A stretch of 64,000 nucleotides of DNA from Alloiococcus sp. Its GTDB lineage: Bacteria; Bacillota; Bacilli; Lactobacillales; Carnobacteriaceae_A. A program made the position numbers and the translations under genes. Positions within the stretch are counted from its first letter, which is position 1, and each line of letters opens with the position of its first letter. The notes under the pieces were generated by a model. It searched no databases and was not told the DNA's origin. It was given only the letters and a program-made list of their open reading frames with translations. The stretch spans positions 54,053 through 118,052 of the forward strand of contig DATGUS010000072.1 in NCBI GenBank assembly GCA_035301245.1, read 5' to 3'. Below are positions 1 through 64,000 of this stretch, piece by piece.

Positions 1-2
1 TA

Positions 3-383
3 GAAAAAATGATGGCCGACAGTTCGAAATTAAAAGCGATCGAAAAAAGGAACAATACGATTGAAATTAGTAAAGCAATGTTCAATGATATTGTTAAAGA
101 ACCTGAACGTTTACATGAAGTGAATCAATTTTTATATGTGCACTTACCTTCATTAAATGATCTTGTAGAAAAATATACAGCCATTGAAAATCATAAAGCG
201 AAAAGTAAGGCAACCTATGATATCTTAAATAAATCAGCTAACACAATTGATCAGTTATGCGATCAAGTGACTAAAGACTATTTAAAGTTTAAAAAGACAG
301 ATGTAGCTTCTTTAGATACTAGTATTGAAATTTTAAACGAAACAATTAAAGAAGACTTTGATGATAGTAATAAGCAACTTTAA
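3..383 (+). CDS. xpaC: XpaC-like 5-bromo-4-chloroindolyl phosphate hydrolysis family protein (5' part outside window)
   Basis: Frame is open from the window edge; FLYVHLPSLNDLVEKY motif; directly upstream of telA as in the xpaC-yaaN pair. Confidence 0.75.
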   Translation, partial: EKMMADSSKLKAIEKRNNTIEISKAMFNDIVKEPERLHEVNQFLYVHLPSLNDLVEKYTAIENHKAKSKATYDILNKSANTIDQLCDQVTKDYLKFKKTDVASLDTSIEILNETIKEDFDDSNKQL

Positions 384-416
384 TTCATTACTGTCTTAAA
401 GAAAGGACGATATTTC

Positions 417-1607
417 TTGAAAAATAATAATCAAAATAACTTTGATAATTTGTTTAATGATCCTTTTCAGAAAATTAATCAATCTGATAATAGGACTCAA
501 TCTCAAACCACCAATGAACAAAATCAGTTACAGACAACTTATGAATCTCTATCCAGTGATCATCAATTAAAAGCTCAAGAGCTTTCTAAAAAAATTGATG
601 AATCAGATATCGATGCTGTTTTAAATTACGGAGCAGCTGCTCAGCAAAAGATTGGTGATTTCTCACAAAATGTGTTAGACCATGTTCAAAATCAAGATAC
701 TTCGCATATTGGCGATACATTAAATGATCTAATGTTCCAATTGAAAGAATCTGATCCAAGTGAATTAACAGCTAAAAATGCTAATATATTTAAGCGTATG
801 TTCAAAAAGATTAATCGATCGATTTACGAAACGACAGCTAAATATCAAAAAATAGGCGCACAAGTAGACAAGATTGCGAGCAAGTTAGATAAAGAAAAAA
901 ATGATTTGCTTAAAGATAACCAAATGCTTAGTGAGTTGTATGAACAAAACTACGACTTTTATGATGCGTTGAACGTATATATTGCTGCAGGGGAACTTAG
1001 ATTAGACCAATTAGAAACAGAATTAATCCCTAATGCGGTAAACGAAGCGGAAATTAATTCAAATAGTTTAGCGATTCAAAGAGTTAATGATTTAAATCAA
1101 TTCCAAACACGTTTAGAAAAACGTGTCCATGATTTAAAAACAGCTAGACAATTAACTATACAACAAGCTCCACAAATCAGATTAATCCAAAATACTAACC
1201 AAGCACTTGCAGAAAAAATTCAAACTTCAATTAATACGGCTATTCCACTTTGGAAAAACCAAGTTGTTATCGCATTGACACTACTGCGACAACAAGAAGC
1301 AATCACCGCTCAACGTCAAGTTTCTGAAACAACAAACGACATGCTTAAGAAAAATTCGGAAATGCTCAAACAATCTTCTGTAGAAACAGCACGTGAGAAT
1401 GAAAGAGCAGTTGTGGACATAGAGACTCTAGAGAACACACAAGCTAATTTAATTGAAACTTTAGAAGAAGTGTTACAGATTCAAAAAGAAGGGCATGCAA
1501 AACGTCAGGATGCAGAAAAACGACTTTATATTATGGAAGAACAGCTAAAAGATCAACTATTACAAATCAGCAATGAAGATTCTAATATCAATGATAACGA
1601 ACATTAG
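417..1607 (+). CDS. telA: Toxic anion resistance protein, TelA/YaaN family
   Basis: YGAAAQ, QQAPQIRLIQ and TAIPLWKNQ motifs; TTG start after GAAAGGA. Confidence 0.9.
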   Translation: MKNNNQNNFDNLFNDPFQKINQSDNRTQSQTTNEQNQLQTTYESLSSDHQLKAQELSKKIDESDIDAVLNYGAAAQQKIGDFSQNVLDHVQNQDTSHIGDTLNDLMFQLKESDPSELTAKNANIFKRMFKKINRSIYETTAKYQKIGAQVDKIASKLDKEKNDLLKDNQMLSELYEQNYDFYDALNVYIAAGELRLDQLETELIPNAVNEAEINSNSLAIQRVNDLNQFQTRLEKRVHDLKTARQLTIQQAPQIRLIQNTNQALAEKIQTSINTAIPLWKNQVVIALTLLRQQEAITAQRQVSETTNDMLKKNSEMLKQSSVETARENERAVVDIETLENTQANLIETLEEVLQIQKEGHAKRQDAEKRLYIMEEQLKDQLLQISNEDSNINDNEH

Positions 1608-1669
1608 CCAGTAGCTCTATTACAAATTAATATAACAAAACTAACACTTTTAAGCCTTATTAATTGTGT

Positions 1670-1697
1670 TACAGACAACTTGTCTGTATAATATAAT
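1670..1697 (+). promoter_or_regulatory. Promoter -10 region with overlapping perfect palindrome TACAGACAA-C-TTGTCTGTA
   Basis: 9-1-9 palindrome at 1670-1688; TATAAT at 1687-1692 and 1692-1697. Confidence 0.5.
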
Positions 1698-1735
1698 CAT
1701 AGTTGAATATAACTTTTAGAAAAGGAGAGATAAAA

Positions 1736-1972
1736 ATGATTGGATTATTAATCTCATTAATTGTTGGTGGTATCGTTGGTGCTCTAGCACAAAATGTTAT
1801 GAAGAAAAATGTTCCTGGTGGAATTATTGGTAACATTATTATAGGTTTCTTAGGATCTTCATTAGGAGGATTCTTATTAGGAGACTTTGGTCCAGCAATC
1901 TCAGGTTTTGCAATCATCCCTGCGATTATCGGTGCTATTTTAATTGTCGTAATTTATGATTTAATCTTTTAA
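1736..1972 (+). CDS. GlsB/YeaQ/YmgE family stress-response membrane protein
   Basis: Small Gly-rich hydrophobic protein (GGIIGNIIIGFLGS...PAIIGA); AAAGGAGA SD supports the ATG at 1736. Confidence 0.85.
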   Translation: MIGLLISLIVGGIVGALAQNVMKKNVPGGIIGNIIIGFLGSSLGGFLLGDFGPAISGFAIIPAIIGAILIVVIYDLIF

Positions 1973-1988
1973 TTAAACCATAAAGATT

Positions 1989-2019
1989 AGAGGCTGCTCA
2001 AAACGGGCAGCCTCTTTTG
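1989..2019 (+). terminator. Intrinsic terminator
   Basis: AGAGGCTGCTC-AAAAC-GGGCAGCCTCT followed by T residues. Confidence 0.8.
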
Positions 2020-2058
2020 TGTATATAACATCTTACTACTTAACTTATAAAGTATAAT

Positions 2059-2090
2059 AAAAGGTATGAGTAATTTACTCATACCTTTTT
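2059..2090 (-). terminator. ileS terminator (possibly bidirectional)
   Basis: AAAAGGTATGAGTA/TACTCATACCTTTT inverted repeat next to the ileS stop. Confidence 0.8.
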
Positions 2091-2093
2091 CTT

Positions 2094-4871
2094 TTATTTT
2101 AATAACTCTGGGAAGTGTTCTTCAACAATCGCTTTGCATCTTTGGCATAAAGTGCCTTTATCTTCTGGTAATTCGTATGGCTCATTTGTTGTAATACGGC
2201 AACGTGTACATACTTCACCTTCCATACGTTCAACTAAAACTGATACACCATCAAAGTCTAACACATTATCGTTTTCTGGTTTTTCAGCTAAATCTTTAAT
2301 TATTAAGCTAGATGTAATGAGTACTAATCGTAAGTTTACATCTAATGAATCAAGTAAAGCTTTCACATCATCGTTAACATATAATGTTGTTTTCGCTTCG
2401 AAATCTTTACCAATTACTTTATTTTCACGAGCCACTTCATTTGCTTTTAGAATAAAATCTCTGATTTTTAAGAATTTTGTCCAATTTTCAACTAATTCTT
2501 CAGAACCTTCATAATCAACCACTTCCGGAAGTTCTGCTAATTGAACATAATCTTCTTCTTCATCGAGATATGACCAAATTTCTTCAGCTGTATGTGGAAT
2601 AATTGGTGTTAATAATTTTGTTAATTTCACTAAGACTTCATAGAATACCGTCTGCATTGAACGACGACTTAATGAATCCTCTGGATCAATATATAACACA
2701 TCTTTAGAAATATTCATATAAAAGTTTGACATTGTTACAGTACAGAATTGGTTGATTTCTTTATAAATAGTGAGATAATCAAATTCGTCATAAGCTGTTC
2801 TTATTGTATCTACCATCTTATTTAGACGATTTAATACATATTGATCTAGACCAGTTAATTGGTTATAATCGACGCTATTTTCTGCCGGTTTAAAGTCTTC
2901 TGTGTTTTGGATTAAGAAACGAATTGTGTTACGGATCTTACGGTATACTTCAGCTACTTGGTTTAAAATATCCATACTGACACGTACGTCGGCACTGGTA
3001 TCCACACTAATAGTCCATAGACGAATTAAGTCCGCACCCATTTGATCTGCTACTTTATTCGGATCAATAATGTTACCCAGTGACTTACTCATCTTGTAAC
3101 CTTTACCGTCTAAAACAAATCCTTGTGATAAAACTGATTTGTATGGTGCTTGTTTATTAACAGCTACACCCGTTGTAATACTTGAGTTGAACCAACCACG
3201 ATACTGATCAGAACCTTCAAGATATAAATCTGCTGGATAACTTAAGTAGTCTCTACCTTTGAGAACCGCTTCGTGTGATGATCCTGAGTCGAACCATACA
3301 TCCATAATATCTGTTTCTTTCGTAAATTCACCATTTGGACTTGATGGGTGTGTGAAACCTTCTGGTAATAAATCTTTTGCTTCTCTTTCAAACCAAACAT
3401 TTGAACCGTGTTCTGCAATTAATTCTTCAACATGTGATAATGTTTCTTCAGTCATAATTGGTTCGCCATTCTCACCATAGAAAATTGGGAGTGGTACTCC
3501 CCAAGCACGTTGACGTGAAATCACCCAATCGCCACGATCTTTTACCATATTATAAAGACGTTGCATACCCCAGTCTTGAACCCAGTTTACTTTTTCAATT
3601 TCATCTAAAATATCTTGTCTGAATTTATCAATAGACGCAAACCACTGTGGTGTTGCTCTAAAGATAACTGGTTTTTTGGTACGCCAGTCATGTGGATAAC
3701 TGTGTGTGTGGAATTCCATGTGTAATAAGGCATTGTTTTCTTTTAATAAGTCTGTCGATTTAATATTTGCATCATCATAAAATAGGCCTTTGAATTCAGG
3801 AATTTCATCTGTAAAGTGACCAGTATCATTAATTGGTGAAATGACTGGTAATTTATATTTCTGACCGATAATATAGTCATCGTCACCATGTCCAGGTGCC
3901 GTATGCACTAAACCAGTACCACTATCAAATGTAACGTGATCCCCCAAAATAACTAATGATTCTCTATCTAAATAAGGATGATCACAAACAAGATATTCTA
4001 GGTTGTTTCCTTTAATTGTATCTAGAAGTTTAATGTCTTCCCACTCTAACTTATCAGCCACTTCTTTAGCTAATTCAGTAGCTACCATATATTTTTCGCC
4101 ATTTACTTGATAGATGCCGTAGTTACCTTCAGGATTCACTGCGATTGCAACGTTAGATGGTAACGTCCATGGTGTAGTAGTCCAAATAACCATTTTTGTT
4201 CCGTTCTCTACGATACCTTTACCATCTTTTACGTCAAAGCTAACGTAGATACTTGGACCGCGTACATCTTTATATTCAATTTCCGCTTCTGCTAGTGCAG
4301 ATTCACTAGATGGTGACCAGTAGATTGGTTTTAGGCCACGATAAATATAGCCTTGTAATGCCATTTTACTAAATACACGAATTTGTGCGGCTTCAAAATC
4401 TTTTGTTAATGTCACATAAGGTTCATCCCATAAGCCTTGTACACCTAGACGTTTAAAATCTTCTCGTTGTTGGTTAATTTGACCCCAAGCATATTCTTCA
4501 CATAACTTTCTGAATTCAGCTACTGACATAGACTTACGGTCAACACCAGTTTTAGTTAATGCCGATTCAATCGGTAAGCCGTGTGTATCCCAACCAGGTA
4601 CGTAAGGTGTATAATAACCAGTCATATTTTTATGACGATTAATAATATCTTTTGTAATTTTGTTTAATGCGTGACCAATATGAATATTTCCGTTAGCATA
4701 CGGAGGGCCATCGTGTAAAATGTAAGATTCTTTTCCTTTATTTTTTTCTAAAATGCGTTCATAAAGATTATTTTCTTCCCATTCTTTTTGATATTCTGGT
4801 TCTTTTTTAGCTAAACCAGCACGCATTGAAAATTTAGTCTTGAGTAAGTTTAACGTGTCTTTTACTTCCAT
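2094..4871 (-). CDS. ileS: Isoleucine--tRNA ligase (type 1)
   Basis: HIGH and KMSKS motifs, GWDTHGLP, C-terminal CxxC...CxxC; Ile T-box upstream. Confidence 0.98.
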
Positions 4872-4894
4872 CTATTTTCCCCTTCTCTTTTCAA

Positions 4895-5126
4895 ATAAAA
4901 AAAGACTTCATCCAAAGGACGAAATCTTCGTGGTACCACCTTAATTTGAGATGGTGAGCAAAGCCTGCTTCCATCTCCTTAAATTTCTTAACGCGAAATG
5001 AAACGATTATGGTTACATATTCACCATAATAATAAAGTGGATGATATCTAGTCTTATATAGTTATCAATCTCTCACCATTCATTGACTCGCTTAAACCAT
5101 TGACAAAACTAAACGTGTTCCACCTA
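4895..5126 (-). ncRNA. T-box riboswitch, Ile (AUC specifier)
   Basis: T-box AAGGTGGTACCACG at 4929-4942; AGCGA and GGTGAGA Stem I motifs; specifier AUC at 5043-5045; terminator with U-tract near 4895-4928. Confidence 0.92.
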
Positions 5127-5147
5127 TTTATATTGTTTAATTTTAAA

Positions 5148-5840
5148 TTACTTTTCGTCAGGAAATTCTACAGCAACCGTATGTCCTTCTGAATTTTTAC
5201 CAGATTGATCAGAAGGTTGATTTTTTTCTTGAGTTTTAGTAATTTCGCTTTGCGTATTTGACTCATTTGTATTTTTATTATCATCAAGCTTAGCCGCCAT
5301 AGCGACTGCACTTTTAGTTTCTGTTAAATCAATTTGTTTAATTGTTTCCATACTTAAAACTTTGTCCCATCGATTATCAGTAATCGTTGTATGATAATGT
5401 TTTAACATGTCATGTAATTCATATTTAAAGTTAACACTTTGTTCCCGTAAAGCTTCCATTTCTTTTTGAACAAAATGAACTTTATTGATCGCCTCTTCTA
5501 ATAAGTCATGAGACTTTTTACGGGAAGCTTCTCGAATACGATCTGCTTCATTTTGGGCTTCAGAAACTAAATGATTAGCTTCCGCATGAGCATCCTCTTT
5601 TAATCGATCTGCTGCATCTTGTGCTACTAGAATAGAACGATTTAATGAATCATGCTTTTCAACATACTCATCTAACTTTACAGTTAACATTTCTATTCTA
5701 TCATTTAAATCATTATTTTCAGCAGTTAATTCAGCATAGTCTTTAGCGATCACTTCTAAAAATGATTTGACTTCTTCTTGGTCATACCCCCGTATACGAG
5801 TACTAAATTCTTTATTTGTAATTTCGTTAGAAGTTATCAT
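5148..5840 (-). CDS. divIVA: Cell division protein DivIVA
   Basis: N-terminal KEFSTRIRGYDQEEV domain plus coiled coil; ATG at 5840 after AGGAG; position at the end of the dcw cluster. Confidence 0.93.
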   Translation of the reverse strand: MITSNEITNKEFSTRIRGYDQEEVKSFLEVIAKDYAELTAENNDLNDRIEMLTVKLDEYVEKHDSLNRSILVAQDAADRLKEDAHAEANHLVSEAQNEADRIREASRKKSHDLLEEAINKVHFVQKEMEALREQSVNFKYELHDMLKHYHTTITDNRWDKVLSMETIKQIDLTETKSAVAMAAKLDDNKNTNESNTQSEITKTQEKNQPSDQSGKNSEGHTVAVEFPDEK

Positions 5841-5900
5841 ACTCCTGCCTCCCACATGAATATAGTATATATAATTTACTGATAAACCTCAAGTTATTAT

Positions 5901-6680
5901 TTAGTGGAGCAATTTAAAAACTTTAACTACATATTTGTTTTTTTTGGATCGACTGATTGTACTATCATATTTAATTCTTCCAAATCCTCGAATGGACACC
6001 ATATCATTCTCTTCAATATTGATATTAACTTTATCGATTTCAGTCCAGTTTAATTTTACTCGATTATTTAAAATTAATTTCTGAGCTTTATCTCTACCTA
6101 AGTTCAGACAACTAGCTATAAAAACATCTAGTCTAAGTGAAGAGATGATTTCAGTCGCTTCTATCCAATCTTCTTCTGGATTGATAATGTCCTGCTCGTC
6201 TATTTCTAATAAATTGACCTTTGTCCGACCAATTTTATCTAATTGTAATTTTAAAAAATCAGTCATCGTTTGATCAACGAAAAATTGCCATCGATCATCT
6301 TCATTAATAATGTCGCCTAATTTATCGCGTGTTAATCCGCAACCTAAAAAGGATCCCATGATACTACCATGGGTTAACGTACTGAACTTTTTGGGATATC
6401 TGATTTCAATAACAGATAGTTCAAAATCGGAGTCACCGACTTCATAATAAGATGGATAAATAAACGCACGCTGACGTTCAGCTCTCTCATATCCTCCATT
6501 ATATTGAACCTGAATATCATTATATTGTCCAACAATAGTCTTTAAAATATATTGTTCTCTTGGATTCAAAAAAGAACTAAGATAAGGCGTGTATTGATTT
6601 TCTACACGCCTTACCCAGTCAATAGCCATATCGATAAAATCTTTTTCTGAATCTCTAAAATGTTGGTATAAATTACTCAT
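5901..6680 (-). CDS. ylmH: YlmH S4-domain RNA-binding protein
   Basis: FLNPREQ, GGYERAER, SLRLD...VSIRGFGR motifs; synteny. Confidence 0.9.
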   Translation of the reverse strand: MSNLYQHFRDSEKDFIDMAIDWVRRVENQYTPYLSSFLNPREQYILKTIVGQYNDIQVQYNGGYERAERQRAFIYPSYYEVGDSDFELSVIEIRYPKKFSTLTHGSIMGSFLGCGLTRDKLGDIINEDDRWQFFVDQTMTDFLKLQLDKIGRTKVNLLEIDEQDIINPEEDWIEATEIISSLRLDVFIASCLNLGRDKAQKLILNNRVKLNWTEIDKVNINIEENDMVSIRGFGRIKYDSTISRSKKNKYVVKVFKLLH

Positions 6681-6699
6681 ACTTTAGATTTCCTATCTT

Positions 6700-6987
6700 T
6701 TAAGCAAATAAACGGATCAGGATGTTGATAATTGCAATGACGCCTTGTTCAACAAAGAATAAGGAGAAGTATGCAACCATCCCTGCAATACTGATCATAC
6801 CAATGGGGGGAATAAATTGTCTGAAAATCCCAACATATGGTTCACAAATTTTAACAAGCATTTGCCCAAATGATGACTGATAAGCACCAGGTAACCAAGA
6901 TAGTAAAAAGTAGATTAATAATATCCAACGATAAACATTAATAAGTTGAAGTATTAATTGCCCCACAGTTATTAGCAATTGTGGCAT
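6700..6987 (-). CDS. ylmG: YggT/YlmG family membrane protein
   Basis: LLSWLP...EPY...IPPIG motifs; synteny. Confidence 0.9.
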   Translation of the reverse strand: MPQLLITVGQLILQLINVYRWILLIYFLLSWLPGAYQSSFGQMLVKICEPYVGIFRQFIPPIGMISIAGMVAYFSLFFVEQGVIAIINILIRLFA

Positions 6988-7003
6988 TGATCATTCTCCC
7001 TAT

Positions 7004-7471
7004 TTACATTCTGTCATTTGTATTAATCGAACTTAGTTCATCTACATCAATTTCAACACCAGATGGTGTACATAAGAAAATGGAATCGCCAATTTTTTGA
7101 ATATCACCATCAGCCGCATAGGTAGTTCCCATCATAAAATCAATAACTTTTTTAGCTTGATCATTTTCCATACGTCTAAAATTTATGATTACTGATTGGT
7201 TAGATAAAACAATATCTGCAATATCTTTCACTTCTGAATAAAGTCTTGGTTCGATTATTTTAATTCGTGTTTTTCGATTGATTTCACTTTTTGATGATAC
7301 CAAACTTAGCCCTCCACTCTTCTTTTGTTTAGGTCTTGTTGAGTGATGTGGCGCCTCATTTAATGGTTCATTCTTCACCACCATATTAGGCTTAGCGCTC
7401 TCAACCGAATTATCGTCAAAATCGTCATCATCTAGCATAAAAAAGCTCGTAAATTTTTCTTTAAAACTCAT
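7004..7471 (-). CDS. sepF: Cell division protein SepF
   Basis: EPRLYSE...IDFMMGTTYA...IFLCTP. Confidence 0.93.
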   Translation of the reverse strand: MSFKEKFTSFFMLDDDDFDDNSVESAKPNMVVKNEPLNEAPHHSTRPKQKKSGGLSLVSSKSEINRKTRIKIIEPRLYSEVKDIADIVLSNQSVIINFRRMENDQAKKVIDFMMGTTYAADGDIQKIGDSIFLCTPSGVEIDVDELSSINTNDRM

Positions 7472-7496
7472 TACTTACTCCTTTCACTAATGATGG

Positions 7497-8714
7497 TTAA
7501 TTTTTACGACGTCGTCTGAAAAATGGAGGTGTATCCAGCTCATCATTATCACTAGCATTTTGGTTGTTGTCAGATGAAGAACCGAATAAATCTTTAGAAC
7601 GATCTACATCACGACGCTCTTGTGGTTGTTCAGGTGTACGCTCTTGTGTTGGTTCATTTGATGCAGGAGAATTCCACGAACCAAATGTTGAACCAGACGA
7701 TGATTTTGGTTGTGCCTGTTGACGGTTAGATGTGTTAGCAGGCTTTTCTCCCATATCTTTACCATTAATACCAGTTGCAATAACTGTAACTACAACTTCG
7801 TCCCCTAGATCTTCATTGATTGAAGTACCAAAGATAATATTTACATCACCTGAAGCTGCTGCTGCAACAATATCTGATGCATCTTGTGCTTCAAATAACG
7901 TTAAGTCTTGGTTTCCTGTAATGTTTAATAGGACATTTTCGGCACCATTTAATGAGACTTCTAATAGTGGAGAAGAAATTGCTTTTTTTGTAGCATCTGC
8001 TGTTCTATTTTCACCAGTTGATGAACCAATACCCATTAATGCTGAACCTTGGTTAGCCATTACTGTTTTCACATCAGCAAAGTCTAAGTTAACGTATCCT
8101 GGATTTGTTATTAAGTCAGAAATACCTTGTACACCTTGACGTAATACGTTATCTGCTTCTCTAAATGCTTCTAACATAGGTGTTTTCTTATCTACAATTT
8201 CTAATAAGCGGTTGTTTGAAATCGTTACTAACGTATCTACGTGTTCACGCATTTGTGCAATACCTTCTGCTGCGAAGCGACCACGTTTTGGACCTTCAAA
8301 TGTGAATGGACGTGTGATCACACCAACAGTTAAAGAACCTTGGTCTTTGGCAATTTTAGCAATAATTGCTGCTGCACCAGTACCAGTACCGCCACCCATA
8401 CCTGCAGTAACAAACACCATGTCCGCACCTTCAAGGGCTTCTGCTAAAACTTCTTCACTTTCTTCAGCAGATTTACGACCAATTTCAGGATTAGCGCCAG
8501 CACCTAAACCGCGAGTTAACTTTTCTCCCAATTGAATTTTTGTTTCTGCTCTATTGGCGTCTAATGCTTGTACGTCTGTATTCGCTACGATGAACTCAAC
8601 ACCTTGTACACCGTCTTCTATCATACGGTTAACTGCGTTACCACCAGCACCACCGACACCAATAACTTTTATTTTTGCTCCATTTGTAATTGAGTTATCT
8701 AAGTTGAAATCCAT
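7497..8714 (-). CDS. ftsZ: Cell division protein FtsZ
   Basis: GGGTGTG tubulin signature; C-terminal DTPPFFRR. Confidence 0.99.
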
Positions 8715-8741
8715 TATTTTTATTCCTCCTGAATGCTATTG

Positions 8742-10073
8742 TTATTCAAAAAAGTTAGTAAAGAAATTTTTAATTTTATCTATAAACTGATCTGATGATT
8801 TCGACTCTATTGATTGATCACTATAGTCGTATTCATTATCATCATATTGATAATCTGATACTTGCTGAGATGGTTGTGGTATTTGCCGTTGATTCTGTTC
8901 TTCGACTGATTGAATACCTGCTTGTCTTAAAATAGATTTATTTATTTCTCGTTGAATATCAGTTGTTTGTGCCTGGTAAAGAGCTAATCCGATAGCCACA
9001 GAGAATGCCGGAGTTCTAATGCCCATATAATCTGGAATATATTTTTCTGTTCTCACATCAAAAATATCTTCAGCTAGATCAGTAACACCAGGTATAGACG
9101 CTGTCCCACCAGAAAGAACAACACCTCCTGGAAGTTGCAATGCATTAATCGGATCTAAATCCGCTTTAATTTTATCAAATATTTGGGCGATTCGTGCTTC
9201 GATAATTTCGCCTATATATGACTCTTTGATCTTAGCCGGCTCATCTTGTCCAACAACATCAACTTCAATAACCGCTCTGGAATCACCTTGAATTGCTCCA
9301 ACTTCTTTTTTCAACTGATCAGCATTTTGAGTTGATGTATTCAATACGATTGAAATATCTTTCGTAATGAAGTCGCCACCTTCTTGAACAACAGATGCAA
9401 ACTTCACTTGGTCATCATGAATCGCTGAGACGGTCGTTTGACCCCCTCCGATATCAATCAATACTGTACCAAAATTACGTTCATCTTGTGTTAAAGCTAC
9501 TTTAGCTAATGCTTCAGGTTGTAAAACAAGTCCAGCAATATTAAAACCAGCTTTCTCAACACATCGTTTAATATTGTGTAAGATAGTCTTTGGTACTGAT
9601 ATAGCTGTACCATACATTTCAAGTCGTTGACCGACCATACTTCTTGGATCGTTTATTTCATCAAAACCGTCTACGATAAACTCTTCTAACGTCACTGATA
9701 ATAAGTCACGTTCAGGTGGAACAATATTGGCAATTGATTGGTTTACTACATTGTTAACATCCTCAATAGTTATTTCTGAGGAACGATCACTAACAGTTAT
9801 TACGCCGTGGCATGGTTCAATACTGACACCATTAGACGGTACTCCTACGATCAGATTGTTGATCATGACACCTGTCTTTTCAGATGCTTTATTCACTGCT
9901 TTTTGAATAGCTTGGACTGTTGCATCTATGTCAACAATCATTCCCCTTTTTAAACCCTTTGATTCTGCATTTCCTACTCCAATAACTTTTAGTTTATTAT
10001 TATCTAATTCACTCACAACTACTTTTATTGAAGTGGTTCCAATATCTAGGCTTGTAAAAACCTTTTTTTCCAT
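8742..10073 (-). CDS. ftsA: Cell division protein FtsA
   Basis: LDIGTTSIK and IDIGGG motifs, amphipathic C-terminus; start moved to the ATG at 10073 after GGAGGT. Confidence 0.96.
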   Translation of the reverse strand: MEKKVFTSLDIGTTSIKVVVSELDNNKLKVIGVGNAESKGLKRGMIVDIDATVQAIQKAVNKASEKTGVMINNLIVGVPSNGVSIEPCHGVITVSDRSSEITIEDVNNVVNQSIANIVPPERDLLSVTLEEFIVDGFDEINDPRSMVGQRLEMYGTAISVPKTILHNIKRCVEKAGFNIAGLVLQPEALAKVALTQDERNFGTVLIDIGGGQTTVSAIHDDQVKFASVVQEGGDFITKDISIVLNTSTQNADQLKKEVGAIQGDSRAVIEVDVVGQDEPAKIKESYIGEIIEARIAQIFDKIKADLDPINALQLPGGVVLSGGTASIPGVTDLAEDIFDVRTEKYIPDYMGIRTPAFSVAIGLALYQAQTTDIQREINKSILRQAGIQSVEEQNQRQIPQPSQQVSDYQYDDNEYDYSDQSIESKSSDQFIDKIKNFFTNFFE

Positions 10074-10222
10074 ATTAATTGAAACCTCCATATCTAATAG
10101 AATATTACTATTGTATCTGTTTAATTTTACCATAAACAAACACATTTGTTTAACAATCTATGTATTTTTTACACGATTGTAAGATAAGTTTTTAAACATT
10201 ATATAAATTCAAAATTTTATCA

Positions 10223-11059
10223 TTAATTATTCTCATTTCGAGTACTCTCTTCATCTTCTTCAACTTCTTCATTTCCCGATTCTTTCGATTCTTCTTCAGA
10301 AGTTATTTCTAATCCTTCTGTAGAAGATGAACTTTGATTGCTATTATAAGGCGTAAAGAATGTTCCTGCTTCGAGATCAAAAACCCCCAGTTCATTATCT
10401 ACTGCATCGGATAGTAATGGGTAATAGTTTATCCGGTTAGCAAAGTTTAAAATATTTATTAAGACTTGGCTTCCATCATTCATATTCACTTTTAATAGTT
10501 CAGGATTTCTTTCTTTTCCTAAAAGTTCAATTTCAGAAATTAACGCCAAAACAGATTCATTCGTTTCATTTAACTCTTCTAGTAAATTGTCAAACTCTTT
10601 AGATTCTGTATCAAAATTAATTAGGAACGGGATAGAACTAACACTTGAATAATCATTTTGAACGATATCATTGTTTTCTAAAATGATTACTGATTCGCCT
10701 TCTTCTGATTCCATTTGGGCAATTAATCGATACTCTGAAACAATGATATTTAATGTCTGCCTATTCTCTATTTCGATTGATGTACTTTCAATTTCAGGCA
10801 CATTATCAACTAAACTATTTTCGTGATATTTTTTATCGAGCCATGTTTCCCAAAGGGGCATACCGGTATTCACTCCAGAATTTATCAAGATTGTTTGTTC
10901 TGGCAAATGTTTATTTCCTTTAACATTAATTGTTTTAATCTTATTAAGCGGTGAGAGCAAATAAACAGATAGTATTAAAAGCAATCCAAAAAAAACAAAT
11001 AGCCCAATAGCTTTATTATTTATTTTTCGTTTATTGGATGCATGATTAAATTGATTCAA
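10223..11059 (-). CDS. divIB: Cell division protein DivIB/FtsQ
   Basis: Single TM helix then POTRA (SPLNKIKTINVKGN); lies between murG and ftsA; TTG start after GAGGAGG. Confidence 0.88.
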   Translation of the reverse strand: MNQFNHASNKRKINNKAIGLFVFFGLLLILSVYLLSPLNKIKTINVKGNKHLPEQTILINSGVNTGMPLWETWLDKKYHENSLVDNVPEIESTSIEIENRQTLNIIVSEYRLIAQMESEEGESVIILENNDIVQNDYSSVSSIPFLINFDTESKEFDNLLEELNETNESVLALISEIELLGKERNPELLKVNMNDGSQVLINILNFANRINYYPLLSDAVDNELGVFDLEAGTFFTPYNSNQSSSSTEGLEITSEEESKESGNEEVEEDEESTRNENN

Positions 11060-11089
11060 CTGACAGCCTCCTCAAAATTAAAATAAAAA

Positions 11090-12217
11090 TTAAATTAATG
11101 ATAACATTAATTTAATTATATCATCTGATGCATTGGGTCTTCCTAATTTTTTAGCTTCGTTAGCCATTTCAAGTCTTGCTGTTTCATTCATCATCAAACT
11201 ATCAATCTGTTCAACGAATAAATCTACAGTTAGATCACTCTCTTGAATCATCACTGCCGCATTATGATTTACTAAACTCCGTGCATTTTTAGTTTGGTGA
11301 TCTTCTGTAACATTCGGACTTGGGATTAAAATACTTGGTAAACCCAAAGCCGTTAATTCAGCTAGAGTAGTCGCACCGCTTCGTGAGACAACAAGATCGA
11401 TTTCTTTAAACACCTGTGGCATTCGATCGATATACGCTTCGATAAAGATATTATCTTTTTCATAATCACCATACAAGTCAGCGAGTTGATTAATAATTGA
11501 TGAATAATTAGCTGAACCTGGGACAAATAAAATCTGATACGGTTTCTTAGCTAATATTTCATAACTCTTAATAAATGCTTGATTTATTTCATAAGCTCCG
11601 CGACTTCCACCAAAGATAATAACTGATGTCTTATTCGGATCAAGTCCTAAATCAGACAAGGCATTATCCGCCTTAACATTCGCAACTTCTTGTGCTCTAG
11701 GATTTCCAGTATAAACCACTTTAGAAATATATTTTTTAAATTCATCAGCCGCTTCTTCAAAGCAGATAGCAATTTTATCTACATAACGTGCTAAGAATTT
11801 GTTTGTTATACCTGCTACACTATTTTGTTCATGAATAATAGTAGGTATTTGTAATTTAGCTGCTTGATAAAGCACGGGTGCACAAACATAACCACCTGTT
11901 CCGATGACTATATCAGGTTGAAATTCTTTAATAATTTTTCTTGCTTTTCGTAAACTATTTATAAAGTAATAAACTGACTTCATATTGTATAGAAAACCAT
12001 CTTTATTTAATTTTCTGACAAACCCTTCAACTTTAATTGACTTAAAGGGAATTTCTGTGTCGCGAACTACTTTACTTTCTAAACCACGTTCTGTTCCTAT
12101 ATATAAAAATTCAACATTAGCATTGATTTCTTTTAGACGATCAGCTAAGGCAAGAGCGGGATAAATATGTCCCCCCGTACCGCCACCAGAAAGTATGATT
12201 TTTAACGGTTTTTTCAT
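11090..12217 (-). CDS. murG: Undecaprenyl-PP-MurNAc-pentapeptide GlcNAc transferase
   Basis: GGGTGGHIYP, HEQN, GGSRGA, SRSGATT. Confidence 0.97.
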   Translation of the reverse strand: MKKPLKIILSGGGTGGHIYPALALADRLKEINANVEFLYIGTERGLESKVVRDTEIPFKSIKVEGFVRKLNKDGFLYNMKSVYYFINSLRKARKIIKEFQPDIVIGTGGYVCAPVLYQAAKLQIPTIIHEQNSVAGITNKFLARYVDKIAICFEEAADEFKKYISKVVYTGNPRAQEVANVKADNALSDLGLDPNKTSVIIFGGSRGAYEINQAFIKSYEILAKKPYQILFVPGSANYSSIINQLADLYGDYEKDNIFIEAYIDRMPQVFKEIDLVVSRSGATTLAELTALGLPSILIPSPNVTEDHQTKNARSLVNHNAAVMIQESDLTVDLFVEQIDSLMMNETARLEMANEAKKLGRPNASDDIIKLMLSLI

Positions 12218-12222
12218 TGGGA

Positions 12223-13602
12223 TTAGTCAAACTCCTTTAGTCCTAATTCATTGATTAAATGATCAATCGATTGAACGTAATCATCGCCCCGTTCTTCGAA
12301 ACTATTATATTGATCCCAACTAGCACACGCTGGTGAGAACAAAATGATTGAATCTTTTTTACTATACTTATAGGCGACAGGCACAGTTTCAGCTACGGTG
12401 TTCACAACAGTTATTTCGTTAATTCCTTGCTCTTTAAAGTAGCAAGCCAATTTTTGATTAGTCTCACCAAAAGTAACGACAGCAGTAACATTCTCAAGAT
12501 AATTATTTAATTCTTCAAAAGATTCGTGACGATCTAACCCACCGGAAATTAGTACCGTTGGTTGATTGAATCCTTCTAAAGCTTTTTGAGTCGCTAGTGC
12601 ATTTGTTGCTTTTGAGTCATTAACAAACAATCGTTGGTTAAAACGTCTCACCACTTGGCTTCTATGCTTAACACCGGTAAATTGATTGATGCTTTTCTCA
12701 ATCTGTTCATTATTTAAATCACATAATTTAGCTACGGATACAGCAGCTAAAATATTTTGAATATTATGTAATCCATTAATTTGAATATTATCTAAATTCA
12801 TAACAAATTGCTGATTGTAATACACCTTATTATCTTTGAGATACGTTCCAACTTCAAGTGTTTCAATCATTGAAAAAGGTATAAGTGTGGCATTGGATTC
12901 TTTAGCTACTAATTCTGCCAATTCTTCCTGATCTTTATAGTAAACAAGATAATCATCTGTAGTCTGATTAGCAGTGATCTTCATTTTTGCTGACACATAC
13001 TCTTCACGATTTTTATGATAATCCAAATGAGCTGAATATATATTATTAATCACAGCAATGTGTGGACGAAAATCTTTTGATGCTATTAACTGAAAACTAG
13101 ATAACTCAATGATAACGTCATCATCTTTTTTTGCTTTTAACGCGATATGACTAACAGGAACACCAATGTTACCCACTGTAAAAACATTCCCACTTCTACG
13201 TTGAGTTGTAAAAATATTTCTAAGAAGAGATACAGTCGTCGTTTTACCATTTGTTCCCGTTACAGCTATGATATTCGAATTGATTAAATCCGAAGCTACT
13301 TCCACTTCAGTAATCACTGGTATATTCAATGATTCAGCTTGTTGAATCATTGGATTAATATATGGAATGCCTGGATTTTTAACGACATAATCAATTTCGG
13401 AGGTAACTAAGTTGTCAGGATGGTATCCTGTTATCACTTCGATTCCCATACTAATTAATTCTTTTGCCTCTTCATTCTCTTCTAGTGGCTTCGCATCATT
13501 GACAATAATATTTGCTCCCAATTGATGCAATAATTTAGCAACACTTAAACCACTTCTTGCTAATCCTAGAATCAATATTTTTTTGTTTTTATACTTTGAC
13601 AT
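12223..13602 (-). CDS. murD: UDP-MurNAc-L-Ala--D-Glu ligase
   Basis: GLARSG, TGTNGKTTT, ELSSFQL, NDSKATN, SPACASWDQY. Confidence 0.97.
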   Translation of the reverse strand: MSKYKNKKILILGLARSGLSVAKLLHQLGANIIVNDAKPLEENEEAKELISMGIEVITGYHPDNLVTSEIDYVVKNPGIPYINPMIQQAESLNIPVITEVEVASDLINSNIIAVTGTNGKTTTVSLLRNIFTTQRRSGNVFTVGNIGVPVSHIALKAKKDDDVIIELSSFQLIASKDFRPHIAVINNIYSAHLDYHKNREEYVSAKMKITANQTTDDYLVYYKDQEELAELVAKESNATLIPFSMIETLEVGTYLKDNKVYYNQQFVMNLDNIQINGLHNIQNILAAVSVAKLCDLNNEQIEKSINQFTGVKHRSQVVRRFNQRLFVNDSKATNALATQKALEGFNQPTVLISGGLDRHESFEELNNYLENVTAVVTFGETNQKLACYFKEQGINEITVVNTVAETVPVAYKYSKKDSIILFSPACASWDQYNSFEERGDDYVQSIDHLINELGLKEFD

Positions 13603-13635
13603 GATATATATCCTTTCTTAGTACGAGAAACATAT

Positions 13636-13663
13636 AAAAAAACTGGAGTTTAAACTCCAGTTT
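13636..13663 (-). terminator. Intrinsic terminator-like hairpin between mraY and murD
   Basis: Palindrome AAACTGGAGTTTAAACTCCAGTTT followed by a T-run on the minus strand. Confidence 0.65.
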
Positions 13664-13673
13664 AGTATCTATA

Positions 13674-14627
13674 TTATAGCACTATCATAATAGTGACTAA
13701 AGAAAAAATTAAGGTGATTATTGAAAATAGAATTACAATTTTCCATTCACTAAATCCACTCATCTCAAAATGATGGTGAATTGGAGTCATTTTAAATATT
13801 CTTTTTCCAGTTGTTTTAAATGATGTCACTTGTAACATGACACTTGCTGTTTCGATCACAAAAATAATACCAATGAAAAGCAGTGTCCATTCTAAATCTA
13901 ACATAATCGATAACGTTGCAAATACCCCACCGATTGCTAATGATCCAACATCACCCATGAATATTTTAGCTGGCTTTTTGTTAAAGGCTAAGAATCCTAA
14001 TATACCACCAGTTAAAATTAAAATAAACATTAAAATATCAAATTGGTTTTGTTTAATAGCTATGTAACCATAAGCAGTTAAAGCAATTAAACTCGTTGAT
14101 GCAAGTAAACCATCAATGCCATCTGTTAAGTTCGTCGCATTTGAAAAACCAACTAACCAGAAAATAACAAAGAAAGGATATAGAATACCTAAGTTCATTG
14201 ACCAGCCGAATGGTAAAACGAGTACCGTTGAAATATCAGCAACAAAATAAAAGATAATAGCTGCAATAATCTGACCAATTAATTTTTGTAGACTCGTTAG
14301 CCCTAGATTCCGTTTCATAATTAACTTAATATAATCATCAAAAAAGCCAATTAAACCATACACTACAAATACCATTAATAACAATGCCATTTGCTTTGTA
14401 CCTAAATTTAGCAGAAAAGCAAGACTAGTCACAATAATGGTAGCTAAAATAAATGCCACCCCACCCATGGTCGGTGTTCCTGATTTTGCTTGATGCCAAC
14501 TTGGACCAATTTCTCTTGTTATCTGTCCTAATTGTTTTTTTCTAAAATAGCGAATGACTAACGGCATTAAGAGTAGTGTAACTAATAAAGAACTCAAAAA
14601 TGGCCATATTTGTTGTAATGAAATCAT
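13674..14627 (-). CDS. mraY: Phospho-N-acetylmuramoyl-pentapeptide transferase
   Basis: KSGTPTMGG, NLTDGIDGL, FMGDVGS, PIHHHFE; ATG at 14627 after CAGGAGA. Confidence 0.97.
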   Translation of the reverse strand: MISLQQIWPFLSSLLVTLLLMPLVIRYFRKKQLGQITREIGPSWHQAKSGTPTMGGVAFILATIIVTSLAFLLNLGTKQMALLLMVFVVYGLIGFFDDYIKLIMKRNLGLTSLQKLIGQIIAAIIFYFVADISTVLVLPFGWSMNLGILYPFFVIFWLVGFSNATNLTDGIDGLLASTSLIALTAYGYIAIKQNQFDILMFILILTGGILGFLAFNKKPAKIFMGDVGSLAIGGVFATLSIMLDLEWTLLFIGIIFVIETASVMLQVTSFKTTGKRIFKMTPIHHHFEMSGFSEWKIVILFSIITLIFSLVTIMIVL

Positions 14628-14747
14628 TTTTTTCTCCTGTATCAATAATAACGGGTCTGTAGCATAAGCTAGAGACCCTTTAAATTTAAACGCTTATATC
14701 TAGATTATAATTAATAAACTAAATAGTCAATGAAAAAATATTGAATA

Positions 14748-16982
14748 TTATGGTTCTTCAAATGTAGATTCTTTCCAAATTTGTTCTGGATTTTGAGTCA
14801 CTATTTCTTCATCAGATTTTTCGCTCTTATATTCATTTGGACTTGATAAAGTAACAAAGAGAGAATCACCTGTTTCAATAAATGATCCAATTGGAATATC
14901 TTGTGTTTGAACATATCCTTCACCTTCAAAATCAACTGATAGTCCGGTCAACTCAGCTAACTTCAAAACATCATTTCGCGACCAGCCTGAAATATCAGGC
15001 ATTGACATAGCCCCATTAGTCAATAGAATAATGCGTTGTCCATTATAAATATGGCTACCACGGTATGGATATTGTTGAACTATTTTATCACCAGTTCCTA
15101 CTACGCTGTAATTAGTGCCAGATTCATCTAGCTGATTAAGAATTTCTGAAGTGTCACTCTCTACAAACTGAGGTATCTCTTTAGTTAACGGGCTTTCTTC
15201 ATCTTCTGTCTGTAGGGCCGCTCCTTCTTGAATAAGTAGACGATGACTTAATGGTTTAAATATTTTGTTTACAACCATACTACCATGTCCCACATTATTT
15301 AACTCAGGTTGTTGAACCGTAATGTATATTGTGTATTGTGGATCATCTGAGGGGAACATTGTAACCACAGAAAAAATAAAGTCTGTTGATGAACTGTAAT
15401 ATTTACCTGTATCCGGATTAACAATTTGAGCGGTTCCTGTTTTGGCTGATACGGGAACTTCATCTAAGCGATAACCTCGTGCTGTTCCAACTTCACTGTC
15501 GACACCCATTTGTAAATATTTCAGTGTTTTCTCAGCTGTTTCTTTTGAAATAGGTTGACTTTTTAACTTTTCTTCATTAATATTTTCTTCATTTTTATTA
15601 GAATTAAAAACGCTTTGAACGATTCTTGGCTGTATCATTTGTCCTTCATTTGTAATCGCAGTTAAAGCTTGTAACATTTGAACAGGAGTAACGGTTATCC
15701 CTTGTCCAAATGCAGTGTTGACTTTTTGAAGTTCCCAAACATAAGGGTTTTCACCAGAGCTTTCATTTGGCAGTTCAATTCCTGTAGGGGTGCCGAAACC
15801 AAACGCATCCAAGTAAGATTTCCAGGTTTCATATCCCATTGCTTCAACTAACTTAACAAAGGATACGTTACTTGATCGATACAAACCTTCTAAGTAGCTG
15901 ATTACTCCCCATCCTTCGGGTTTTACGTCGCGAACACGTCCCCCAGCTACTTCGTAAGATCCCGATTGATAAAAAGCATCGGGATCAAATACGCCTTCTT
16001 CAATGGCGGCAGCAAGCGTAATAATTTTCAAAGTCGAACCAGGTTCGTATTCATACTCAACTAAAAGATTCTGCCAGCTCTGATCAATGCCTTCTTTCGT
16101 CATCGCATTAAACGAAGGACGTTGCGTTGAAGCAATAATTTCACCTGTTTTAGAATCCATAACGGTAGCTGTCATTGCTTTTGGTGAATGTTCTTCTTCA
16201 ACTTGTGTCATAATATTTTCTAAGTATGTTTGTAAACGACGATCTATCGTTAAGTGAACATCTGACCCATTAACTGATTCTGTCGCTTCGACTTTTTGAT
16301 TTGGCAAGGCATAACCGAAATGATCTTTTTGGAATCTCACATCACCATTTTGACCGGTGAGTTGTTCGTTATATTGTTCTTCAAGTCCCATTACACCTTT
16401 AATTTGATTATCTTCGTCAGCATCTTGTGCTAGTCCAATAATATGAGAAGCAAACATGCCATTTGGATATAGCCTGGTTTGACTTTCTTCAAATGTCAAT
16501 CCTTTTAAATCTGCTTTTTCCATTTCTTCTTTTATCAAATTTACTGTATCAAAAGATAAATTATTTCCTGCAGACCCAAACTCAACCTGACTAGAATCAG
16601 ATGTCAATTTATCATAGGCTTTCTCGTAACTAATCGCTAAATGATCTGATAAAATAGTAGCTATCTTTTCAGGTTCAGTGACATGAATGGGTTTTTCTTT
16701 CGGTGACCATTCATCTGTTAACACAGCAACCATTTTATAACTTGTTGCATCAACAGCTATGGGGTTATCATTTTTATCAAAAATTGTCCCACGCTGTGCC
16801 GTTACTTTATCCTCAGAATTATACAGATGATTAACACGTTCAATTAAATCTTGACCTTCGACTGTACCAACTACCATTATATTTGTCAGTCTTATCCCAA
16901 CTAAACCAAACATTATGATTGTAACGAAAAATAATAGGAAGCCGAATATTCTTTTGTTTTTTAATGAATGCTTATTTTTCAT
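14748..16982 (-). CDS. pbpB: Class B division penicillin-binding protein with two PASTA domains (PBP2B/PBP2x type)
   Basis: SxxK (GSTLK), SxN (SSN) and KTG motifs; follows ftsL. Confidence 0.92.
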   Translation of the reverse strand: MKNKHSLKNKRIFGFLLFFVTIIMFGLVGIRLTNIMVVGTVEGQDLIERVNHLYNSEDKVTAQRGTIFDKNDNPIAVDATSYKMVAVLTDEWSPKEKPIHVTEPEKIATILSDHLAISYEKAYDKLTSDSSQVEFGSAGNNLSFDTVNLIKEEMEKADLKGLTFEESQTRLYPNGMFASHIIGLAQDADEDNQIKGVMGLEEQYNEQLTGQNGDVRFQKDHFGYALPNQKVEATESVNGSDVHLTIDRRLQTYLENIMTQVEEEHSPKAMTATVMDSKTGEIIASTQRPSFNAMTKEGIDQSWQNLLVEYEYEPGSTLKIITLAAAIEEGVFDPDAFYQSGSYEVAGGRVRDVKPEGWGVISYLEGLYRSSNVSFVKLVEAMGYETWKSYLDAFGFGTPTGIELPNESSGENPYVWELQKVNTAFGQGITVTPVQMLQALTAITNEGQMIQPRIVQSVFNSNKNEENINEEKLKSQPISKETAEKTLKYLQMGVDSEVGTARGYRLDEVPVSAKTGTAQIVNPDTGKYYSSSTDFIFSVVTMFPSDDPQYTIYITVQQPELNNVGHGSMVVNKIFKPLSHRLLIQEGAALQTEDEESPLTKEIPQFVESDTSEILNQLDESGTNYSVVGTGDKIVQQYPYRGSHIYNGQRIILLTNGAMSMPDISGWSRNDVLKLAELTGLSVDFEGEGYVQTQDIPIGSFIETGDSLFVTLSSPNEYKSEKSDEEIVTQNPEQIWKESTFEEP

Positions 16983-17371
16983 TATTCAACATTCCTTATA
17001 TTTGCATTATTAGATTTTAAACCGTGCTCCTCACCAATTTGATGCACACGATCATATCGTGATAATTCTTGGACATTTTGCTCTAAATTTGTATTAATTA
17101 CAGTTGTATCATTAATTTTAGTGTTAATGTCTTGAACTTCTTGACTAATGGATGTTAACTGTGAACTCATAGATATACTTGCAATAGATAATCCGACGAA
17201 TAAAGCCAACATAAAACTTATCAATGTTTTTTCAAAACGTGTCAGTATTTTCTTACCAACCGTACTTCTAATCGATTTACTAATTGGTTGGTCTAATGGT
17301 TGGTCGTATGGTTGAGCGGTCTGATTGGGTTGGTATTGATATTGTCTTGCTAAGTTATCATTCATTTCCAT
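16982..17371 (-). CDS. ftsL: Cell division protein FtsL
   Basis: TM helix plus coiled coil ending ELSRYDRV; lies between rsmH and pbp; start uncertain (17365-17380). Confidence 0.88.
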   Translation of the reverse strand: MEMNDNLARQYQYQPNQTAQPYDQPLDQPISKSIRSTVGKKILTRFEKTLISFMLALFVGLSIASISMSSQLTSISQEVQDINTKINDTTVINTNLEQNVQELSRYDRVHQIGEEHGLKSNNANIRNVE

Positions 17372-17376
17372 TTTAA

Positions 17377-18327
17377 TCACTCTTCCATTCTTTGTTTCTC
17401 AGCAACTCTTAACTTGGCACTTCGTGAACGATTATTTTCTTCTAACTCTTCTTTACTGGCACTGATTGGTTTATTATTAATCAGCTTAAGAATTGGTAAG
17501 TCAAAGTCAGGAAGCACAGGTAAATTTCTAGGTAAATCAGGTGGAGTTGAATAATCTTTAAACGTATGTTTTACAATGCGGTCTTCTAGTGAATGAAATG
17601 AAATAACACTGATTCTTCCATGTAAATTAAGCAACTGGATTGATTGTTTTAAAGAATCTTCTAAAGCACCTAGCTCGTCATTTACAGCAATGCGAATTGC
17701 CTGAAATGTACGTTTAGCTGGATGTCCACCTTTACGTCTAGCTGGTGCCGGAATACCTTCTTTAATAAGATCAACTAAATCATGTGTCGTCTTAATCGGT
17801 TCCACTTCTCTCGCAGCTTCAATTTTTCTAACGATTTGTTTTGAAAAACGTTCTTCTCCATATTTAAATAAAATAGCTACTAACTCGTTATAGGACCATT
17901 CATTAACAACTTCGTATGCTGTTAAACGTTGTTGTTTATTCATACGCATATCTAGTGGGGCATTCTGATGATAACTGAATCCACGTTCTGCTTCGTCCAA
18001 TTGAGGTGATGACACACCTAAGTCATATAAGATTCCGTCTACTCGTTCAACATCTCGGTTATTTAACTCTTCAGTAATATTACGGAAATTCGAATGAATT
18101 AATGTTAATTTCCCTGATTCAATGTCTTTTGATAATTTTTCTTTTACATAATTAACGGCAGTTTCATCTTGGTCGAAAGAAAACAAACGACCTTTATCAC
18201 TTAATTTTTCTAATATTAATGATGTGTGCCCTGCTCCGCCTAATGTCATATCAACATATATGCCGTCTGGTTTAATATTTAGGCCATTAACGGTTTCATT
18301 TAGCAATACAGTATCGTGATTAAACAT
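17377..18327 (-). CDS. rsmH: 16S rRNA m4C1402 methyltransferase
   Basis: [35 protein letters not shown]. Confidence 0.97.
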
Positions 18328-18347
18328 CGTTATCCAAGACTCCTTTC

Positions 18348-18779
18348 TTAAAAGCCAAAGTCAATCATTTCTTCTGCTAGATCTTCGAATGATTCTTCAG
18401 CAGCCTCACTGATTTCTAACCAGCGTTCCTCACTCCAAATCTCGAATCGTTCTGAAACGCCAATTAAATAACAATCTTTTTCTAATTTAGCATAATTAAC
18501 CAAAGTCTTTGGTAAATTAATACGCCCTTGTTTATCTAATGTGCATTCCACAGCACCAGAATAAAAAAAGCGCGTAAATTGTCTTGATTCACGTTTAGCT
18601 AGTGGTAAATTTTTCAATTTCTCTTCAAGCTCTTTCCAAGCTTCCATGGGGTAGCCAAATAAACAGCCATCTAACCCTCGAGTAACGATAAAAGAATCAC
18701 CGAGTTGATCTCTAAATTTTGACGGCACGATTAAACGGCCTTTAGTATCAATTTTATGTTGAAATTCGCCCATCAACAT
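18348..18779 (-). CDS. mraZ: Transcriptional regulator MraZ
   Basis: Two DxKGR/DKQGR SpoVT-AbrB repeats. Confidence 0.97.
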
Positions 18780-18795
18780 CTTTATCGCACTCCTT

Positions 18796-18843
18796 CCCCA
18801 CTTAATTATTCACATTTTACCACATCGCCCCACTTTCCTCCAC
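18796..18843 (-). promoter_or_regulatory. MraZ binding repeats
   Basis: GTGGAG-n4-GTGGGG-n4-GTGGTA-n4-GTGAAT, then GTGGGG; 10-bp periodicity upstream of mraZ. Confidence 0.8.
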
Positions 18844-19107
18844 AATTTATGTCAAATCTTTACAAAATAATCTTTTCTTAAGAAAAGCATCATTTTTCAA
18901 TAAAAAACAGTTAAATTCAGCTAAGCTCATTCTAAAATGGTGTCAATTTGTCTAAATAAATCAAAAAATGTGGTGGGTGTTTTACTAGTTGGTTAGAGTT
19001 TAAGATAAGTGCAATGTCCTAGATGATTACTGATTTTTTGACTTATGATTTAATAAATATGGCTATTTGCTCCAAAAATGAAATGAATCTAATGATCTTA
19101 GATAAAT

Positions 19108-19116
19108 TGTGGATAA
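19108..19116. promoter_or_regulatory. Perfect DnaA box
   Basis: TGTGGATAA (= TTATCCACA) in the intergenic region upstream of mraZ. Confidence 0.5.
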
Positions 19117-19154
19117 AATTGTTAATGATACAGATTTAAATAAATTTTTGACAA

Positions 19155-19199
19155 TAAAAAAGACTCGATGTTTTGACTTTTTAGTCAAAACATCGAGTC
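19155..19199 (-). terminator. Intrinsic terminator after the DUF3397 gene
   Basis: 17-bp perfect stem GACTCGATGTTTTGACT/AGTCAAAACATCGAGTC plus T-run on the minus strand. Confidence 0.8.
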
Positions 19200-19230
19200 G
19201 ATTAGTTAAATTATTCTATTTGATTTTAAT

Positions 19231-19605
19231 TTATATTAATACTGAAACAATCGCAGCTAACCCTGCAACTACATACATAACGAAAGCAACAAGAAAGACA
19301 ACACGCCACCAAATTCTAAAAAAACGTGAATAGATAATATCTTTATTTTTTCGTAAGTAATTAATTACCATCACTATACCGATAACTGCCATAATAAAAC
19401 TTAAAAATACAATCCAAGTACGATTGAATGCTATTCGACTAAACCAATGTATACCAAAGATTAAATATATATTTAATAAATCCGGTGTTTTAAACGGAGC
19501 ATTCTGTATTCTTAATTGGTCATTAATTTTTTTATGAAAATAAATAATCACAAATGGCACTATAAATAGTACAACAAGGGCAATAAAATATAAAAATGTT
19601 CCCAT
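19231..19605 (-). CDS. DUF3397 family membrane protein
   Basis: Four hydrophobic segments, PDL and FFRIWWR motifs; typical position upstream of mraZ. Confidence 0.75.
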   Translation of the reverse strand: MGTFLYFIALVVLFIVPFVIIYFHKKINDQLRIQNAPFKTPDLLNIYLIFGIHWFSRIAFNRTWIVFLSFIMAVIGIVMVINYLRKNKDIIYSRFFRIWWRVVFLVAFVMYVVAGLAAIVSVLI

Positions 19606-19675
19606 ATATATCCTCTCAATCCTTTACTTATTTTTATTATTTTAACATAAATATTTTTATACGAAAAATAAGCAC

Positions 19676-19704
19676 AAAAAAAGTAGCGATTAAAATCGCT
19701 ACTT
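19676..19704 (-). terminator. rpmF terminator
   Basis: AAGTAGCGAT/ATCGCTACTT stem plus T-run on the minus strand. Confidence 0.75.
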
Positions 19705-19711
19705 CCTATTA

Positions 19712-19885
19712 TTATTTTTCTACGACTTCTTCCCCGCCGTAATATCCACATTCTGAACAAACATGGTGACTACGTTTCATAGCTCCACAATTTGGACACT
19801 CACTCATGTTTGGAAGAATTAATTTTTTATGTGTACGACGTTTGTTTTTACGAGAAGTTGATGTACGTCTCTTTGGTACTGCCAT
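19712..19885 (-). CDS. rpmF: 50S ribosomal protein L32 (zinc-ribbon form)
   Basis: MAVPKRRTS...CPNCG...[10 protein letters not shown]; ATG at 19885 after AAGGAGG. Confidence 0.97.
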
Positions 19886-19922
19886 TTTCCAATACACCTC
19901 CTTGAATAAAATATAATATCAT

Positions 19923-20474
19923 TTAATCTTCTGGAAATAGGTCTTTTAAAACAGAGAATGGTGAATTTTCTTTAGATAGCATGGTTCCAGACTCTTGATA
20001 GTGATCTTCAGTCATAACTTCCCAATCGTTTCCTTTTGGTAAATCTTCGTCTGAAGCTTCAGCATCAGTTAAAACTCGAGATGGGATAGCAAGTATTAAG
20101 CTATCTTCAAGCGGTTTTTTTATATCTAGTTCTTGCGTCTCTAATTCAATTACAATATCATCTGTCTGTGACTCTTTACCTTCCGGAATATAGCCTGGTG
20201 CTAAATATGTTTCTTGTAGTTTAGCATTGCATTTAATGTCTACGGGTTCTAGTGATCTTGTAGAAGGTACCGTTAATGTTGTTGTTAATGTTGCATCAAC
20301 AATAAACATATCTTCCCCTTCAACAATAATCCACCCATCAATATGAGTCGGAGAGGCACTCGTAATACGGTCGCTTCTCTTTTTTAATGATGACTCTAAG
20401 TCAACTTCACCTAATAAGCGGATGGGCTCATTATCTTGTTTACGTAGTTCATTTAATGCCCATTTGATTTTCAT
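19923..20474 (-). CDS. yceD: YceD/DUF177 (YlbN) family protein
   Basis: PSTRSLEPV, LAIP and GNDWEV motifs; directly upstream of rpmF. Confidence 0.88.
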   Translation of the reverse strand: MKIKWALNELRKQDNEPIRLLGEVDLESSLKKRSDRITSASPTHIDGWIIVEGEDMFIVDATLTTTLTVPSTRSLEPVDIKCNAKLQETYLAPGYIPEGKESQTDDIVIELETQELDIKKPLEDSLILAIPSRVLTDAEASDEDLPKGNDWEVMTEDHYQESGTMLSKENSPFSVLKDLFPED

Positions 20475-20529
20475 ATTATCACCTCTATGTCGATCGTATG
20501 TTTACAATATTCACAAGACATAGGCAACA

Positions 20530-21738
20530 TCATTCAGTATACTGATTGAAAGCCTTATTGTCAATAGTTTGGTACGGATTTCGGGTGAAATCTTGCTTTA
20601 AAATCTGCTCAGGGTTAATCAGTCGATATAGTTCCCCAGCTTTAATGTCTAATGCCAATTTATCTTGGTTATTTCTAGTTACATTAGCATATAATGGTAT
20701 GTTCATTGAGGCCTTTGTATTGTTTAAATAAGTTTGTCCTTCTTGATTCATAGCCAGTAAACGAATATACGTTAGTCCGTTATCCATCTCTTCATCTATT
20801 TGACTAGAGGTCATATCTAGCAAAGTATACAATATTAATCGATTTATCTTATTGAATGTCAGGTGCTTACTTTTTATATGTCCAATAAACTTTTCGTAAC
20901 TCGATGCATTTAGTATAGCTTTCTTAAATTTGACTTCTAAGCCCGGATCCATTTCATAAATCTTCTTTAGTTCATCTTCCAAACTATTCCATACTTTATA
21001 TTGAATAAATGGCCAGAAATCTCCTGGGCTTACTGGATATAACTCATTGATGGCTTCATTTACTGACTTAGGTACATACTGAGTGATCTTTTCTAAATGC
21101 ATTATCCTTTTTCGAATTGCTGTTGCGCTAGCATATTGACTTTTATAATTGACAATTTCGTCATGGTAATGAGCACTCTTCCTTTTGATCGGTAAAATGT
21201 TAAAGTTTAATCTATGCTTCAACATTTGTTTTGCGTAAGTAAATCCTAACATATTGTTCGGCTCAGATAAATCCACTTGAAAACCTTTATTGTTTTTTTG
21301 TACGAATTGATCAACCACTTGGCTATAAGGTAGCTCTCTCTTTTGGTCAGTCCATTTACTTCTAAGCTCACTTTCATGATCAATAAACCACTCTGCTGCA
21401 TTTTTATAATCAGACGCTGTTCCTGACTCCACTCCAAAGACCAAAGTATCTATATTTAATTCATTCAAAAGTTTTGTTCCGCCCAATGCAAAGTAATCGG
21501 CAGCCTGAGTACTAAAAGCAGTTGGTAACTCAATGACCAAGTCCACGCCATTCTGTAATGCCCAATTTGCTCGAGTCCACTTATCAAACATGGCTGGCAC
21601 ACCACGCTGCAGAAAATTACCAGACATCGCTACAATCACTATATCTGAATTGGTCTGTACTCTAGCCTGTTCAATTTGATACTTGTGACCGTTATGAAAA
21701 GGATTATATTCAGCAATGATTCCCACTGCTTTCATCAT
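20530..21738 (-). CDS. tmcAL: tRNA(Met) cytidine acetate ligase (YlbM nucleotidyltransferase)
   Basis: GIIAEYNPFHNGH, MSGNFLQRG, PNNMLG, SATAIR. Confidence 0.92.
   Translation of the reverse strand: MMKAVGIIAEYNPFHNGHKYQIEQARVQTNSDIVIVAMSGNFLQRGVPAMFDKWTRANWALQNGVDLVIELPTAFSTQAADYFALGGTKLLNELNIDTLVFGVESGTASDYKNAAEWFIDHESELRSKWTDQKRELPYSQVVDQFVQKNNKGFQVDLSEPNNMLGFTYAKQMLKHRLNFNILPIKRKSAHYHDEIVNYKSQYASATAIRKRIMHLEKITQYVPKSVNEAINELYPVSPGDFWPFIQYKVWNSLEDELKKIYEMDPGLEVKFKKAILNASSYEKFIGHIKSKHLTFNKINRLILYTLLDMTSSQIDEEMDNGLTYIRLLAMNQEGQTYLNNTKASMNIPLYANVTRNNQDKLALDIKAGELYRLINPEQILKQDFTRNPYQTIDNKAFNQYTE
20536..20564 (-). promoter_or_regulatory. SigA promoter for yceD-rpmF inside the 3' end of tmcAL
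   Basis: TTGACA-17 bp-TATACT. Confidence 0.75.
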
Positions 21739-21743
21739 CTCAC

Positions 21744-22469
21744 CTACTTTTGCGCTTTAAAAAACCATCGCTCTCCCTGTTCATTCCATTCATCAGTAAA
21801 ATCACTGGTTAGTTCAATAGAATGAAACCCTACTTTTTTTAATTGATCGAGATACAGTTCAACTGGGTAAGTACGTTCTTTATGGGTTTCGTTAAACCGT
21901 TCATAACAGGATCCCGATCTTTTAACAAAAATACTTAAATCATGCTCAACAGAGTGTGGTGCTTCACCAGGATAGCTATCCCAGATGAGTAAGCCATCTT
22001 CAGTCTCCGCATGAAATGATTCCGTTAGAAATGTTTTCATTTTATGTGTTGAATGCACATCAAATAAGAAAACTCCCCCATTATTTAAATGTTGGTATAC
22101 CTCTTCAAATGTTTGTCTGACAATATCTAGATTTGGCAAATAACATATAGAATCATTAAATGAAATCACATGATCATAAATTGGTAAATCAGACAAATCA
22201 GTCATATCACGCTCAATCAACATAAATTCAGTTTGAGTATTTTCCTTATTTATTTGAGCAAGTGTAAGCATTTCACTTGAATTATCTAAGCCGGTCACTT
22301 GAAAACCCACTTCTGATAACCTACTCGCTAAACGCCCACTCCCACACCCGAGTTCTAAGACTGATTCATTTTGCGGGATATATTTCACTGTATAAGCCTG
22401 CCACTGATCATACAGTGAATCATCCATTAATTCATCATAAATTTTAGCGAATCTCTGATAGGGAATCAT
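21744..22469 (-). CDS. Class I SAM-dependent methyltransferase (YqeM-like)
   Basis: LELGCGSG motif I; position in the yqe cluster. Confidence 0.85.
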   Translation of the reverse strand: MIPYQRFAKIYDELMDDSLYDQWQAYTVKYIPQNESVLELGCGSGRLASRLSEVGFQVTGLDNSSEMLTLAQINKENTQTEFMLIERDMTDLSDLPIYDHVISFNDSICYLPNLDIVRQTFEEVYQHLNNGGVFLFDVHSTHKMKTFLTESFHAETEDGLLIWDSYPGEAPHSVEHDLSIFVKRSGSCYERFNETHKERTYPVELYLDQLKKVGFHSIELTSDFTDEWNEQGERWFFKAQK

Positions 22470-22828
22470 TCAACGATCCAATCTTGTATATCAATTGTGA
22501 TGGCTTCGGTCCAAAGACTTTCTAATTTAAAGAAATCGCGTTCTTCTTGATTAAAGATATGAACAACAATGGAACCTAAGTCAATTAAAATCCACTTATT
22601 ACTACCTTTACCTTCGATACGATTTATTTCATAACCATTCTTATTGGCTTCATCAACGACACTTTGTGCCAACGCTCCAATTTGTCGGCTGCTGCTACCA
22701 TGTGTAATAACATTATAATCAGTCACAATTGAAATCTCAGACATATCTAATGCTACAATATCTTGTGCTCTTTTATCATCTAAAGCTTTTACAACTAATT
22801 CAAGTAATTTTTTTTCAGTATTTGACAA
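22466..22828 (-). CDS. rsfS: Ribosome silencing factor
   Basis: DDKRAQDI, WILIDLG, FFKLESLW. Confidence 0.95.
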   Translation of the reverse strand: MSNTEKKLLELVVKALDDKRAQDIVALDMSEISIVTDYNVITHGSSSRQIGALAQSVVDEANKNGYEINRIEGKGSNKWILIDLGSIVVHIFNQEERDFFKLESLWTEAITIDIQDWIVE

Positions 22829-22839
22829 GTTTATCCCTC

Positions 22840-23442
22840 CTAATAAGTTAAAGACTCATTATAAGTTTCAACGGCTTTTGGAAAAACTTTTTTATTATTA
22901 TCTACTAAATTAATCAATGTTTTCTTAATAATATATGCCGTTGCTAAGTCTAGTGATTCTTTCGCTTTTTTGCGAGCTTTTTTTGCCTCTTTAAAATTGC
23001 GCTTCGGTTCAATATAATCTGCTACAAAAATAATTTTTTCAAGTTTGGACATTTTTGTACGCCCAAATGTATGATAAAAAATTGCGTTTAATATATCCTC
23101 ATCTTCAATATAAAATTCTTTCTTAGCAAGTATTGACCCAACAGGACCATGCCAAATGCTATTGCCATAATCAAGCATGTCTAAATCTAAGTTTTGATTG
23201 ATAATCGTATCCTTCATAAAACTATTCGATTTTTCTTTAGCATAATCATGGAGTAGTGCAGCTATACTTGCTTTTTCAATATTTTCATCATATCTTGTTG
23301 CTAATTCAATGGCCGTCTCTTCCACTCTCAATACATGTGCATAGCGAGAGGGACTTAATTCGTCTTTAATGCGATTAACGATCATTTCTCTTGACGTATT
23401 CACAAATTCTTTTGAATACTCAATTGTTTTCTGACTTTTCAT
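22840..23442 (-). CDS. yqeK: HD-domain Ap4A hydrolase YqeK
   Basis: RYAHVLRV, LLHDYAK, WHGPVG, ADYIEP. Confidence 0.92.
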   Translation of the reverse strand: MKSQKTIEYSKEFVNTSREMIVNRIKDELSPSRYAHVLRVEETAIELATRYDENIEKASIAALLHDYAKEKSNSFMKDTIINQNLDLDMLDYGNSIWHGPVGSILAKKEFYIEDEDILNAIFYHTFGRTKMSKLEKIIFVADYIEPKRNFKEAKKARKKAKESLDLATAYIIKKTLINLVDNNKKVFPKAVETYNESLTY

Positions 23443-24076
23443 TCAAATACAATCCTTTTTGTTCAATGTAATTAATTACCGGATCGGGTGTTAAATATTT
23501 AATGGATAATCCTTCTTTAACACGTTGTCTTATATCACTTGAGCTTAAATCAATATCCAATGTATCAATCCAAATAATTGAATAATCCGTCTCCGGCATA
23601 TAACCAGGACGGTTTACACCGACAAATTTCACAAGTGTGACCAATTCTTCAATAGCTTTCCAGTTTGGTAAGTCCTCTATCATGTCTCCTCCAATAATGA
23701 AGAAGTAATCAGTATTTGGATTTGCTTCCTTTAATTGTTTAATCGTATCTATCGTGTAAGTTTTTCCTCCGCGATTAACTTCAGTTAAATCTAATGCAAA
23801 ATGCGGGTTGTCTTCAATAGCATAATCAAGCATATCCACACGGTACTCTGCATTGATCGTCGTTTTACCATTCGTATGACCTGGTTCTGAAGTTGGCATA
23901 AAATGAATAGCATCCAAACCTAATGTTTCATACACTTGTTCAGCAATAGCAAGATGACCAATATGTGGCGGATTAAATGTTCCCCCCATAATCCCTACTC
24001 TACGATAAGTTGAGTTAAATGGTTCTTCTTCAACCTTCGGGATTACAGTGACATTACTATTTACTTGTGTTTTCAT
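23420..24076 (-). CDS. nadD: Nicotinate-nucleotide adenylyltransferase
   Basis: GGTFNPPHIGH, FIIGGD, SSSDIR; start set to the ATG at 24076. Confidence 0.95.
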   Translation of the reverse strand: MKTQVNSNVTVIPKVEEEPFNSTYRRVGIMGGTFNPPHIGHLAIAEQVYETLGLDAIHFMPTSEPGHTNGKTTINAEYRVDMLDYAIEDNPHFALDLTEVNRGGKTYTIDTIKQLKEANPNTDYFFIIGGDMIEDLPNWKAIEELVTLVKFVGVNRPGYMPETDYSIIWIDTLDIDLSSSDIRQRVKEGLSIKYLTPDPVINYIEQKGLYLNEKSENN

Positions 24077-24077
24077 G

Positions 24078-24392
24078 TTACTTAACCTCACGTACTTGAT
24101 CTGAAATTAAACGATTATTTTCATTTGACGATGATTTATATAATACGAGTACACTTCCAATCGATTGAATGACTTTAATTGTTGAATTTCCTTCAATATA
24201 ATCAGCTACTTCTTTATTAGACATCATCGTATTTTGTAACAATTGAATTTTAATTAATTCTCTTTTTTCAATCGCATCATGAATTTCATTTAAAACTGTT
24301 TCATTGATACCATTTTTTCCAATTTGAAAGATTGGATCAACAGTATGTCCTTTTTTCTTTAAAAATTTAACTTGTTTTTTATTTAATGACAT
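24078..24392 (-). CDS. yhbY: CRM-domain RNA-binding protein YhbY/YqeI
   Basis: PIFQIGKNG, RELIKI. Confidence 0.93.
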   Translation of the reverse strand: MSLNKKQVKFLKKKGHTVDPIFQIGKNGINETVLNEIHDAIEKRELIKIQLLQNTMMSNKEVADYIEGNSTIKVIQSIGSVLVLYKSSSNENNRLISDQVREVK

Positions 24393-24409
24393 ATTCTAGC
24401 CTCCATGAT

Positions 24410-25522
24410 TTAAATTAGTGCTTTTCGAATAAAAATATCGATACCTTTTGGTGCATATGCAGTGACTTCAATATCTGAACTATTCACCTTTACCCAACCT
24501 AACCCTGAGTAAACAATATCAGAAGGTTCTTTTATCTTAAATACAGATTTTTTCATTGCTGTAATCTCTTGGGTAGGTTTAAACGGTGGAGTCAATAATT
24601 TACCGACTTGTGTCTGATAGAGATGATCCGCTTTATCATGCTTCGTTCGGTGAATATTTAATTCAGTAGAAGTATATGCTACAAAGGATACTTTTTCTTT
24701 TCCTTTTGAGTAATCAAATCGTGCTAACCCTCCAAAAAATAATGTTTGTTTAGGATTCAACTGATAGTTTCTTGGTTTAATTTCTTTTTGTGGTGTCACA
24801 ATTTTGAGTTCTTTTTCATTAAGTAAATGAACTAGTTGACCTTTTTGAAAAATACCTGGTGTGTCAACTAAAACATTTCCATCATCGATTGGAATTTCAA
24901 TTTTTCCTAAAGTGGTTCCTGGGAAGTAAGAAGTTGTGATTAAGTTTTTCGTCTGTGTAGATAGGTTGATAATTTGGTTAATTAAGGTGGATTTACCAAC
25001 ATTTGTTGTCCCTACAATATACACATCACGACCACCACGATATTTTTCAATCTTTTTTAACAACTGTTCAACTGATTGGGCATCAATCGCACTGATTAAC
25101 TCAATTTCCACTGGTCTTAAACCGAGTTCATGAACACGTTCGGTCAACCATTGACGTAATTTGGGTCTTTTTAGTGATTTTGGTAAAACATCTTCCTTAT
25201 TACCAACGATCATTACAGGGTTGTTCCCAGCGAAACGTTCGATCCCAGGAATAATACTTCCGTTAAAATCAAAGATATCAATGACATTAATAATTAAAGC
25301 ATCTTTTTCACTGATTTCATTTAACATATCTAAAAAATCATCACTCGTTAATTCCACATCAGCGACTTCATTATAATGTCTTAACCTGAAACATCTTTTG
25401 CAGTATAGTTCATCACTATCTCTATTTTCAAGAGCAGATGATGGTACATAACCGGATTGGCTAGGTTTATCTGTTTGGATGGCTGCACCACAGCCTATGC
25501 AGTAAAGATCTAATTTAGTCAT
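24410..25522 (-). CDS. yqeH: Ribosome biogenesis GTPase YqeH
   Basis: CIGCG...CKRC zinc finger; circularly permuted NKxD, GTTNVGKS, DTPG. Confidence 0.96.
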   Translation of the reverse strand: MTKLDLYCIGCGAAIQTDKPSQSGYVPSSALENRDSDELYCKRCFRLRHYNEVADVELTSDDFLDMLNEISEKDALIINVIDIFDFNGSIIPGIERFAGNNPVMIVGNKEDVLPKSLKRPKLRQWLTERVHELGLRPVEIELISAIDAQSVEQLLKKIEKYRGGRDVYIVGTTNVGKSTLINQIINLSTQTKNLITTSYFPGTTLGKIEIPIDDGNVLVDTPGIFQKGQLVHLLNEKELKIVTPQKEIKPRNYQLNPKQTLFFGGLARFDYSKGKEKVSFVAYTSTELNIHRTKHDKADHLYQTQVGKLLTPPFKPTQEITAMKKSVFKIKEPSDIVYSGLGWVKVNSSDIEVTAYAPKGIDIFIRKALI

Positions 25523-26045
25523 CTAACGAATTACTCCATTTCATTTTAGGATCATGTTTGACAATATATTTTAATATCTTGTATTCGATCAAACGGTTAA
25601 ATTTTGTATTCCAAGCATCTGAATCTAGGATAGGTTTTACTAAAACACTATCAATTTTAAAACGGTTGGCACCGATAATATCTGTAATCACTTGGTCGCC
25701 TACCATAATAATTTTATCCTTTTCACTGTTCACTGAATCAAATGCTTTTTTAAATCCTTTGCGTCTCGGTTTATAAGCAGATGGGACATGAGTGATGTCT
25801 AGGGCTTTCAATGCTTCAGTCACTCGTTTAGGCGTATTGTTTGATAAGACAACCACCTCAATACCGTTATCATCCAAATTTTTAATCCACTCAATAACTT
25901 CCTCTGTAGCATGTGGATGGTCCCAAGCAATTAATGTGTTATCTAAATCTGTAAAAACAACTTCCTTGCCAAAACGCTTTAGATCTTCTACTTTAATATC
26001 ATAAATGGATTCCACTATAAAAGTTGGTTTAAAAATATTTAACAT
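25515..26045 (-). CDS. yqeG: HAD IIIA phosphatase YqeG
   Basis: TDLDNTL, SNN, KP, VGDQVITDI. Confidence 0.93.
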   Translation of the reverse strand: MLNIFKPTFIVESIYDIKVEDLKRFGKEVVFTDLDNTLIAWDHPHATEEVIEWIKNLDDNGIEVVVLSNNTPKRVTEALKALDITHVPSAYKPRRKGFKKAFDSVNSEKDKIIMVGDQVITDIIGANRFKIDSVLVKPILDSDAWNTKFNRLIEYKILKYIVKHDPKMKWSNSLDD

Positions 26046-26314
26046 AATACTTCCTCTTCATGCGCTAAATAATCAGACTTTCTTGGTTGCAATAATTCTA
26101 ATATTTCAATGGCCAAATAATCAATGTCGTCAAATTCATATTGATCATTATTCTCTCGATTAATTAAGGTATATTTACCAGTATAGCCATTAAAAATGAC
26201 GAGACCACGCTCATATCCATTAACCTCAAATCTTCTTTTTTGAATAACGCTTGTTTTATCTTCACGCATTGCATCTAATCGTCTAATAATAGGTATTAAT
26301 CTTGAAGAAACCAT
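26039..26314 (-). CDS. ykuJ: YkuJ / DUF1797 family protein
   Basis: IIRRLDAM...RRFEVNG...FDDIDYLAIEILELLQ matches the YkuJ pattern as I recall it. Confidence 0.8.
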   Translation of the reverse strand: MVSSRLIPIIRRLDAMREDKTSVIQKRRFEVNGYERGLVIFNGYTGKYTLINRENNDQYEFDDIDYLAIEILELLQPRKSDYLAHEEEVLC

Positions 26315-26509
26315 GCGTATTAAAAACTCCTCTTAAAATAAGCTTATTAGCATTAGTATAACAAAAATTACACTGTTATTGATTATAGCATTATTTTAGA
26401 GAAGATTAAATTTATTGGAGCTAATTCATTTGATTAATTTGTATTTAATTACTCTCCTTATGTTGAAACGATTGTTTTCAGTTGTAGTATGATCTATTTT
26501 TATCAAATA

Positions 26510-26540
26510 AAAAAAGCTGAGCTTTCGCCCAGACTTTTTT
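26510..26540 (-). terminator. ptsI terminator
   Basis: Imperfect hairpin with A/T tracts right after the ptsI stop. Confidence 0.65.
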
Positions 26541-26544
26541 AATA

Positions 26545-28266
26545 TTATTTAGTATATTTTTTTACTAATTCTACGACTTCTTCTTGTGTTGAACATTCTG
26601 TTAATGCGATTTGTGCCATTTCTTCCATTTCTTTAGAATCTAATCGAGATAATAAAGAACGTGTTTTAAGGACACTTGTCGCACTCATTGAGAATTCATC
26701 AAGACCCATACCGACTAATAATGGTACAGCTGTTTGGTCTCCAGCCATTTCACCACACATACCAGCCCATTTGCCTTCTTTATGCGCTGCTTTGATGACA
26801 TTATCAATTAAGCGTAGGATTGAAGGGTTATATGGTTGATATAAATATGAAACGCGTTCGTTCATGCGGTCAGCAGCCATTGTATATTGAATCAAGTCAT
26901 TGGTACCAACACTGAAGAAATCTACCTCTTTAGCGAATTGATCTGCAAGCATAGCTGCAGCAGGAATTTCAATCATAATACCAATTTGAAGTGAGTCTGC
27001 TACTTTAGTTCCTTCTGCTTCAAGTTTTTCTCTTTCTTCTTCAACAATTGCTTTAGCATCTCTTAATTCAGTTAAGTTAGAAATCATTGGGAACATAATA
27101 CGTAATTTACCATAAGTAGAAGCACGTAATAATGCTCTAATTTGTGTTCTAAAAATCTCATCTTTGTCTAAACTAATTCGAATAGCTCGATAGCCCAGGA
27201 ACGGATTCATTTCATCTGGTAATTCTAAATATGGTAATTCTTTATCTCCACCAATATCCATCGTACGAACAACAACAGGCTTACCTTCTAAGCCTTCCAA
27301 AACTTCTTTGTAAGCTTCAAATTGTTCATCTTCAGTCGGTAATTCTTTTGAATCCATATATAAGAACTCTGTACGGTATAATCCGACACCTTCTGCACCA
27401 TTACTAATCACACCTTCTAAATCACGAGGTGTACCGATGTTTGCAGCTAGTTCGACTTGTTTACCATCTTTAGTTACTGATAGTTCGTCTTTTAGTTTTT
27501 CCCATTCCGATTTCAGTGAATCATATTCAACAGCTTTTTTCTCATTTTCAGCGATTTCTTCATCTGAGGGATCAACGATCACTTCACCAAGAATACCGTC
27601 TACTGCTAAATATTGACCTTCTGAAACTTCACTTGTGATGGAACCTGTTCCAACAATTGCAGGAATCTCTAAAGATCTAGCCATAATTGCTGAGTGAGAT
27701 GTTCTACCGCCGATATCTGTTACAAAGGCTTTAACATACTTTTTATTTAACTGAGCTGTATCACTCGGTGTTAAATCTTCAGCAATAATAATAACTTCTT
27801 CATCGATTGTTGATGGATTTGGCAATGTCACACCTAGCAAGTGCGCGATAACACGCTTTCTAACATCCTTGATGTCAGCAGCACGTTCTTGCATATAAGG
27901 ATTATCTTCCATTGCTTCAAACATAGAGATAAATGTGCCTGTTACTTTTTCAAAAGCAGCACTGGCATTCACTTTATCTTCTTCAATTTGAGAAGTGGTT
28001 TGACCAATTAAATCAGGGTCAGATAAAACCATGATATGCGCATCAAAAACTTGTGCTTCTTCTTCACCTAGAGATTCTACAGCATTTTTGCGAATAACCT
28101 CTAATTCAGCTTTTGATTTATCAATTGCTTCTTCAAATCGTTTAATCTCATCATCTGCATTTTCTACTGTTTCTTTTGGTATTGTTAAATCAGGTTGAAC
28201 TAAAGGATAAGCTTTCGCATATGCGTAACCGTCACTCGCAGCTATTCCTATTAATTTTTTCCCCAT
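26545..28266 (-). CDS. ptsI: PTS enzyme I
   Basis: GGRTSHSAI phospho-His motif, [21 protein letters not shown]. Confidence 0.98.
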
Positions 28267-28268
28267 AT

Positions 28269-28535
28269 TTAATCAGCCATACCTTCTTTTTTAATTGTTT
28301 CTTCAATTGCTTCGATTGCTTCTTTTTCGTCAGATCCTTCTGCTGTAATTGTTACGTCTGATCCTTGGCCAACACCTAAAGACATAACACCCATGATAGA
28401 TTTAAGGTTAACTGATTTTCCTTTATACTCTAAATTAATTTCTGAGCTAAATTTACTTGCTGTCTGAACTAATAAAGTTGCTGGACGAGCGTGAATACCT
28501 GTTTCTGCTGTAATATTAAAATCTCTTTTTTCCAT
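28269..28535 (-). CDS. ptsH: Phosphocarrier protein HPr
   Basis: GIHARPA (His15), NLKSIMGV (Ser46). Confidence 0.98.
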
Positions 28536-28723
28536 AATAATTTTCTCCTTTTAGAAAAATATTTTTTAAAAACCATCTACCTATCCTATTTTATAGACGA
28601 CTTTCTCAATAACTAGGTTACCATTTTTTTACTCATACGACAACTTAAATTGATTTTTACACCATAACTTTTAAGAATTTAAAATGTGGCTTTAATTTAA
28701 TTAAATTTTTTATATCAAAAGAC

Positions 28724-28781
28724 TTGAAAGTCAAAGATAGTCAGAGTATAATGTAAATATGAAAAGTCAAAGATGGTCAAT
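28724..28781 (+). promoter_or_regulatory. clpE SigA promoter with two CtsR boxes
   Basis: TTGAAA(28724)-17-TATAAT(28747); AGTCAAA-GAT-AGTCAGA at 28729-28745 and AGTCAAA-GAT-GGTCAAT at 28765-28781. Confidence 0.9.
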
Positions 28782-28842
28782 CTTTTCAAAACTACTATTT
28801 AATCATTAAATATTTACTCGATAATTAGAAAGGAAGTTTTAT

Positions 28843-31083
28843 ATGTTATGTCAAAGATGTAACCAAAGAAATGCAAGTATTCATTTAACTACTGCAATCA
28901 ATGGTCAAAAACGCGCAATCAATTTATGTAAAGAATGTTACCGCGAAATCAAAGCACAAGAAGAACGTGGTCGCATAAACAGACTTCAGGACAATCCGTT
29001 TGGTAACTTCAATAATATTGATGATATCTTCGGAGCAATGATGGACAATTTAAATACTGGCCAACAACCAAGACGTGAAGCTGCTTTTGGCGGTGGCGGT
29101 CAACAACCTCCTCATCAAGGTGGAAACGGCGGAATCTTAGACGAGTATGGTATCAACCTAACGCAAATGGCCCGCGAAGGTAAAATCGATCCAATTATTG
29201 GTCGCGACACGGAAACTGAACGGGTTATTGAAATCTTAAACCGACGAACAAAAAATAACCCCGTATTAATTGGTGAAGCTGGTGTTGGTAAAACAGCTGT
29301 TGTAGAAGGTTTAGCAAATAAAATTGTTGCTTCAGATGTTCCTCAAAAACTACAAAATAAAGAAGTGATCCGTTTAGATGTTGCTTCACTTGTTCAAGGG
29401 ACAGGTATTCGCGGACAATTCGAAGAACGTATGCAACAATTAATCAATGAACTAAAAGAAAATGATGATATCATCCTATTTATCGATGAAGTTCATGAGA
29501 TTGTTGGTGCAGGTTCTGCAGACGGCAGTAGCATGGACGCAGGAAATATCTTAAAACCTGCACTTGCTCGTGGTGAACTACAAATGGTTGGGGCGACAAC
29601 CCTTAATGAGTACCGTAAGATCGAAAAAGATTCGGCATTAGAACGTCGTATGCAACCCGTTAAAGTAAATGAACCGACTCCGGAACAAACATTAACAATT
29701 CTTAAAGGAATTCAACCAAAATATGAAGAATTCCACCACGTTAAATATGATCCTAAAGCTTTACAAGCGGCAACTGAACTATCTAACCGTTATATTATGG
29801 ATCGTTTCTTACCGGACAAGGCAATTGACTTAATGGACGAAGCAGGTTCTAAGAAAAACTTAACAATTCAAGTGTCAAATCCTGATGAATTAAAAGAAAA
29901 AATTAATTCAGCTGAAAAAATGAAACAAGAAGCACTTGACCGTGAAGACTACGAAAAAGCTGCGCTATACCGCGATCAAATTTCTAAATTCGAAGGTATG
30001 CTTGAACAGCAAAATCCTGAGTCAGAAACTCCAACTGTTACTGAACGAGATATCATTAATATCATCGAGATTAAAACTGGTATTCCCGTAGGTGACCTTA
30101 AAGAAAATGAACAAACACAACTTCGTGATCTTGAAGATAATTTAGAAAAACATGTTATTGGTCAAAATGAAGCTGTAGAAAAAGTCTCTAAAGCCATTAG
30201 ACGCAATCGAATTGGTTTACGTAAGAAAAATCGTCCAATTGGTTCATTCTTATTCCTAGGCCCTACAGGTGTCGGTAAAACTGAGTTAGCCAAAAGCTTA
30301 GCACACGAATTATTCGGTAGCAAAGACGCCATGGTTCGTATCGACATGAGTGAGTACATGGAAAAACACAGTACAAGTCGCCTAATCGGTTCACCTCCGG
30401 GATATGTTGGTTATGATGAAGCCGGTCAATTAACTGAACAAGTTCGTCGTAATCCTTACAGCTTAATCCTAGTTGATGAGGTCGAGAAAGCTCACCCAGA
30501 TGTTTTAAATATGTTCTTACAAATATTAGATGATGGTCACTTGACAGACGCTCAAGGTCGTCGAGTGAACTTTAAAGAAACTATTATCATTATGACAAGT
30601 AATGCAGGCAGTACGGATGCTGTTGAAGCAAGCGTGGGATTCGGACAAAATAATGATACAAAAGGTGATTTAATCAATCGCTTAACCAATTATTTCAGAC
30701 CGGAATTCCTAAACCGTCTAGATGGTATTGTTGAATTCCAACCATTATCTAAAGATAATTTAATTGATATCGTAGGTATTATGATTGAAGAAATTCAACA
30801 TGCGCTCAAAGATAGAGATCTAACTATTCAAATTACTGATGCTGCCAAAGAAGAACTGGTGGAATTGGGTTATGATCCGAAAATGGGTGCTCGCCCACTC
30901 CGTCGTGTTGTAGAAGAGCATGTTGAAGACCAAATTGCTCAGTTCTATCTAGATAATCCTGGTGTGTCAGACTTTGTGATTACTACCGATGAAAACAATC
31001 AAATTATCGTTGAAGAAAATTCAAAACAGACATCTTCAGAAGATAAATCGTCAGAAATTGACGAAAACAATGATGGAAATTAA
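28843..31083 (+). CDS. clpE: ATP-dependent Clp protease ATPase ClpE
   Basis: N-terminal CxxC...CxxC zinc finger, two AAA modules, UVR domain; CtsR boxes upstream. Confidence 0.95.
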
Positions 31084-31103
31084 TTCATTCATTGAATAAA
31101 ATG

Positions 31104-31147
31104 AAAAGTGCTAACCTAGGTATCTTAATACTTCGGTTGGCACTTTA
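31104..31147. terminator. Terminator between convergent clpE and prfC
   Basis: AAAGTGCTAACC...GGTTGGCACTTT stem. Confidence 0.7.
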
Positions 31148-31163
31148 TTGTTTTAATTATAAA

Positions 31164-32747
31164 TTATAGTAAAGACTTTAATTCGATGTCAGGATATTTA
31201 TCGCTGAACCAACGCATTGCAAACTCATTTTCGAATAAGAACAATGGTTGATCGAAACGATCCTTCACTAACATATTACGGCTGGTACTCATTTTTTCAT
31301 CTAATTGGTCTGGATCAATCCATCGAGCAATACGGCTGCCAATTGGTTTCATTGTAATTTCAGAGTTGTATTCGTGCTTCATACGGTGCTCTAAGACCTC
31401 AAATTGAAGTTGACCAACTGCTCCGACAATATAATCATTTGTATGATAAGTCTTATACAGTTGAATCGCTCCTTCTTGAAGCAATTGCTCAATCCCTTTG
31501 TGGAAAGATTTTTGTTTCATCACGTTTTTAGGATCCACTCTCATAAATAATTCCGGTGTAAACTGAGGCAGATCTGGAAATTCAATTTCTTCTTTTCCAG
31601 AATAGATAGTATCGCCAATTTGGAAAGTACCTGTATCATACAATCCAATAATATCACCTGCTACAGCTGATGTTACCGTCTCACGGTCTTCTGCTAAAAA
31701 TGTTGTAGAGTTCGTTAACTTCATATCTTTATCTTCTCTAGTTAACGTCACATTCATACCCTTTTCAAATTCTCCAGAACAAATTCTTAAAAAAGCAATT
31801 CGGTCACGGTGTTTCGGATCCATATTAGCTTGAATTTTAAAGACAAATCCTGAGAAGTTTGAATCTGTTGGCTTAACAACGTGTTCGTGCTTATCTTTTT
31901 GAGTACTTGGACTTGGTGCATATTTAATAAAAGCATCTAAAAACGTTTGGACACCGAAATTTGTTAACGCTGAACCAAAGAATACAGGAGTCAATTCCCC
32001 TTTAGCAATCAGCTCTTCAGAGAACTGATTGCCAGCTTCTTTAAGTAATAAAGCTTCTTCTAAAGTCTGATCATACTGAGCATCTTTTTTAATCGGATGA
32101 TTTCCTACAATTTCGCCATCTTCATCTAACTCTAAAAATCCAGAATTATCTTCATAATTTTCGGGATCATGGACTTCAATACGATGATTATAAATATCAT
32201 AAAGTCCCAGTAAGTTCCTTCCAGATCCCATTGGCCAGTTCATCGCGTAGGCATCAATTTCTAAAACTTCTTCTAACTCTTCAACTAAATCAAGAGGTTC
32301 TCTACCATCTCGATCAAGCTTATTCATAAATGTAAAAATAGGGATACCACGCATACGACAAACTTTAAATAGCTTTTTCGTCTGTGCTTCAATCCCCTTT
32401 GTACTATCAACAACCATGACTGCAGCATCTACAGCCATTAAAGTACGGTACGTATCTTCTGAGAAATCTTCGTGTCCTGGTGTGTCTAAAATATTGATAC
32501 GTTTTCCTTTGTAATCAAACTGCATCACTGAACTAGTTACCGAAATCCCACGCTGTTTTTCAATTTCCATCCAGTCTGAAGTTGCAAATTTACCAGTTTT
32601 TTTCGCTTTTACGGTTCCCGCTTGTCTGATAGCACCTCCAAATAATAACATTTGTTCAGTAATTGTTGTTTTCCCCGCATCCGGGTGCGAAATAATCGCG
32701 AATGTTTTTCTTTTATTAACGGCTTCTTTTGTGTTAAATTTTGTCAT
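31164..32747 (-). CDS. prfC: Peptide chain release factor 3
   Basis: [28 protein letters not shown]. Confidence 0.98.
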
Positions 32748-32847
32748 ACGTTCTCCTTCATTCCATTTTCTAGCATTCTTATCTTACCAATTTAGGTTTA
32801 AGGTCACAAGATATTATTTTGAGTATCTCACTTGGTGGGCTAATTGA

Positions 32848-32876
32848 TTGACATCTATTACATTGTTTTTCATAAT
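32848..32876 (+). promoter_or_regulatory. SigA promoter for the GNAT gene
   Basis: TTGACA-17-CATAAT. Confidence 0.7.
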
Positions 32877-32898
32877 ATTTTATAAAGGAGCGATACCT

Positions 32899-33330
32899 AT
32901 GAATATTGAACAAACTACAAATTTAAAAGATACTATTTATACTGACAGTCTCTTTATTCGAGAAGAAGTCTTTATAAAAGAACAAAATATTCCTAAAGAA
33001 ATTGAAATTGATAATAAAGAAAATCAAGCCACGCACTATACTGGTTACAATAAAGATCAGCCATTGACTACCTTAAGAGTAATTAAAATTAATGATCAAA
33101 CAGCTAAGTTGCAACGTATTGCGACATTAAAAGAATATCGCCATAATGGTTATGCAAAAGCTTTAATTAAATATGTGCTTGCTGATTTAAAAGATCAAGG
33201 GTTTAGAGAAGTCTTGATCGGTGCACAATCTTATAAAATTCCATACTACGAGAAAATTGGCTTTAAAGTTATAAGTGAGGAGTTTATGGAAGCAAACATT
33301 CCACACAAAAAAATGTCTATCACTCTTTAA
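32899..33330 (+). CDS. GNAT acetyltransferase (ElaA/YjcF-like)
   Basis: IREEVFIKEQ, YRHNGYA, YYEKIGF, ANIPH; ATG at 32899 after AAAGGAG. Confidence 0.85.
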   Translation: MNIEQTTNLKDTIYTDSLFIREEVFIKEQNIPKEIEIDNKENQATHYTGYNKDQPLTTLRVIKINDQTAKLQRIATLKEYRHNGYAKALIKYVLADLKDQGFREVLIGAQSYKIPYYEKIGFKVISEEFMEANIPHKKMSITL

Positions 33331-34195
33331 TTAAAGCTTCGATATCTTTAGGTAGTGGAACTTGCAGACTAATTTCATCTTTCGTTATCGGGTGTTCAAA
33401 TGTGAGTTCATAACAATGCAATGCTTGACGATTAATCCTTGTCGTACTGCCACCATATAAGTCATCACCTGCTAATGGATGATTAATGTAAGAAAAGTGA
33501 ACACGAATCTGATGCGTACGTCCCGTCAGTAATTCGATATCAATATAAGTAAATTCTGGAAGTTTTTTAATTATTGAATATTTAGTAAGAGCTGGTTTAC
33601 CTTCAGGTAGGACAGCTCTTTTTATAATGGATCCTGGTGCTCTAGCGATCGGATAATCTATGATATCTTTTTTGACATTCAGATCTCCTTCAACAACTGC
33701 TTTATAGCGTTTTTTCATTGTTGTCTTCGAAAACAGATGATGGATATATCCTGACTTAGCATAAATAATCACTCCGCTTGTATCCTTATCTAACCGACTG
33801 ACCGGATGAATCGCCGTATTTTGAAAGTTATTTTTCTCAAAATACCACAGTAGAAAATTAGCCATTGTGTGCTCCTTATTTTGATGTGATGGTAATGAAG
33901 GTATATTTGCTGGCTTATTCAAAGCGATAAAATAATCATCTTCATAAAGGATGTTTAACTTACCTTCAGTGGCTTTTATATGGCTACTTGCTTTTTTATC
34001 AGGCAATTTAAAAGTAACTAAATCACCTTCTTGCAATGACTTAGTTACTTTTTCTGGTTCATTATTTACTAAAATTGAATTTGGTCTCCCTTTAACTGAT
34101 TTCAATAAGCTTCTAGAAATAGCTTTACTTTTTAAAAAGTCTTTTAATATCAGACTATCTTGGTCCGATGCTCTAACTATCCAGGTCAAATTCAT
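33320..34195 (-). CDS. RluA family pseudouridine synthase (YjbO-like)
   Basis: SRLDKDTSG, TGRTHQIRVH, RQALH. Confidence 0.92.
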   Translation of the reverse strand: MNLTWIVRASDQDSLILKDFLKSKAISRSLLKSVKGRPNSILVNNEPEKVTKSLQEGDLVTFKLPDKKASSHIKATEGKLNILYEDDYFIALNKPANIPSLPSHQNKEHTMANFLLWYFEKNNFQNTAIHPVSRLDKDTSGVIIYAKSGYIHHLFSKTTMKKRYKAVVEGDLNVKKDIIDYPIARAPGSIIKRAVLPEGKPALTKYSIIKKLPEFTYIDIELLTGRTHQIRVHFSYINHPLAGDDLYGGSTTRINRQALHCYELTFEHPITKDEISLQVPLPKDIEALIKE

Positions 34196-34997
34196 TGTGT
34201 CGCTTCACTCCCAAAAAAGCATTCTCTACTCGATCCCAGAAGTGTGTGTGATCATAACGTGCAAAACTAATGCGTTCATCGGCAATTCGTAATTTTACTT
34301 CTTCAACATTCTTTTCTTTTGCTGATAATTGGTCGACTGATAAAGATATCGTTGATGTATTCATCGGCTTCAGTGTAATCCATTCATCCGGTGCAATAAC
34401 TATCGGCGAACTTAATGTACGGAAAACACGATTGTTTAAACTCGCAATTTCGGTCACTTGAAGTGCTTCTAGTCTCGGATGCAGTACTGCGCCACCAACT
34501 GATTTATTATACCCGGTTGAACCAGTTGGTGTAGAAATACATAGCCCATCACCACGAAACCGCTCAAATAATTCATCTTGAATATAAACATCACACACCA
34601 ATGTTCCATTTGTATAACGTAAAATGGATTCATTTAAAGCTAAGTAATGCTTTTCTTCATCTTTATTTTTATATTTAATAATCACATCTAAGAGTGGATA
34701 TTGAACGGCCTCTTCATTATCGTTAACCATTTGTTTCACTAATTCATTTAAATTATATTCACGCCAATCCGTATAAAAACCTAAGTGACCTGTGTGAACA
34801 CCAATAAATCTTACTTTATCTAAAATATGTGCATAACGATGGAACGCTGAGAGTAATGTACCGTCCCCACCAACAGATATAACAATTTCAGGCAATAATG
34901 GATCAATCACCATATTCTCTTCAATCAATAATTCTCTTAAACGATTAGAAACTTGAATCGATTTTTCACTGTGATTATTAATAATGACAACTCGCAT
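34173..34997 (-). CDS. nadK: NAD kinase
   Basis: GGDGT, GHLGF, NE, STPTGSTGY. Confidence 0.95.
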   Translation of the reverse strand: MRVVIINNHSEKSIQVSNRLRELLIEENMVIDPLLPEIVISVGGDGTLLSAFHRYAHILDKVRFIGVHTGHLGFYTDWREYNLNELVKQMVNDNEEAVQYPLLDVIIKYKNKDEEKHYLALNESILRYTNGTLVCDVYIQDELFERFRGDGLCISTPTGSTGYNKSVGGAVLHPRLEALQVTEIASLNNRVFRTLSSPIVIAPDEWITLKPMNTSTISLSVDQLSAKEKNVEEVKLRIADERISFARYDHTHFWDRVENAFLGVKRHNEFDLDS

Positions 34998-35020
34998 AAT
35001 AAACTCCTATAAGATTATTC

Positions 35021-35635
35021 TTAGTGATCTTGTTCCTGCTCACTGATATCCATAATTTCATTTCGAATAGATGACATTTCTTCATCTAACTGATAGACCG
35101 CTTTGGCCGTCTTTTGAAGACGACGTTTCAATTCTATTGGATAATCACCTTTGTATTTATAATTCAAAGAGTGCTCAATTGACGCCCAAAAATTCATCGC
35201 TAAGGTTCTCACCTGAATCTCAACTAACACCTCATATTTTTGGTCAATCACATCCACTGGATATTTACATACCAAGTGATAGGAACGGTAACCACTTTCT
35301 TTAATATGAGAGATGTAATCTTTTTCGTAGATAATTTCAAGATCTTCACGCTTTCTCATTAATTCAACGACTTCTTGAACATCTTCCACAAAAGGACACA
35401 TAATTCTTAAGCCAGCAATATCTTCCATCTCTTCTTCTAAATTTTCCATTGCAATTTTTCGTATTTTTGATTTTTGAATAATACTTTCAACAGGTTTCAA
35501 TCGACCTGTCACGAATTCAATCGGACTTGCTTCCCCACGCAGACGATACATTTCCCGCTGACCTTTTAACTTCACTTTTAATTCATCTAATGCTAATTTA
35601 TATGGAAATAAAAACAAATCCCAATCTGATCTCAT
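35021..35635 (-). CDS. relQ: Small alarmone synthetase RelQ (YjbM)
   Basis: PIEFVTGRLK, DIAGLR, SGYRSYH, EIQVRT; ATG at 35635. Confidence 0.92.
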   Translation of the reverse strand: MRSDWDLFLFPYKLALDELKVKLKGQREMYRLRGEASPIEFVTGRLKPVESIIQKSKIRKIAMENLEEEMEDIAGLRIMCPFVEDVQEVVELMRKREDLEIIYEKDYISHIKESGYRSYHLVCKYPVDVIDQKYEVLVEIQVRTLAMNFWASIEHSLNYKYKGDYPIELKRRLQKTAKAVYQLDEEMSSIRNEIMDISEQEQDH

Positions 35636-35715
35636 TACTAAAACCTCATTACTTGTTTTTGTCATTATTAATTGTATCATTAAACTGTGATGAAACATAG
35701 AAAAGGGGTTAAATA

Positions 35716-36294
35716 ATGAGTCAAGAACTAGAAATTGAATTTAAAAACTTATTAACAAAAAAAGAATACCATGAATTATTTGATGCATTTAACTTTGAAA
35801 ACATTGAACCTATTGTTCAGGAAAATTTTTATTTTGATACGGCGGATATGGCGATTCGTCAAAAGCATGCAGCATTAAGAATTAGAACAAAAGATAATTC
35901 TGCCAAAATCACATTAAAAACACCACAAGATGGTCACTTACTCGAAACAAACGAGACCATTCCACTAAAAAAAGCAAAGTCAATCATCCAAAAAGGGGCA
36001 TTTACCCCACCAAAATCAATCTTAAACCAGTTAAGTAAAGAACAAGTCACTGTTGAAAAATTACAATTAATTGGTTCACTAAAAACAAAGCGTGTCGAAA
36101 AAGAGTATCATGGCGCCTTACTTGTTCTTGATCAAAGTTGGTACGGGGATACGGTTGATTTTGAATTAGAGCTAGAAGCTTGTGACCATGACTTTGGAGA
36201 AGAGTTATTCTATAATATACTTCTTAACCACAAAATACCTAAACGCGACACACCAAATAAGATTGCTCGTGCTCTTAACTACGATCCTTCTTGA
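35716..36294 (+). CDS. CYTH domain protein (YjbK)
   Basis: EIEFK, NFYFDT, ALRIR, ELELE, NKIAR. Confidence 0.88.
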   Translation: MSQELEIEFKNLLTKKEYHELFDAFNFENIEPIVQENFYFDTADMAIRQKHAALRIRTKDNSAKITLKTPQDGHLLETNETIPLKKAKSIIQKGAFTPPKSILNQLSKEQVTVEKLQLIGSLKTKRVEKEYHGALLVLDQSWYGDTVDFELELEACDHDFGEELFYNILLNHKIPKRDTPNKIARALNYDPS

Positions 36295-36319
36295 CGTTAA
36301 GCATATTATTAGGTACTAT
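36291..36319 (+). promoter_or_regulatory. SigA promoter for the yjbH-like gene
   Basis: TTGACG-17-TACTAT. Confidence 0.55.
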
Positions 36320-36382
36320 AAACAATATTTGATAACATAAATATGTGGAAATTGTACTATATAAACAGAAGGTGAATATATT

Positions 36383-36961
36383 TTGAATTCAAAAGAAATG
36401 ATTGAAATTTTTTTGTTTGTTAATCCGTTAGACAAAAATTGTCTAGAAGTGGCAAGATCTGTTTGTCGTTTCCCTAAAAATCGCTCTGAAAAAGTAAATA
36501 TTCGATTAATTACTTACAAGTTGAATAATAGCACGAAAACGACCTTTCAATCTTTTAAAAATACTGCTGTCTTTAATGCTGAATATTTAAGTTGTTTATC
36601 TTTTCAAGCGGCTTCTATGCAAGGTAAGAAAAAAGGAAATCAGTATTTTATAAATCTTCAATCATTGTTATTTGAAAAAAACTATGAATTTAGCGAAAAA
36701 ACAATAATTAAAGCAGCTAAAGAAGCAAATATTGATTTAGAAATTTTTAAAGAAGATTTGTACTCCAACTTGGCAAAAAACTCTTGTCAACGAGATAAGC
36801 AACTAGCCAAAGAGATGGAAGTTAGAACAGTTCCAACATGTATCATCTACTATCACAATCATTCTATGAATAAAACTCGGGTAGAAGATACTATCAGTGA
36901 CTACACACTCCATTATGTGTGTAATACTTGTCACAGTCTCAAAGCTATTGATACAAATTGA
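36383..36961 (+). CDS. yjbH: YjbH/SpxH-like DsbA-family adaptor (short form)
   Basis: EIFLFVNP, AASMQGKKKG, LAKEMEV..VPT; position next to yjbK and pepF. Confidence 0.75.
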   Translation: MNSKEMIEIFLFVNPLDKNCLEVARSVCRFPKNRSEKVNIRLITYKLNNSTKTTFQSFKNTAVFNAEYLSCLSFQAASMQGKKKGNQYFINLQSLLFEKNYEFSEKTIIKAAKEANIDLEIFKEDLYSNLAKNSCQRDKQLAKEMEVRTVPTCIIYYHNHSMNKTRVEDTISDYTLHYVCNTCHSLKAIDTN

Positions 36962-36994
36962 TAAACAACAAAATAATTTAATAAAGCAAAAAGG

Positions 36995-37053
36995 AAAGCT
37001 CTTAGCTTGATTCATCCTTTACCCGGAAAAGGATGAATCAAGCTAAGAGCTTT
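36995..37053. repeat. 26-bp perfect inverted repeat, likely the yjbH terminator
   Basis: AAAGCTCTTAGCTTGATTCATCCTTT-ACCCGGA-AAAGGATGAATCAAGCTAAGAGCTTT then TTATTT. Confidence 0.8.
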
Positions 37054-37084
37054 TTATTTATATCATGACTAAAAATATAAACTA

Positions 37085-37118
37085 AAAGGCGTTAATGATT
37101 TACACCACTAACGCCTTT
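37085..37118 (-). terminator. pepF terminator
   Basis: AAAGGCGTTA...TAACGCCTTT stem. Confidence 0.65.
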
Positions 37119-37173
37119 CCAGTCTAAATATCCTGTAGGGTAAATGAAGCACCTCTAAAAAATTACAAATGAT

Positions 37174-38988
37174 TTATTTTTCAACTTCTTTTAATACTTC
37201 TTCTAATTGATCTAAACGTGATTCAAAGACTTGCATTGCCCGTTGAATATAAGCTTTATCCGTCATATCAACACCTGCTTTTTTCATAATGTCGATTGGA
37301 TAGTCGCTGCGTCCGGCTTTTAGATAAGTCAGGTACGCTTCAAGCGCACCCTCTTCTTCGTTAACAATCTTATCAGCTAGAGCAGTCGCAGCACAAAAGC
37401 CAGTTGCATATTGATACACGTAGTAGCCCATGTAGAAGTGAGGAATGCGTGACCATTCATATTGAATCTGATCATCATTCACCACTGCATCACCATAGTA
37501 ACGATCATTCATTTCTGAATACGTTTCATTTAAATATTGACCTGTTAGTGGTTGACCTTCAGCCGCTGCTGTATGAATTTTATGTTCGAATTCGGCAAAC
37601 TGCGTCTGTCTAAACACAGTACCTTTGAAACCATCTAAATATTGATTTAATACAAACACTTTAGTTAATGGGTCTTTAGCATTTTCTAGCAAGTAATCGG
37701 TTAATATATTTTCATTTGTTGTTGAAGCAATTTCTGCTAAGAAAATTGAGTAGTCCCCATAAACATATGGCTGAGTGGAACGAGTAAAATAACTGTGAAC
37801 ACTATGACCTAATTCATGAACTAATGTGTATAAATTATTTAATGAATCATGCCAATTTAATAGAATATAAGGATTTGTATCATAACCACCTGATGAGTAA
37901 GCGCCACTACGTTTGCCTTTATTTTCAACAACATCAATCCAACGATCATTGAAAGCTTTTTCTAATACCTTTACGTATTCATCACCTAATTTTTCTAACC
38001 CTTTAAATGTGACATCAATCGCTTCTTCATAAGAATAGTTCAGTGATGACTCTCCTGTAATTGGTGTATATAAATCATACATATGCATTTCATCAAGTTC
38101 TAAAACTTTCTTACGTAAAGCCATATAACGATGGAACAATGGTAAGTTCTCATTAACAACTTCAATTAAAGTATCGTGCACAGATTCTGGAATATGATTA
38201 TTTGATAATGCACGGTCTCTAGCAGATGTGTAATTATGAACTTTAGCCAGATAGTTATTCTTCTTCACTTCATTCTGCAGTGTGCTTGCTAAAGTATTGT
38301 TAAAGCTCCTATATACATCATACATTTTTTCAAAGGCTTCTTTACGGACACTACGGTCAGTACTTTCCATTAATTGCCCATATAAACCATGTGATAGCTG
38401 TACTTCTTGGCCATTTTCATTCTTTACAAGTGGGAACTGAATATCAGCATTATTAAGCATTGCGAAAGTCTGTCTACTTCCTGATAACACTTCACTTGCT
38501 GCAGCTAACATCGCTTCTTTGTCAGCACTTAAAACGTGATCACGATTTGCTAATGATTTTTCTATTTCATGACGATACACTTCTAACTTCGGCTCATCAT
38601 TAAAATATTGTTCAATTTTATCATTAGACACACTTAACAATTCAGGTTGAAACCATGATGTTGCTTCTCCTGCTTGGCTTAATAAGCCTCTTGCACGGTC
38701 TTGAAGCGCTTGATAGTCTGAGTTACTTGTATCTTGGTCACTCTTCAAGTGTGCATAGACGTAAACATTTTCTAGTTTACGATGTAAATTTAGAATTGTT
38801 TCTAAAGCTGTTAAAAAGGAAGTTGCTCCATCATCGAGTGTGCCTTTTTTAGAAGCAGCTTCTTTAATAGATGATTGCGCTTCGTCAAAAGCTGCTTCCC
38901 ACTTTTCGTCGGATTCATAAATTGGAGTTAAATCCCATGTTAATTCAACTTTAACCTCTTCACGTTTAGGTAATTCATTCAATGTCAT
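37174..38988 (-). CDS. pepF: Oligoendopeptidase F (M3B)
   Basis: HELGH zinc motif, AEIAST, WSRIPHFY; ATG at 38988. Confidence 0.96.
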   Translation of the reverse strand: MTLNELPKREEVKVELTWDLTPIYESDEKWEAAFDEAQSSIKEAASKKGTLDDGATSFLTALETILNLHRKLENVYVYAHLKSDQDTSNSDYQALQDRARGLLSQAGEATSWFQPELLSVSNDKIEQYFNDEPKLEVYRHEIEKSLANRDHVLSADKEAMLAAASEVLSGSRQTFAMLNNADIQFPLVKNENGQEVQLSHGLYGQLMESTDRSVRKEAFEKMYDVYRSFNNTLASTLQNEVKKNNYLAKVHNYTSARDRALSNNHIPESVHDTLIEVVNENLPLFHRYMALRKKVLELDEMHMYDLYTPITGESSLNYSYEEAIDVTFKGLEKLGDEYVKVLEKAFNDRWIDVVENKGKRSGAYSSGGYDTNPYILLNWHDSLNNLYTLVHELGHSVHSYFTRSTQPYVYGDYSIFLAEIASTTNENILTDYLLENAKDPLTKVFVLNQYLDGFKGTVFRQTQFAEFEHKIHTAAAEGQPLTGQYLNETYSEMNDRYYGDAVVNDDQIQYEWSRIPHFYMGYYVYQYATGFCAATALADKIVNEEEGALEAYLTYLKAGRSDYPIDIMKKAGVDMTDKAYIQRAMQVFESRLDQLEEVLKEVEK

Positions 38989-39049
38989 TAAAAATCCCTC
39001 TCTTTGATTAAACACTTTCTAATGTACTTATCATTTTATCATAATCTAT

Positions 39050-40246
39050 TTAATTTTTCTCAGAATATGAAAACTTCAAACGCTCCATTGTTCGATCGTA
39101 AGAATCCTTCATGCGAATGCGAGTATCTTCTGAAAAATCTGATACATTAGAGTCTGCTGCCGGTAGTATAGTATATTCATATCTTCCGCCTTCAATGGCA
39201 TTTCTTTGAACCCATGTTGGTGTAAAAGAAACATGAGTTAATTCAACGGAATCTGTATCTTTCAGTCTTTCAAAGTCTAAGTGAACAATCACACCATCCT
39301 CAGTCGGTCTAAATGCTTCTCCTAAACTTTCAAAGCGTTGATTAGATAAGAAATTACCAACTGAATAAATTATAAACATCTCATGATCCTCATATGTAAT
39401 CATTTCAGCTTCTTGAATGACATGAGGGTGTGAGCCGATGACTGCGTCCACGCCTAATTCCGCAAATACTTGAGCAAAATGCTTTTGTTCTTCTGATAAT
39501 TCTGAAGTATATTCTTCTCCCCAGTGAGCATAAGCTAAAATAATATCTGGATCAGTCTCTTTCACTGCATTAATTTCTTTTTCAATGATTTCTTCTTCCA
39601 ACAAGTTGATATGTTGGTACATCTCTTCATTAGTAAACCAATTTGTTTCTTGACCATTAACAAAGGAAGTGAAAGCAACTATCGCTACGTCAATACCATT
39701 GATTGTTTCAGTATAAAAACGTTCTGAATCATCATCAATAGATGTTCCAATAGCCGGTAAGCCTTGTTTTTCAATCCACTGAACCGTCTGAACAGCTCCT
39801 TTCACTAAGTTGTCCATACTATGATTATTTGCTGTAACAATCCCATTAAAACCAGCATAATCAAGGCCTTCAATTAATTCTTTTGGAGTGACGAATGATG
39901 GATAACCACTATACTCACTAGATTCAGCACTTAAAGTAGTTTCTAAATTAACAAGGTTTAAATCTGACTCATCAAAAATAGGTTTGACATAATCAAACAT
40001 TTGGTCAAAATTGTATTCTTCTGTTTGATTTGGATCGGCTGCTTTATATATACCGGAATGACCAATGACATCACCCACGGCCGAAACACGAAGCTGTTCA
40101 ACCCCTTCTTCCACCATTTCTTGAGTAGCTTCATTATGACCATTAGATAACTCTTCATTTCCAGTCGGGGCTTCTTCTAGACTACAACCTACTAGAGCAA
40201 TTGAAGCTGTTACTAATATTAAATGCTTCTTTAATAATGACTTCAT
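39050..40246 (-). CDS. CapA/PgsA-family metallophosphoesterase-fold lipoprotein
   Basis: Lipobox LVGC; VGD, NLE, ANNHSMD, HWGEEY, GSHPHV, YSVGNF motifs. Confidence 0.88.
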   Translation of the reverse strand: MKSLLKKHLILVTASIALVGCSLEEAPTGNEELSNGHNEATQEMVEEGVEQLRVSAVGDVIGHSGIYKAADPNQTEEYNFDQMFDYVKPIFDESDLNLVNLETTLSAESSEYSGYPSFVTPKELIEGLDYAGFNGIVTANNHSMDNLVKGAVQTVQWIEKQGLPAIGTSIDDDSERFYTETINGIDVAIVAFTSFVNGQETNWFTNEEMYQHINLLEEEIIEKEINAVKETDPDIILAYAHWGEEYTSELSEEQKHFAQVFAELGVDAVIGSHPHVIQEAEMITYEDHEMFIIYSVGNFLSNQRFESLGEAFRPTEDGVIVHLDFERLKDTDSVELTHVSFTPTWVQRNAIEGGRYEYTILPAADSNVSDFSEDTRIRMKDSYDRTMERLKFSYSEKN

Positions 40247-41001
40247 TCATCTAACTCCTCTTGATTATTTAAAAACTCTTCATAAGTGAGGTTGTTTTCA
40301 TATAAATATGTCGCCAATTCTTCACCAAAATAACGATAGTGCCATGGCTCGTATTGATAACCTGTGATGTCTTCTTTTCCTTCAGGATAGCGCATTACAA
40401 AACCAAATTGATGAGCATTCTGAGATAGCCATTTACCTTCGGGTACATTAATAAACTCTTCTGTCAGCTCATTGTTCACGCTCTCGGCAGTGATATCCAT
40501 TGCTAAACCGGTCTGGTGTTCACTAGTTCCTGGACGAGCACTAAAACGGTCTGCTGTCTCTTGATCATGCGTACTAACATAATTCGAATAAAGATTTTCT
40601 TGCGTTAAGTAAGAACGATACCCTGACCTTGCCTTTAATTCCATACCTTCAGATAGTGCTGCTTCAAACATGTTGGATAACTGCTCTGAAGCTTCTTGTC
40701 TTAATTGTCTAACTTCTGGATTTTCGATAACGTACGATACATCGATCGTTACGAGATCACTTGGAATATAATTTTTATCTAAAGCATGATTTTTATTAGT
40801 TAATACAGTTAATGAATTTGATTCATTTGGATTAACTTCTATATTATTTGCTTTATTCTGATTCTCTACTGATGAGCAGTCATCAGTATTTTGAACAGTT
40901 TCTTTATTTTCTAATTGATTATTTAATTGTTCTTCTTTTGGAGATCCACACGCATATAGAGACATGGTGGCTCCTAATATAAATAAATATTTTGTAAACA
41001 T
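40243..41001 (-). CDS. M15B (VanY/LdcB) zinc carboxypeptidase lipoprotein
   Basis: Lipobox LYAC; SGYRSY, SEHQTGLAMD, EPWHYRY; ATG at 41001 is 9 nt after GGAG. Confidence 0.88.
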   Translation of the reverse strand: MFTKYLFILGATMSLYACGSPKEEQLNNQLENKETVQNTDDCSSVENQNKANNIEVNPNESNSLTVLTNKNHALDKNYIPSDLVTIDVSYVIENPEVRQLRQEASEQLSNMFEAALSEGMELKARSGYRSYLTQENLYSNYVSTHDQETADRFSARPGTSEHQTGLAMDITAESVNNELTEEFINVPEGKWLSQNAHQFGFVMRYPEGKEDITGYQYEPWHYRYFGEELATYLYENNLTYEEFLNNQEELDE

Positions 41002-41061
41002 CTGAATCATCTCCACTATACTATTAAACCATTAAATCCAGCAGATTAAAACCGCTTTTCA

Positions 41062-42120
41062 TCAACATCTACACCACTTATCATCATTAACTCGAAAAAG
41101 TACCCCTTCTGACTCCAATAAATCCATAAAATCTGAAAAACATCTCATTCGGTATTGAGCGTCAACATTGGGCATAATATAAAGTTTTATACGACCAGAC
41201 CCAATCTGTTTTTTTAACCATAATCGAACTGTATCTTTAGAAATGATAGTGTCCTGTTCAAAGTTATTGATCCAATGATACAAATCATATTTCCATGCAT
41301 AGCCAGGCGTCATCACCGTCCATTCACCTTCACATGGTAAGAATATCATTGAAGGTAGAGTAAACAAATTATCCCCTTGATTATACATTTTATTAAAAAA
41401 GCACCGAGCATTCTTAGTCTTAAAATACTGCATTCTTCTTAATTCTTTAAATGCCTTTTGCGTAATGATTTGTTGATCAACGAGTTGAATGTTGTAAGGT
41501 TCCGGAAGGTCTTTCATTGTAACGAAACGCGTGAGATATGATGTGGACCACTTTAATCTGTCAAGGTAGTGAAAATGATGATGAATAATTAACTGCTTAT
41601 TAATTATATCTAAATATAGTAAATTGGGAGTCGTTAAAACATATTGATTCATCATTGCACGATGAAGCTGAGTAAGTCGTGTGTTTAAGATTAAAGGTGA
41701 TCCAATAATCCACAATACAATGATATCTGCTTTTTTGTACCCTTTAGATCTTTTCAGAACATCTTTTACAGAAATTGAACTACATTGAAACTCAATCGCT
41801 ATTTTTTGCTTATTTTTCGTGATTAGCAAATCTGGCCGTTGTTTCAATGTCTTGATATAAGGTTCCATTTCAATCGATTCCACATGGGGCTTTAAAAAGT
41901 GATATAAGAAATATTTGCCCCTTATATGCTCTTCGGTCTCACCTTCAGAAAAAGATTGACATTCACTATTTTTGTAGTGAGAAAAATGAGGCATATTTTT
42001 AGTGCCTTGTTTTAAAAAGACTTTTTCTTTACAACTTGGACAAAAGTAGCAATTTTCTGAATTCTTTTTTTCTAGTGAAGCATTTTTCAATTGATTATAT
42101 TGATCATAAGCAATTAACAT
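41062..42120 (-). CDS. coiA: Competence protein CoiA
   Basis: CPSC...HFSH...ETEEH, RPDL, IEFQCS; mecA-coiA-pepF synteny. Confidence 0.9.
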   Translation of the reverse strand: MLIAYDQYNQLKNASLEKKNSENCYFCPSCKEKVFLKQGTKNMPHFSHYKNSECQSFSEGETEEHIRGKYFLYHFLKPHVESIEMEPYIKTLKQRPDLLITKNKQKIAIEFQCSSISVKDVLKRSKGYKKADIIVLWIIGSPLILNTRLTQLHRAMMNQYVLTTPNLLYLDIINKQLIIHHHFHYLDRLKWSTSYLTRFVTMKDLPEPYNIQLVDQQIITQKAFKELRRMQYFKTKNARCFFNKMYNQGDNLFTLPSMIFLPCEGEWTVMTPGYAWKYDLYHWINNFEQDTIISKDTVRLWLKKQIGSGRIKLYIMPNVDAQYRMRCFSDFMDLLESEGVLFRVNDDKWCRC

Positions 42121-42139
42121 GAGTATCCCTCCCCTACAG

Positions 42140-42147
42140 TATACGAA
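42140..42147 (-). promoter_or_regulatory. Candidate ComX-type promoter box TTCGTATA
   Basis: Motif lies about 20 nt upstream of the coiA start. Confidence 0.4.
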
Positions 42148-42185
42148 TTAATTGTTTTACATTATTTATTTTTAAAAATAAATAT

Positions 42186-42219
42186 AAAAAAGAACTCAGC
42201 TCTCACCAAGTTCTTTTTT
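42186..42219 (-). terminator. mecA terminator
   Basis: AAAAAGAACT...AGTTCTTTTT. Confidence 0.55.
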
Positions 42220-42230
42220 ATAGTCTTCAA

Positions 42231-42923
42231 TTAAAAATGTGTTTTTAAAATACCTAAAGCATTCTCTTCAATAATGACATCGGCATGTTCCTCAAGCACA
42301 TCGACTGATACCGGACTCTCTTCTCCATATTCTTTTACTTTCGCAAATAATAATTTACGATATACTTCAGTGGTACGATATAAGTCTTCAAATTCAAGAT
42401 ATAGATAATAGATTGAATTCTGATGGTATAATACTGAATCAATAAATTCATCATCTAAATCAGTAACTAAAATTAAGAGTTTTTCAATATTATCGAATGC
42501 AACAATCATTGATGATGTTTTCTCATTATGATTATCATCCAGATTTGAATCATCTTCCAATTGACCAAGAATATCATTTATCACTTTTGAATCCTCTGAA
42601 TCCTCGCCTTTAGATTTTTTCTTTTCGTTTGATGATAGTTGTTTTGATTCACGAGCAATTGAATTAATGATATCTTCATCAACATTTGCCCCTTTACTAA
42701 TAAATAATTCCAACCCGTTATTTTTTGGCATTACTTGGAACGTGACTGCATCAGAATCTTTAAAGTCATCATTCAAATCGACTTCTTCTAAAATACCATA
42801 AAAAAAACTTTCAATTTGTTTTTCATTTCCTAATAAATCCAAAAATGTTATTCCGCGATTCATGAGATCCGAGTTATCAATAGTGACACGTATAGTATCA
42901 TCATTAATGTGTTCAATTTCCAT
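42231..42923 (-). CDS. mecA: Adaptor protein MecA
   Basis: MEIEHINDDTIRV, FFYGILEEV, VTFQV, EYG...LEEH. Confidence 0.93.
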   Translation of the reverse strand: MEIEHINDDTIRVTIDNSDLMNRGITFLDLLGNEKQIESFFYGILEEVDLNDDFKDSDAVTFQVMPKNNGLELFISKGANVDEDIINSIARESKQLSSNEKKKSKGEDSEDSKVINDILGQLEDDSNLDDNHNEKTSSMIVAFDNIEKLLILVTDLDDEFIDSVLYHQNSIYYLYLEFEDLYRTTEVYRKLLFAKVKEYGEESPVSVDVLEEHADVIIEENALGILKTHF

Positions 42924-42987
42924 AGCTCAATCACCTCATTCACTATTTTAAAACTATGGTAGATTAACCAATTAAACCTTATTATAC

Positions 42988-43023
42988 AAAAAAAGGTGTC
43001 ACTATTCAATAGCGACACTCTTT
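42988..43023 (-). terminator. Terminator after the spx-like gene
   Basis: GTGTCACTAT/ATAGCGACAC stem with a T-run on the minus strand. Confidence 0.6.
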
Positions 43024-43025
43024 GA

Positions 43026-43400
43026 CTAATATTCCATAATAACACGGGTAGGTTTAGGCAAAAATTTATTAAGTTCTTCTTCGTTATAGCCTACAAGCAT
43101 TCGTTTATCATCATACAATATAGGCAGTTTCAATAATTTGGGTTCTCTCTCCATTGATTCATAAAGTTCTTTAAGTGAGATATCATTATCTTCAATGACA
43201 TGCTGCACCATTGAAAGGTATTCTGGCGCAATGATATCAATTACACCCATCTCAGTTAATGATGTCATTTGCTTTAACTCTTCCATGGTCACCAAATCAT
43301 CAAATAATTCCTTTTCTTGATATGGTATGCAACGTTTGTCTAACCATTGTTTTACCTTTTTACAATCAATCGAACTTGGATACGTAAATAACTTAAGCAT
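43026..43400 (-). CDS. spx: Spx-family (ArsC fold) RNA polymerase-binding regulator, degenerate redox motif
   Basis: Colinear with Spx (G52, LLxxPI, VGYNEEE..FLP); canonical position upstream of mecA; SxxC instead of CxxC. Confidence 0.8.
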   Translation of the reverse strand: MLKLFTYPSSIDCKKVKQWLDKRCIPYQEKELFDDLVTMEELKQMTSLTEMGVIDIIAPEYLSMVQHVIEDNDISLKELYESMEREPKLLKLPILYDDKRMLVGYNEEELNKFLPKPTRVIMEY

Positions 43401-43436
43401 ATCTATCCCCCATAATTTTTATTTTTAGATAGCGGC

Positions 43437-44456
43437 TTAATAAATTAATTCTACCAATTCATCAACATCGACATCACCAAAGTATTTATTAATATCAACA
43501 GATTCTAATACTTTATGGATTGATTTCGCTTCATAATTAGTACCTTTTAATTTATCTTCTACATCTGAGATTTCTCCCATACCGAAGAAATCACCATAAA
43601 TTTTAATATCTTTAATAACACCTTTATCGACATTTAACTTCACTTCTACTGTACCAATTGATAAACGTTCACTACGTTCTAAATCAAAGTCTGGAGACTC
43701 ACCGTAGTTCCAGTTCCAGTTTGCTGTATATTTTTCAGCAAACTTATCAATCTCTTCCCAGTCTTGATCAGTTAATTTATATTCTTTCACTTCAGAAATA
43801 TCGTCAACATCATAAATATTTAATAATAATTTTTCTCTAAAATTTTTCGTATTCATATTTTGATATTCGTCATTTAAATATGGTTTAATATTTGTTACGC
43901 GACTACGAATTGATTTAATACCTTTAGATTTTAATTTATGTTTCTTAGGTTTTAACGCACCAACTACGGCATCGATTTGTGAGTTAAACATTAACGTTCC
44001 ATGAGCTGTCATTCGTCCATTCTTAGAGTACATGGCATTTCCTGAGAATTTTTTGTCATCAATAATTAAATCATTACGGCCGCGTAATTCTGCACCAGAA
44101 GCACCCATTTTTTGAAGTGCATCAATTACCGGTAAGGTAAAACGCTTGAAGTTTCTAAATGAATCACCATCATCTTTTGTTATGAAACAGAAGTTAAGTA
44201 CGCCTAAATCATGATACACTGCTCCACCACCACTGAAGCGACGGACCACTTTTACATCATTGTCTTCAACATACTGAGTATTTACTTCTTCATAAGTATT
44301 TTGGTTTTTACCTACAATAATTGAATCGTTATTGATGTAGAAAAGTAAAATAGGTTCATCAAGCTGAACATTATTTAATAAGTAGTACTCTATAGCCAAG
44401 TTAATACTTGGATCATGAATTTCTTCGCCATTTCTTTCATTCTTTACGTAATACAT
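43437..44456 (-). CDS. lplA: Lipoate--protein ligase
   Basis: RRFSGGGAVYHD, GRNDL, KFSGNA, HGTL. Confidence 0.93.
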   Translation of the reverse strand: MYYVKNERNGEEIHDPSINLAIEYYLLNNVQLDEPILLFYINNDSIIVGKNQNTYEEVNTQYVEDNDVKVVRRFSGGGAVYHDLGVLNFCFITKDDGDSFRNFKRFTLPVIDALQKMGASGAELRGRNDLIIDDKKFSGNAMYSKNGRMTAHGTLMFNSQIDAVVGALKPKKHKLKSKGIKSIRSRVTNIKPYLNDEYQNMNTKNFREKLLLNIYDVDDISEVKEYKLTDQDWEEIDKFAEKYTANWNWNYGESPDFDLERSERLSIGTVEVKLNVDKGVIKDIKIYGDFFGMGEISDVEDKLKGTNYEAKSIHKVLESVDINKYFGDVDVDELVELIY

Positions 44457-44654
44457 ATCGTACTTCCTTTCATTTTCGTTCTCGTATGTATAGTTTAAGA
44501 TACAATTTAAGAAAAATACACTGAATTTTGAAATTTTATTAAAAATATTAGATTTATTATATCTATCGAGTATTATTTCATACTTTTAAAAACAAAATTG
44601 TTTTTATTTAAGCATAAATTTTATAATAAATTTCTACACAGTCATTTAAGCCAT

Positions 44655-44689
44655 AAAAAAAGACTGACTTTGACATGTCAGTCTTTTTT
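44655..44689 (-). terminator. rplT terminator
   Basis: AAAAAAGACTGAC...GTCAGTCTTTTTT. Confidence 0.85.
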
Positions 44690-44695
44690 ATCATC

Positions 44696-45058
44696 TTATT
44701 GATTAGAAATAGCTTCTTTCGCTTGTTCTGTTAATGATGCGAATGCCTCTGCATCGTTAACTGCTAATTCTGCTAATACTTTACGGTTTAAGTCAATACC
44801 TGCTAATTTTAGTCCGTGCATGAATTTTGAGTAGCTTAAGCCGTTTAAGCGAGCTGCCGCATTGATACGTGAGATCCATAATTTACGGAAATTACGTTTA
44901 TTCTGTTTACGGTCACGGTAAGCATACATGTAAGATTTCATAACCTGCTGTTTAGCAACTCTAAATAATTTGTGTTTTGCTCCGTAGTAACCTTTAGCTA
45001 ATTTTAAAACACGTTTACGACGACGTAAAGTGACTGTTCCACCTTTTACTCTTGCCAT
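44696..45058 (-). CDS. rplT: 50S ribosomal protein L20
   Basis: MARVKGG...YAYRDR...LWISRINAA. Confidence 0.99.
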
Positions 45059-45081
45059 TTTTAATTTCCTCCTCTAACTAA

Positions 45082-45282
45082 TTATTTCATGTAAGTTAAT
45101 TGTTGGTTAATACGTTTTTGGTCTGATTTATGAACCATTCCAGCTTTACGTAATTGACGTTTTTGTTTTTGAGTCTTATTCGCAAATAAGTGACTTCTTT
45201 TTGCGTGGCTACGTTTTAATTTTCCAGAAGCAGTACGTTTGAAACGTTTTTGACTTCCTTTATGAGTTTTCATTTTTGGCAT
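45082..45282 (-). CDS. rpmI: 50S ribosomal protein L35
   Basis: MPKMKTH...[10 protein letters not shown]. Confidence 0.99.
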
Positions 45283-45312
45283 AGTTAAATCCTCCTGTAT
45301 TAATTGAAATTT

Positions 45313-45828
45313 TTATTTTTCGCTTTTCGGCGCAATCATTAAGAACATTGAACGACCATCCATTTTTGGTTTTTGCTCAATATCGCCGATATCTTTGGTT
45401 TCTTCAGCAAAACGCTCTAAAACTTCACGACCGATATCTTTATGAGTAATAGCACGACCACGGAAACGAATAGAAACCTTTACTTTGTCACCATCTTTTT
45501 CTAAGAATTTTCGACCTTGTTTTAGCTTAGTATTAAAATCATGATCATCAATAGTTGGGCTTAAACGTATCTCTTTAACATCAATTGTCTTTTGATTCTT
45601 ACGTTGTTCACGTTCACGTTTTTGTTGCTCATAACGGTATTTACCGTAATCCATAATACGGGCAACGGATGGGTTAGCGTTAGGTGACACTAATACTAAG
45701 TCCAGTTCAACACGTGCAGCTGCTTCTAAAGCTTGTTCTCGTGAAACAACTCCGATTTGCTCTCCATCATGTCCGATTAATCGTAACTCTTTATCGCGAA
45801 TACGATCGTTAACTATCATTTCCTTTAT
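45313..45828 (-). CDS. infC: Translation initiation factor IF-3, non-AUG start (ATA at 45828 or ATC at 45831)
   Basis: [20 protein letters not shown]; GGAGG at 45838-45842 followed by ATC ATC ATA. Confidence 0.95.
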
Positions 45829-45851
45829 GATGATACACCTCCGAAAATATT

Positions 45852-46012
45852 TGAAAAAAACAAAGAACGGAACTCCGTTAATACACAAAGTCCCGTTCAG
45901 TTAAATGATCTGAGTTAACCTACACCTACTTGAGGCATAGTCATTCATTAAATACTGATATTAGCCCATGAACTGTATCCATAAGGCGAGAAGTGGGACT
46001 TCTACTTTGTTT
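45852..46012 (-). ncRNA. L20 leader (infC-rpmI-rplT attenuator)
   Basis: AGTAGAAGTCCCACTTCTCGCC 5' hairpin and GAACGGGACTT...AGTTCCGTTC terminator with U-tract; TTGACA(46050-46055)-17-TATTCT promoter upstream. Confidence 0.85.
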
Positions 46013-46120
46013 TCTCAACATTTAATAGAATAACATTATAATCTTATCATGTCAACTGAATTTAAAAATAAATACATTTCATGGGGTAAAGATCATATGG
46101 TGGTAACTAAATGATATATA

Positions 46121-48067
46121 TTAATTATTTTCTCTACTTTTTGATTTAATATCTTCAATTAATAAATCAATAAATGTATCTAAGTCCATTGTATTGGTAT
46201 CTCTTTCGCCGTATTTACGAACAGAAACGGTTTTATTTTCCGCTTCATTATCACCGATTACAATTTGATATGGAATTTTTTGTGTCTGAGATTGACGAAT
46301 CTTGTATCCTAATTTTTCATTACGGTCATCAACTTCGACACGTACATTGTTCATTCTTAATTTTGCTGCCAGATCTTCAACAACATCTAAGTGTGCATCC
46401 AAGCTTACGGGTATCAGTACCGTTTGTATTGGCGCTAACCATGTTGGAAAAGCACCTTTGTACTCTTCAATCAAGTATGCCACGAAACGTTCCATTGTCG
46501 ATACCACACCACGGTGGATGACAACTGGACGGTGGTTATCTTGACCATCTTCACCGACATAAGTTAAGTCGAAACGTTCTGGTAGCAAGAAGTCAAGTTG
46601 TACTGTTGATAGTGTTTCCTCTAATCCGATTGCTGTTTTTACTTGAACGTCTAACTTAGGCCCGTAGAATGCGGCTTCTCCGATTGCTTCAAAGTATTCA
46701 ATACCCGCTTCATCTAGCGTTTCACGAAGCATATCTTCTGCTTTAATCCACATCTCATCATCATCGAAGTATTTCTCTTTGTTTTCTGGGTCTCTTAGAC
46801 TTAGACGGAAACGGTAATCCGTGATGTTAAAGTCTTCATACACTTCAACAACTAAATCTACCACTCGTTTAAACTCTTCTTTAATTTGGTCAGGTCTTAC
46901 AAAAACATGTGCATCGTTTAATGTCATCTCACGAACCCGTTGTAAACCTGATAGAGCTCCGGATTTTTCATAACGGTGCATCTGACCTAATTCAGCAATA
47001 CGAATTGGTAGTTCGCGGTAACTATGTGTATCGTTTTTGTACACTTCCATATGATGTGGACAGTTCATTGGACGTAAGACAAGCATTTCACCGTCCCCCA
47101 TATCCATTGGTGGGAACATGTCATCTTGGTAGTGATCCCAGTGGCCTGATATTTTGTATAATTTTGAATCTGCCATAATTGGTGTATACACGTGTTGGTA
47201 GCCTAAGCTAATTTCTTTATCAGTAATATAACGCTCGATAATACGACGGATTGTCGCTCCTTTTGGTAACCAAAAAGGCAGACCTGAACCCACAGTTGAA
47301 GATAGTGTAAAGAGATCTAATTCTTTGCCTAACTTACGATGGTCACGCTCTTTAGCTTCTTCTCTTAGACGTAAGAATTCATCTAAATCAGCTTGTTTGA
47401 AGAACGCTGTACCGTACACTCGTTGCATCATTTTATTGTCTGAATTTCCACGCCAGTATGCTCCAGCAAGTGATAATAATTTAAAGACTTTAATGTGTTT
47501 AGTTGAGGGAACGTGAATACCTCGGCATAAATCTACAAATTCACCTTGCTCATACAAAGAAATAACTTCGTCTTCAGGTAAGTCATTAATCAATTCTATC
47601 TTATATGGATCATTTTTAAAAAGCTTTAATGCCTCATCTCTCGGCACTTCTTTACGGATAATCGGTAAGTTTTCACTTACGATTTTTTTCATTTCTTTTT
47701 CGATACGCTCTAAATCTGCCTCAACTATCGGTTCTGCTGAATCAGTATCATAGTAGAAACCTGTATCAATCGCTGGCCCTACTCCGAATTTTACATCCGG
47801 GTATAAACGAGTAATCGCTTGAGCCATTAAGTGAGCAGTTGAGTGTCTTAAAATCTGGAGTGCATCTTCATGTTTATCTGTTACGATTTCTAACGTACCA
47901 TCTTCTTCAAGCGGTCTAACGTAGTCAACTAACTCCCCATTGAATTTTCCTGCAAGGCCTGCTTTTTCTAGTGATTTTGCGATCGATGCTGCAACATCTT
48001 TTGTTGTAGAGCCCTTTTTCATTTCTTTAACTGTACCGTCTGGTAATGTAATATTGATTACTGACAT
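46121..48067 (-). CDS. thrS: Threonine--tRNA ligase
   Basis: TGS domain, RHSTAH, RPMNCP, AAFYGPK. Confidence 0.98.
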
Positions 48068-48087
48068 AATTAATCCTCCTTAAAATT

Positions 48088-48316
48088 AAAAAAGTCCCAT
48101 CAACTAAAACATCTGTTTAGTTAATGGGACGACAATAGCGTGGTTCCACCCAATGTTTATACAAAAAATCGTATACTCATTTGTCTTTAACGCAGACTTA
48201 CGTAAACTTTAATCAGCTTGTCTCAAAAGTGGTCATTAATACTTTGTTTAGAAAAGTCTCAGCACTCTTTTCCTCTCTTTGGAAACTTTAAAATATTAAT
48301 GGTATCTTTATCATTG
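48088..48316 (-). ncRNA. T-box riboswitch, Thr (ACC specifier)
   Basis: T-box GGGTGGAACCACG at 48139-48151; AGAGA and GCTGAGA motifs; specifier ACC at 48231-48233; GTCCCAT...ATGGGAC terminator. Confidence 0.92.
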
Positions 48317-48374
48317 ATTTAGTATATTAACTATTTACAACATAGATTACCAAATTTTTAATGATTAATCAATA

Positions 48375-49175
48375 TTAAGCTAACATTAAAGCGTCATCTT
48401 TCACCATTTCGCCACTTTTTTCTTTAAATAAATCTAATAATTTTGGAACAGTTAAATTTTTCTTTTCTTCTCCTTGAATATCAATCACTATTTGGCCATC
48501 GAACATCATAATTAAACGATTGCCATAATCGATCGCTTGTTGCATATCATGAGTTACCATTAAAGCGGTCAGATGCTTTTCTTTAATTAATTGATCAGTT
48601 AAAGACATCACCATCTCACGCGTGCTTGGATCCAAGGCTGCTGTATGTTCATCGAGAAGTAAAATTTCAGGAAGTTGCATCGTCGCCATCAGAAGTGTTA
48701 TAGCCTGACGCTGTCCACCAGATAATAATCCCATATCTGTCTTTAATCGATTCTCTAAACCTAAGTTTAATTTAGATAATTCTTGTTTATAGAGTTTACG
48801 ACGGTCAGACTTTATCGCAGTCGATAAACCGCGAGATTTACCACGACGGTCAGCAATTGCCAAGTTCTTTTCAATAGTTAAGTGACTTGCTGTCCCTTTT
48901 AGAGCATCTTGAAAAACACGACTAATATATTTTGCCCGTTTATAAGCCGGCTTTGATGTGATATCTTTACCATTTAACGTTAATGTTCCTTGTTCCACCA
49001 TTAATGTTCCAGCAATCGTATTTAAAAGCGTTGACTTGCCAGCGCCGTTCCCCCCAATTACTGTAATAAAATCACCTTGATGAATCGTTAAGTCGATGCC
49101 TTTTAGAACATGATTTTCGTTAACGGTTTTCTGACCGAAGATTTTATGAATATCTTTCATAACTAATTCTGTCAT
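48375..49175 (-). CDS. ABC transporter ATP-binding protein (TrpXYZ-like aromatic amino acid importer)
   Basis: GGNGAGKST, LSGGQRQ, LLLDEHTAALDP. Confidence 0.9.
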   Translation of the reverse strand: MTELVMKDIHKIFGQKTVNENHVLKGIDLTIHQGDFITVIGGNGAGKSTLLNTIAGTLMVEQGTLTLNGKDITSKPAYKRAKYISRVFQDALKGTASHLTIEKNLAIADRRGKSRGLSTAIKSDRRKLYKQELSKLNLGLENRLKTDMGLLSGGQRQAITLLMATMQLPEILLLDEHTAALDPSTREMVMSLTDQLIKEKHLTALMVTHDMQQAIDYGNRLIMMFDGQIVIDIQGEEKKNLTVPKLLDLFKEKSGEMVKDDALMLA

Positions 49176-50062
49176 TATTTAACGCCCTTTCTACTATGTC
49201 TTAATTTCCACTTAGAACCTATCATTGGTGAACCTAAAGCGATAGCTAAAATAATAGCTGAAAATAATTTTAAATCTTGTGGATTAAAATTCAATTGCAA
49301 GACTATTAAAAGCATTAAACGATAAATGATTGACCCAACCACAATTAGAATTAAACGCATTGTTAGCGTTACGTTTTTAAAAATTGATTCTCCAATAATA
49401 ATGGATGCTAGACCTATAACAATGGCGCCAATTCCCATATTGACATCGGCGTACCCATTATTTTGAGCTAACAAACCTCCAGACAGTGCGATCAAGCCAT
49501 TCCCAATCATGTAGCCTAGTATTTGCATATTGTGGACCGGAATACCATTAGACTCACTCATTGATAAATTGCTACCAGTTGCTAAGATTGCTAAACCAAT
49601 TTCTGTTCTAAAGAATAAAAACAAGGCACCTATCACGATGACTCCTGTTAAAACACCAAGTAATATAACAGCATAGTTTTGTGAAATATTATAAGATTGT
49701 ATGATTTTAATGACGGTATCGTTACCTATTAACGATAAGTTAGCCTGCCTCATCACACGTAGATTAATTGAGTACAATCCTGTCATAGTAACAATCCCTG
49801 AAACTAAAGCAGGTATTTGTAATTTGGTATGGAGTAAACCAGTTACTAATCCAGCAAGCGCCCCAGCTAACATAGCAATAACTAATGATAAAATCGGTGA
49901 CATCCCTGAAACAATCAATGAAACACTGACTGCAGCACCAAGTGGAAAACTTCCTTCAACCGTCAAATCTGCAAGTCCGAGTATTCTGAATGTTAAATAA
50001 ACACCAATTGCTAAAATCGACCATAAAATTCCTTGCGAAATACTTGATAATAATAAATTCAT
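49175..50062 (-). CDS. ABC transporter permease (BPD_transp_2 type)
   Basis: DLTVEGSFPLG, GLYSINLR, GLASIIIGE. Confidence 0.9.
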   Translation of the reverse strand: MNLLLSSISQGILWSILAIGVYLTFRILGLADLTVEGSFPLGAAVSVSLIVSGMSPILSLVIAMLAGALAGLVTGLLHTKLQIPALVSGIVTMTGLYSINLRVMRQANLSLIGNDTVIKIIQSYNISQNYAVILLGVLTGVIVIGALFLFFRTEIGLAILATGSNLSMSESNGIPVHNMQILGYMIGNGLIALSGGLLAQNNGYADVNMGIGAIVIGLASIIIGESIFKNVTLTMRLILIVVGSIIYRLMLLIVLQLNFNPQDLKLFSAIILAIALGSPMIGSKWKLRHSRKGVK

Positions 50063-51039
50063 TATTTTCCTCTTTCTAACGAGTCAGCAGCTTGACGAAT
50101 TATTTCTGAATTAATACCAATCGCTTCAGCCATTTCTTCGTTGATTACTAAGTCAAAATCTTCTGTACTTTCTACTGGTAAATTGCTAGGCTCTTCTCCT
50201 TCTAAGATAGACACAGCCAATTTTGCTGTTTGTTTCCCTAAATTATAGTAATCAATACCAAGTGTTGCGAGTCCACCATTTTCAACCATATCTGTTGATC
50301 CTGGTACTATTGGTACATTGTTATCTTTAGCTATCTCTCCTACAGTCGCTGCTGTTGCGGATAACACGTTATCGGTTGGAATATATATAGCATCAGAGTT
50401 CGTTGCTAGATTAGATAATGTTTGTTGTACATCATTTGTGCTTGTTACAGTTTGAATATTTGTATCAAGTCCTCTTGATTCAATAACTTCTACTGCCTGA
50501 TCAACTTGAATTTGTGAATTAACTTCCGATGAGTTGTAAATTAAACCAATAACTTCAGGGTTGTCTGCAATTTCTATTAATAAATTAACCTGAGATTCAA
50601 TATCTGCCATATCACTTGTTCCTGTTATGTTACCACCAGGATTTTCTAAACTATCGACTAATCCTGCTTCAACGGGATCAGTAACTGCCGTGAATAATTG
50701 TGGGATATTTTGATTTGCCATAGCTAGTGATTGAGCAGTCGGTGTCGCAATCCCTAGAACTAATTCATTATTATTTGTTAATTGTTCTGACATAGATTGT
50801 AAGTTAGACTGATCACCTTGAGCATTTAAGACTTCGATTTCAATATTTTCTCCATCTGTATAACCAGCTTCTTCAAGACCATCAACAAAGCCTTCTTGTG
50901 CTTTATTCAGTGAGTTATGGTCAATAAATTGTAAAATGCCAATTTTAGTTATCTCTTGATTTGAGCCGTTGCCGTTTGAGCAACCTGCAATAACTAAAAT
51001 ACCTACGACTAATCCGATTAACATTTTTAATTTTTTCAT
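50062..51039 (-). CDS. ABC substrate-binding lipoprotein (ABC_sub_bind / TrpX-like)
   Basis: Lipobox IAGC; NAQGDQ, IATPTAQ, FTAVTDPV, GGNITGTSD, PTDN. Confidence 0.9.
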   Translation of the reverse strand: MKKLKMLIGLVVGILVIAGCSNGNGSNQEITKIGILQFIDHNSLNKAQEGFVDGLEEAGYTDGENIEIEVLNAQGDQSNLQSMSEQLTNNNELVLGIATPTAQSLAMANQNIPQLFTAVTDPVEAGLVDSLENPGGNITGTSDMADIESQVNLLIEIADNPEVIGLIYNSSEVNSQIQVDQAVEVIESRGLDTNIQTVTSTNDVQQTLSNLATNSDAIYIPTDNVLSATAATVGEIAKDNNVPIVPGSTDMVENGGLATLGIDYYNLGKQTAKLAVSILEGEEPSNLPVESTEDFDLVINEEMAEAIGINSEIIRQAADSLERGK

Positions 51040-51113
51040 TTTTATTTCCTCCTATTATTCATAAACATTTACCAAATACCTTTTTCGATCCCCCAATCCC
51101 CCTTAAATTATTC

Positions 51114-51156
51114 AATAAAAAAACATCCATCTAGGTTAAAAACCTAAATGGATGTT
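51114..51156 (-). terminator. Attenuator terminator upstream of the ABC operon
   Basis: AACAUCCAUUUAGGUU/AACCUAGAUGGAUGUU stem followed by a U-tract. Confidence 0.85.
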
Positions 51157-51294
51157 ATAAAATATACTATTCATATATAAGAATAGCCACTTAGGTTTTG
51201 ACCTATGTGGCTTCCATGCGAAAAATCTTTAGCCATCATAGATACAAGTCAGATTATTTCTGATTACTTGTACCCATAATGTATGAATACAAGT
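51114..51294 (-). promoter_or_regulatory. Leader-peptide transcription attenuator (alternative hairpins)
   Basis: Mutually exclusive pairings traced by hand; see the top finding. Confidence 0.75.
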
Positions 51295-51363
51295 TTATCT
51301 AAAGTAGCTAAAGTAAAATGAATTATTTAGTTTGGATAAATTTAATAAACCTATCGATAACAT
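51295..51363 (-). CDS. Phe/Tyr-rich leader peptide MLSIGLLNLSKLNNSFYFSYFR (22 aa; not in the ORF track)
   Basis: TAGGAGAG SD, ATG at 51363, TAA at 51295-51297; five of the last seven codons are Phe/Tyr. Confidence 0.8.
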   Translation of the reverse strand: MLSIGLLNLSKLNNSFYFSYFR

Positions 51364-51404
51364 TTTTCGCTCTCCTAAAATCATAAGATAATTGATTGAT
51401 TTCT

Positions 51405-51433
51405 ATGTTAGGTTACTCTTATAAAAATGTCAA
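51405..51433 (-). promoter_or_regulatory. SigA promoter of the leader/ABC operon
   Basis: TTGACA(51433-51428)-17-TAACAT(51410-51405). Confidence 0.75.
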
Positions 51434-51450
51434 GCTTTTCTTTATAAAAA

Positions 51451-52374
51451 TTAATTATTACGGAAGTTTTGGCCGGTAATTTCTATTTCATTCGCTAAAT
51501 ATTTAATTCGTTCCATAATTCTAGCAGCCTTTACGGGTTCATTGCCACTCGCATGAGTGAGGTGTTCTTCCTCCAATTGTTTCATAGACATATTGGATGT
51601 GAAAAACGTAGATAGATTATGTTGCATACGGTGTTGCAAAATAACACCTAACACATCATCTCTTAACCAGGCTGTCATAGACTCTGCTCCGATATCATCA
51701 ATAATTAAAATTTCTGTTTCTTTAAAGACATTCATCTTATCCATTACCGTATTATCTTGAATTGCAGCTTTTATCTCTACAGTAAACGTAGGAAGATGTA
51801 CAAGGGTTACTTCATACCCAGCTTCGGACATCTTTTTAGCTAGTGCACCAAGTAAATATGTTTTACCTACGCCAAATGAACCTTGGATATATAAGCCTTT
51901 ATGATACTCATTAGGCCTTTTTTCGTACTGATCGATAAAATCTATTGTTGCTTTTATGGCTTCAGCTTTCTCCGTTGTATAAATCAAGTCATCAAAGTTT
52001 GCTTCTTCAACCTCTTTTGAAATATAAAAAGATTTCATACGATTTTTGGCTTCTAATGTCTTTTGACGTCTGATTTCGGATTCAGTTGGTACATACTCCA
52101 CATGAATACGTTTGTTAAATAAAACTAGTTGGGGGTAATGACCTTTCACAACCGCTTCTTCATCGTCATAACTTTTCGCTTTTTCATTCACGAATTCATA
52201 GAGTTTTCCTGCACTTTTCATAATCGCTTCTTTATTTAATTCATCTTGATGTTTTTGTAAAAAAGCTCGCACATCCGGATCATTAAAGACAACTTCTTTA
52301 AGAATCGTATGGTATTGCTTCGTCAAATTTCCTTGATCCATAAGACTATTAATATGATCTTTTAAACTATCCAT
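51451..52374 (-). CDS. dnaI: Primosomal helicase loader DnaI
   Basis: GSFGVGKT, DDIGAE, RDDVLGVILQHRM, ARIMERI. Confidence 0.95.
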   Translation of the reverse strand: MDSLKDHINSLMDQGNLTKQYHTILKEVVFNDPDVRAFLQKHQDELNKEAIMKSAGKLYEFVNEKAKSYDDEEAVVKGHYPQLVLFNKRIHVEYVPTESEIRRQKTLEAKNRMKSFYISKEVEEANFDDLIYTTEKAEAIKATIDFIDQYEKRPNEYHKGLYIQGSFGVGKTYLLGALAKKMSEAGYEVTLVHLPTFTVEIKAAIQDNTVMDKMNVFKETEILIIDDIGAESMTAWLRDDVLGVILQHRMQHNLSTFFTSNMSMKQLEEEHLTHASGNEPVKAARIMERIKYLANEIEITGQNFRNN

Positions 52375-53744
52375 TACGATTCTCCTTCTCTATTCATTAG
52401 GTGTTTCAAACGTTCACGCAATTCTTTTTCTTCTTGTGGATCCATAGCGTCTGATTCTTTTGGTTTTTTATCCATCCAATCAGGTTTTGTTTCGAATTTT
52501 TGCTTTCCGCCATACGAACGATAACTTTTCTGATTTGATTGTTTTTTCGATTTCATTTTATTATGGCTAAATTTTTCGATTAATTGGATCGCATCTTCAG
52601 CACATGTCACATGATTTTGGGCCCAGTTGTCAGCTATTTTCAATGTATAATTCTTATTTAAGTCCGTATTTTGGCGAATCACTAAGATATAGTGAATTAA
52701 AATATTAATAACTTCAGTAGGAAACTTGGCGTAATCCATTAATTCCTTGAGTAACCATTTTTCACTACTAGAAACAATGCCGTTTTTTTGATTTTTAATC
52801 GATTGAACATAGTCATACGGTGACATAGTTTTGGCAATTTGAATCACCTTATCCGTCTGGTTTCCAGTTATTAGTTGTTCTTTTTGAGTGTTTGATGTTT
52901 CTTTTTTATCTCTTAGATACTCAGTAGATAGTTGATTCTTTTTACCCAATCGATGAACAGTTCGATTTAGCACTTTTTCTAAATCTTGAATATTAACTTC
53001 CCCAGTCTGAAGATCAGCTGCTTCAATAACTATATCCTTCATTTCTAACTCATTAAATCCATAAGTCAAATGGTAAACACGAATTAATTCTTTCATATCA
53101 TTAGTCAAAAAGTTTTGTGAAACGAGTTGTCTACTAATAGATTGCTTAAACAAATCCCAATCAAAAACTTCCATACCAGTTGACCCCAACTGGAAAGTCG
53201 ATTTTTTCTTAGATGTTTCGAAACTATTCAGTGTTTCCATTTTTGAATAATCCACTTGATAAACATCTAAAAAAGACTTAGTAATGTTTCGATACTGTCG
53301 GTTAATATTATCAGTTGAAAGTAACTGACTTTTATATTCTTCAAATAATTGTTCTCCTAATGTATCTTTTAAAAGTACACATAACATTGGTTCAGAAAAA
53401 AATGTGCTTGCTGAAAGTGGTGGATGCACGATGTAAAGATATTGATGATCATCTTTTTGGTAGACACTTAATAAGCCTAATGCTTCTAAACGAATACGAG
53501 CTTCATAAAAATCTTTAAGGCCTATATTGACTTCAGCCAATAGTCGAGATTGTAAAATATCAACTAAATGGTGACGGTTGTAGGTCATATAGCTTTTTAG
53601 TGTATGATAAAGAGAAAAAGCTCTCTCCTTAATTAAAGGTTTATACAAAACAGAAAGAATATGCATATCAGCATCAGAAATTATATTACTCGATTGAATG
53701 CTTATGTTGTCCTTTGGTTGTAATATTTGCCAAGGATAACTCAC
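52374..53744 (-). CDS. dnaB: Replication initiation and membrane attachment protein DnaB (Firmicute type)
   Basis: LYKPLI, RLEALGLL, VINILIHY, IADNW; nrdR-dnaB-dnaI synteny. Confidence 0.9.
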   Translation of the reverse strand: MSYPWQILQPKDNISIQSSNIISDADMHILSVLYKPLIKERAFSLYHTLKSYMTYNRHHLVDILQSRLLAEVNIGLKDFYEARIRLEALGLLSVYQKDDHQYLYIVHPPLSASTFFSEPMLCVLLKDTLGEQLFEEYKSQLLSTDNINRQYRNITKSFLDVYQVDYSKMETLNSFETSKKKSTFQLGSTGMEVFDWDLFKQSISRQLVSQNFLTNDMKELIRVYHLTYGFNELEMKDIVIEAADLQTGEVNIQDLEKVLNRTVHRLGKKNQLSTEYLRDKKETSNTQKEQLITGNQTDKVIQIAKTMSPYDYVQSIKNQKNGIVSSSEKWLLKELMDYAKFPTEVINILIHYILVIRQNTDLNKNYTLKIADNWAQNHVTCAEDAIQLIEKFSHNKMKSKKQSNQKSYRSYGGKQKFETKPDWMDKKPKESDAMDPQEEKELRERLKHLMNREGES

Positions 53745-53756
53745 ATGATCTCTCCT

Positions 53757-54218
53757 CTACTTGCTTTTCTTTTCTTCAAGAGCTTTCATCTCTTTCATAA
53801 ATACTTCGATATCTTTAAATTCACGGTAGACACTCGCAAAACGAATATAGGCAACATCATCGACGTCAACCAGTTCATCCATTACATATTTACCAACTTC
53901 TGTTGAATCAATTTCACTTAAACTATTATCTCTAATACGTCTTTCGACGTTGTTGACGATATTTTCTTGTTCTTCAGCAGAAATCGGTCTCTTTTCACAC
54001 GCTCTGCGCACACCACGAAGTAATTTCTCGCGGCTAAATTCTTCTCGATTCCCATTCTTTTTAATGACTAGAATCGGAGATTGTTCAATTCGTTCAAAGG
54101 TTGTAAAGCGATACCCGCATTTTTCGCATTCTCTTCTTCTTCGGATAGCTTTCCCATCATCTGCGGGACGGCTATCAACTACCTTCGTACCATTATGTTT
54201 ACATCGTTGACAAAGCAC
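53757..54218 (-). CDS. nrdR: Transcriptional repressor NrdR
   Basis: CxxC...VVDSR...RRRRECxxC..RFTTFE, ATP cone, AYIRFASVY; GTG at 54218. Confidence 0.96.
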   Translation of the reverse strand: MLCQRCKHNGTKVVDSRPADDGKAIRRRRECEKCGYRFTTFERIEQSPILVIKKNGNREEFSREKLLRGVRRACEKRPISAEEQENIVNNVERRIRDNSLSEIDSTEVGKYVMDELVDVDDVAYIRFASVYREFKDIEVFMKEMKALEEKKSK

Positions 54219-54272
54219 TGAAACCATCCTTTTCTAAATCGTTTTATTCATTATTATAACATAACATAATCG

Positions 54273-54872
54273 TTATTGATAAGCATGCTGTCCATACCAT
54301 TGCTTCACTTGTTCGGTTGTTTCTTCAAGTGAGCCATTATTATTAATCACATAATCTGCTTTTATGGCTTTTTGATCTAAAGACATTTGAGTTTCAATTT
54401 TACGTCGTGCTTCTTTTTCTTCAATCTCATCGCGATTCATCAAACGTTCAAGTTGTGTTTCTTCAGAAACATACACTACCATCACGCTATCCAATTCCTT
54501 TTCAAAATTGATTTCATATAACAACGGAATATCCAGCACAATCAACGGATGACCGTCCCGCTTTAATTCATCTGTTAAGTATGAAATACGGTTTAAAATT
54601 AACGGATGAAGGATTCCATTTAATTGCTCTCTTTTTTTTTGATCTTGAAAAATAATTGAACCTAAAGTTTTTCGGTCTAACTGACCATTTTGATCAATGA
54701 TGTTTTGTCCAAAAGCATCTTTTATCAGCTCTAAGCCTTTGGTACCTGGTAATACGACCTCGCGAGCAATTTGATCGGTATCGATTATCGGTACGTCCAA
54801 CTGTTTAAATATTTGGCTAACGGTAGATTTCCCAGAAGCAATGCCTCCAGTTAATCCTAATACATAGGTCAT
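54273..54872 (-). CDS. coaE: Dephospho-CoA kinase
   Basis: GLTGGIASGKST, DIPLLYE; ATG at 54872. Confidence 0.95.
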   Translation of the reverse strand: MTYVLGLTGGIASGKSTVSQIFKQLDVPIIDTDQIAREVVLPGTKGLELIKDAFGQNIIDQNGQLDRKTLGSIIFQDQKKREQLNGILHPLILNRISYLTDELKRDGHPLIVLDIPLLYEINFEKELDSVMVVYVSEETQLERLMNRDEIEEKEARRKIETQMSLDQKAIKADYVINNNGSLEETTEQVKQWYGQHAYQ

Positions 54873-54882
54873 TTTAATCCTC

Positions 54883-55704
54883 CTATTTTTGACAATGCGG
54901 ACAGTAGTGAGTCCCTCTACCATTGAGTTGAATCTTTTCTATCATAGTTTTACACCTTGAACAAGATTCATTTTTTTTACCGTATACTTTATGATAATCT
55001 TGGTAGGTTCCATCTTCGCCGAGCATATTATGATAAGTTCTAATCGTCGAACCGCCATACTTAATGGCTTCTTGCATAATATTGATAATTGATTGTCTTA
55101 AAACTTCGATTTCAAAAGTTGATAATGTCTTTCCTGGTCGAGTTGGGTGAATACCGGCATCAAACAAGATTTCATCAGCATAAATATTACCAATACCAGC
55201 AACTAACGTCTGATCGAGCAAGATTGTTTTAATTGCTTTAGTTTTATTCATTAAAAACTGTTTCATATCATTAGTAAATAGTTGGCCTTCAATTGGTTCA
55301 GGTCCTAACTTGATGATTGATTTCGTTTGGTACTCTTCACCGATTGGAACGAGCTGCATTCTACCAAACTTTCTCACATCGTTATATCTTAATTCCATTT
55401 GATCATTAAATCTAAAGATAACATGCGTATGTTTATCAAGTCGTTCTTCTTTTGATTTTAAGAAATACTTACCTTCCATTCTTAAATGAGAAATTAAGAC
55501 GTCTTTATCTAAATAAATCAGTAAAAATTTACCACGTCTTTTTATTTGTTGAATAGTCTGATTGACTAGTTTCATTTTAAATTCATCGATTGATTTTGAT
55601 TGGATAATTTTTGGCCATCTTACCTCAATAGCTTGGATTGTTTTTCCGATTATTGTTTGATCCAAACCTTGACGCACCGATTCTACTTCTGGTAACTCAG
55701 GCAT
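54883..55704 (-). CDS. mutM: Formamidopyrimidine-DNA glycosylase
   Basis: PELPEV, HLRMEG, GIGNIYADE, C-terminal zinc finger. Confidence 0.97.
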   Translation of the reverse strand: MPELPEVESVRQGLDQTIIGKTIQAIEVRWPKIIQSKSIDEFKMKLVNQTIQQIKRRGKFLLIYLDKDVLISHLRMEGKYFLKSKEERLDKHTHVIFRFNDQMELRYNDVRKFGRMQLVPIGEEYQTKSIIKLGPEPIEGQLFTNDMKQFLMNKTKAIKTILLDQTLVAGIGNIYADEILFDAGIHPTRPGKTLSTFEIEVLRQSIINIMQEAIKYGGSTIRTYHNMLGEDGTYQDYHKVYGKKNESCSRCKTMIEKIQLNGRGTHYCPHCQK

Positions 55705-55751
55705 GGTAACACTCCTTATAGACTATAAAAATTGCATATATTCTCTATTAA

Positions 55752-55775
55752 AGTTTATCACATGTGACATGTGAT
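55752..55775 (-). promoter_or_regulatory. Palindrome ATCACATGT-G-ACATGTGAT overlapping an extended -10 (TGaTAAACT) upstream of mutM
   Basis: Perfect 9-1-9 palindrome at 55757-55775. Confidence 0.5.
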
Positions 55776-55874
55776 TGTTATAATTTCTATTTAGTTAATC
55801 TTTCGAAAACAAAAGAACCTGTACAGACTGCACAAGTTCTTTCTTACATTCAAAAGCTTACTTTATTTTGTTTA

Positions 55875-58535
55875 TTATTTTGCATCATACCATGTGTCGC
55901 CTGAACTGCTGTCCACTTTAAGTGGTACTTTGAGTTCAACGGCACTTTCCATTACTTCACTAACTAATTTTTCTAACTTCGGTAATTCTTCTTCCGGTGC
56001 CTCAAAGATCAACTCATCATGAACTTGAAGAAGCATAGTTGCTTGTAGACCCTCTTCTTTAATGCGTTTGTCCATCTGAATCATTGCCACTTTAATAATA
56101 TCAGCTGCACTACCTTGAATAGGTGTGTTCATTGCCGTTCTTTCAGCAAATGAGCGCAAGTTAAAGTTTCTAGAATTAATATCTGGTAAGTAGCGTCTTC
56201 TATGGAATAAAGTTTCGACATAGCCCTTATCCTTCGCTTCACGAATCGCTTCATCGATAAATTCTTTGACACCTGGAAAACGATCGAAATAGGTATCAAT
56301 GTATTCTTTTGCTTCTTTACGAGAAATATCTAAGTTTTTAGATAAACCGTAGTCACTAATTCCATATACAATACCAAAGTTCACAGCTTTTGCATCACGA
56401 CGCATGTTCCCTGTCACTTCATCTGGATGATTTAAGCCAAAGACTTTCAGTGCCGTAGTCGTATGCACGTCTTCATCATTGAGATACGTTTCAATTAAGG
56501 CATCATCTTCTGACATATGAGCAAGCACCCGGAGTTCGATTTGTGAATAATCGGCTGCAAAGATCTTCCAATTTTTCTTTCTTGGCACAAAAGCTTGTCT
56601 AATCTTACGTCCTTCTTCCGTACGAATCGGAATATTCTGCAAATTAGGATTAACCGAACTTAAGCGACCTGTTCTCGCAACAGTTTGTAAGTACCTTGTA
56701 TGCACTTTATCTGTCTCTTTTTCCACAACTTTCATTAAGCCTTCTACATACGTGGACTGAATCTTAGCTACCATACGATAATCTAGAATGTATTCCACAA
56801 TCGGTGCTTGACTACGTAATTTTTCTAGAACATCTTGAGCTGTCGAGTAACCTGTCTTCGTACGTTTGATGACTGGGTATCCCATCTTTTCAAATAAAAT
56901 ATGTCCTAATTGTTTTGGTGAATTGATATTAAATTCTTCACCAGCTTCTTCAAATATTTTCTCCTCAATCACATTTAAATGCACAGAAAATTCTTTTTTC
57001 ATATTTTCTAAACGATCAAGATCCAACTTAATCCCTTGAATTTCCATATCACTTAACACTTTAGCTAATGGCAACTCAATATCATAGAACAACTCATCTT
57101 GTTCATTATCATGTAAATCTTTAGCAAGTTGATCAGATAGTTTAAAAATCGCTTTAACTTTCGAAGCAACATGAGTGTGGAACTCTTCTTCGTCTTCAGG
57201 TACTTTGATTTTCTTGCCTTTACCATAAACAATAATATCAGATAATACACCGTTATAATGGTGTTTTTCTGCGACATCTGAAACATTACCGCCACTCGAA
57301 TCTTCAGCAGTAAGCAAGTATGAAGCAAGCATCACATCAAAAGCAACCTGTGAAAATTCAATGCCTTTTGTATATAATGCGCCTAAAGTTGCCTTTGCAT
57401 CATAAGTTCTAAAGCTGACTTCTTCATCTTCAAGCCACTGTTTAAATAATTCGGATTCAAAAGCTACATCCGGCGTTGCGACATAAATCGCTTGATCATC
57501 CCCCCATGCAACCGAAAGGATGTTAGCATTTAAATAGTCTTCTTCAAAAAACTCTAAATACAGAGCCGCATCTTTTGGTAACATGTCTTCAGTAATTTCA
57601 GTGACAAAGTCGTAATCCACATCTTGTTTTAAATCTTGGCCTTCAAAAGCACCATCAATATTCAATTTTTCTAAGTGACTATTGAAGTCCATTTCTTTAT
57701 AAAACTCAATTAATTTCTCAAGATCTTTACCTTCGTATTTTAAGTCATTAATATGAATATCTATCGGTGCATCAACATCAATGGTTGCTAATTTTTTACT
57801 TAAAAAGGCAATATCTTTTTCATCAATTAAATACTCTTTACGCTTCGACTTTTTCATTTCATCAATGCGTTCATAAAGCTCCTCAACTGAGTGATACTCT
57901 TTCAGTAATTTAATGGCCGTCTTGTCACCAATGCGAGTCACTCCTGGAATATTATCCGAGCTATCTCCTGACAAACCTTTCAAATCAATGATCTGCATTG
58001 GTGTAATGCCCATTTCTTCGATAATAGTTTTTTTAGTGTAGTCTTTAATATCGGAGACACCTTTTTTAGTTAAACTAACCCGAACATGATCAGTGGCTAA
58101 CTGCATTAAGTCACGGTCTCCAGTTAAGATGACTACTTCAAAATCTTCGTCTTCATTAATTTGACGAGATAATGTACCAATGATGTCATCCGCTTCATAT
58201 TGATCAAGTTGATAGGTTTTAATACCAAACCCTCTAATTAAGTCTTTTAAATAAGGCATCTGTTCAGCAAATTCACTTGGCATGCTGTCACGTCCGCCTT
58301 TATAATCTTCAAAATACTCATGTCTAAATGTTGTCTTCCCTGCATCAAACGCCACTAAAGCATGAGTTGGTTGTTCTTTATCTATAATACTTTCTAACAT
58401 ATTATGAAAACCGTATAGCGCATTTGTATGCAAGCCATTTCTGTTCTTCATTCTTTCTAATTGACTATGCAAGCCATAAAACGCCCTAAACGCGACACTG
58501 TGTCCATCAATTAATAATATTTTTTCTCTAGACAT
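55875..58535 (-). CDS. polA: DNA polymerase I
   Basis: 5'-3' exonuclease (EADDIIG), DYSQIELR, KAVNFGIVYG, QVHDEL. Confidence 0.98.
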   Translation of the reverse strand: MSREKILLIDGHSVAFRAFYGLHSQLERMKNRNGLHTNALYGFHNMLESIIDKEQPTHALVAFDAGKTTFRHEYFEDYKGGRDSMPSEFAEQMPYLKDLIRGFGIKTYQLDQYEADDIIGTLSRQINEDEDFEVVILTGDRDLMQLATDHVRVSLTKKGVSDIKDYTKKTIIEEMGITPMQIIDLKGLSGDSSDNIPGVTRIGDKTAIKLLKEYHSVEELYERIDEMKKSKRKEYLIDEKDIAFLSKKLATIDVDAPIDIHINDLKYEGKDLEKLIEFYKEMDFNSHLEKLNIDGAFEGQDLKQDVDYDFVTEITEDMLPKDAALYLEFFEEDYLNANILSVAWGDDQAIYVATPDVAFESELFKQWLEDEEVSFRTYDAKATLGALYTKGIEFSQVAFDVMLASYLLTAEDSSGGNVSDVAEKHHYNGVLSDIIVYGKGKKIKVPEDEEEFHTHVASKVKAIFKLSDQLAKDLHDNEQDELFYDIELPLAKVLSDMEIQGIKLDLDRLENMKKEFSVHLNVIEEKIFEEAGEEFNINSPKQLGHILFEKMGYPVIKRTKTGYSTAQDVLEKLRSQAPIVEYILDYRMVAKIQSTYVEGLMKVVEKETDKVHTRYLQTVARTGRLSSVNPNLQNIPIRTEEGRKIRQAFVPRKKNWKIFAADYSQIELRVLAHMSEDDALIETYLNDEDVHTTTALKVFGLNHPDEVTGNMRRDAKAVNFGIVYGISDYGLSKNLDISRKEAKEYIDTYFDRFPGVKEFIDEAIREAKDKGYVETLFHRRRYLPDINSRNFNLRSFAERTAMNTPIQGSAADIIKVAMIQMDKRIKEEGLQATMLLQVHDELIFEAPEEELPKLEKLVSEVMESAVELKVPLKVDSSSGDTWYDAK

Positions 58536-58693
58536 ATAGAGTCTCCTTCTTATTCAAATCCTCATACAATCTATTTCATTTTATCAAATTACTAAAGTGA
58601 ATGAAAATGTAAGTTCTCTAAAGACAGTTTTTATCAACAATTCTACAAATATAAAATTAAAACTCTTAAGTTACTACCCCCAGGGGTTTGATG

Positions 58694-58809
58694 TTACACA
58701 GTAATAATCTGTCCTTTTTGCTGGATTTCGTACATTTGTGAGTAGCTGCGCCTTCTTCAATCAATTGATTATAAACTCCATGTTCAACAATGGTACTTTG
58801 ACTAAAATT
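58694..58809 (-). pseudogene. Frameshifted remnant of the C-terminus of an ABC exporter ATPase
   Basis: Reads QSTIVEHGVYNQLIEEG then, after a frameshift, SYSQMYEIQQKGQIITV-stop; resembles the IVExGxHxxL...GxYxxMYxxQ tail. Confidence 0.6.
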
Positions 58810-58887
58810 CAAATATTAAAATTACCTCATTTATTGACACTGGTTCAATTTTTAAAAAACATATTGCTTAGACTTTCTTATAGATAG

Positions 58888-58912
58888 AAAAAGCAGGACT
58901 AAGCCTGCTTTT
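58888..58912 (-). terminator. murC terminator
   Basis: AAAAGCAGG-ACTAAG-CCTGCTTTT. Confidence 0.8.
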
Positions 58913-58935
58913 AAATACTGATTTAATATTAAATT

Positions 58936-60267
58936 TTATGAATGTGATTTTGCTGAATTGCTTAAGAGTGTTTCGTAAGCTTGTTCAAATTTTGTTATAT
59001 CTCCCGCACCCATAAAGATCACAACATCACCTTTATGCTCTAATAGTGGAGAAACATCTTCTGCTTGTAAAATGCTCTGACCTTTTTCAGTCTTATCAAG
59101 AAGATCGTTTATTGAAATATTGCCTTCTTTTTCTCTTGCTGAGTTAAAAATATCACACAAATATACATTATCGGCTAAGTCTAATGACTCAGCAAATTCA
59201 CCTAATAAAGCAACAGTTCTTGTAAATGTGTGTGGTTGGAAAACAGCAATAATCTCTCTATTAGGATATTTTTGTCTTGCCGCATCAATAGTTGCTTTTA
59301 TCTCAGCTGGGTGGTGAGCATAGTCATCAATAATCGTTGTATCTTCAACAATCTTTTCAGTAAAGCGACGTTTAACTCCTCCGAATGAAGCTAGTCGTTC
59401 TGCTACTAAGTCAACATCTAATTTCTCATAGTGGGCCGTTGCAATGACAGCTAACGCATTTTGAATATTATGGTCTCCGAATGTTGGTATCTTAAAGTGA
59501 GCATAGAAGTCCCCGCGTACATAGACATCAAATTCGGATCCTTCTGTCGAACGTTCGATATTCTTAGCTACAAAATCATTCTGGTCACTAAAACCATAAT
59601 AAACAATTGGCGTGTTTGATTGCATTTGTAGTAATCGCTTATCATCGCCATTCGCAAAAATAACCTTTTTTACTTGTCCCGCAAATTCTTCAAAAGCTAA
59701 TTGAACATCTTCTATACTCTTATAATAATCTGGGTGGTCAAAGTCAATATTAGTAATAATCGCATAATCTGGTTTATATGCTAAGAAATGACGTTTGTAC
59801 TCACATGCTTCCAATACAAAGTATGTCGCATCTTCAACACCATGTCCTGTCCCATCACCAATTAAGTAACTTGTTTTATCAATACCTGATAAGACGTGAG
59901 ACATCAAACCTGTTGTACTAGTTTTACCGTGCGAACCAGTAATCGCAATACTTGTAAACTGATTACTCAATTCGCCAATAAAATCATGATAGCGTATAAC
60001 TTTTAGTCCTAATTCATGTGCTTTCTTTATTTCTTCATGATCGTCTCCAAAAGCATTACCAGCGATTACAGTTAAACCTTCTTTAATATTGTCTTCACTA
60101 AATTCGTAAATCGGAATGTTATTATCTTCTAAATTTTTTTGTGTGAAAAAATATTTTCTCACATCAGAGCCTTGTACTTTAAGACCTTTATCAAATAAGA
60201 TCAGCGCTAATGAGCTCATGCCTGATCCTTTAATACCTACAAAATGATAAATGGTATTTCGATCCAT
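58936..60267 (-). CDS. murC: UDP-MurNAc--L-alanine ligase
   Basis: [28 protein letters not shown]. Confidence 0.97.
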
Positions 60268-60337
60268 GTTTCTTACCTCCGTTTTTCAGTCATAATAATG
60301 ACAACTGGTATATGATAGCTCAAATATGACTAAAAAT

Positions 60338-60823
60338 CTAGTAATCGGACACGTTTTCAGCTTCTGTTTGCCAACTTTTTAAGATCGATGTATTGACGCA
60401 TTCTTCCGTTAAAATAAAATCATAATGTTTTTGAAGCATTAGGTCTTTTAATGCCTTATAATTCCACTCAATTTCTTCTTCTGAATCAGAAGGCCCCAGC
60501 CCCATTCGCTCACGTTGTTCGTCAGTATAACCAAACATTGGTGAAGGTACTTCGGTTACTCGAAATCGTGGTCGATATTTTTGTCGTCTACGAGTTTCAA
60601 ATAATTGTTGACGCTTAGGTTGAGGTGTGGTTAAGATTTTTTCTGCCTCATTCCTATAATCTTGTCTTGTTTTGACTCTATCTGGCAATTCTTCATAATG
60701 GTTCGTGCTGAAATCTAATGATTTTTTCTCTGGTCGTTTTGATTTCGACGGCAGTTCTTTATCAAATGGGTTAAAATCGACTTGTTTACGTCTATGATTA
60801 AATGACGGTCCATCATAATACAT
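60338..60823 (-). CDS. Hypothetical protein resembling the N-terminal region of SftA/YtpT DNA translocase, without motor domain
   Basis: YDGPSF start and FRVTEVPSPMFG motif; occupies the ytpR-murC slot; AAGGGGTG SD. Confidence 0.6.
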   Translation of the reverse strand: MYYDGPSFNHRRKQVDFNPFDKELPSKSKRPEKKSLDFSTNHYEELPDRVKTRQDYRNEAEKILTTPQPKRQQLFETRRRQKYRPRFRVTEVPSPMFGYTDEQRERMGLGPSDSEEEIEWNYKALKDLMLQKHYDFILTEECVNTSILKSWQTEAENVSDY

Positions 60824-60852
60824 TTTCTCACCCCTTCAATAATCTTTAAACT

Positions 60853-61461
60853 TTAAAAAGTGAAAGCTTCACCTGTATGAGCTGTTTCTTCTAGAACTAA
60901 AATACCTTTTTGCTGATCCGATTCAATATTTAATTCTCTTGCTGAACAGATCATTCCGTTACTTTTCACACCACGTAACTCTCCTGGCCAAATAACCATT
61001 CCATCTGGCATCACCGCACCAGGTTTAGCGACCACAACTTTCTGTCCTTGAGCAATATTGCTAGCCCCACAAACAATCTGTAACACTTCACCATTATCTA
61101 CTTCCGTTTGAGTAATGTTTAAATGATCGGAGTCTTCGTGAGGTTTACATTCTTTCACATAACCAACCACAAATTTGGGTGATGGGTCAGCAACTAATGT
61201 TGTTTTAAAACCAGACTCTTTAATTAAATCATTTAATTTTGACACTTGTTCTTTGGATAACTGAACTGGGCCATCTTCATCTAAGGATAAATGTTCTGAA
61301 ATATTAAAAAAATTGTACCCAACCACTTCATCTTGGTCATCGTTTTTAATTTCTACAACGTTACCGACACGTTTAAATGATTGATCTTCTTGTGCTGATT
61401 GGTTAAGCATCACAACTAAAATATCATCTAAAGATTTTCTATTATAACTTGCAACTAACAT
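60853..61461 (-). CDS. ytpR: YtpR tRNA-binding protein (DUF4479 plus OB fold)
   Basis: GYNFF, HEDSDHL, QIVCGA, GMICSAREL. Confidence 0.92.
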   Translation of the reverse strand: MLVASYNRKSLDDILVVMLNQSAQEDQSFKRVGNVVEIKNDDQDEVVGYNFFNISEHLSLDEDGPVQLSKEQVSKLNDLIKESGFKTTLVADPSPKFVVGYVKECKPHEDSDHLNITQTEVDNGEVLQIVCGASNIAQGQKVVVAKPGAVMPDGMVIWPGELRGVKSNGMICSARELNIESDQQKGILVLEETAHTGEAFTF

Positions 61462-61472
61462 ATTTGTCTCCT

Positions 61473-62543
61473 TTATTTAACAGTAATTGTATCCAGTGTT
61501 GATTTATCAAATGTCTTCATTAATTGAACGAGCATTTCTTTTGCAGCGTAGTAATCATCAATGTGGAAAAGTGTTTGATGCGTATGAATGTAACGCGCTG
61601 GAATACCTACAACACCCGTTGGAATACCTTCTAACAATTGATGAGCCGCTACTGCATCTGTTCCGCCATTACTTACGAAATATTGATAAGGTATGTTGTT
61701 TGATTCCGCAGTATCTAAAATATAATCTCTCATCTCTTTAGACATAATGTAACCTGGATCTTGAATACGGATCAGGATACCATCGCCAATACGACCGTTT
61801 GCATCCTTTTGGCCATCCATGTCATCGGCTGGTGAAGCATCAATCGCAAAGAACGCATCTGGTTGGAATTTACGCACTGCACCTCTTGTACCACGGAGGC
61901 CAACTTCTTCTTGTACGTTAGCACCAGCAATTAAGGTGTTTGGTAAAGTATCATCTTTCACTTCTTTTAATGCTTCAAGTACTGCTGTCACACCAAAACG
62001 GTTGTCCCATGCTTTCCCTAAAATAGTCTTGCCATTAGCCATTTGAATAGTTTCAACATCTGGAACAATCGGTTGTCCAGGGCGAACTCCGTAGCTTTCT
62101 GCTTCTTCTTTTGAAGAAAAACCAGCATCAAATAAAATATCTTCTACTTTGACTTTTTGACTGCCTCCGCCTCTAAGCAAATGAGGTGGAACCGAAGAAG
62201 ATACGACTGGATAATCACCATTATCTGTTTGCAGTGTAAAGCGTTGCGCAGAAACAACATACGGATTCCATCCACCCAGTGGGCGTACTTTAATTAGACC
62301 ATTAGTTGTAATATTAATAACCATAAAGCCTACTTCATCCATATGAGCAGCTAACATTAATTTCGGCGCGCCGTTATTCTTATTTTCACGTACACCAAAA
62401 ATACCACCTAAGCCGTCAACATGAACCTTGTCAACTAATGGAGTTAATTCATCTCTCATAAATGCTCTAATATTATGTTCAAAGCCACTAGTACTTTGAA
62501 TTTCAGTAATTTGTTTTATACGTTTAAAATCTTCTTGATTCAT
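61473..62543 (-). CDS. pepA: Glutamyl aminopeptidase (M42)
   Basis: AHMDEVG, KAWDNR, QEEVGLRG, GGTDA, RYIH. Confidence 0.93.
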   Translation of the reverse strand: MNQEDFKRIKQITEIQSTSGFEHNIRAFMRDELTPLVDKVHVDGLGGIFGVRENKNNGAPKLMLAAHMDEVGFMVINITTNGLIKVRPLGGWNPYVVSAQRFTLQTDNGDYPVVSSSVPPHLLRGGGSQKVKVEDILFDAGFSSKEEAESYGVRPGQPIVPDVETIQMANGKTILGKAWDNRFGVTAVLEALKEVKDDTLPNTLIAGANVQEEVGLRGTRGAVRKFQPDAFFAIDASPADDMDGQKDANGRIGDGILIRIQDPGYIMSKEMRDYILDTAESNNIPYQYFVSNGGTDAVAAHQLLEGIPTGVVGIPARYIHTHQTLFHIDDYYAAKEMLVQLMKTFDKSTLDTITVK

Positions 62544-62698
62544 ATGTATTGGTTAAATTATTAACCATTCCCTCCCTAACATCATATAAATAATTATACC
62601 ATTAATTGAGTGTCCTACAAAAGAAGTCACAATTCATTTGATTCGTTTCAAAAAACCGATTAGAATAAAGTAAATAAAAAAAGTGGGAGGTTAGAATT

Positions 62699-63034
62699 TT
62701 GAATCAATATTATAGAAAAGATAAGCAGTTAATGATCGGTGTTATTGTTAGTATCCTAAGTTTAGGATTATTTCTTATTTTTTACACTGAGTTTTTTGGA
62801 GTACGACGAATGAAAAGTCATCGTGTTCTAGAATCTGTAAAGAGCTCATTTAAAGAAGATGGGCCTATTGAGGGGTCATGGATTGAAATGACCGCTGTAC
62901 CTTACGATTTGCATGATAAAGATACAGAAGTTTATTACGGCGGAATTACTAAAACAGAAGCTGGTAAGATCGTACAATATAAATTTATTGCTGATGCTTA
63001 CACTGGCGAGGTTTTAAACACCTTTAAACTATAA
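62699..63034 (+). CDS. YtzB-like PepSY-domain membrane protein
   Basis: N-terminal TM, GPIEGSWI, VYYGGI, FIADAYTG; divergent from pepA. Confidence 0.82.
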   Translation: MNQYYRKDKQLMIGVIVSILSLGLFLIFYTEFFGVRRMKSHRVLESVKSSFKEDGPIEGSWIEMTAVPYDLHDKDTEVYYGGITKTEAGKIVQYKFIADAYTGEVLNTFKL

Positions 63035-63044
63035 AAAAGATAAT

Positions 63045-63125
63045 AAAAACACTGCTTTCAAATGTTTGTGCTACCCTGAGAGAGTTTATTCTAAATACAC
63101 ATTCATGAATGAAAACAGTGTTTTT
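63045..63125. terminator. Long-loop inverted repeat between convergent ytzB and trmB
   Basis: AAAAACACTGCTTTCA ... TGAAAACAGTGTTTTT. Confidence 0.5.
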
Positions 63126-63129
63126 GTTA

Positions 63130-63765
63130 TTAAAATGTTGCGTGAACACGGTAAATCGGGTGACCTTTAGCAGAAAATTTTTCTTCATATTCGGTCATAA
63201 TATTTCCTTCAAAATCACTATCATGTAAATCTAAATAAACTTCTTCTAATTGCATCCCATATTTTGAAAAGCTAACAAGCGAATATTCAAACAAGCCGCG
63301 GTTATCTGTTTTAAAATGTAACTCACCTTCATCGAATAATAAGGTTTCATAAACTTTTAAAAACGTTTTATAAGTAAGGCGACGTTTTTCATGACGATTC
63401 TTTGGCCATGGATCTGAAAAGGTTAAGTAAATTCGATCAACTTCACCGTCTTCAAAATAATCCGTTAGATCTTGACCATTCTCGTGTAAAAACTTAAGAT
63501 TTTGCAAGTCTGCTTCAACTTGTTTTTCTAATGCTGTCACAATTACACTAGATTGTCTTTCAATTCCGATAAAGTTAATGTCAGGGTTAGAACGCGCTAA
63601 TTCTACAATAAACTGTCCTTTTCCCATGCCGATTTCAATATGAATGGGGTTATTATTACCAAATATTTTTTTCCATTCACCTTTTAATTCTTCAGCATCT
63701 TGAAGCACATATTGTGAATGCTCTTCGATATAATCTTTCGCCCAAGGTTTATGTCTTAGTCGCAT
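63130..63765 (-). CDS. trmB: tRNA (guanine-N7)-methyltransferase
   Basis: [42 protein letters not shown]; ATG at 63765. Confidence 0.97.
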
Positions 63766-63825
63766 AATGTATCCTTTCATTTTAAAAGGGCTTGTCGATA
63801 TAAAATCTTAAGCCCAATTAATGTT

Positions 63826-63999
63826 TTAATTTAATTGTTGTAGTAATGTATCTAAGTTTGTTAATGAATCGTTCAAGTCATTAAGACGACGTTTGTAATA
63901 ATATTCTTTAATATCATTTAAAGAAGCCATAATCTGATACCATAAAACTTTTTCTTTAAATTGTTTGGATATAATACCTGTGTAATGACTGAGCCACTC
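63826..63999 (-). CDS. 3' end of a YtmP/CcrZ-like phosphotransferase (5' part outside window)
   Basis: Open frame EWLSHY...KVLWY...LQQLN-stop; ytmP-trmB synteny. Confidence 0.6.
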   Translation of the reverse strand, partial: EWLSHYTGIISKQFKEKVLWYQIMASLNDIKEYYYKRRLNDLNDSLTNLDTLLQQLN

Positions 64000-64000
64000 T

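Follow-up and report, generated by a model that had tools for sequence, protein, structure and literature searches.

A strongly constrained Spx variant at the mecA-linked locus of Alloiococcus and Dolosigranulum has lost the redox switch, the DNA and sigma contacts and the degradation tail of Spx

Spx is among the most conserved stress regulators of Firmicutes, and the division between its activating and repressing (anti-alpha) modes has been argued mostly from laboratory point mutants. The gene considered here, designated spxV, lies within a 64,000-nucleotide stretch of an Alloiococcus sp. contig (the window) and encodes an Spx-like protein in which the residues behind redox control and activation are replaced. 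The locus therefore raises the question of what role, if any, is left to such a protein, and whether it still works through RNA polymerase, as a sequence-only reading of the window had proposed when it described a redox-blind Spx that keeps its contact to the RNA polymerase alpha subunit's C-terminal domain (alpha-CTD). The features on which the answer rests are collected in Table 1.

Table 1. Features of the spxV locus and associated genes (window positions unless a contig is named).
Feature	Position	Strand	Details
spxV, 124-aa Spx-fold protein	43026..43400	-	ORF, ATG start
Shine-Dalgarno-like site of spxV, GGGGGA	43406..43411	-	5 nt 5' of the ATG, read from sequence
lplA-spxV spacer	43401..43436	-	36 nt, without a terminator or room for a promoter region
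lplA (lipoate-protein ligase), probably leading a bicistronic unit with spxV	43437..44456	-	TIGR00545, 445.8 bits; PF21948 and PF10437
AT-rich promoter-like site 5' of lplA	44645-44618	-	ATGACT-16-TAAAAT; strength at chance level
Intrinsic terminator 3' of rplT	44655..44689	-	stem GACTGAC/GTCAGTC, then T-run
Terminator hairpin and T-tract directly 3' of the spxV stop	42996..43018	-	10-bp stem, 4 GC pairs, then CTTTTTTTGT
Promoter-like site, best of the region, probable mecA promoter	42981..43009	-	TTGAAT-17-TATAAT; 10/12 matches; overlaps the spxV terminator
mecA (adaptor protein MecA)	42231..42923	-	PF05389, 156.9 bits
coiA (competence protein CoiA)	41062..42120	-	PF06054, PF25164, PF25166
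CapA-like lipoprotein ORF and VanY/LdcB-like peptidase ORF, between coiA and pepF	39050-41016	-	4-nt overlap
Short DsbA-like protein, candidate YjbH/SpxH-type adaptor homologue	36383..36961	+	PF13743, 110.7 bits; beside pepF, 6 kb from spxV
Canonical Spx copy B, 136 aa	G000:C69:8005-8415 (= L001:1426-1836)	-	CTSC, G52, R60, RRPI, full C-terminal helix

Residues 1-119 of the spxV product align without gaps to the B. subtilis Spx chains 7F75_G, 1Z3E_A and 3IHQ_A (HMMER, E about 2e-23 to 4e-24) at 34-36% identity, the top match being 3IHQ_A, the C10S mutant of Spx. This alignment bears out the residue states that had been read from the sequence alone: C10 is replaced by Ser (PSSIDC), C13 and G52 are kept, R60 has become Glu and K62 Leu, R91-R92 are Lys-Leu (LLKLPI), and the tail is 7 aa shorter (124 aa vs 131 aa in B. 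subtilis Spx). The protein passes the cut-off of the ArsC/Spx/MgsR superfamily model PF03960 (51.9 bits, cut-off 24) and lies barely above that of TIGR01617 (77.3 bits, cut-off 75.05), and it fails the NCBIfam Spx models NF002459 (106 vs 123 bits), NF009210 (87 vs 159 bits) and NF009885 (83 vs 152 bits). An AlphaFold2 model built from a 50-sequence alignment reached a pLDDT of 86.6 and superposed on the Spx structures 3IHQ, 3GFK, 1Z3E, 6GHB and 7F75 with TM scores of 0.79-0.88 (Foldseek); as modelled, spxV retains the Spx-type thioredoxin-like fold. NCBI annotates the spxV proteins as 'Spx/MgsR family' or 'Regulatory protein spx'.

The same-strand gene order around spxV is thrS-infC-rpmI-rplT, lplA, spxV, mecA, coiA, and the lplA-spx-mecA-coiA synteny is common to relatives carrying a canonical Spx, confirming that the variant sits in the canonical spx-mecA-coiA slot. 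Most of the family's 51 sampled species genomes have two Spx genes, a copy A within lplA-spx-mecA-coiA and an unlinked copy B. Only four of these genomes (two Alloiococcus and two Dolosigranulum) have the variant in the mecA-linked slot, where copy A is fully canonical in all other genera sampled, and all four of them keep a canonical copy B. The window genome (1.35 Mb, 103 contigs, about 90% complete) contains three ArsC-family genes, namely spxV, a YusI-like gene beside gcvH and copy B, which scores 191 bits against NF002459; the search for a canonical CxxC paralogue that had been proposed from the sequence alone thus found one in the same genome. Copy B belongs to a well-supported family-wide clade separate from the mecA-linked copy, and in the window genome it has Gln at position 62 in place of Lys, a Cys at position 112 and an acidic C-terminus.

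In a maximum-likelihood tree, the nine variant proteins form one clade with 100/100 support, and its stem separates it from every canonical sequence by about 2.4 changes per site; the median end branch of a canonical protein is about 0.09, and canonical A proteins from across the families of the order are only 0.2-0.3 apart. The tree does not place so long a branch relative to paralogues A and B; judged by its position in the genome, spxV is orthologous to the mecA-linked Spx of the SpxA1 type. Among the copy B sequences, Alloiococcus groups with Dolosigranulum (98/92), which makes one conversion in their common ancestor the simplest history. The nearest named genome to the window spxV is Alloiococcus otitis ATCC 51267 (59% identity), followed by Dolosigranulum (51%); A. 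otitis is an ear-canal organism and Dolosigranulum pigrum a nasal commensal. Apart from A. otitis and a single contig of 99% identity, scans of genome and metagenome contigs with the clade alignment returned nothing. When 1.8 billion cluster representatives were searched exhaustively, two clusters fell below E 1e-30, both from the spxV clade, and all others were at most 40% identical. Overall, sequences outside the clade reach at most about 40-45% identity, a level also seen for the canonical copies within the family; acquisition of spxV as a horizontally transferred replacement paralogue was considered and is unsupported, since the outside-clade identity only matches that level. Literature searches found no papers on Spx in Dolosigranulum or Alloiococcus.

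What the conversion changed was followed by comparing canonical proteins, 19 of copy A and 18 of copy B, with the 9 variants at the contacts listed from the cryo-EM structure of the Spx transcription-activation complex (Spx-TAC; PMC8501982). The redox switch is gone from the entire clade, as the description of a redox-blind protein had implied: position 10 is Ser in 9/9 orthologues, C13 is present in 3/9, and five of the nine contain no cysteine at all. The only cysteines of the window protein are C13 and C24, neither of them conserved in the orthologues; the model places one at each end of helix alpha1, so that an intramolecular disulfide looks unlikely.

The DNA contacts are altered just as consistently. 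Three of the replacements, T11 to Ile, S12 to Glu or Asp and R60 to Glu, occur in every variant; position 14 is variable in place of Arg, S58 is Ala or Gly, K62 is Leu, Phe, Ser or Glu, Gln/Lys at 65 is Val or Ile, R91 is Lys, and R92 is Leu (8/9) or Asn (1/9). The RPI motif (R92-P93-I94) is thereby broken at 92, with P93 and I94 retained. Summed over 14 DNA-contact positions, the net charge is -1 to -2 in the spxV clade vs +4 to +6 in copy A and +3 to +4 in copy B (37 canonical proteins), and it is the basic residues of canonical Spx that hold the -44 promoter element. Basic residues among the canonical DNA contacts are R14, K15, R60, K62, R91 and R92. The former DNA face is conserved in a new, hydrophobic and acidic state that would suit another protein partner equally well, APEY (residues 58-61) being kept in both genera; as a group, the former DNA-contact positions show no extra conservation over the rest of the protein within the clade (p 0.36).

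Contacts to sigma-A region 4, which canonical Spx makes through R111, R116, R119 and helix alpha7, are lost as well. R111, invariant in the 37 canonical proteins, is Asn, Gln, Ser or His in all nine variants, R116, also invariant in canonical Spx, is Lys, Ser, Gly or Glu, and both arginines are gone from 9/9 together with helix alpha7. Past position 119, only 5 residues follow in the window protein and 11, mostly acidic, in Dolosigranulum; in canonical Spx, the C-terminal stretch is recognised by YjbH and ClpXP (PMC7016130; PMC8501982). The positions retained across the clade are G52 (9/9), L76, L79, P93, I94, K99, R100 and Y105. Combined, the inverted DNA-contact charge and the loss of the sigma contacts and of helix alpha7 agree with the earlier proposal that the protein is activation-incompetent, which is what every sequence criterion predicts, and the database label 'Spx' over-predicts a thiol-stress activator.

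The expression of spxV appears to have changed together with its product. The spacer behind lplA measures 36 nt and contains no terminator, exactly as first read. In the four variant genomes the corresponding lplA-to-spx spacers are 24-36 nt, and relatives whose Spx is canonical have 253-555 nt or more. Judging from these lengths, spxV has lost its own upstream regulatory region. G-rich sites resembling the GGGGGA of spxV also precede its orthologues. The infC-rpmI-rplT operon is closed off from the lplA-spxV unit by the terminator after rplT, and the hairpin 3' of spxV has a predicted energy of -18.3 kcal/mol (RNAfold). With terminators after rplT and after spxV and none between lplA and spxV, the two genes probably form one bicistronic transcript ending at that hairpin, which upholds the suggestion that spxV is co-transcribed with lplA. 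An Rfam search of window positions 40000-49000 at gathering thresholds found no RNA families, neither a T-box before thrS nor an L20 leader before infC-rpmI-rplT, elements that are usual in Bacilli.

Whether spxV can still reach RNA polymerase depends on the surface that faces alpha-CTD, for which 12 positions have been published (L46, R47, G52, T53, D54, V71, E72, M74, L76, Q77, L79 and Y80). At these positions, the spxV protein matches the canonical consensus in 5/12 cases vs 49/92 elsewhere, and within the spxV clade the interface shows no extra conservation over other positions (permutation p 0.40). Derived states in the clade include Thr for a hydrophobic residue at 46 and Asp for a hydrophobic residue at 71, and T53, invariant in 37 canonical proteins, is Ala or Val. 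The partner has stayed the same: helix 1 of alpha-CTD is identical in the RpoA proteins of A. otitis, Dolosigranulum and relatives, so that a compensating change on the RpoA side is absent. This comparison was made with the RpoA of relatives because the assembly that contains the window, about 90% complete, yielded no rpoA. The statement that the alpha-CTD contact is kept therefore holds for G52, which canonical Spx needs for alpha-CTD binding, and for a few hydrophobic positions, and does not hold for the contact as a whole. Contact of the spxV protein with alpha-CTD is possible and an anti-alpha role plausible; against them stand an interface that matches at only 5/12 positions and is not preferentially conserved, and the derived residues T46, D71 and A/V53.

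From the residues and the gene arrangement, spxV is most likely a constitutive, non-activating modulator of RNA polymerase. According to this mechanism, the mecA-linked Spx would have undergone a burst of change in the ancestor of Alloiococcus and Dolosigranulum and come under purifying selection thereafter. Its product, expressed constitutively from the lplA-spxV transcript and unable to sense thiol stress or to activate transcription, would dock on alpha-CTD through a surface formed by G52, I74, L76, L79 and Y80, where its acidic face (E12, E60) would hold alpha-CTD off DNA and activators or compete with copy B for alpha. Thiol-stress activation would be left to copy B, which probably keeps the classical Spx job. 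The narrower proposition, that spxV is a dedicated anti-alpha or competitor form, a natural equivalent of the R60E and C10S alleles made in the laboratory, could equally turn out right or wrong. It draws on the invariant E60 and the E/D at position 12, carried on an otherwise Spx-like body, and on a laboratory precedent: the R60E and K62E alleles of Spx lose activation and keep repression, and R60E Spx abolishes the alpha-CTD-DNA complex in EMSA (PMC2801614). Competition of Spx paralogues for RpoA is, likewise, an existing model (PMC5371413; PMC7476776). Read in this way, spxV appears to be an evolved separation-of-function Spx, from which the switch, the DNA and sigma contacts and the degradation tail were removed and which was then strongly constrained beside an intact paralogue; it would provide a natural test of an Spx fold able, at most, to sit on the alpha subunit.

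Known systems resemble this arrangement in part. The spxV protein shares with B. subtilis Spx (YjbD) the fold, the type of locus beside mecA-coiA and the residues G52, P93 and I94, and its S10, E60 and L62 fall on the same positions as the laboratory alleles C10S/C10A, R60E and K62E. Unlike B. subtilis Spx, it lacks the disulfide switch, helix alpha7, the ClpXP/YjbH tail and a private promoter region; R14, R91/R92, R111 and R116 are changed, as is about half of the alpha-CTD interface. Streptococcaceae and Bacillus anthracis also share the labour between two Spx copies in one genome, the SpxA1/SpxA2 pairs, and these have been proposed to compete for alpha-CTD (PMC5371413); CxxC and G52 are present in both members of such a pair, whereas spxV has lost every activation determinant. 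The B. subtilis protein MgsR (YqgZ) belongs to the same Spx/MgsR family (TIGR01617) and acts through RNA polymerase, but it has retained a CxxC switch and serves as an activator or modulator that depends on SigB.

The main rival to an RNA polymerase modulator is a neofunctionalised protein that keeps the Spx fold, has left RNA polymerase and binds another partner through the remodelled DNA face. Such a history would account for the near-invariance of I11, E12, A58-P59-E60-Y61, L62, V65 and L92, whose chemistry is unlike that of canonical Spx, and it is consistent with the missing C-terminal helix, with the long stem branch followed by constraint and with an alpha-CTD interface that is 5/12 retained and not preferentially conserved. 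Set against this are the retention of G52, L76, L79 and P93 along with the fold, the known anti-alpha phenotype of an acidic residue 60, and a gene context that is inherited rather than new and offers no candidate partner, so we regard the rival as unlikely, if a serious one. Improbable, too, is the version in which the rebuilt hydrophobic/acidic patch of a protein that is off RNA polymerase binds a new partner, for example as a non-degradable decoy for a YjbH-like/ClpXP or MecA/ClpCP system controlling the level of canonical Spx. If true, such a decoy role would make spxV a first instance of an Spx-fold protein recruited for the regulation of proteolysis and not of transcription.

In a more specific form of the decoy idea, the spxV protein escapes degradation while bound to the YjbH-like adaptor, ClpX or MecA-ClpC, as an anti-adaptor that tunes the stability of copy B or of other Clp substrates. 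The protein lacks the C-terminal part recognised by YjbH and ClpXP or has another sequence in its place (PMC7016130; PMC8501982), the promoter-less arrangement of spxV suggests constitutive expression, and both mecA and a YjbH-like gene lie close by. The latter encodes the short DsbA-like protein of Table 1, which matches the YjbH chain 6GHB_B with an E value of 6.5e-10 over residues 67-160 only and matches none of the NCBIfam models searched; PF13743 proteins of this kind are about 190-210 aa long family-wide vs a 271-aa frame in a Bacillus-like relative. The linkage of mecA and yjbH is, however, ancestral to all Spx loci, and the main YjbH-binding part of Spx is exactly what spxV lost: as YjbH binds mainly the C-terminal end, its absence may mean that binding is lost and not that it is made non-productive. 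Purely inferential as it is, this form of the idea seems very unlikely.

A redox-independent activator with altered promoter specificity is disfavoured, and we would be surprised to see it borne out. It would find company, because CxxC is lacking from many Spx-family paralogues that carry a regulator annotation, and SpxB of Lactococcus lactis, one of seven Spx paralogues in that species, activates oatA (PMC7476776). Of 139 non-self clusters matching spxV, 89 lack a full CxxC, a count that is biased by the query and by the clustering; among them are proteins with the plain annotation Spx from Lactococcus lactis, L. muris/garvieae, Limosilactobacillus and Planococcus, and none of the 89 comes closer to spxV than about 40% identity. 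Like spxV, the CxxC-less paralogues of Lactococcus, Limosilactobacillus and Planococcus are usually without R92 and keep G52. Unlike spxV, most CxxC-less paralogues are full length and keep S12, R/K14 (R14 in most of the other clusters), R/K60, R111 and R/K116, and residue 60 is acidic in just 3 of the 89 clusters, with E12 in 2. The spxV clade therefore differs exactly where activation depends on the residue, its DNA-contact charge being inverted and R111, R116 and helix alpha7 lost in 9/9. Since CxxC-less Spx-family proteins are common, the clade represents an extreme case of something known; what sets it apart is that conversion affected the mecA-linked copy, which is ancestral and elsewhere ultra-conserved, and not an extra paralogue.

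The substitution patterns, with dN/dS comparisons resting on five loci, argue that spxV is a working gene. Between two Dolosigranulum species (G002 and G012), spxV differs at 9 nucleotides, all of them synonymous (dN 0, dS 0.124), and the neighbouring mecA and coiA show dN of 0.058 and 0.136. We estimate the chance of 9/9 synonymous changes under neutrality at about 1e-5 to 1e-6, taking about a quarter of sites as synonymous. The D. pigrum protein is represented by one identical sequence on 646 contigs, and residues 1-119 contain zero indels across the nine orthologues, down to 46-51% identity. Combined, the lack of non-synonymous changes, the 646 identical contigs and the indel-free frames indicate that spxV is functional and constrained. 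At the depth of Alloiococcus and Dolosigranulum, dS is saturated and a dN/dS ratio meaningless, and dN was set against neighbouring genes only: between the window and A. otitis it is 0.34 for spxV, 0.32 for mecA, 0.136 for lplA and 0.098 for copy B, again with saturated dS, which gives spxV a rate close to that of MecA and about 3.5 times that of copy B. The possibility that the gene is decaying, which had been named as what would overturn the original proposal, thus fails on purifying selection. Although a faster rate than copy B over the same species pair and a very long stem branch are what a decaying relic, redundant beside copy B, would be expected to display, that explanation is largely refuted, and hardly credible, given the 9 synonymous and 0 non-synonymous differences, an intact, indel-free frame in every orthologue, an identical protein on 646 D. 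pigrum contigs and a confident fold prediction.

The same Dolosigranulum comparison displayed a step in synonymous divergence along the locus, dS being about 0.12-0.18 in lplA and spxV but 0.78-1.05 in mecA and coiA next to them. This jump just 3' of spxV points to a boundary of recombination there, or to a history that differs greatly from that point on.

Follow-up and report, generated by a model that had tools for sequence, protein, structure and literature searches.

A putative Phe/Tyr leader-peptide attenuator before an aromatic amino-acid ABC importer in Alloiococcus, related to sRNA_2410 and the trpB motif

The leader and the importer locus

The window, a 64-kb stretch of Alloiococcus sp. 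DNA, carries on its minus strand a candidate attenuator region and a three-gene ABC importer, placed together downstream of dnaI. The promoter, the leader open reading frame (uORF) and the genes of the locus are arranged as follows.

51405..51433 (-): sigma-70-type promoter, TTGACA at 51433-51428, a 17-nt spacer and TAACAT at 51410-51405; 10/12 consensus positions
51370..51377 (-): Shine-Dalgarno (SD) sequence UAGGAGAG, with AGGAG 8 nt ahead of the uORF ATG
51295..51363 (-): uORF MLSIGLLNLSKLNNSFYFSYFR, 22 codons and TAA; candidate sensed codons F16 Y17 F18 (S19) Y20 F21
50062..51039 (-): SBP gene (putatively regulated gene 1), a lipoprotein of PF04392 and the TrpX/CD0873 family; Ser248 and Tyr264 are the selectivity residues
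49175-50062 (-): ABC permease (putatively regulated gene 2), PF02653, by Pfam
48375-49175 (-): ATPase (putatively regulated gene 3), PF00005, by Pfam
48375..50062 (-): putatively regulated genes 2 and 3 together

The promoter TTGACA-17-TAACAT, the SD and the 22-codon ORF with its TAA had been proposed in a first-pass annotation of the sequence, and all three were found at these positions. Most homologs also bear a TTGACA-like -35 hexamer at a comparable distance, as judged by eye. Transcription from this promoter is expected to give a leader of ~280 nt, and the importer begins 75 nt past the terminator U-tract. Its first gene encodes a clear PF04392 member (E = 1e-77) whose top match in the PDB is the Tyr-binding protein CD0873 (6HNI, E = 6e-70). 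The solved relatives of this binding protein each contain an aromatic amino acid (Tyr in CD0873, Phe in VC_1101 and Trp in SP1069), and the preference is set by two residues (PMC6816091). In the window SBP, Ser248 stands at the Glu263 position and Tyr264 at the Tyr279 position of CD0873. The three-gene operon (SBP, permease and ATPase) is apparently an aromatic amino-acid ABC importer.

The stretch from 51110 to 51400 (-) folds with -88.1 kcal/mol (z = -7.6), and 0/200 shuffles fold as well. The segments of the leader RNA, lettered a to h in the direction of transcription, are listed below together with the two accessory hairpins.

51296..51311 (-): segment a UUAGCUACUUUAGAUA, made up of the final F/Y codons with the Arg and stop codons; its partner is the 3' part of d, and the pair is the outer stem of the RF02863 model
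51282..51294 (-): segment b, directly 3' of the stop codon; 5' arm of hairpin b:c
51266..51280 (-): segment c, partner of b or d; c:d is P1 of the trpB motif
51249..51263 (-): P1b, a small variable hairpin inside the c:d and a:d loop
51229..51248 (-): segment d CUUGUAUCUAUGAUGGCUAA, a three-way switch strand with a, c or e as its partner
51185..51212 (-): relay hairpin B (e:f), segment e at 51212-51201 and segment f at 51199-51185
51115..51156 (-): intrinsic terminator, segment g at 51156-51139 (5' arm and loop), segment h at 51137-51122 and U-tract at 51121-51115

The terminator stem (51156-51122) consists of 16 pairs followed by TTTTT, confirming the earlier placement of stem and U-tract, and segment g is at the same time the antiterminator partner of f. 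In the RF04312 alignment, hairpin B falls on the trpB motif's terminator hairpin, but it has no U-tract in the window leader.

The region had been described as unannotated, which proved incorrect. The Rfam family RF02863 (Enterococcus sRNA_2410) matches 51135-51311(-) with 94.6 bits, above its cut-off of 61, along the full model (positions 1-196). The trpB motif (RF04312) matches 51175-51280(-) with 37.5 bits (E = 0.0017), below its cut-off of 59, and both of its hairpins align. The Rfam search proposed in the first-pass annotation assigned neither a T-box nor a known-ligand riboswitch to the leader, and in the leader together with 8 homologous loci no Rfam match to a riboswitch with a known ligand was found.

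Conservation of the leader ORF and helices, and the genes downstream

Matches to RF02863 occur in 29/51 genomes of the window's own family and in 85/151 sampled genomes of the order, and many genomes hold two to four copies. Each of the two models, RF02863 and RF04312, matches more than half of the 151 sampled Lactobacillales genomes. A uORF with SD and ATG in a single frame accompanies the element in 34/34 F/Y-type leaders from the same family and in 28/29 order-wide, 62/63 F/Y-type loci in total; no equivalent ORF was found in the other two frames of the 34 family and 29 order-wide leaders. Across the family and order-wide loci, the F/Y-type uORFs are 17-27 codons long and end in [FY][FY][FY]-[SG]-[FY][FY]-R, followed by the stop or by three further codons and the stop. 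The distance from the ATG to this motif falls into seven length classes within the family, every one of them a multiple of 3. Phe and Tyr account for 11/390 residues in the heads of the peptides and for 188/331 in the tails across the F/Y family, the N-terminal parts being free to differ.

The aromatic cluster at the C-terminus of the window uORF (F-Y-F-S-Y-F-R-stop), on which the earlier reading had been built, is kept in both orthologous and paralogous leaders. Paralogous leaders carry FFFSFF, YYYGYY or YYYSYY tails or, as in the window, the mixed tail FYFSYF; Phe-type and Tyr-type leaders sometimes stand in tandem, each ahead of its own SBP gene. W and F/Y leaders alike conserve a Q-L-N-[NHT] motif upstream of the sensed codons and the Arg after them. 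Because the final F/Y codons also form one strand of helix a:d, part of the codon conservation could be structural. When orthologous leaders were compared, as had been suggested, they proved to keep the uORF with its F/Y cluster as well as the alternative helices in their chain.

Base pairing was counted in a MAFFT alignment of 34 homologous leaders (A1) under three alternative structures, with the following result for each helix.

a:d (51311-51296 with 51244-51229): 94.5% and 95.1% of cells paired
b:c: 83.5% of cells paired; both sides changed in 7/13 pairs
c:d: 93.4% of cells paired
d:e: 90.1% of cells paired
e:f: 86.2% of cells paired
f:g (antiterminator): 91.7% of cells paired
g:h (terminator): 88.7% of cells paired; both sides changed in 11/16 pairs

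These seven mutually exclusive helices have 84-95% of their cells paired across the 34 leaders, compared with 34-43% in slid controls. Between 4 and 11 pairs per helix have changed on both sides, and 0/500 shuffles match the observed values. The small hairpin P1b aligns poorly among the homologs (44.6% paired). In the same alignment, conservation of single nucleotides is highest within stems and codons rather than at junctions or in loops. Four pairings traced by hand in the first-pass annotation correspond to b:c, c:d, d:e and f:g, all of which exist and are conserved in the 34 homologous leaders. The switch logic built on them is supported, with the qualification that it needs a further conserved helix, a:d, which is 94-95% paired and had been overlooked.

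The Trp class was examined through the RF04312 loci. In 27 of the 30 loci of the order, a uORF with SD and ATG lies just upstream of the boundary of the Rfam model and ends in W-Q-x-W-R-R; the leader-peptide ends thus compare as ..QLNNAWQSWRRSLYR in the Trp type and ..QLNNFYFSYFRYGL in the F/Y type. In the Trp type, the right shoulder of P1 is the pairing partner of the second Trp codon and the Arg codons, an arrangement also seen in the F/Y leaders; the duplex has a median of -15.9 kcal/mol (z = -3.1). A W-type leader is also present in the window's own genome, on another contig (C56), where it precedes a second PF04392 gene and encodes the peptide MLLTRRLQLNNRWQSRIDAVS. The trpB motif is probably the Trp version of the same device as the F/Y leaders.

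The sensed codons were further compared with the genes behind them. F/Y leaders precede PF04392 binding proteins and SBP_bac_3 transporters; one stands before a Pfam-confirmed DAHP synthase with a ferredoxin-like domain (L019), and others, in several families, before genes that look like DAHP synthase (L071, L089) or shikimate dehydrogenase in their N-terminal sequence, by eye only. W leaders precede PF04392 proteins and genes that resemble trpB in their N-terminal sequence. At the loci examined, the element has the orientation of the downstream aromatic uptake or biosynthesis gene and lies in its 5' leader. The selectivity residues of the SBPs vary along with the codons. The Tyr279/Gln284 position is Tyr in 26/26 SBPs behind F/Y leaders and Gln, the residue of the Trp-binding SP1069, in 26/26 behind W leaders, a count that takes in the C56 locus of the window's own genome. 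The Glu263 position is Ala or Phe in 10/10 SBPs behind Phe-only leaders and Ser in 15/16 behind Tyr-containing leaders. In the SBP tree, the split between W and F/Y is a single event and the contrast between Phe-only and Tyr-containing leaders recurs ~3 times. With few independent lineages and about three independent contrasts, these codon-residue associations offer consistent support rather than strong statistics. Sequence and comparison together establish the parts of the leader, their conservation and covariation, and the match between codons and genes.

The proposed switch and its alternatives

We propose that the window leader is very probably a ribosome-mediated (leader-peptide) transcription attenuator, sensing charged tRNA-Phe and tRNA-Tyr and controlling the aromatic amino-acid ABC importer. 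Comparison with about 90 related leaders lends good support to this Phe/Tyr reading, which had first been put forward from the window sequence. The leader contains a uORF with SD and start codon, a cluster of cognate codons, an intrinsic terminator, and an exclusive antiterminator that depends on ribosome position, the last as seen in silico in cut transcripts. Segments a to h would form a chain of exclusive helices, a:d, b:c, c:d, d:e, e:f, f:g and g:h. With no ribosome on the uORF, or after its release, a:d and b:c would form, followed by hairpin B (e:f) and then by the terminator g:h, and helix a:d would thereby give a default OFF state. A ribosome at the stop codon would cover b; c:d would then form, followed by B and the terminator, again OFF. 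A ribosome stalled on the first Phe/Tyr codons would cover a and leave b free. In that stalled state, b:c would occupy c, d would capture e, and the freed f would pair with g, which would block the terminator and permit read-through into the importer genes (ON). We infer that the uORF is translated, that ribosomes stall on its codons, that the switch responds to amino acids, and that the helices fold in this order.

Folding was computed with a masked 30-nt ribosome footprint on transcripts cut just before segment h, for the window's own leader and then for 34 leaders. In the cut transcript of the own leader, the probability of f:g was 0.06 without a ribosome. Placing the A-site on codons 16-19 gave 0.47-0.86 for f:g and 0.51-0.94 for d:e, and placing it on codons 20-23 gave about 1.0 for c:d and 0.03-0.04 for f:g; stalls on Y20 and F21 are predicted to be OFF under the footprint used. 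Masking a footprint on codons 16-19 versus one on the stop codon, a comparison of the kind that the first-pass annotation had suggested, flips the predicted fold of the window leader in the direction originally proposed, and 18/34 relatives behave likewise. Across the 34 leaders, f:g exceeded 0.5 in 3 without a ribosome, in 18 when the best stall position was taken and in 7 with the ribosome at the stop, where c:d formed in 34/34. The cut transcript remained in c:d and e:f in 16/34 homologs under the single footprint assumption, and this, like the OFF outcome for Y20 and F21, counts against the proposal. A generic measure, any pairing of g, was noisy (8, 20 and 16 of 34) and was replaced by the specific f:g pairs.

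Equilibrium folding of the full-length leader never favoured the antiterminator, whichever part was masked, and the terminator state always won. Since the flip is seen only in transcripts cut before h, and the terminator wins in the full-length RNA, the decision must be kinetic, that is, co-transcriptional, as in classical attenuators. The folding support for the attenuator is real but partial and depends on one footprint assumption. Transcription and translation are reported to be uncoupled in Bacillus subtilis (PMC11698733); uncoupling of this kind, if also true here, would count against ribosome-sensed attenuation.

The best-surviving alternative, which we nevertheless consider improbable, is a ligand- or protein-binding leader with an incidental uORF. 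Termination would then be permitted because c:d (P1) or a:d is stabilised by an RNA-binding protein, by an aromatic amino acid or by a metabolite related to one. The strong structural covariation and the failure of equilibrium folding alone to give the ON state would both suit such a leader, and Narunsky et al. (PMC11109978), the discoverers of the related trpB motif, favour a riboswitch for it, ranking it as a strong candidate whose expression platform is a terminator, though they could not exclude a classic attenuator. An incidental ORF, however, would not keep its SD, ATG, frame and class-specific aromatic codons in 89/93 loci while its N-terminal part drifts. The switching among W, F and Y codons together with matching genes is what a codon sensor predicts and not what a conserved pocket predicts, and the conserved nucleotides concentrate in stems and codons instead of in the junctions and loops. 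By eye, the leader contains no regular (G/U)AG repeat array of the kind that would point to TRAP-like protein binding.

Two further explanations appear to us quite unlikely. The RNA could act primarily in trans as an sRNA, the type under which Rfam files sRNA_2410, its position before an importer being secondary. A discrete transcript of ~195 nt with two Northern forms in E. faecium (PMC5593968) would agree with this, as would the precedent of Sinorhizobium rnTrpL, a terminated attenuator RNA that can act in trans (PMC6614838). A short terminated RNA is, however, exactly the OFF product of an attenuator, and a primary trans function leaves unaccounted for both the constant same-strand 5' leader position before aromatic uptake and biosynthesis genes at the loci examined and the presence, in many genomes, of two or more copies that each precede a gene of their own. 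Attenuation and a role in trans could exist side by side. The second explanation grants that the uORF is translated and assigns control to something other than Phe/Tyr sensing: arrest by the nascent peptide, a general sensor of translation stress, or a functional small peptide. The conserved Q-L-N-[NHT] and Arg of the W and F/Y classes, which simple codon sensing does not explain, speak for it. The aromatic run, on the other hand, is the only class-dependent part of the peptide and changes in step with the regulated genes, and the remainder varies freely, which argues for codon sensing.

A degenerate T-box, with direct sensing of uncharged tRNA, is hardly credible and was effectively refuted. 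T-boxes do regulate TrpX-type importers in some streptococci, S. suis among them (PMC9382623), and the genome uses T-boxes elsewhere, as previously stated, at 4912-5137(-) with 99 bits and in the nearby thrS leader at 48122-48323(-) with 87.2 bits, the latter serving as a positive contrast. RF00230 matched neither the leader nor any of 8 homologous loci at E<=1, and the leader contains no specifier loop or T-box sequence, so that the original claim of no T-box is borne out.

Relation to known systems

Beyond the single leader, we think it fairly likely that sRNA_2410 and the trpB motif together make up one superfamily of ribosome-sensing attenuators across the order. An exchange of five or six codons, compensated in strand d, would shift the specificity between Trp, Phe and Tyr, so that separate uptake and biosynthesis genes for each aromatic amino acid would have a sensor of their own. 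Where transcription may outrun translation, the length of the seven-segment relay would let the ribosome arrive in time.

Leader-peptide attenuation as a mechanism is textbook knowledge, and T-boxes are usually taken to regulate aromatic amino-acid uptake and synthesis in Lactobacillales. If the proposal is true, leader-peptide attenuation is common in this order for both processes, and two Rfam entries, one filed as an "sRNA gene" and the other as an orphan "strong riboswitch candidate", become one classical attenuator family, leaving one fewer riboswitch awaiting a ligand. The codon classes (W, F, Y and mixed) would predict the substrates of PF04392 transporters, including the paralogous enterococcal binding proteins and those of further families in the order, and the family would be a natural test of ribosome-sensed termination where transcription and translation may be poorly coupled. 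A literature search that covered few subscription papers, so that a prior description is possible, found neither a leader-peptide reading of sRNA_2410 or the trpB motif nor aromatic attenuators in Firmicutes; the unity of the two RNAs, the codon classes and the seven-segment relay were likewise not found. The initial judgement that the device had not been described therefore holds for the interpretation. It does not hold for the RNA, since Rfam lists it as sRNA_2410 and the trpB motif is related to it; AroR, moreover, is a known leader peptide of the Phe-Tyr-Phe kind (PMC11802643).

In E. faecium, RNA-seq revealed sRNA_2410, an RNA of about 195 nt with two Northern bands that was assigned no function (Sinel et al. 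2017, PMC5593968); a short RNA in two bands is as expected for terminated leaders. It belongs to one RNA family with the window leader, and the outer stem of its Rfam model is helix a:d. It differs in treatment: both Rfam and the paper regard it as an sRNA gene, the model begins inside the uORF and omits the SD, the ATG and the N-terminal codons, and the published account is without a link to translation, Phe/Tyr or downstream genes.

Known also as SRC-39-1, the trpB motif is one of ten untested "strong riboswitch candidates", with >900 representatives, most of which precede an ABC transporter that is uncharacterised (Narunsky et al. 2024, PMC11109978). Its architecture is homologous to that of the window leader: its P1 is c:d, the antiterminator in the right shoulder of P1 is d:e, and its second hairpin is e:f. 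It too stands before PF04392 ABC transporters, and the peptides are related (..QLNNAWQSWRR in the trpB motif, ..QLNNFYFSYFR in the window leader). The differences are that its codons are for Trp, whereas those of the window leader are for Phe and Tyr, that e:f in the window lacks a U-tract and acts as a relay, the terminator being a separate hairpin, and that the motif was published as an orphan riboswitch candidate, with an attenuator mentioned only as not excluded (PMC11109978).

Several peptide leaders resemble the proposed device. RF01743, the leu/phe leader of Lactococcus lactis, which we take to be a peptide leader, is said to go back to Weinberg et al. 2010. Like the F/Y leaders, it would be a Lactobacillales leader-peptide attenuator with a Phe-codon version. 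It is a different family: 0/151 sampled genomes of the order match RF01743, the L. lactis control genome alone did, and membership was rejected for the window leader and 8 homologs, which gave no match at E<=1. The literature search came nearest with uORFC-13-1 before aroF in Acholeplasma (PMC8632094) and with AroR. In Corynebacterium glutamicum, AroR is a Phe-Tyr-Phe leader peptide before aroF that responded to limitation of Phe, not of Tyr (Neshat et al. 2014, as summarised in PMC11802643). AroR shares with the window leader the mixed Phe-Tyr-Phe peptide and, as proposed here, attenuation of an aromatic-pathway operon, and F/Y leaders likewise stand before DAHP synthase genes; AroR comes from another phylum.

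The classical attenuators of enterobacteria, trpL, pheL-pheA and pheM-pheST, have in common with the window leader a short uORF, a cognate codon cluster, alternative antiterminator and terminator structures, and, as predicted for the window leader, a default OFF state without translation (PMC11802643). No sequence relation to them was detected. They work with segments 1-4, in contrast to the seven segments of the window leader, which adds a strand d with three partners, a relay hairpin and a distance of ~190 nt from the sensed codons to the U-tract. Leaders of the window type also differ from them in that they would control uptake genes as well as biosynthesis genes.

A Trp-type leader elsewhere in the genome

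Outside the window, the same genome encodes another predicted attenuator that belongs to the superfamily of the window leader:

C56:6400-6800 (contig C56; equivalent to locus L061:1400-1800), minus strand: predicted attenuator of the Trp type

This leader has a TTGACA promoter, an SD and a uORF, MLLTRRLQLNNRWQSRIDAVS, containing a single Trp codon, and it scores 50.9 bits against the trpB motif (RF04312; cut-off 59 bits). The gene that follows encodes the genome's second PF04392 substrate-binding protein, in which the Trp-selectivity position is occupied by Gln. Two terminator-like hairpins are arranged in tandem in the leader, and pairing is possible between AUGCGGUU, the 3' arm of hairpin one, and AACCGUGU, the 5' arm of hairpin two. 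Such an interaction suggests that the Trp-type leader may use the f:g relay (f:g being the antiterminator helix) of the predicted Phe/Tyr attenuator in the window, but with a U-tract at both hairpins. In many of the Trp-type leaders at the trpB-motif loci (L031-L060; for example L037, L039 and L048), the first hairpin is followed 5-40 nt later by another strong terminator-like one.

The uORF of the window leader

Two features of the Phe/Tyr leader uORF were located:

51382-51384, minus strand: alternative in-frame ATG, 21 nt 5' of the SD-served ATG
51333-51322, minus strand: codons of the Q/K-L-N-[NHT] motif

Initiation at the upstream ATG would give a leader peptide of 29 codons (MILGERK...). 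This codon is probably not used as a start, because it has no SD and the transcript itself likely begins ~14 nt away. In the minimum-energy fold of the minus strand, the region around the uORF start, GCGAAAAAU (51362-51370), pairs with AUUUUUCGC (51218-51226), located in the spacer that separates leader RNA segments d and e. Such pairing would mask the uORF start codon; it is not kept among the 34 aligned homologs, where a small local hairpin takes its place. The Q/K-L-N-[NHT] motif sits immediately N-terminal to the sensed codons and is common to Trp-, Phe- and Tyr-type leader peptides of different families; no pairing partner was found for it.

T-box leaders in the window

Two T-box leaders were recorded:

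48122-48323, minus strand: thrS T-box leader, 87.2 bits
4912-5137, minus strand: second T-box, 99 bits

The thrS leader falls slightly below the Rfam T-box cut-off of 93 bits and was therefore overlooked by a gathering-threshold scan.

Gene partners of the Phe/Tyr leaders

At three loci (L023, L028 and L029), the genes downstream of leaders from the same Phe/Tyr family (peptides with NFFFSYFR or NFYFSYFR) encode SBP_bac_3 (PF00497) transporters rather than PF04392 proteins, and the leader is thus joined to unrelated transporter families. One of these three belongs to the sole other species of the window's genus. Genome G042 carries three tandem leaders of the family within 3 kb (C94:3227-6188), each followed by its own PF04392 gene, and a fourth on a different contig, an arrangement suggestive of paralogous binding proteins arrayed under separate Phe- and Tyr-type sensors.
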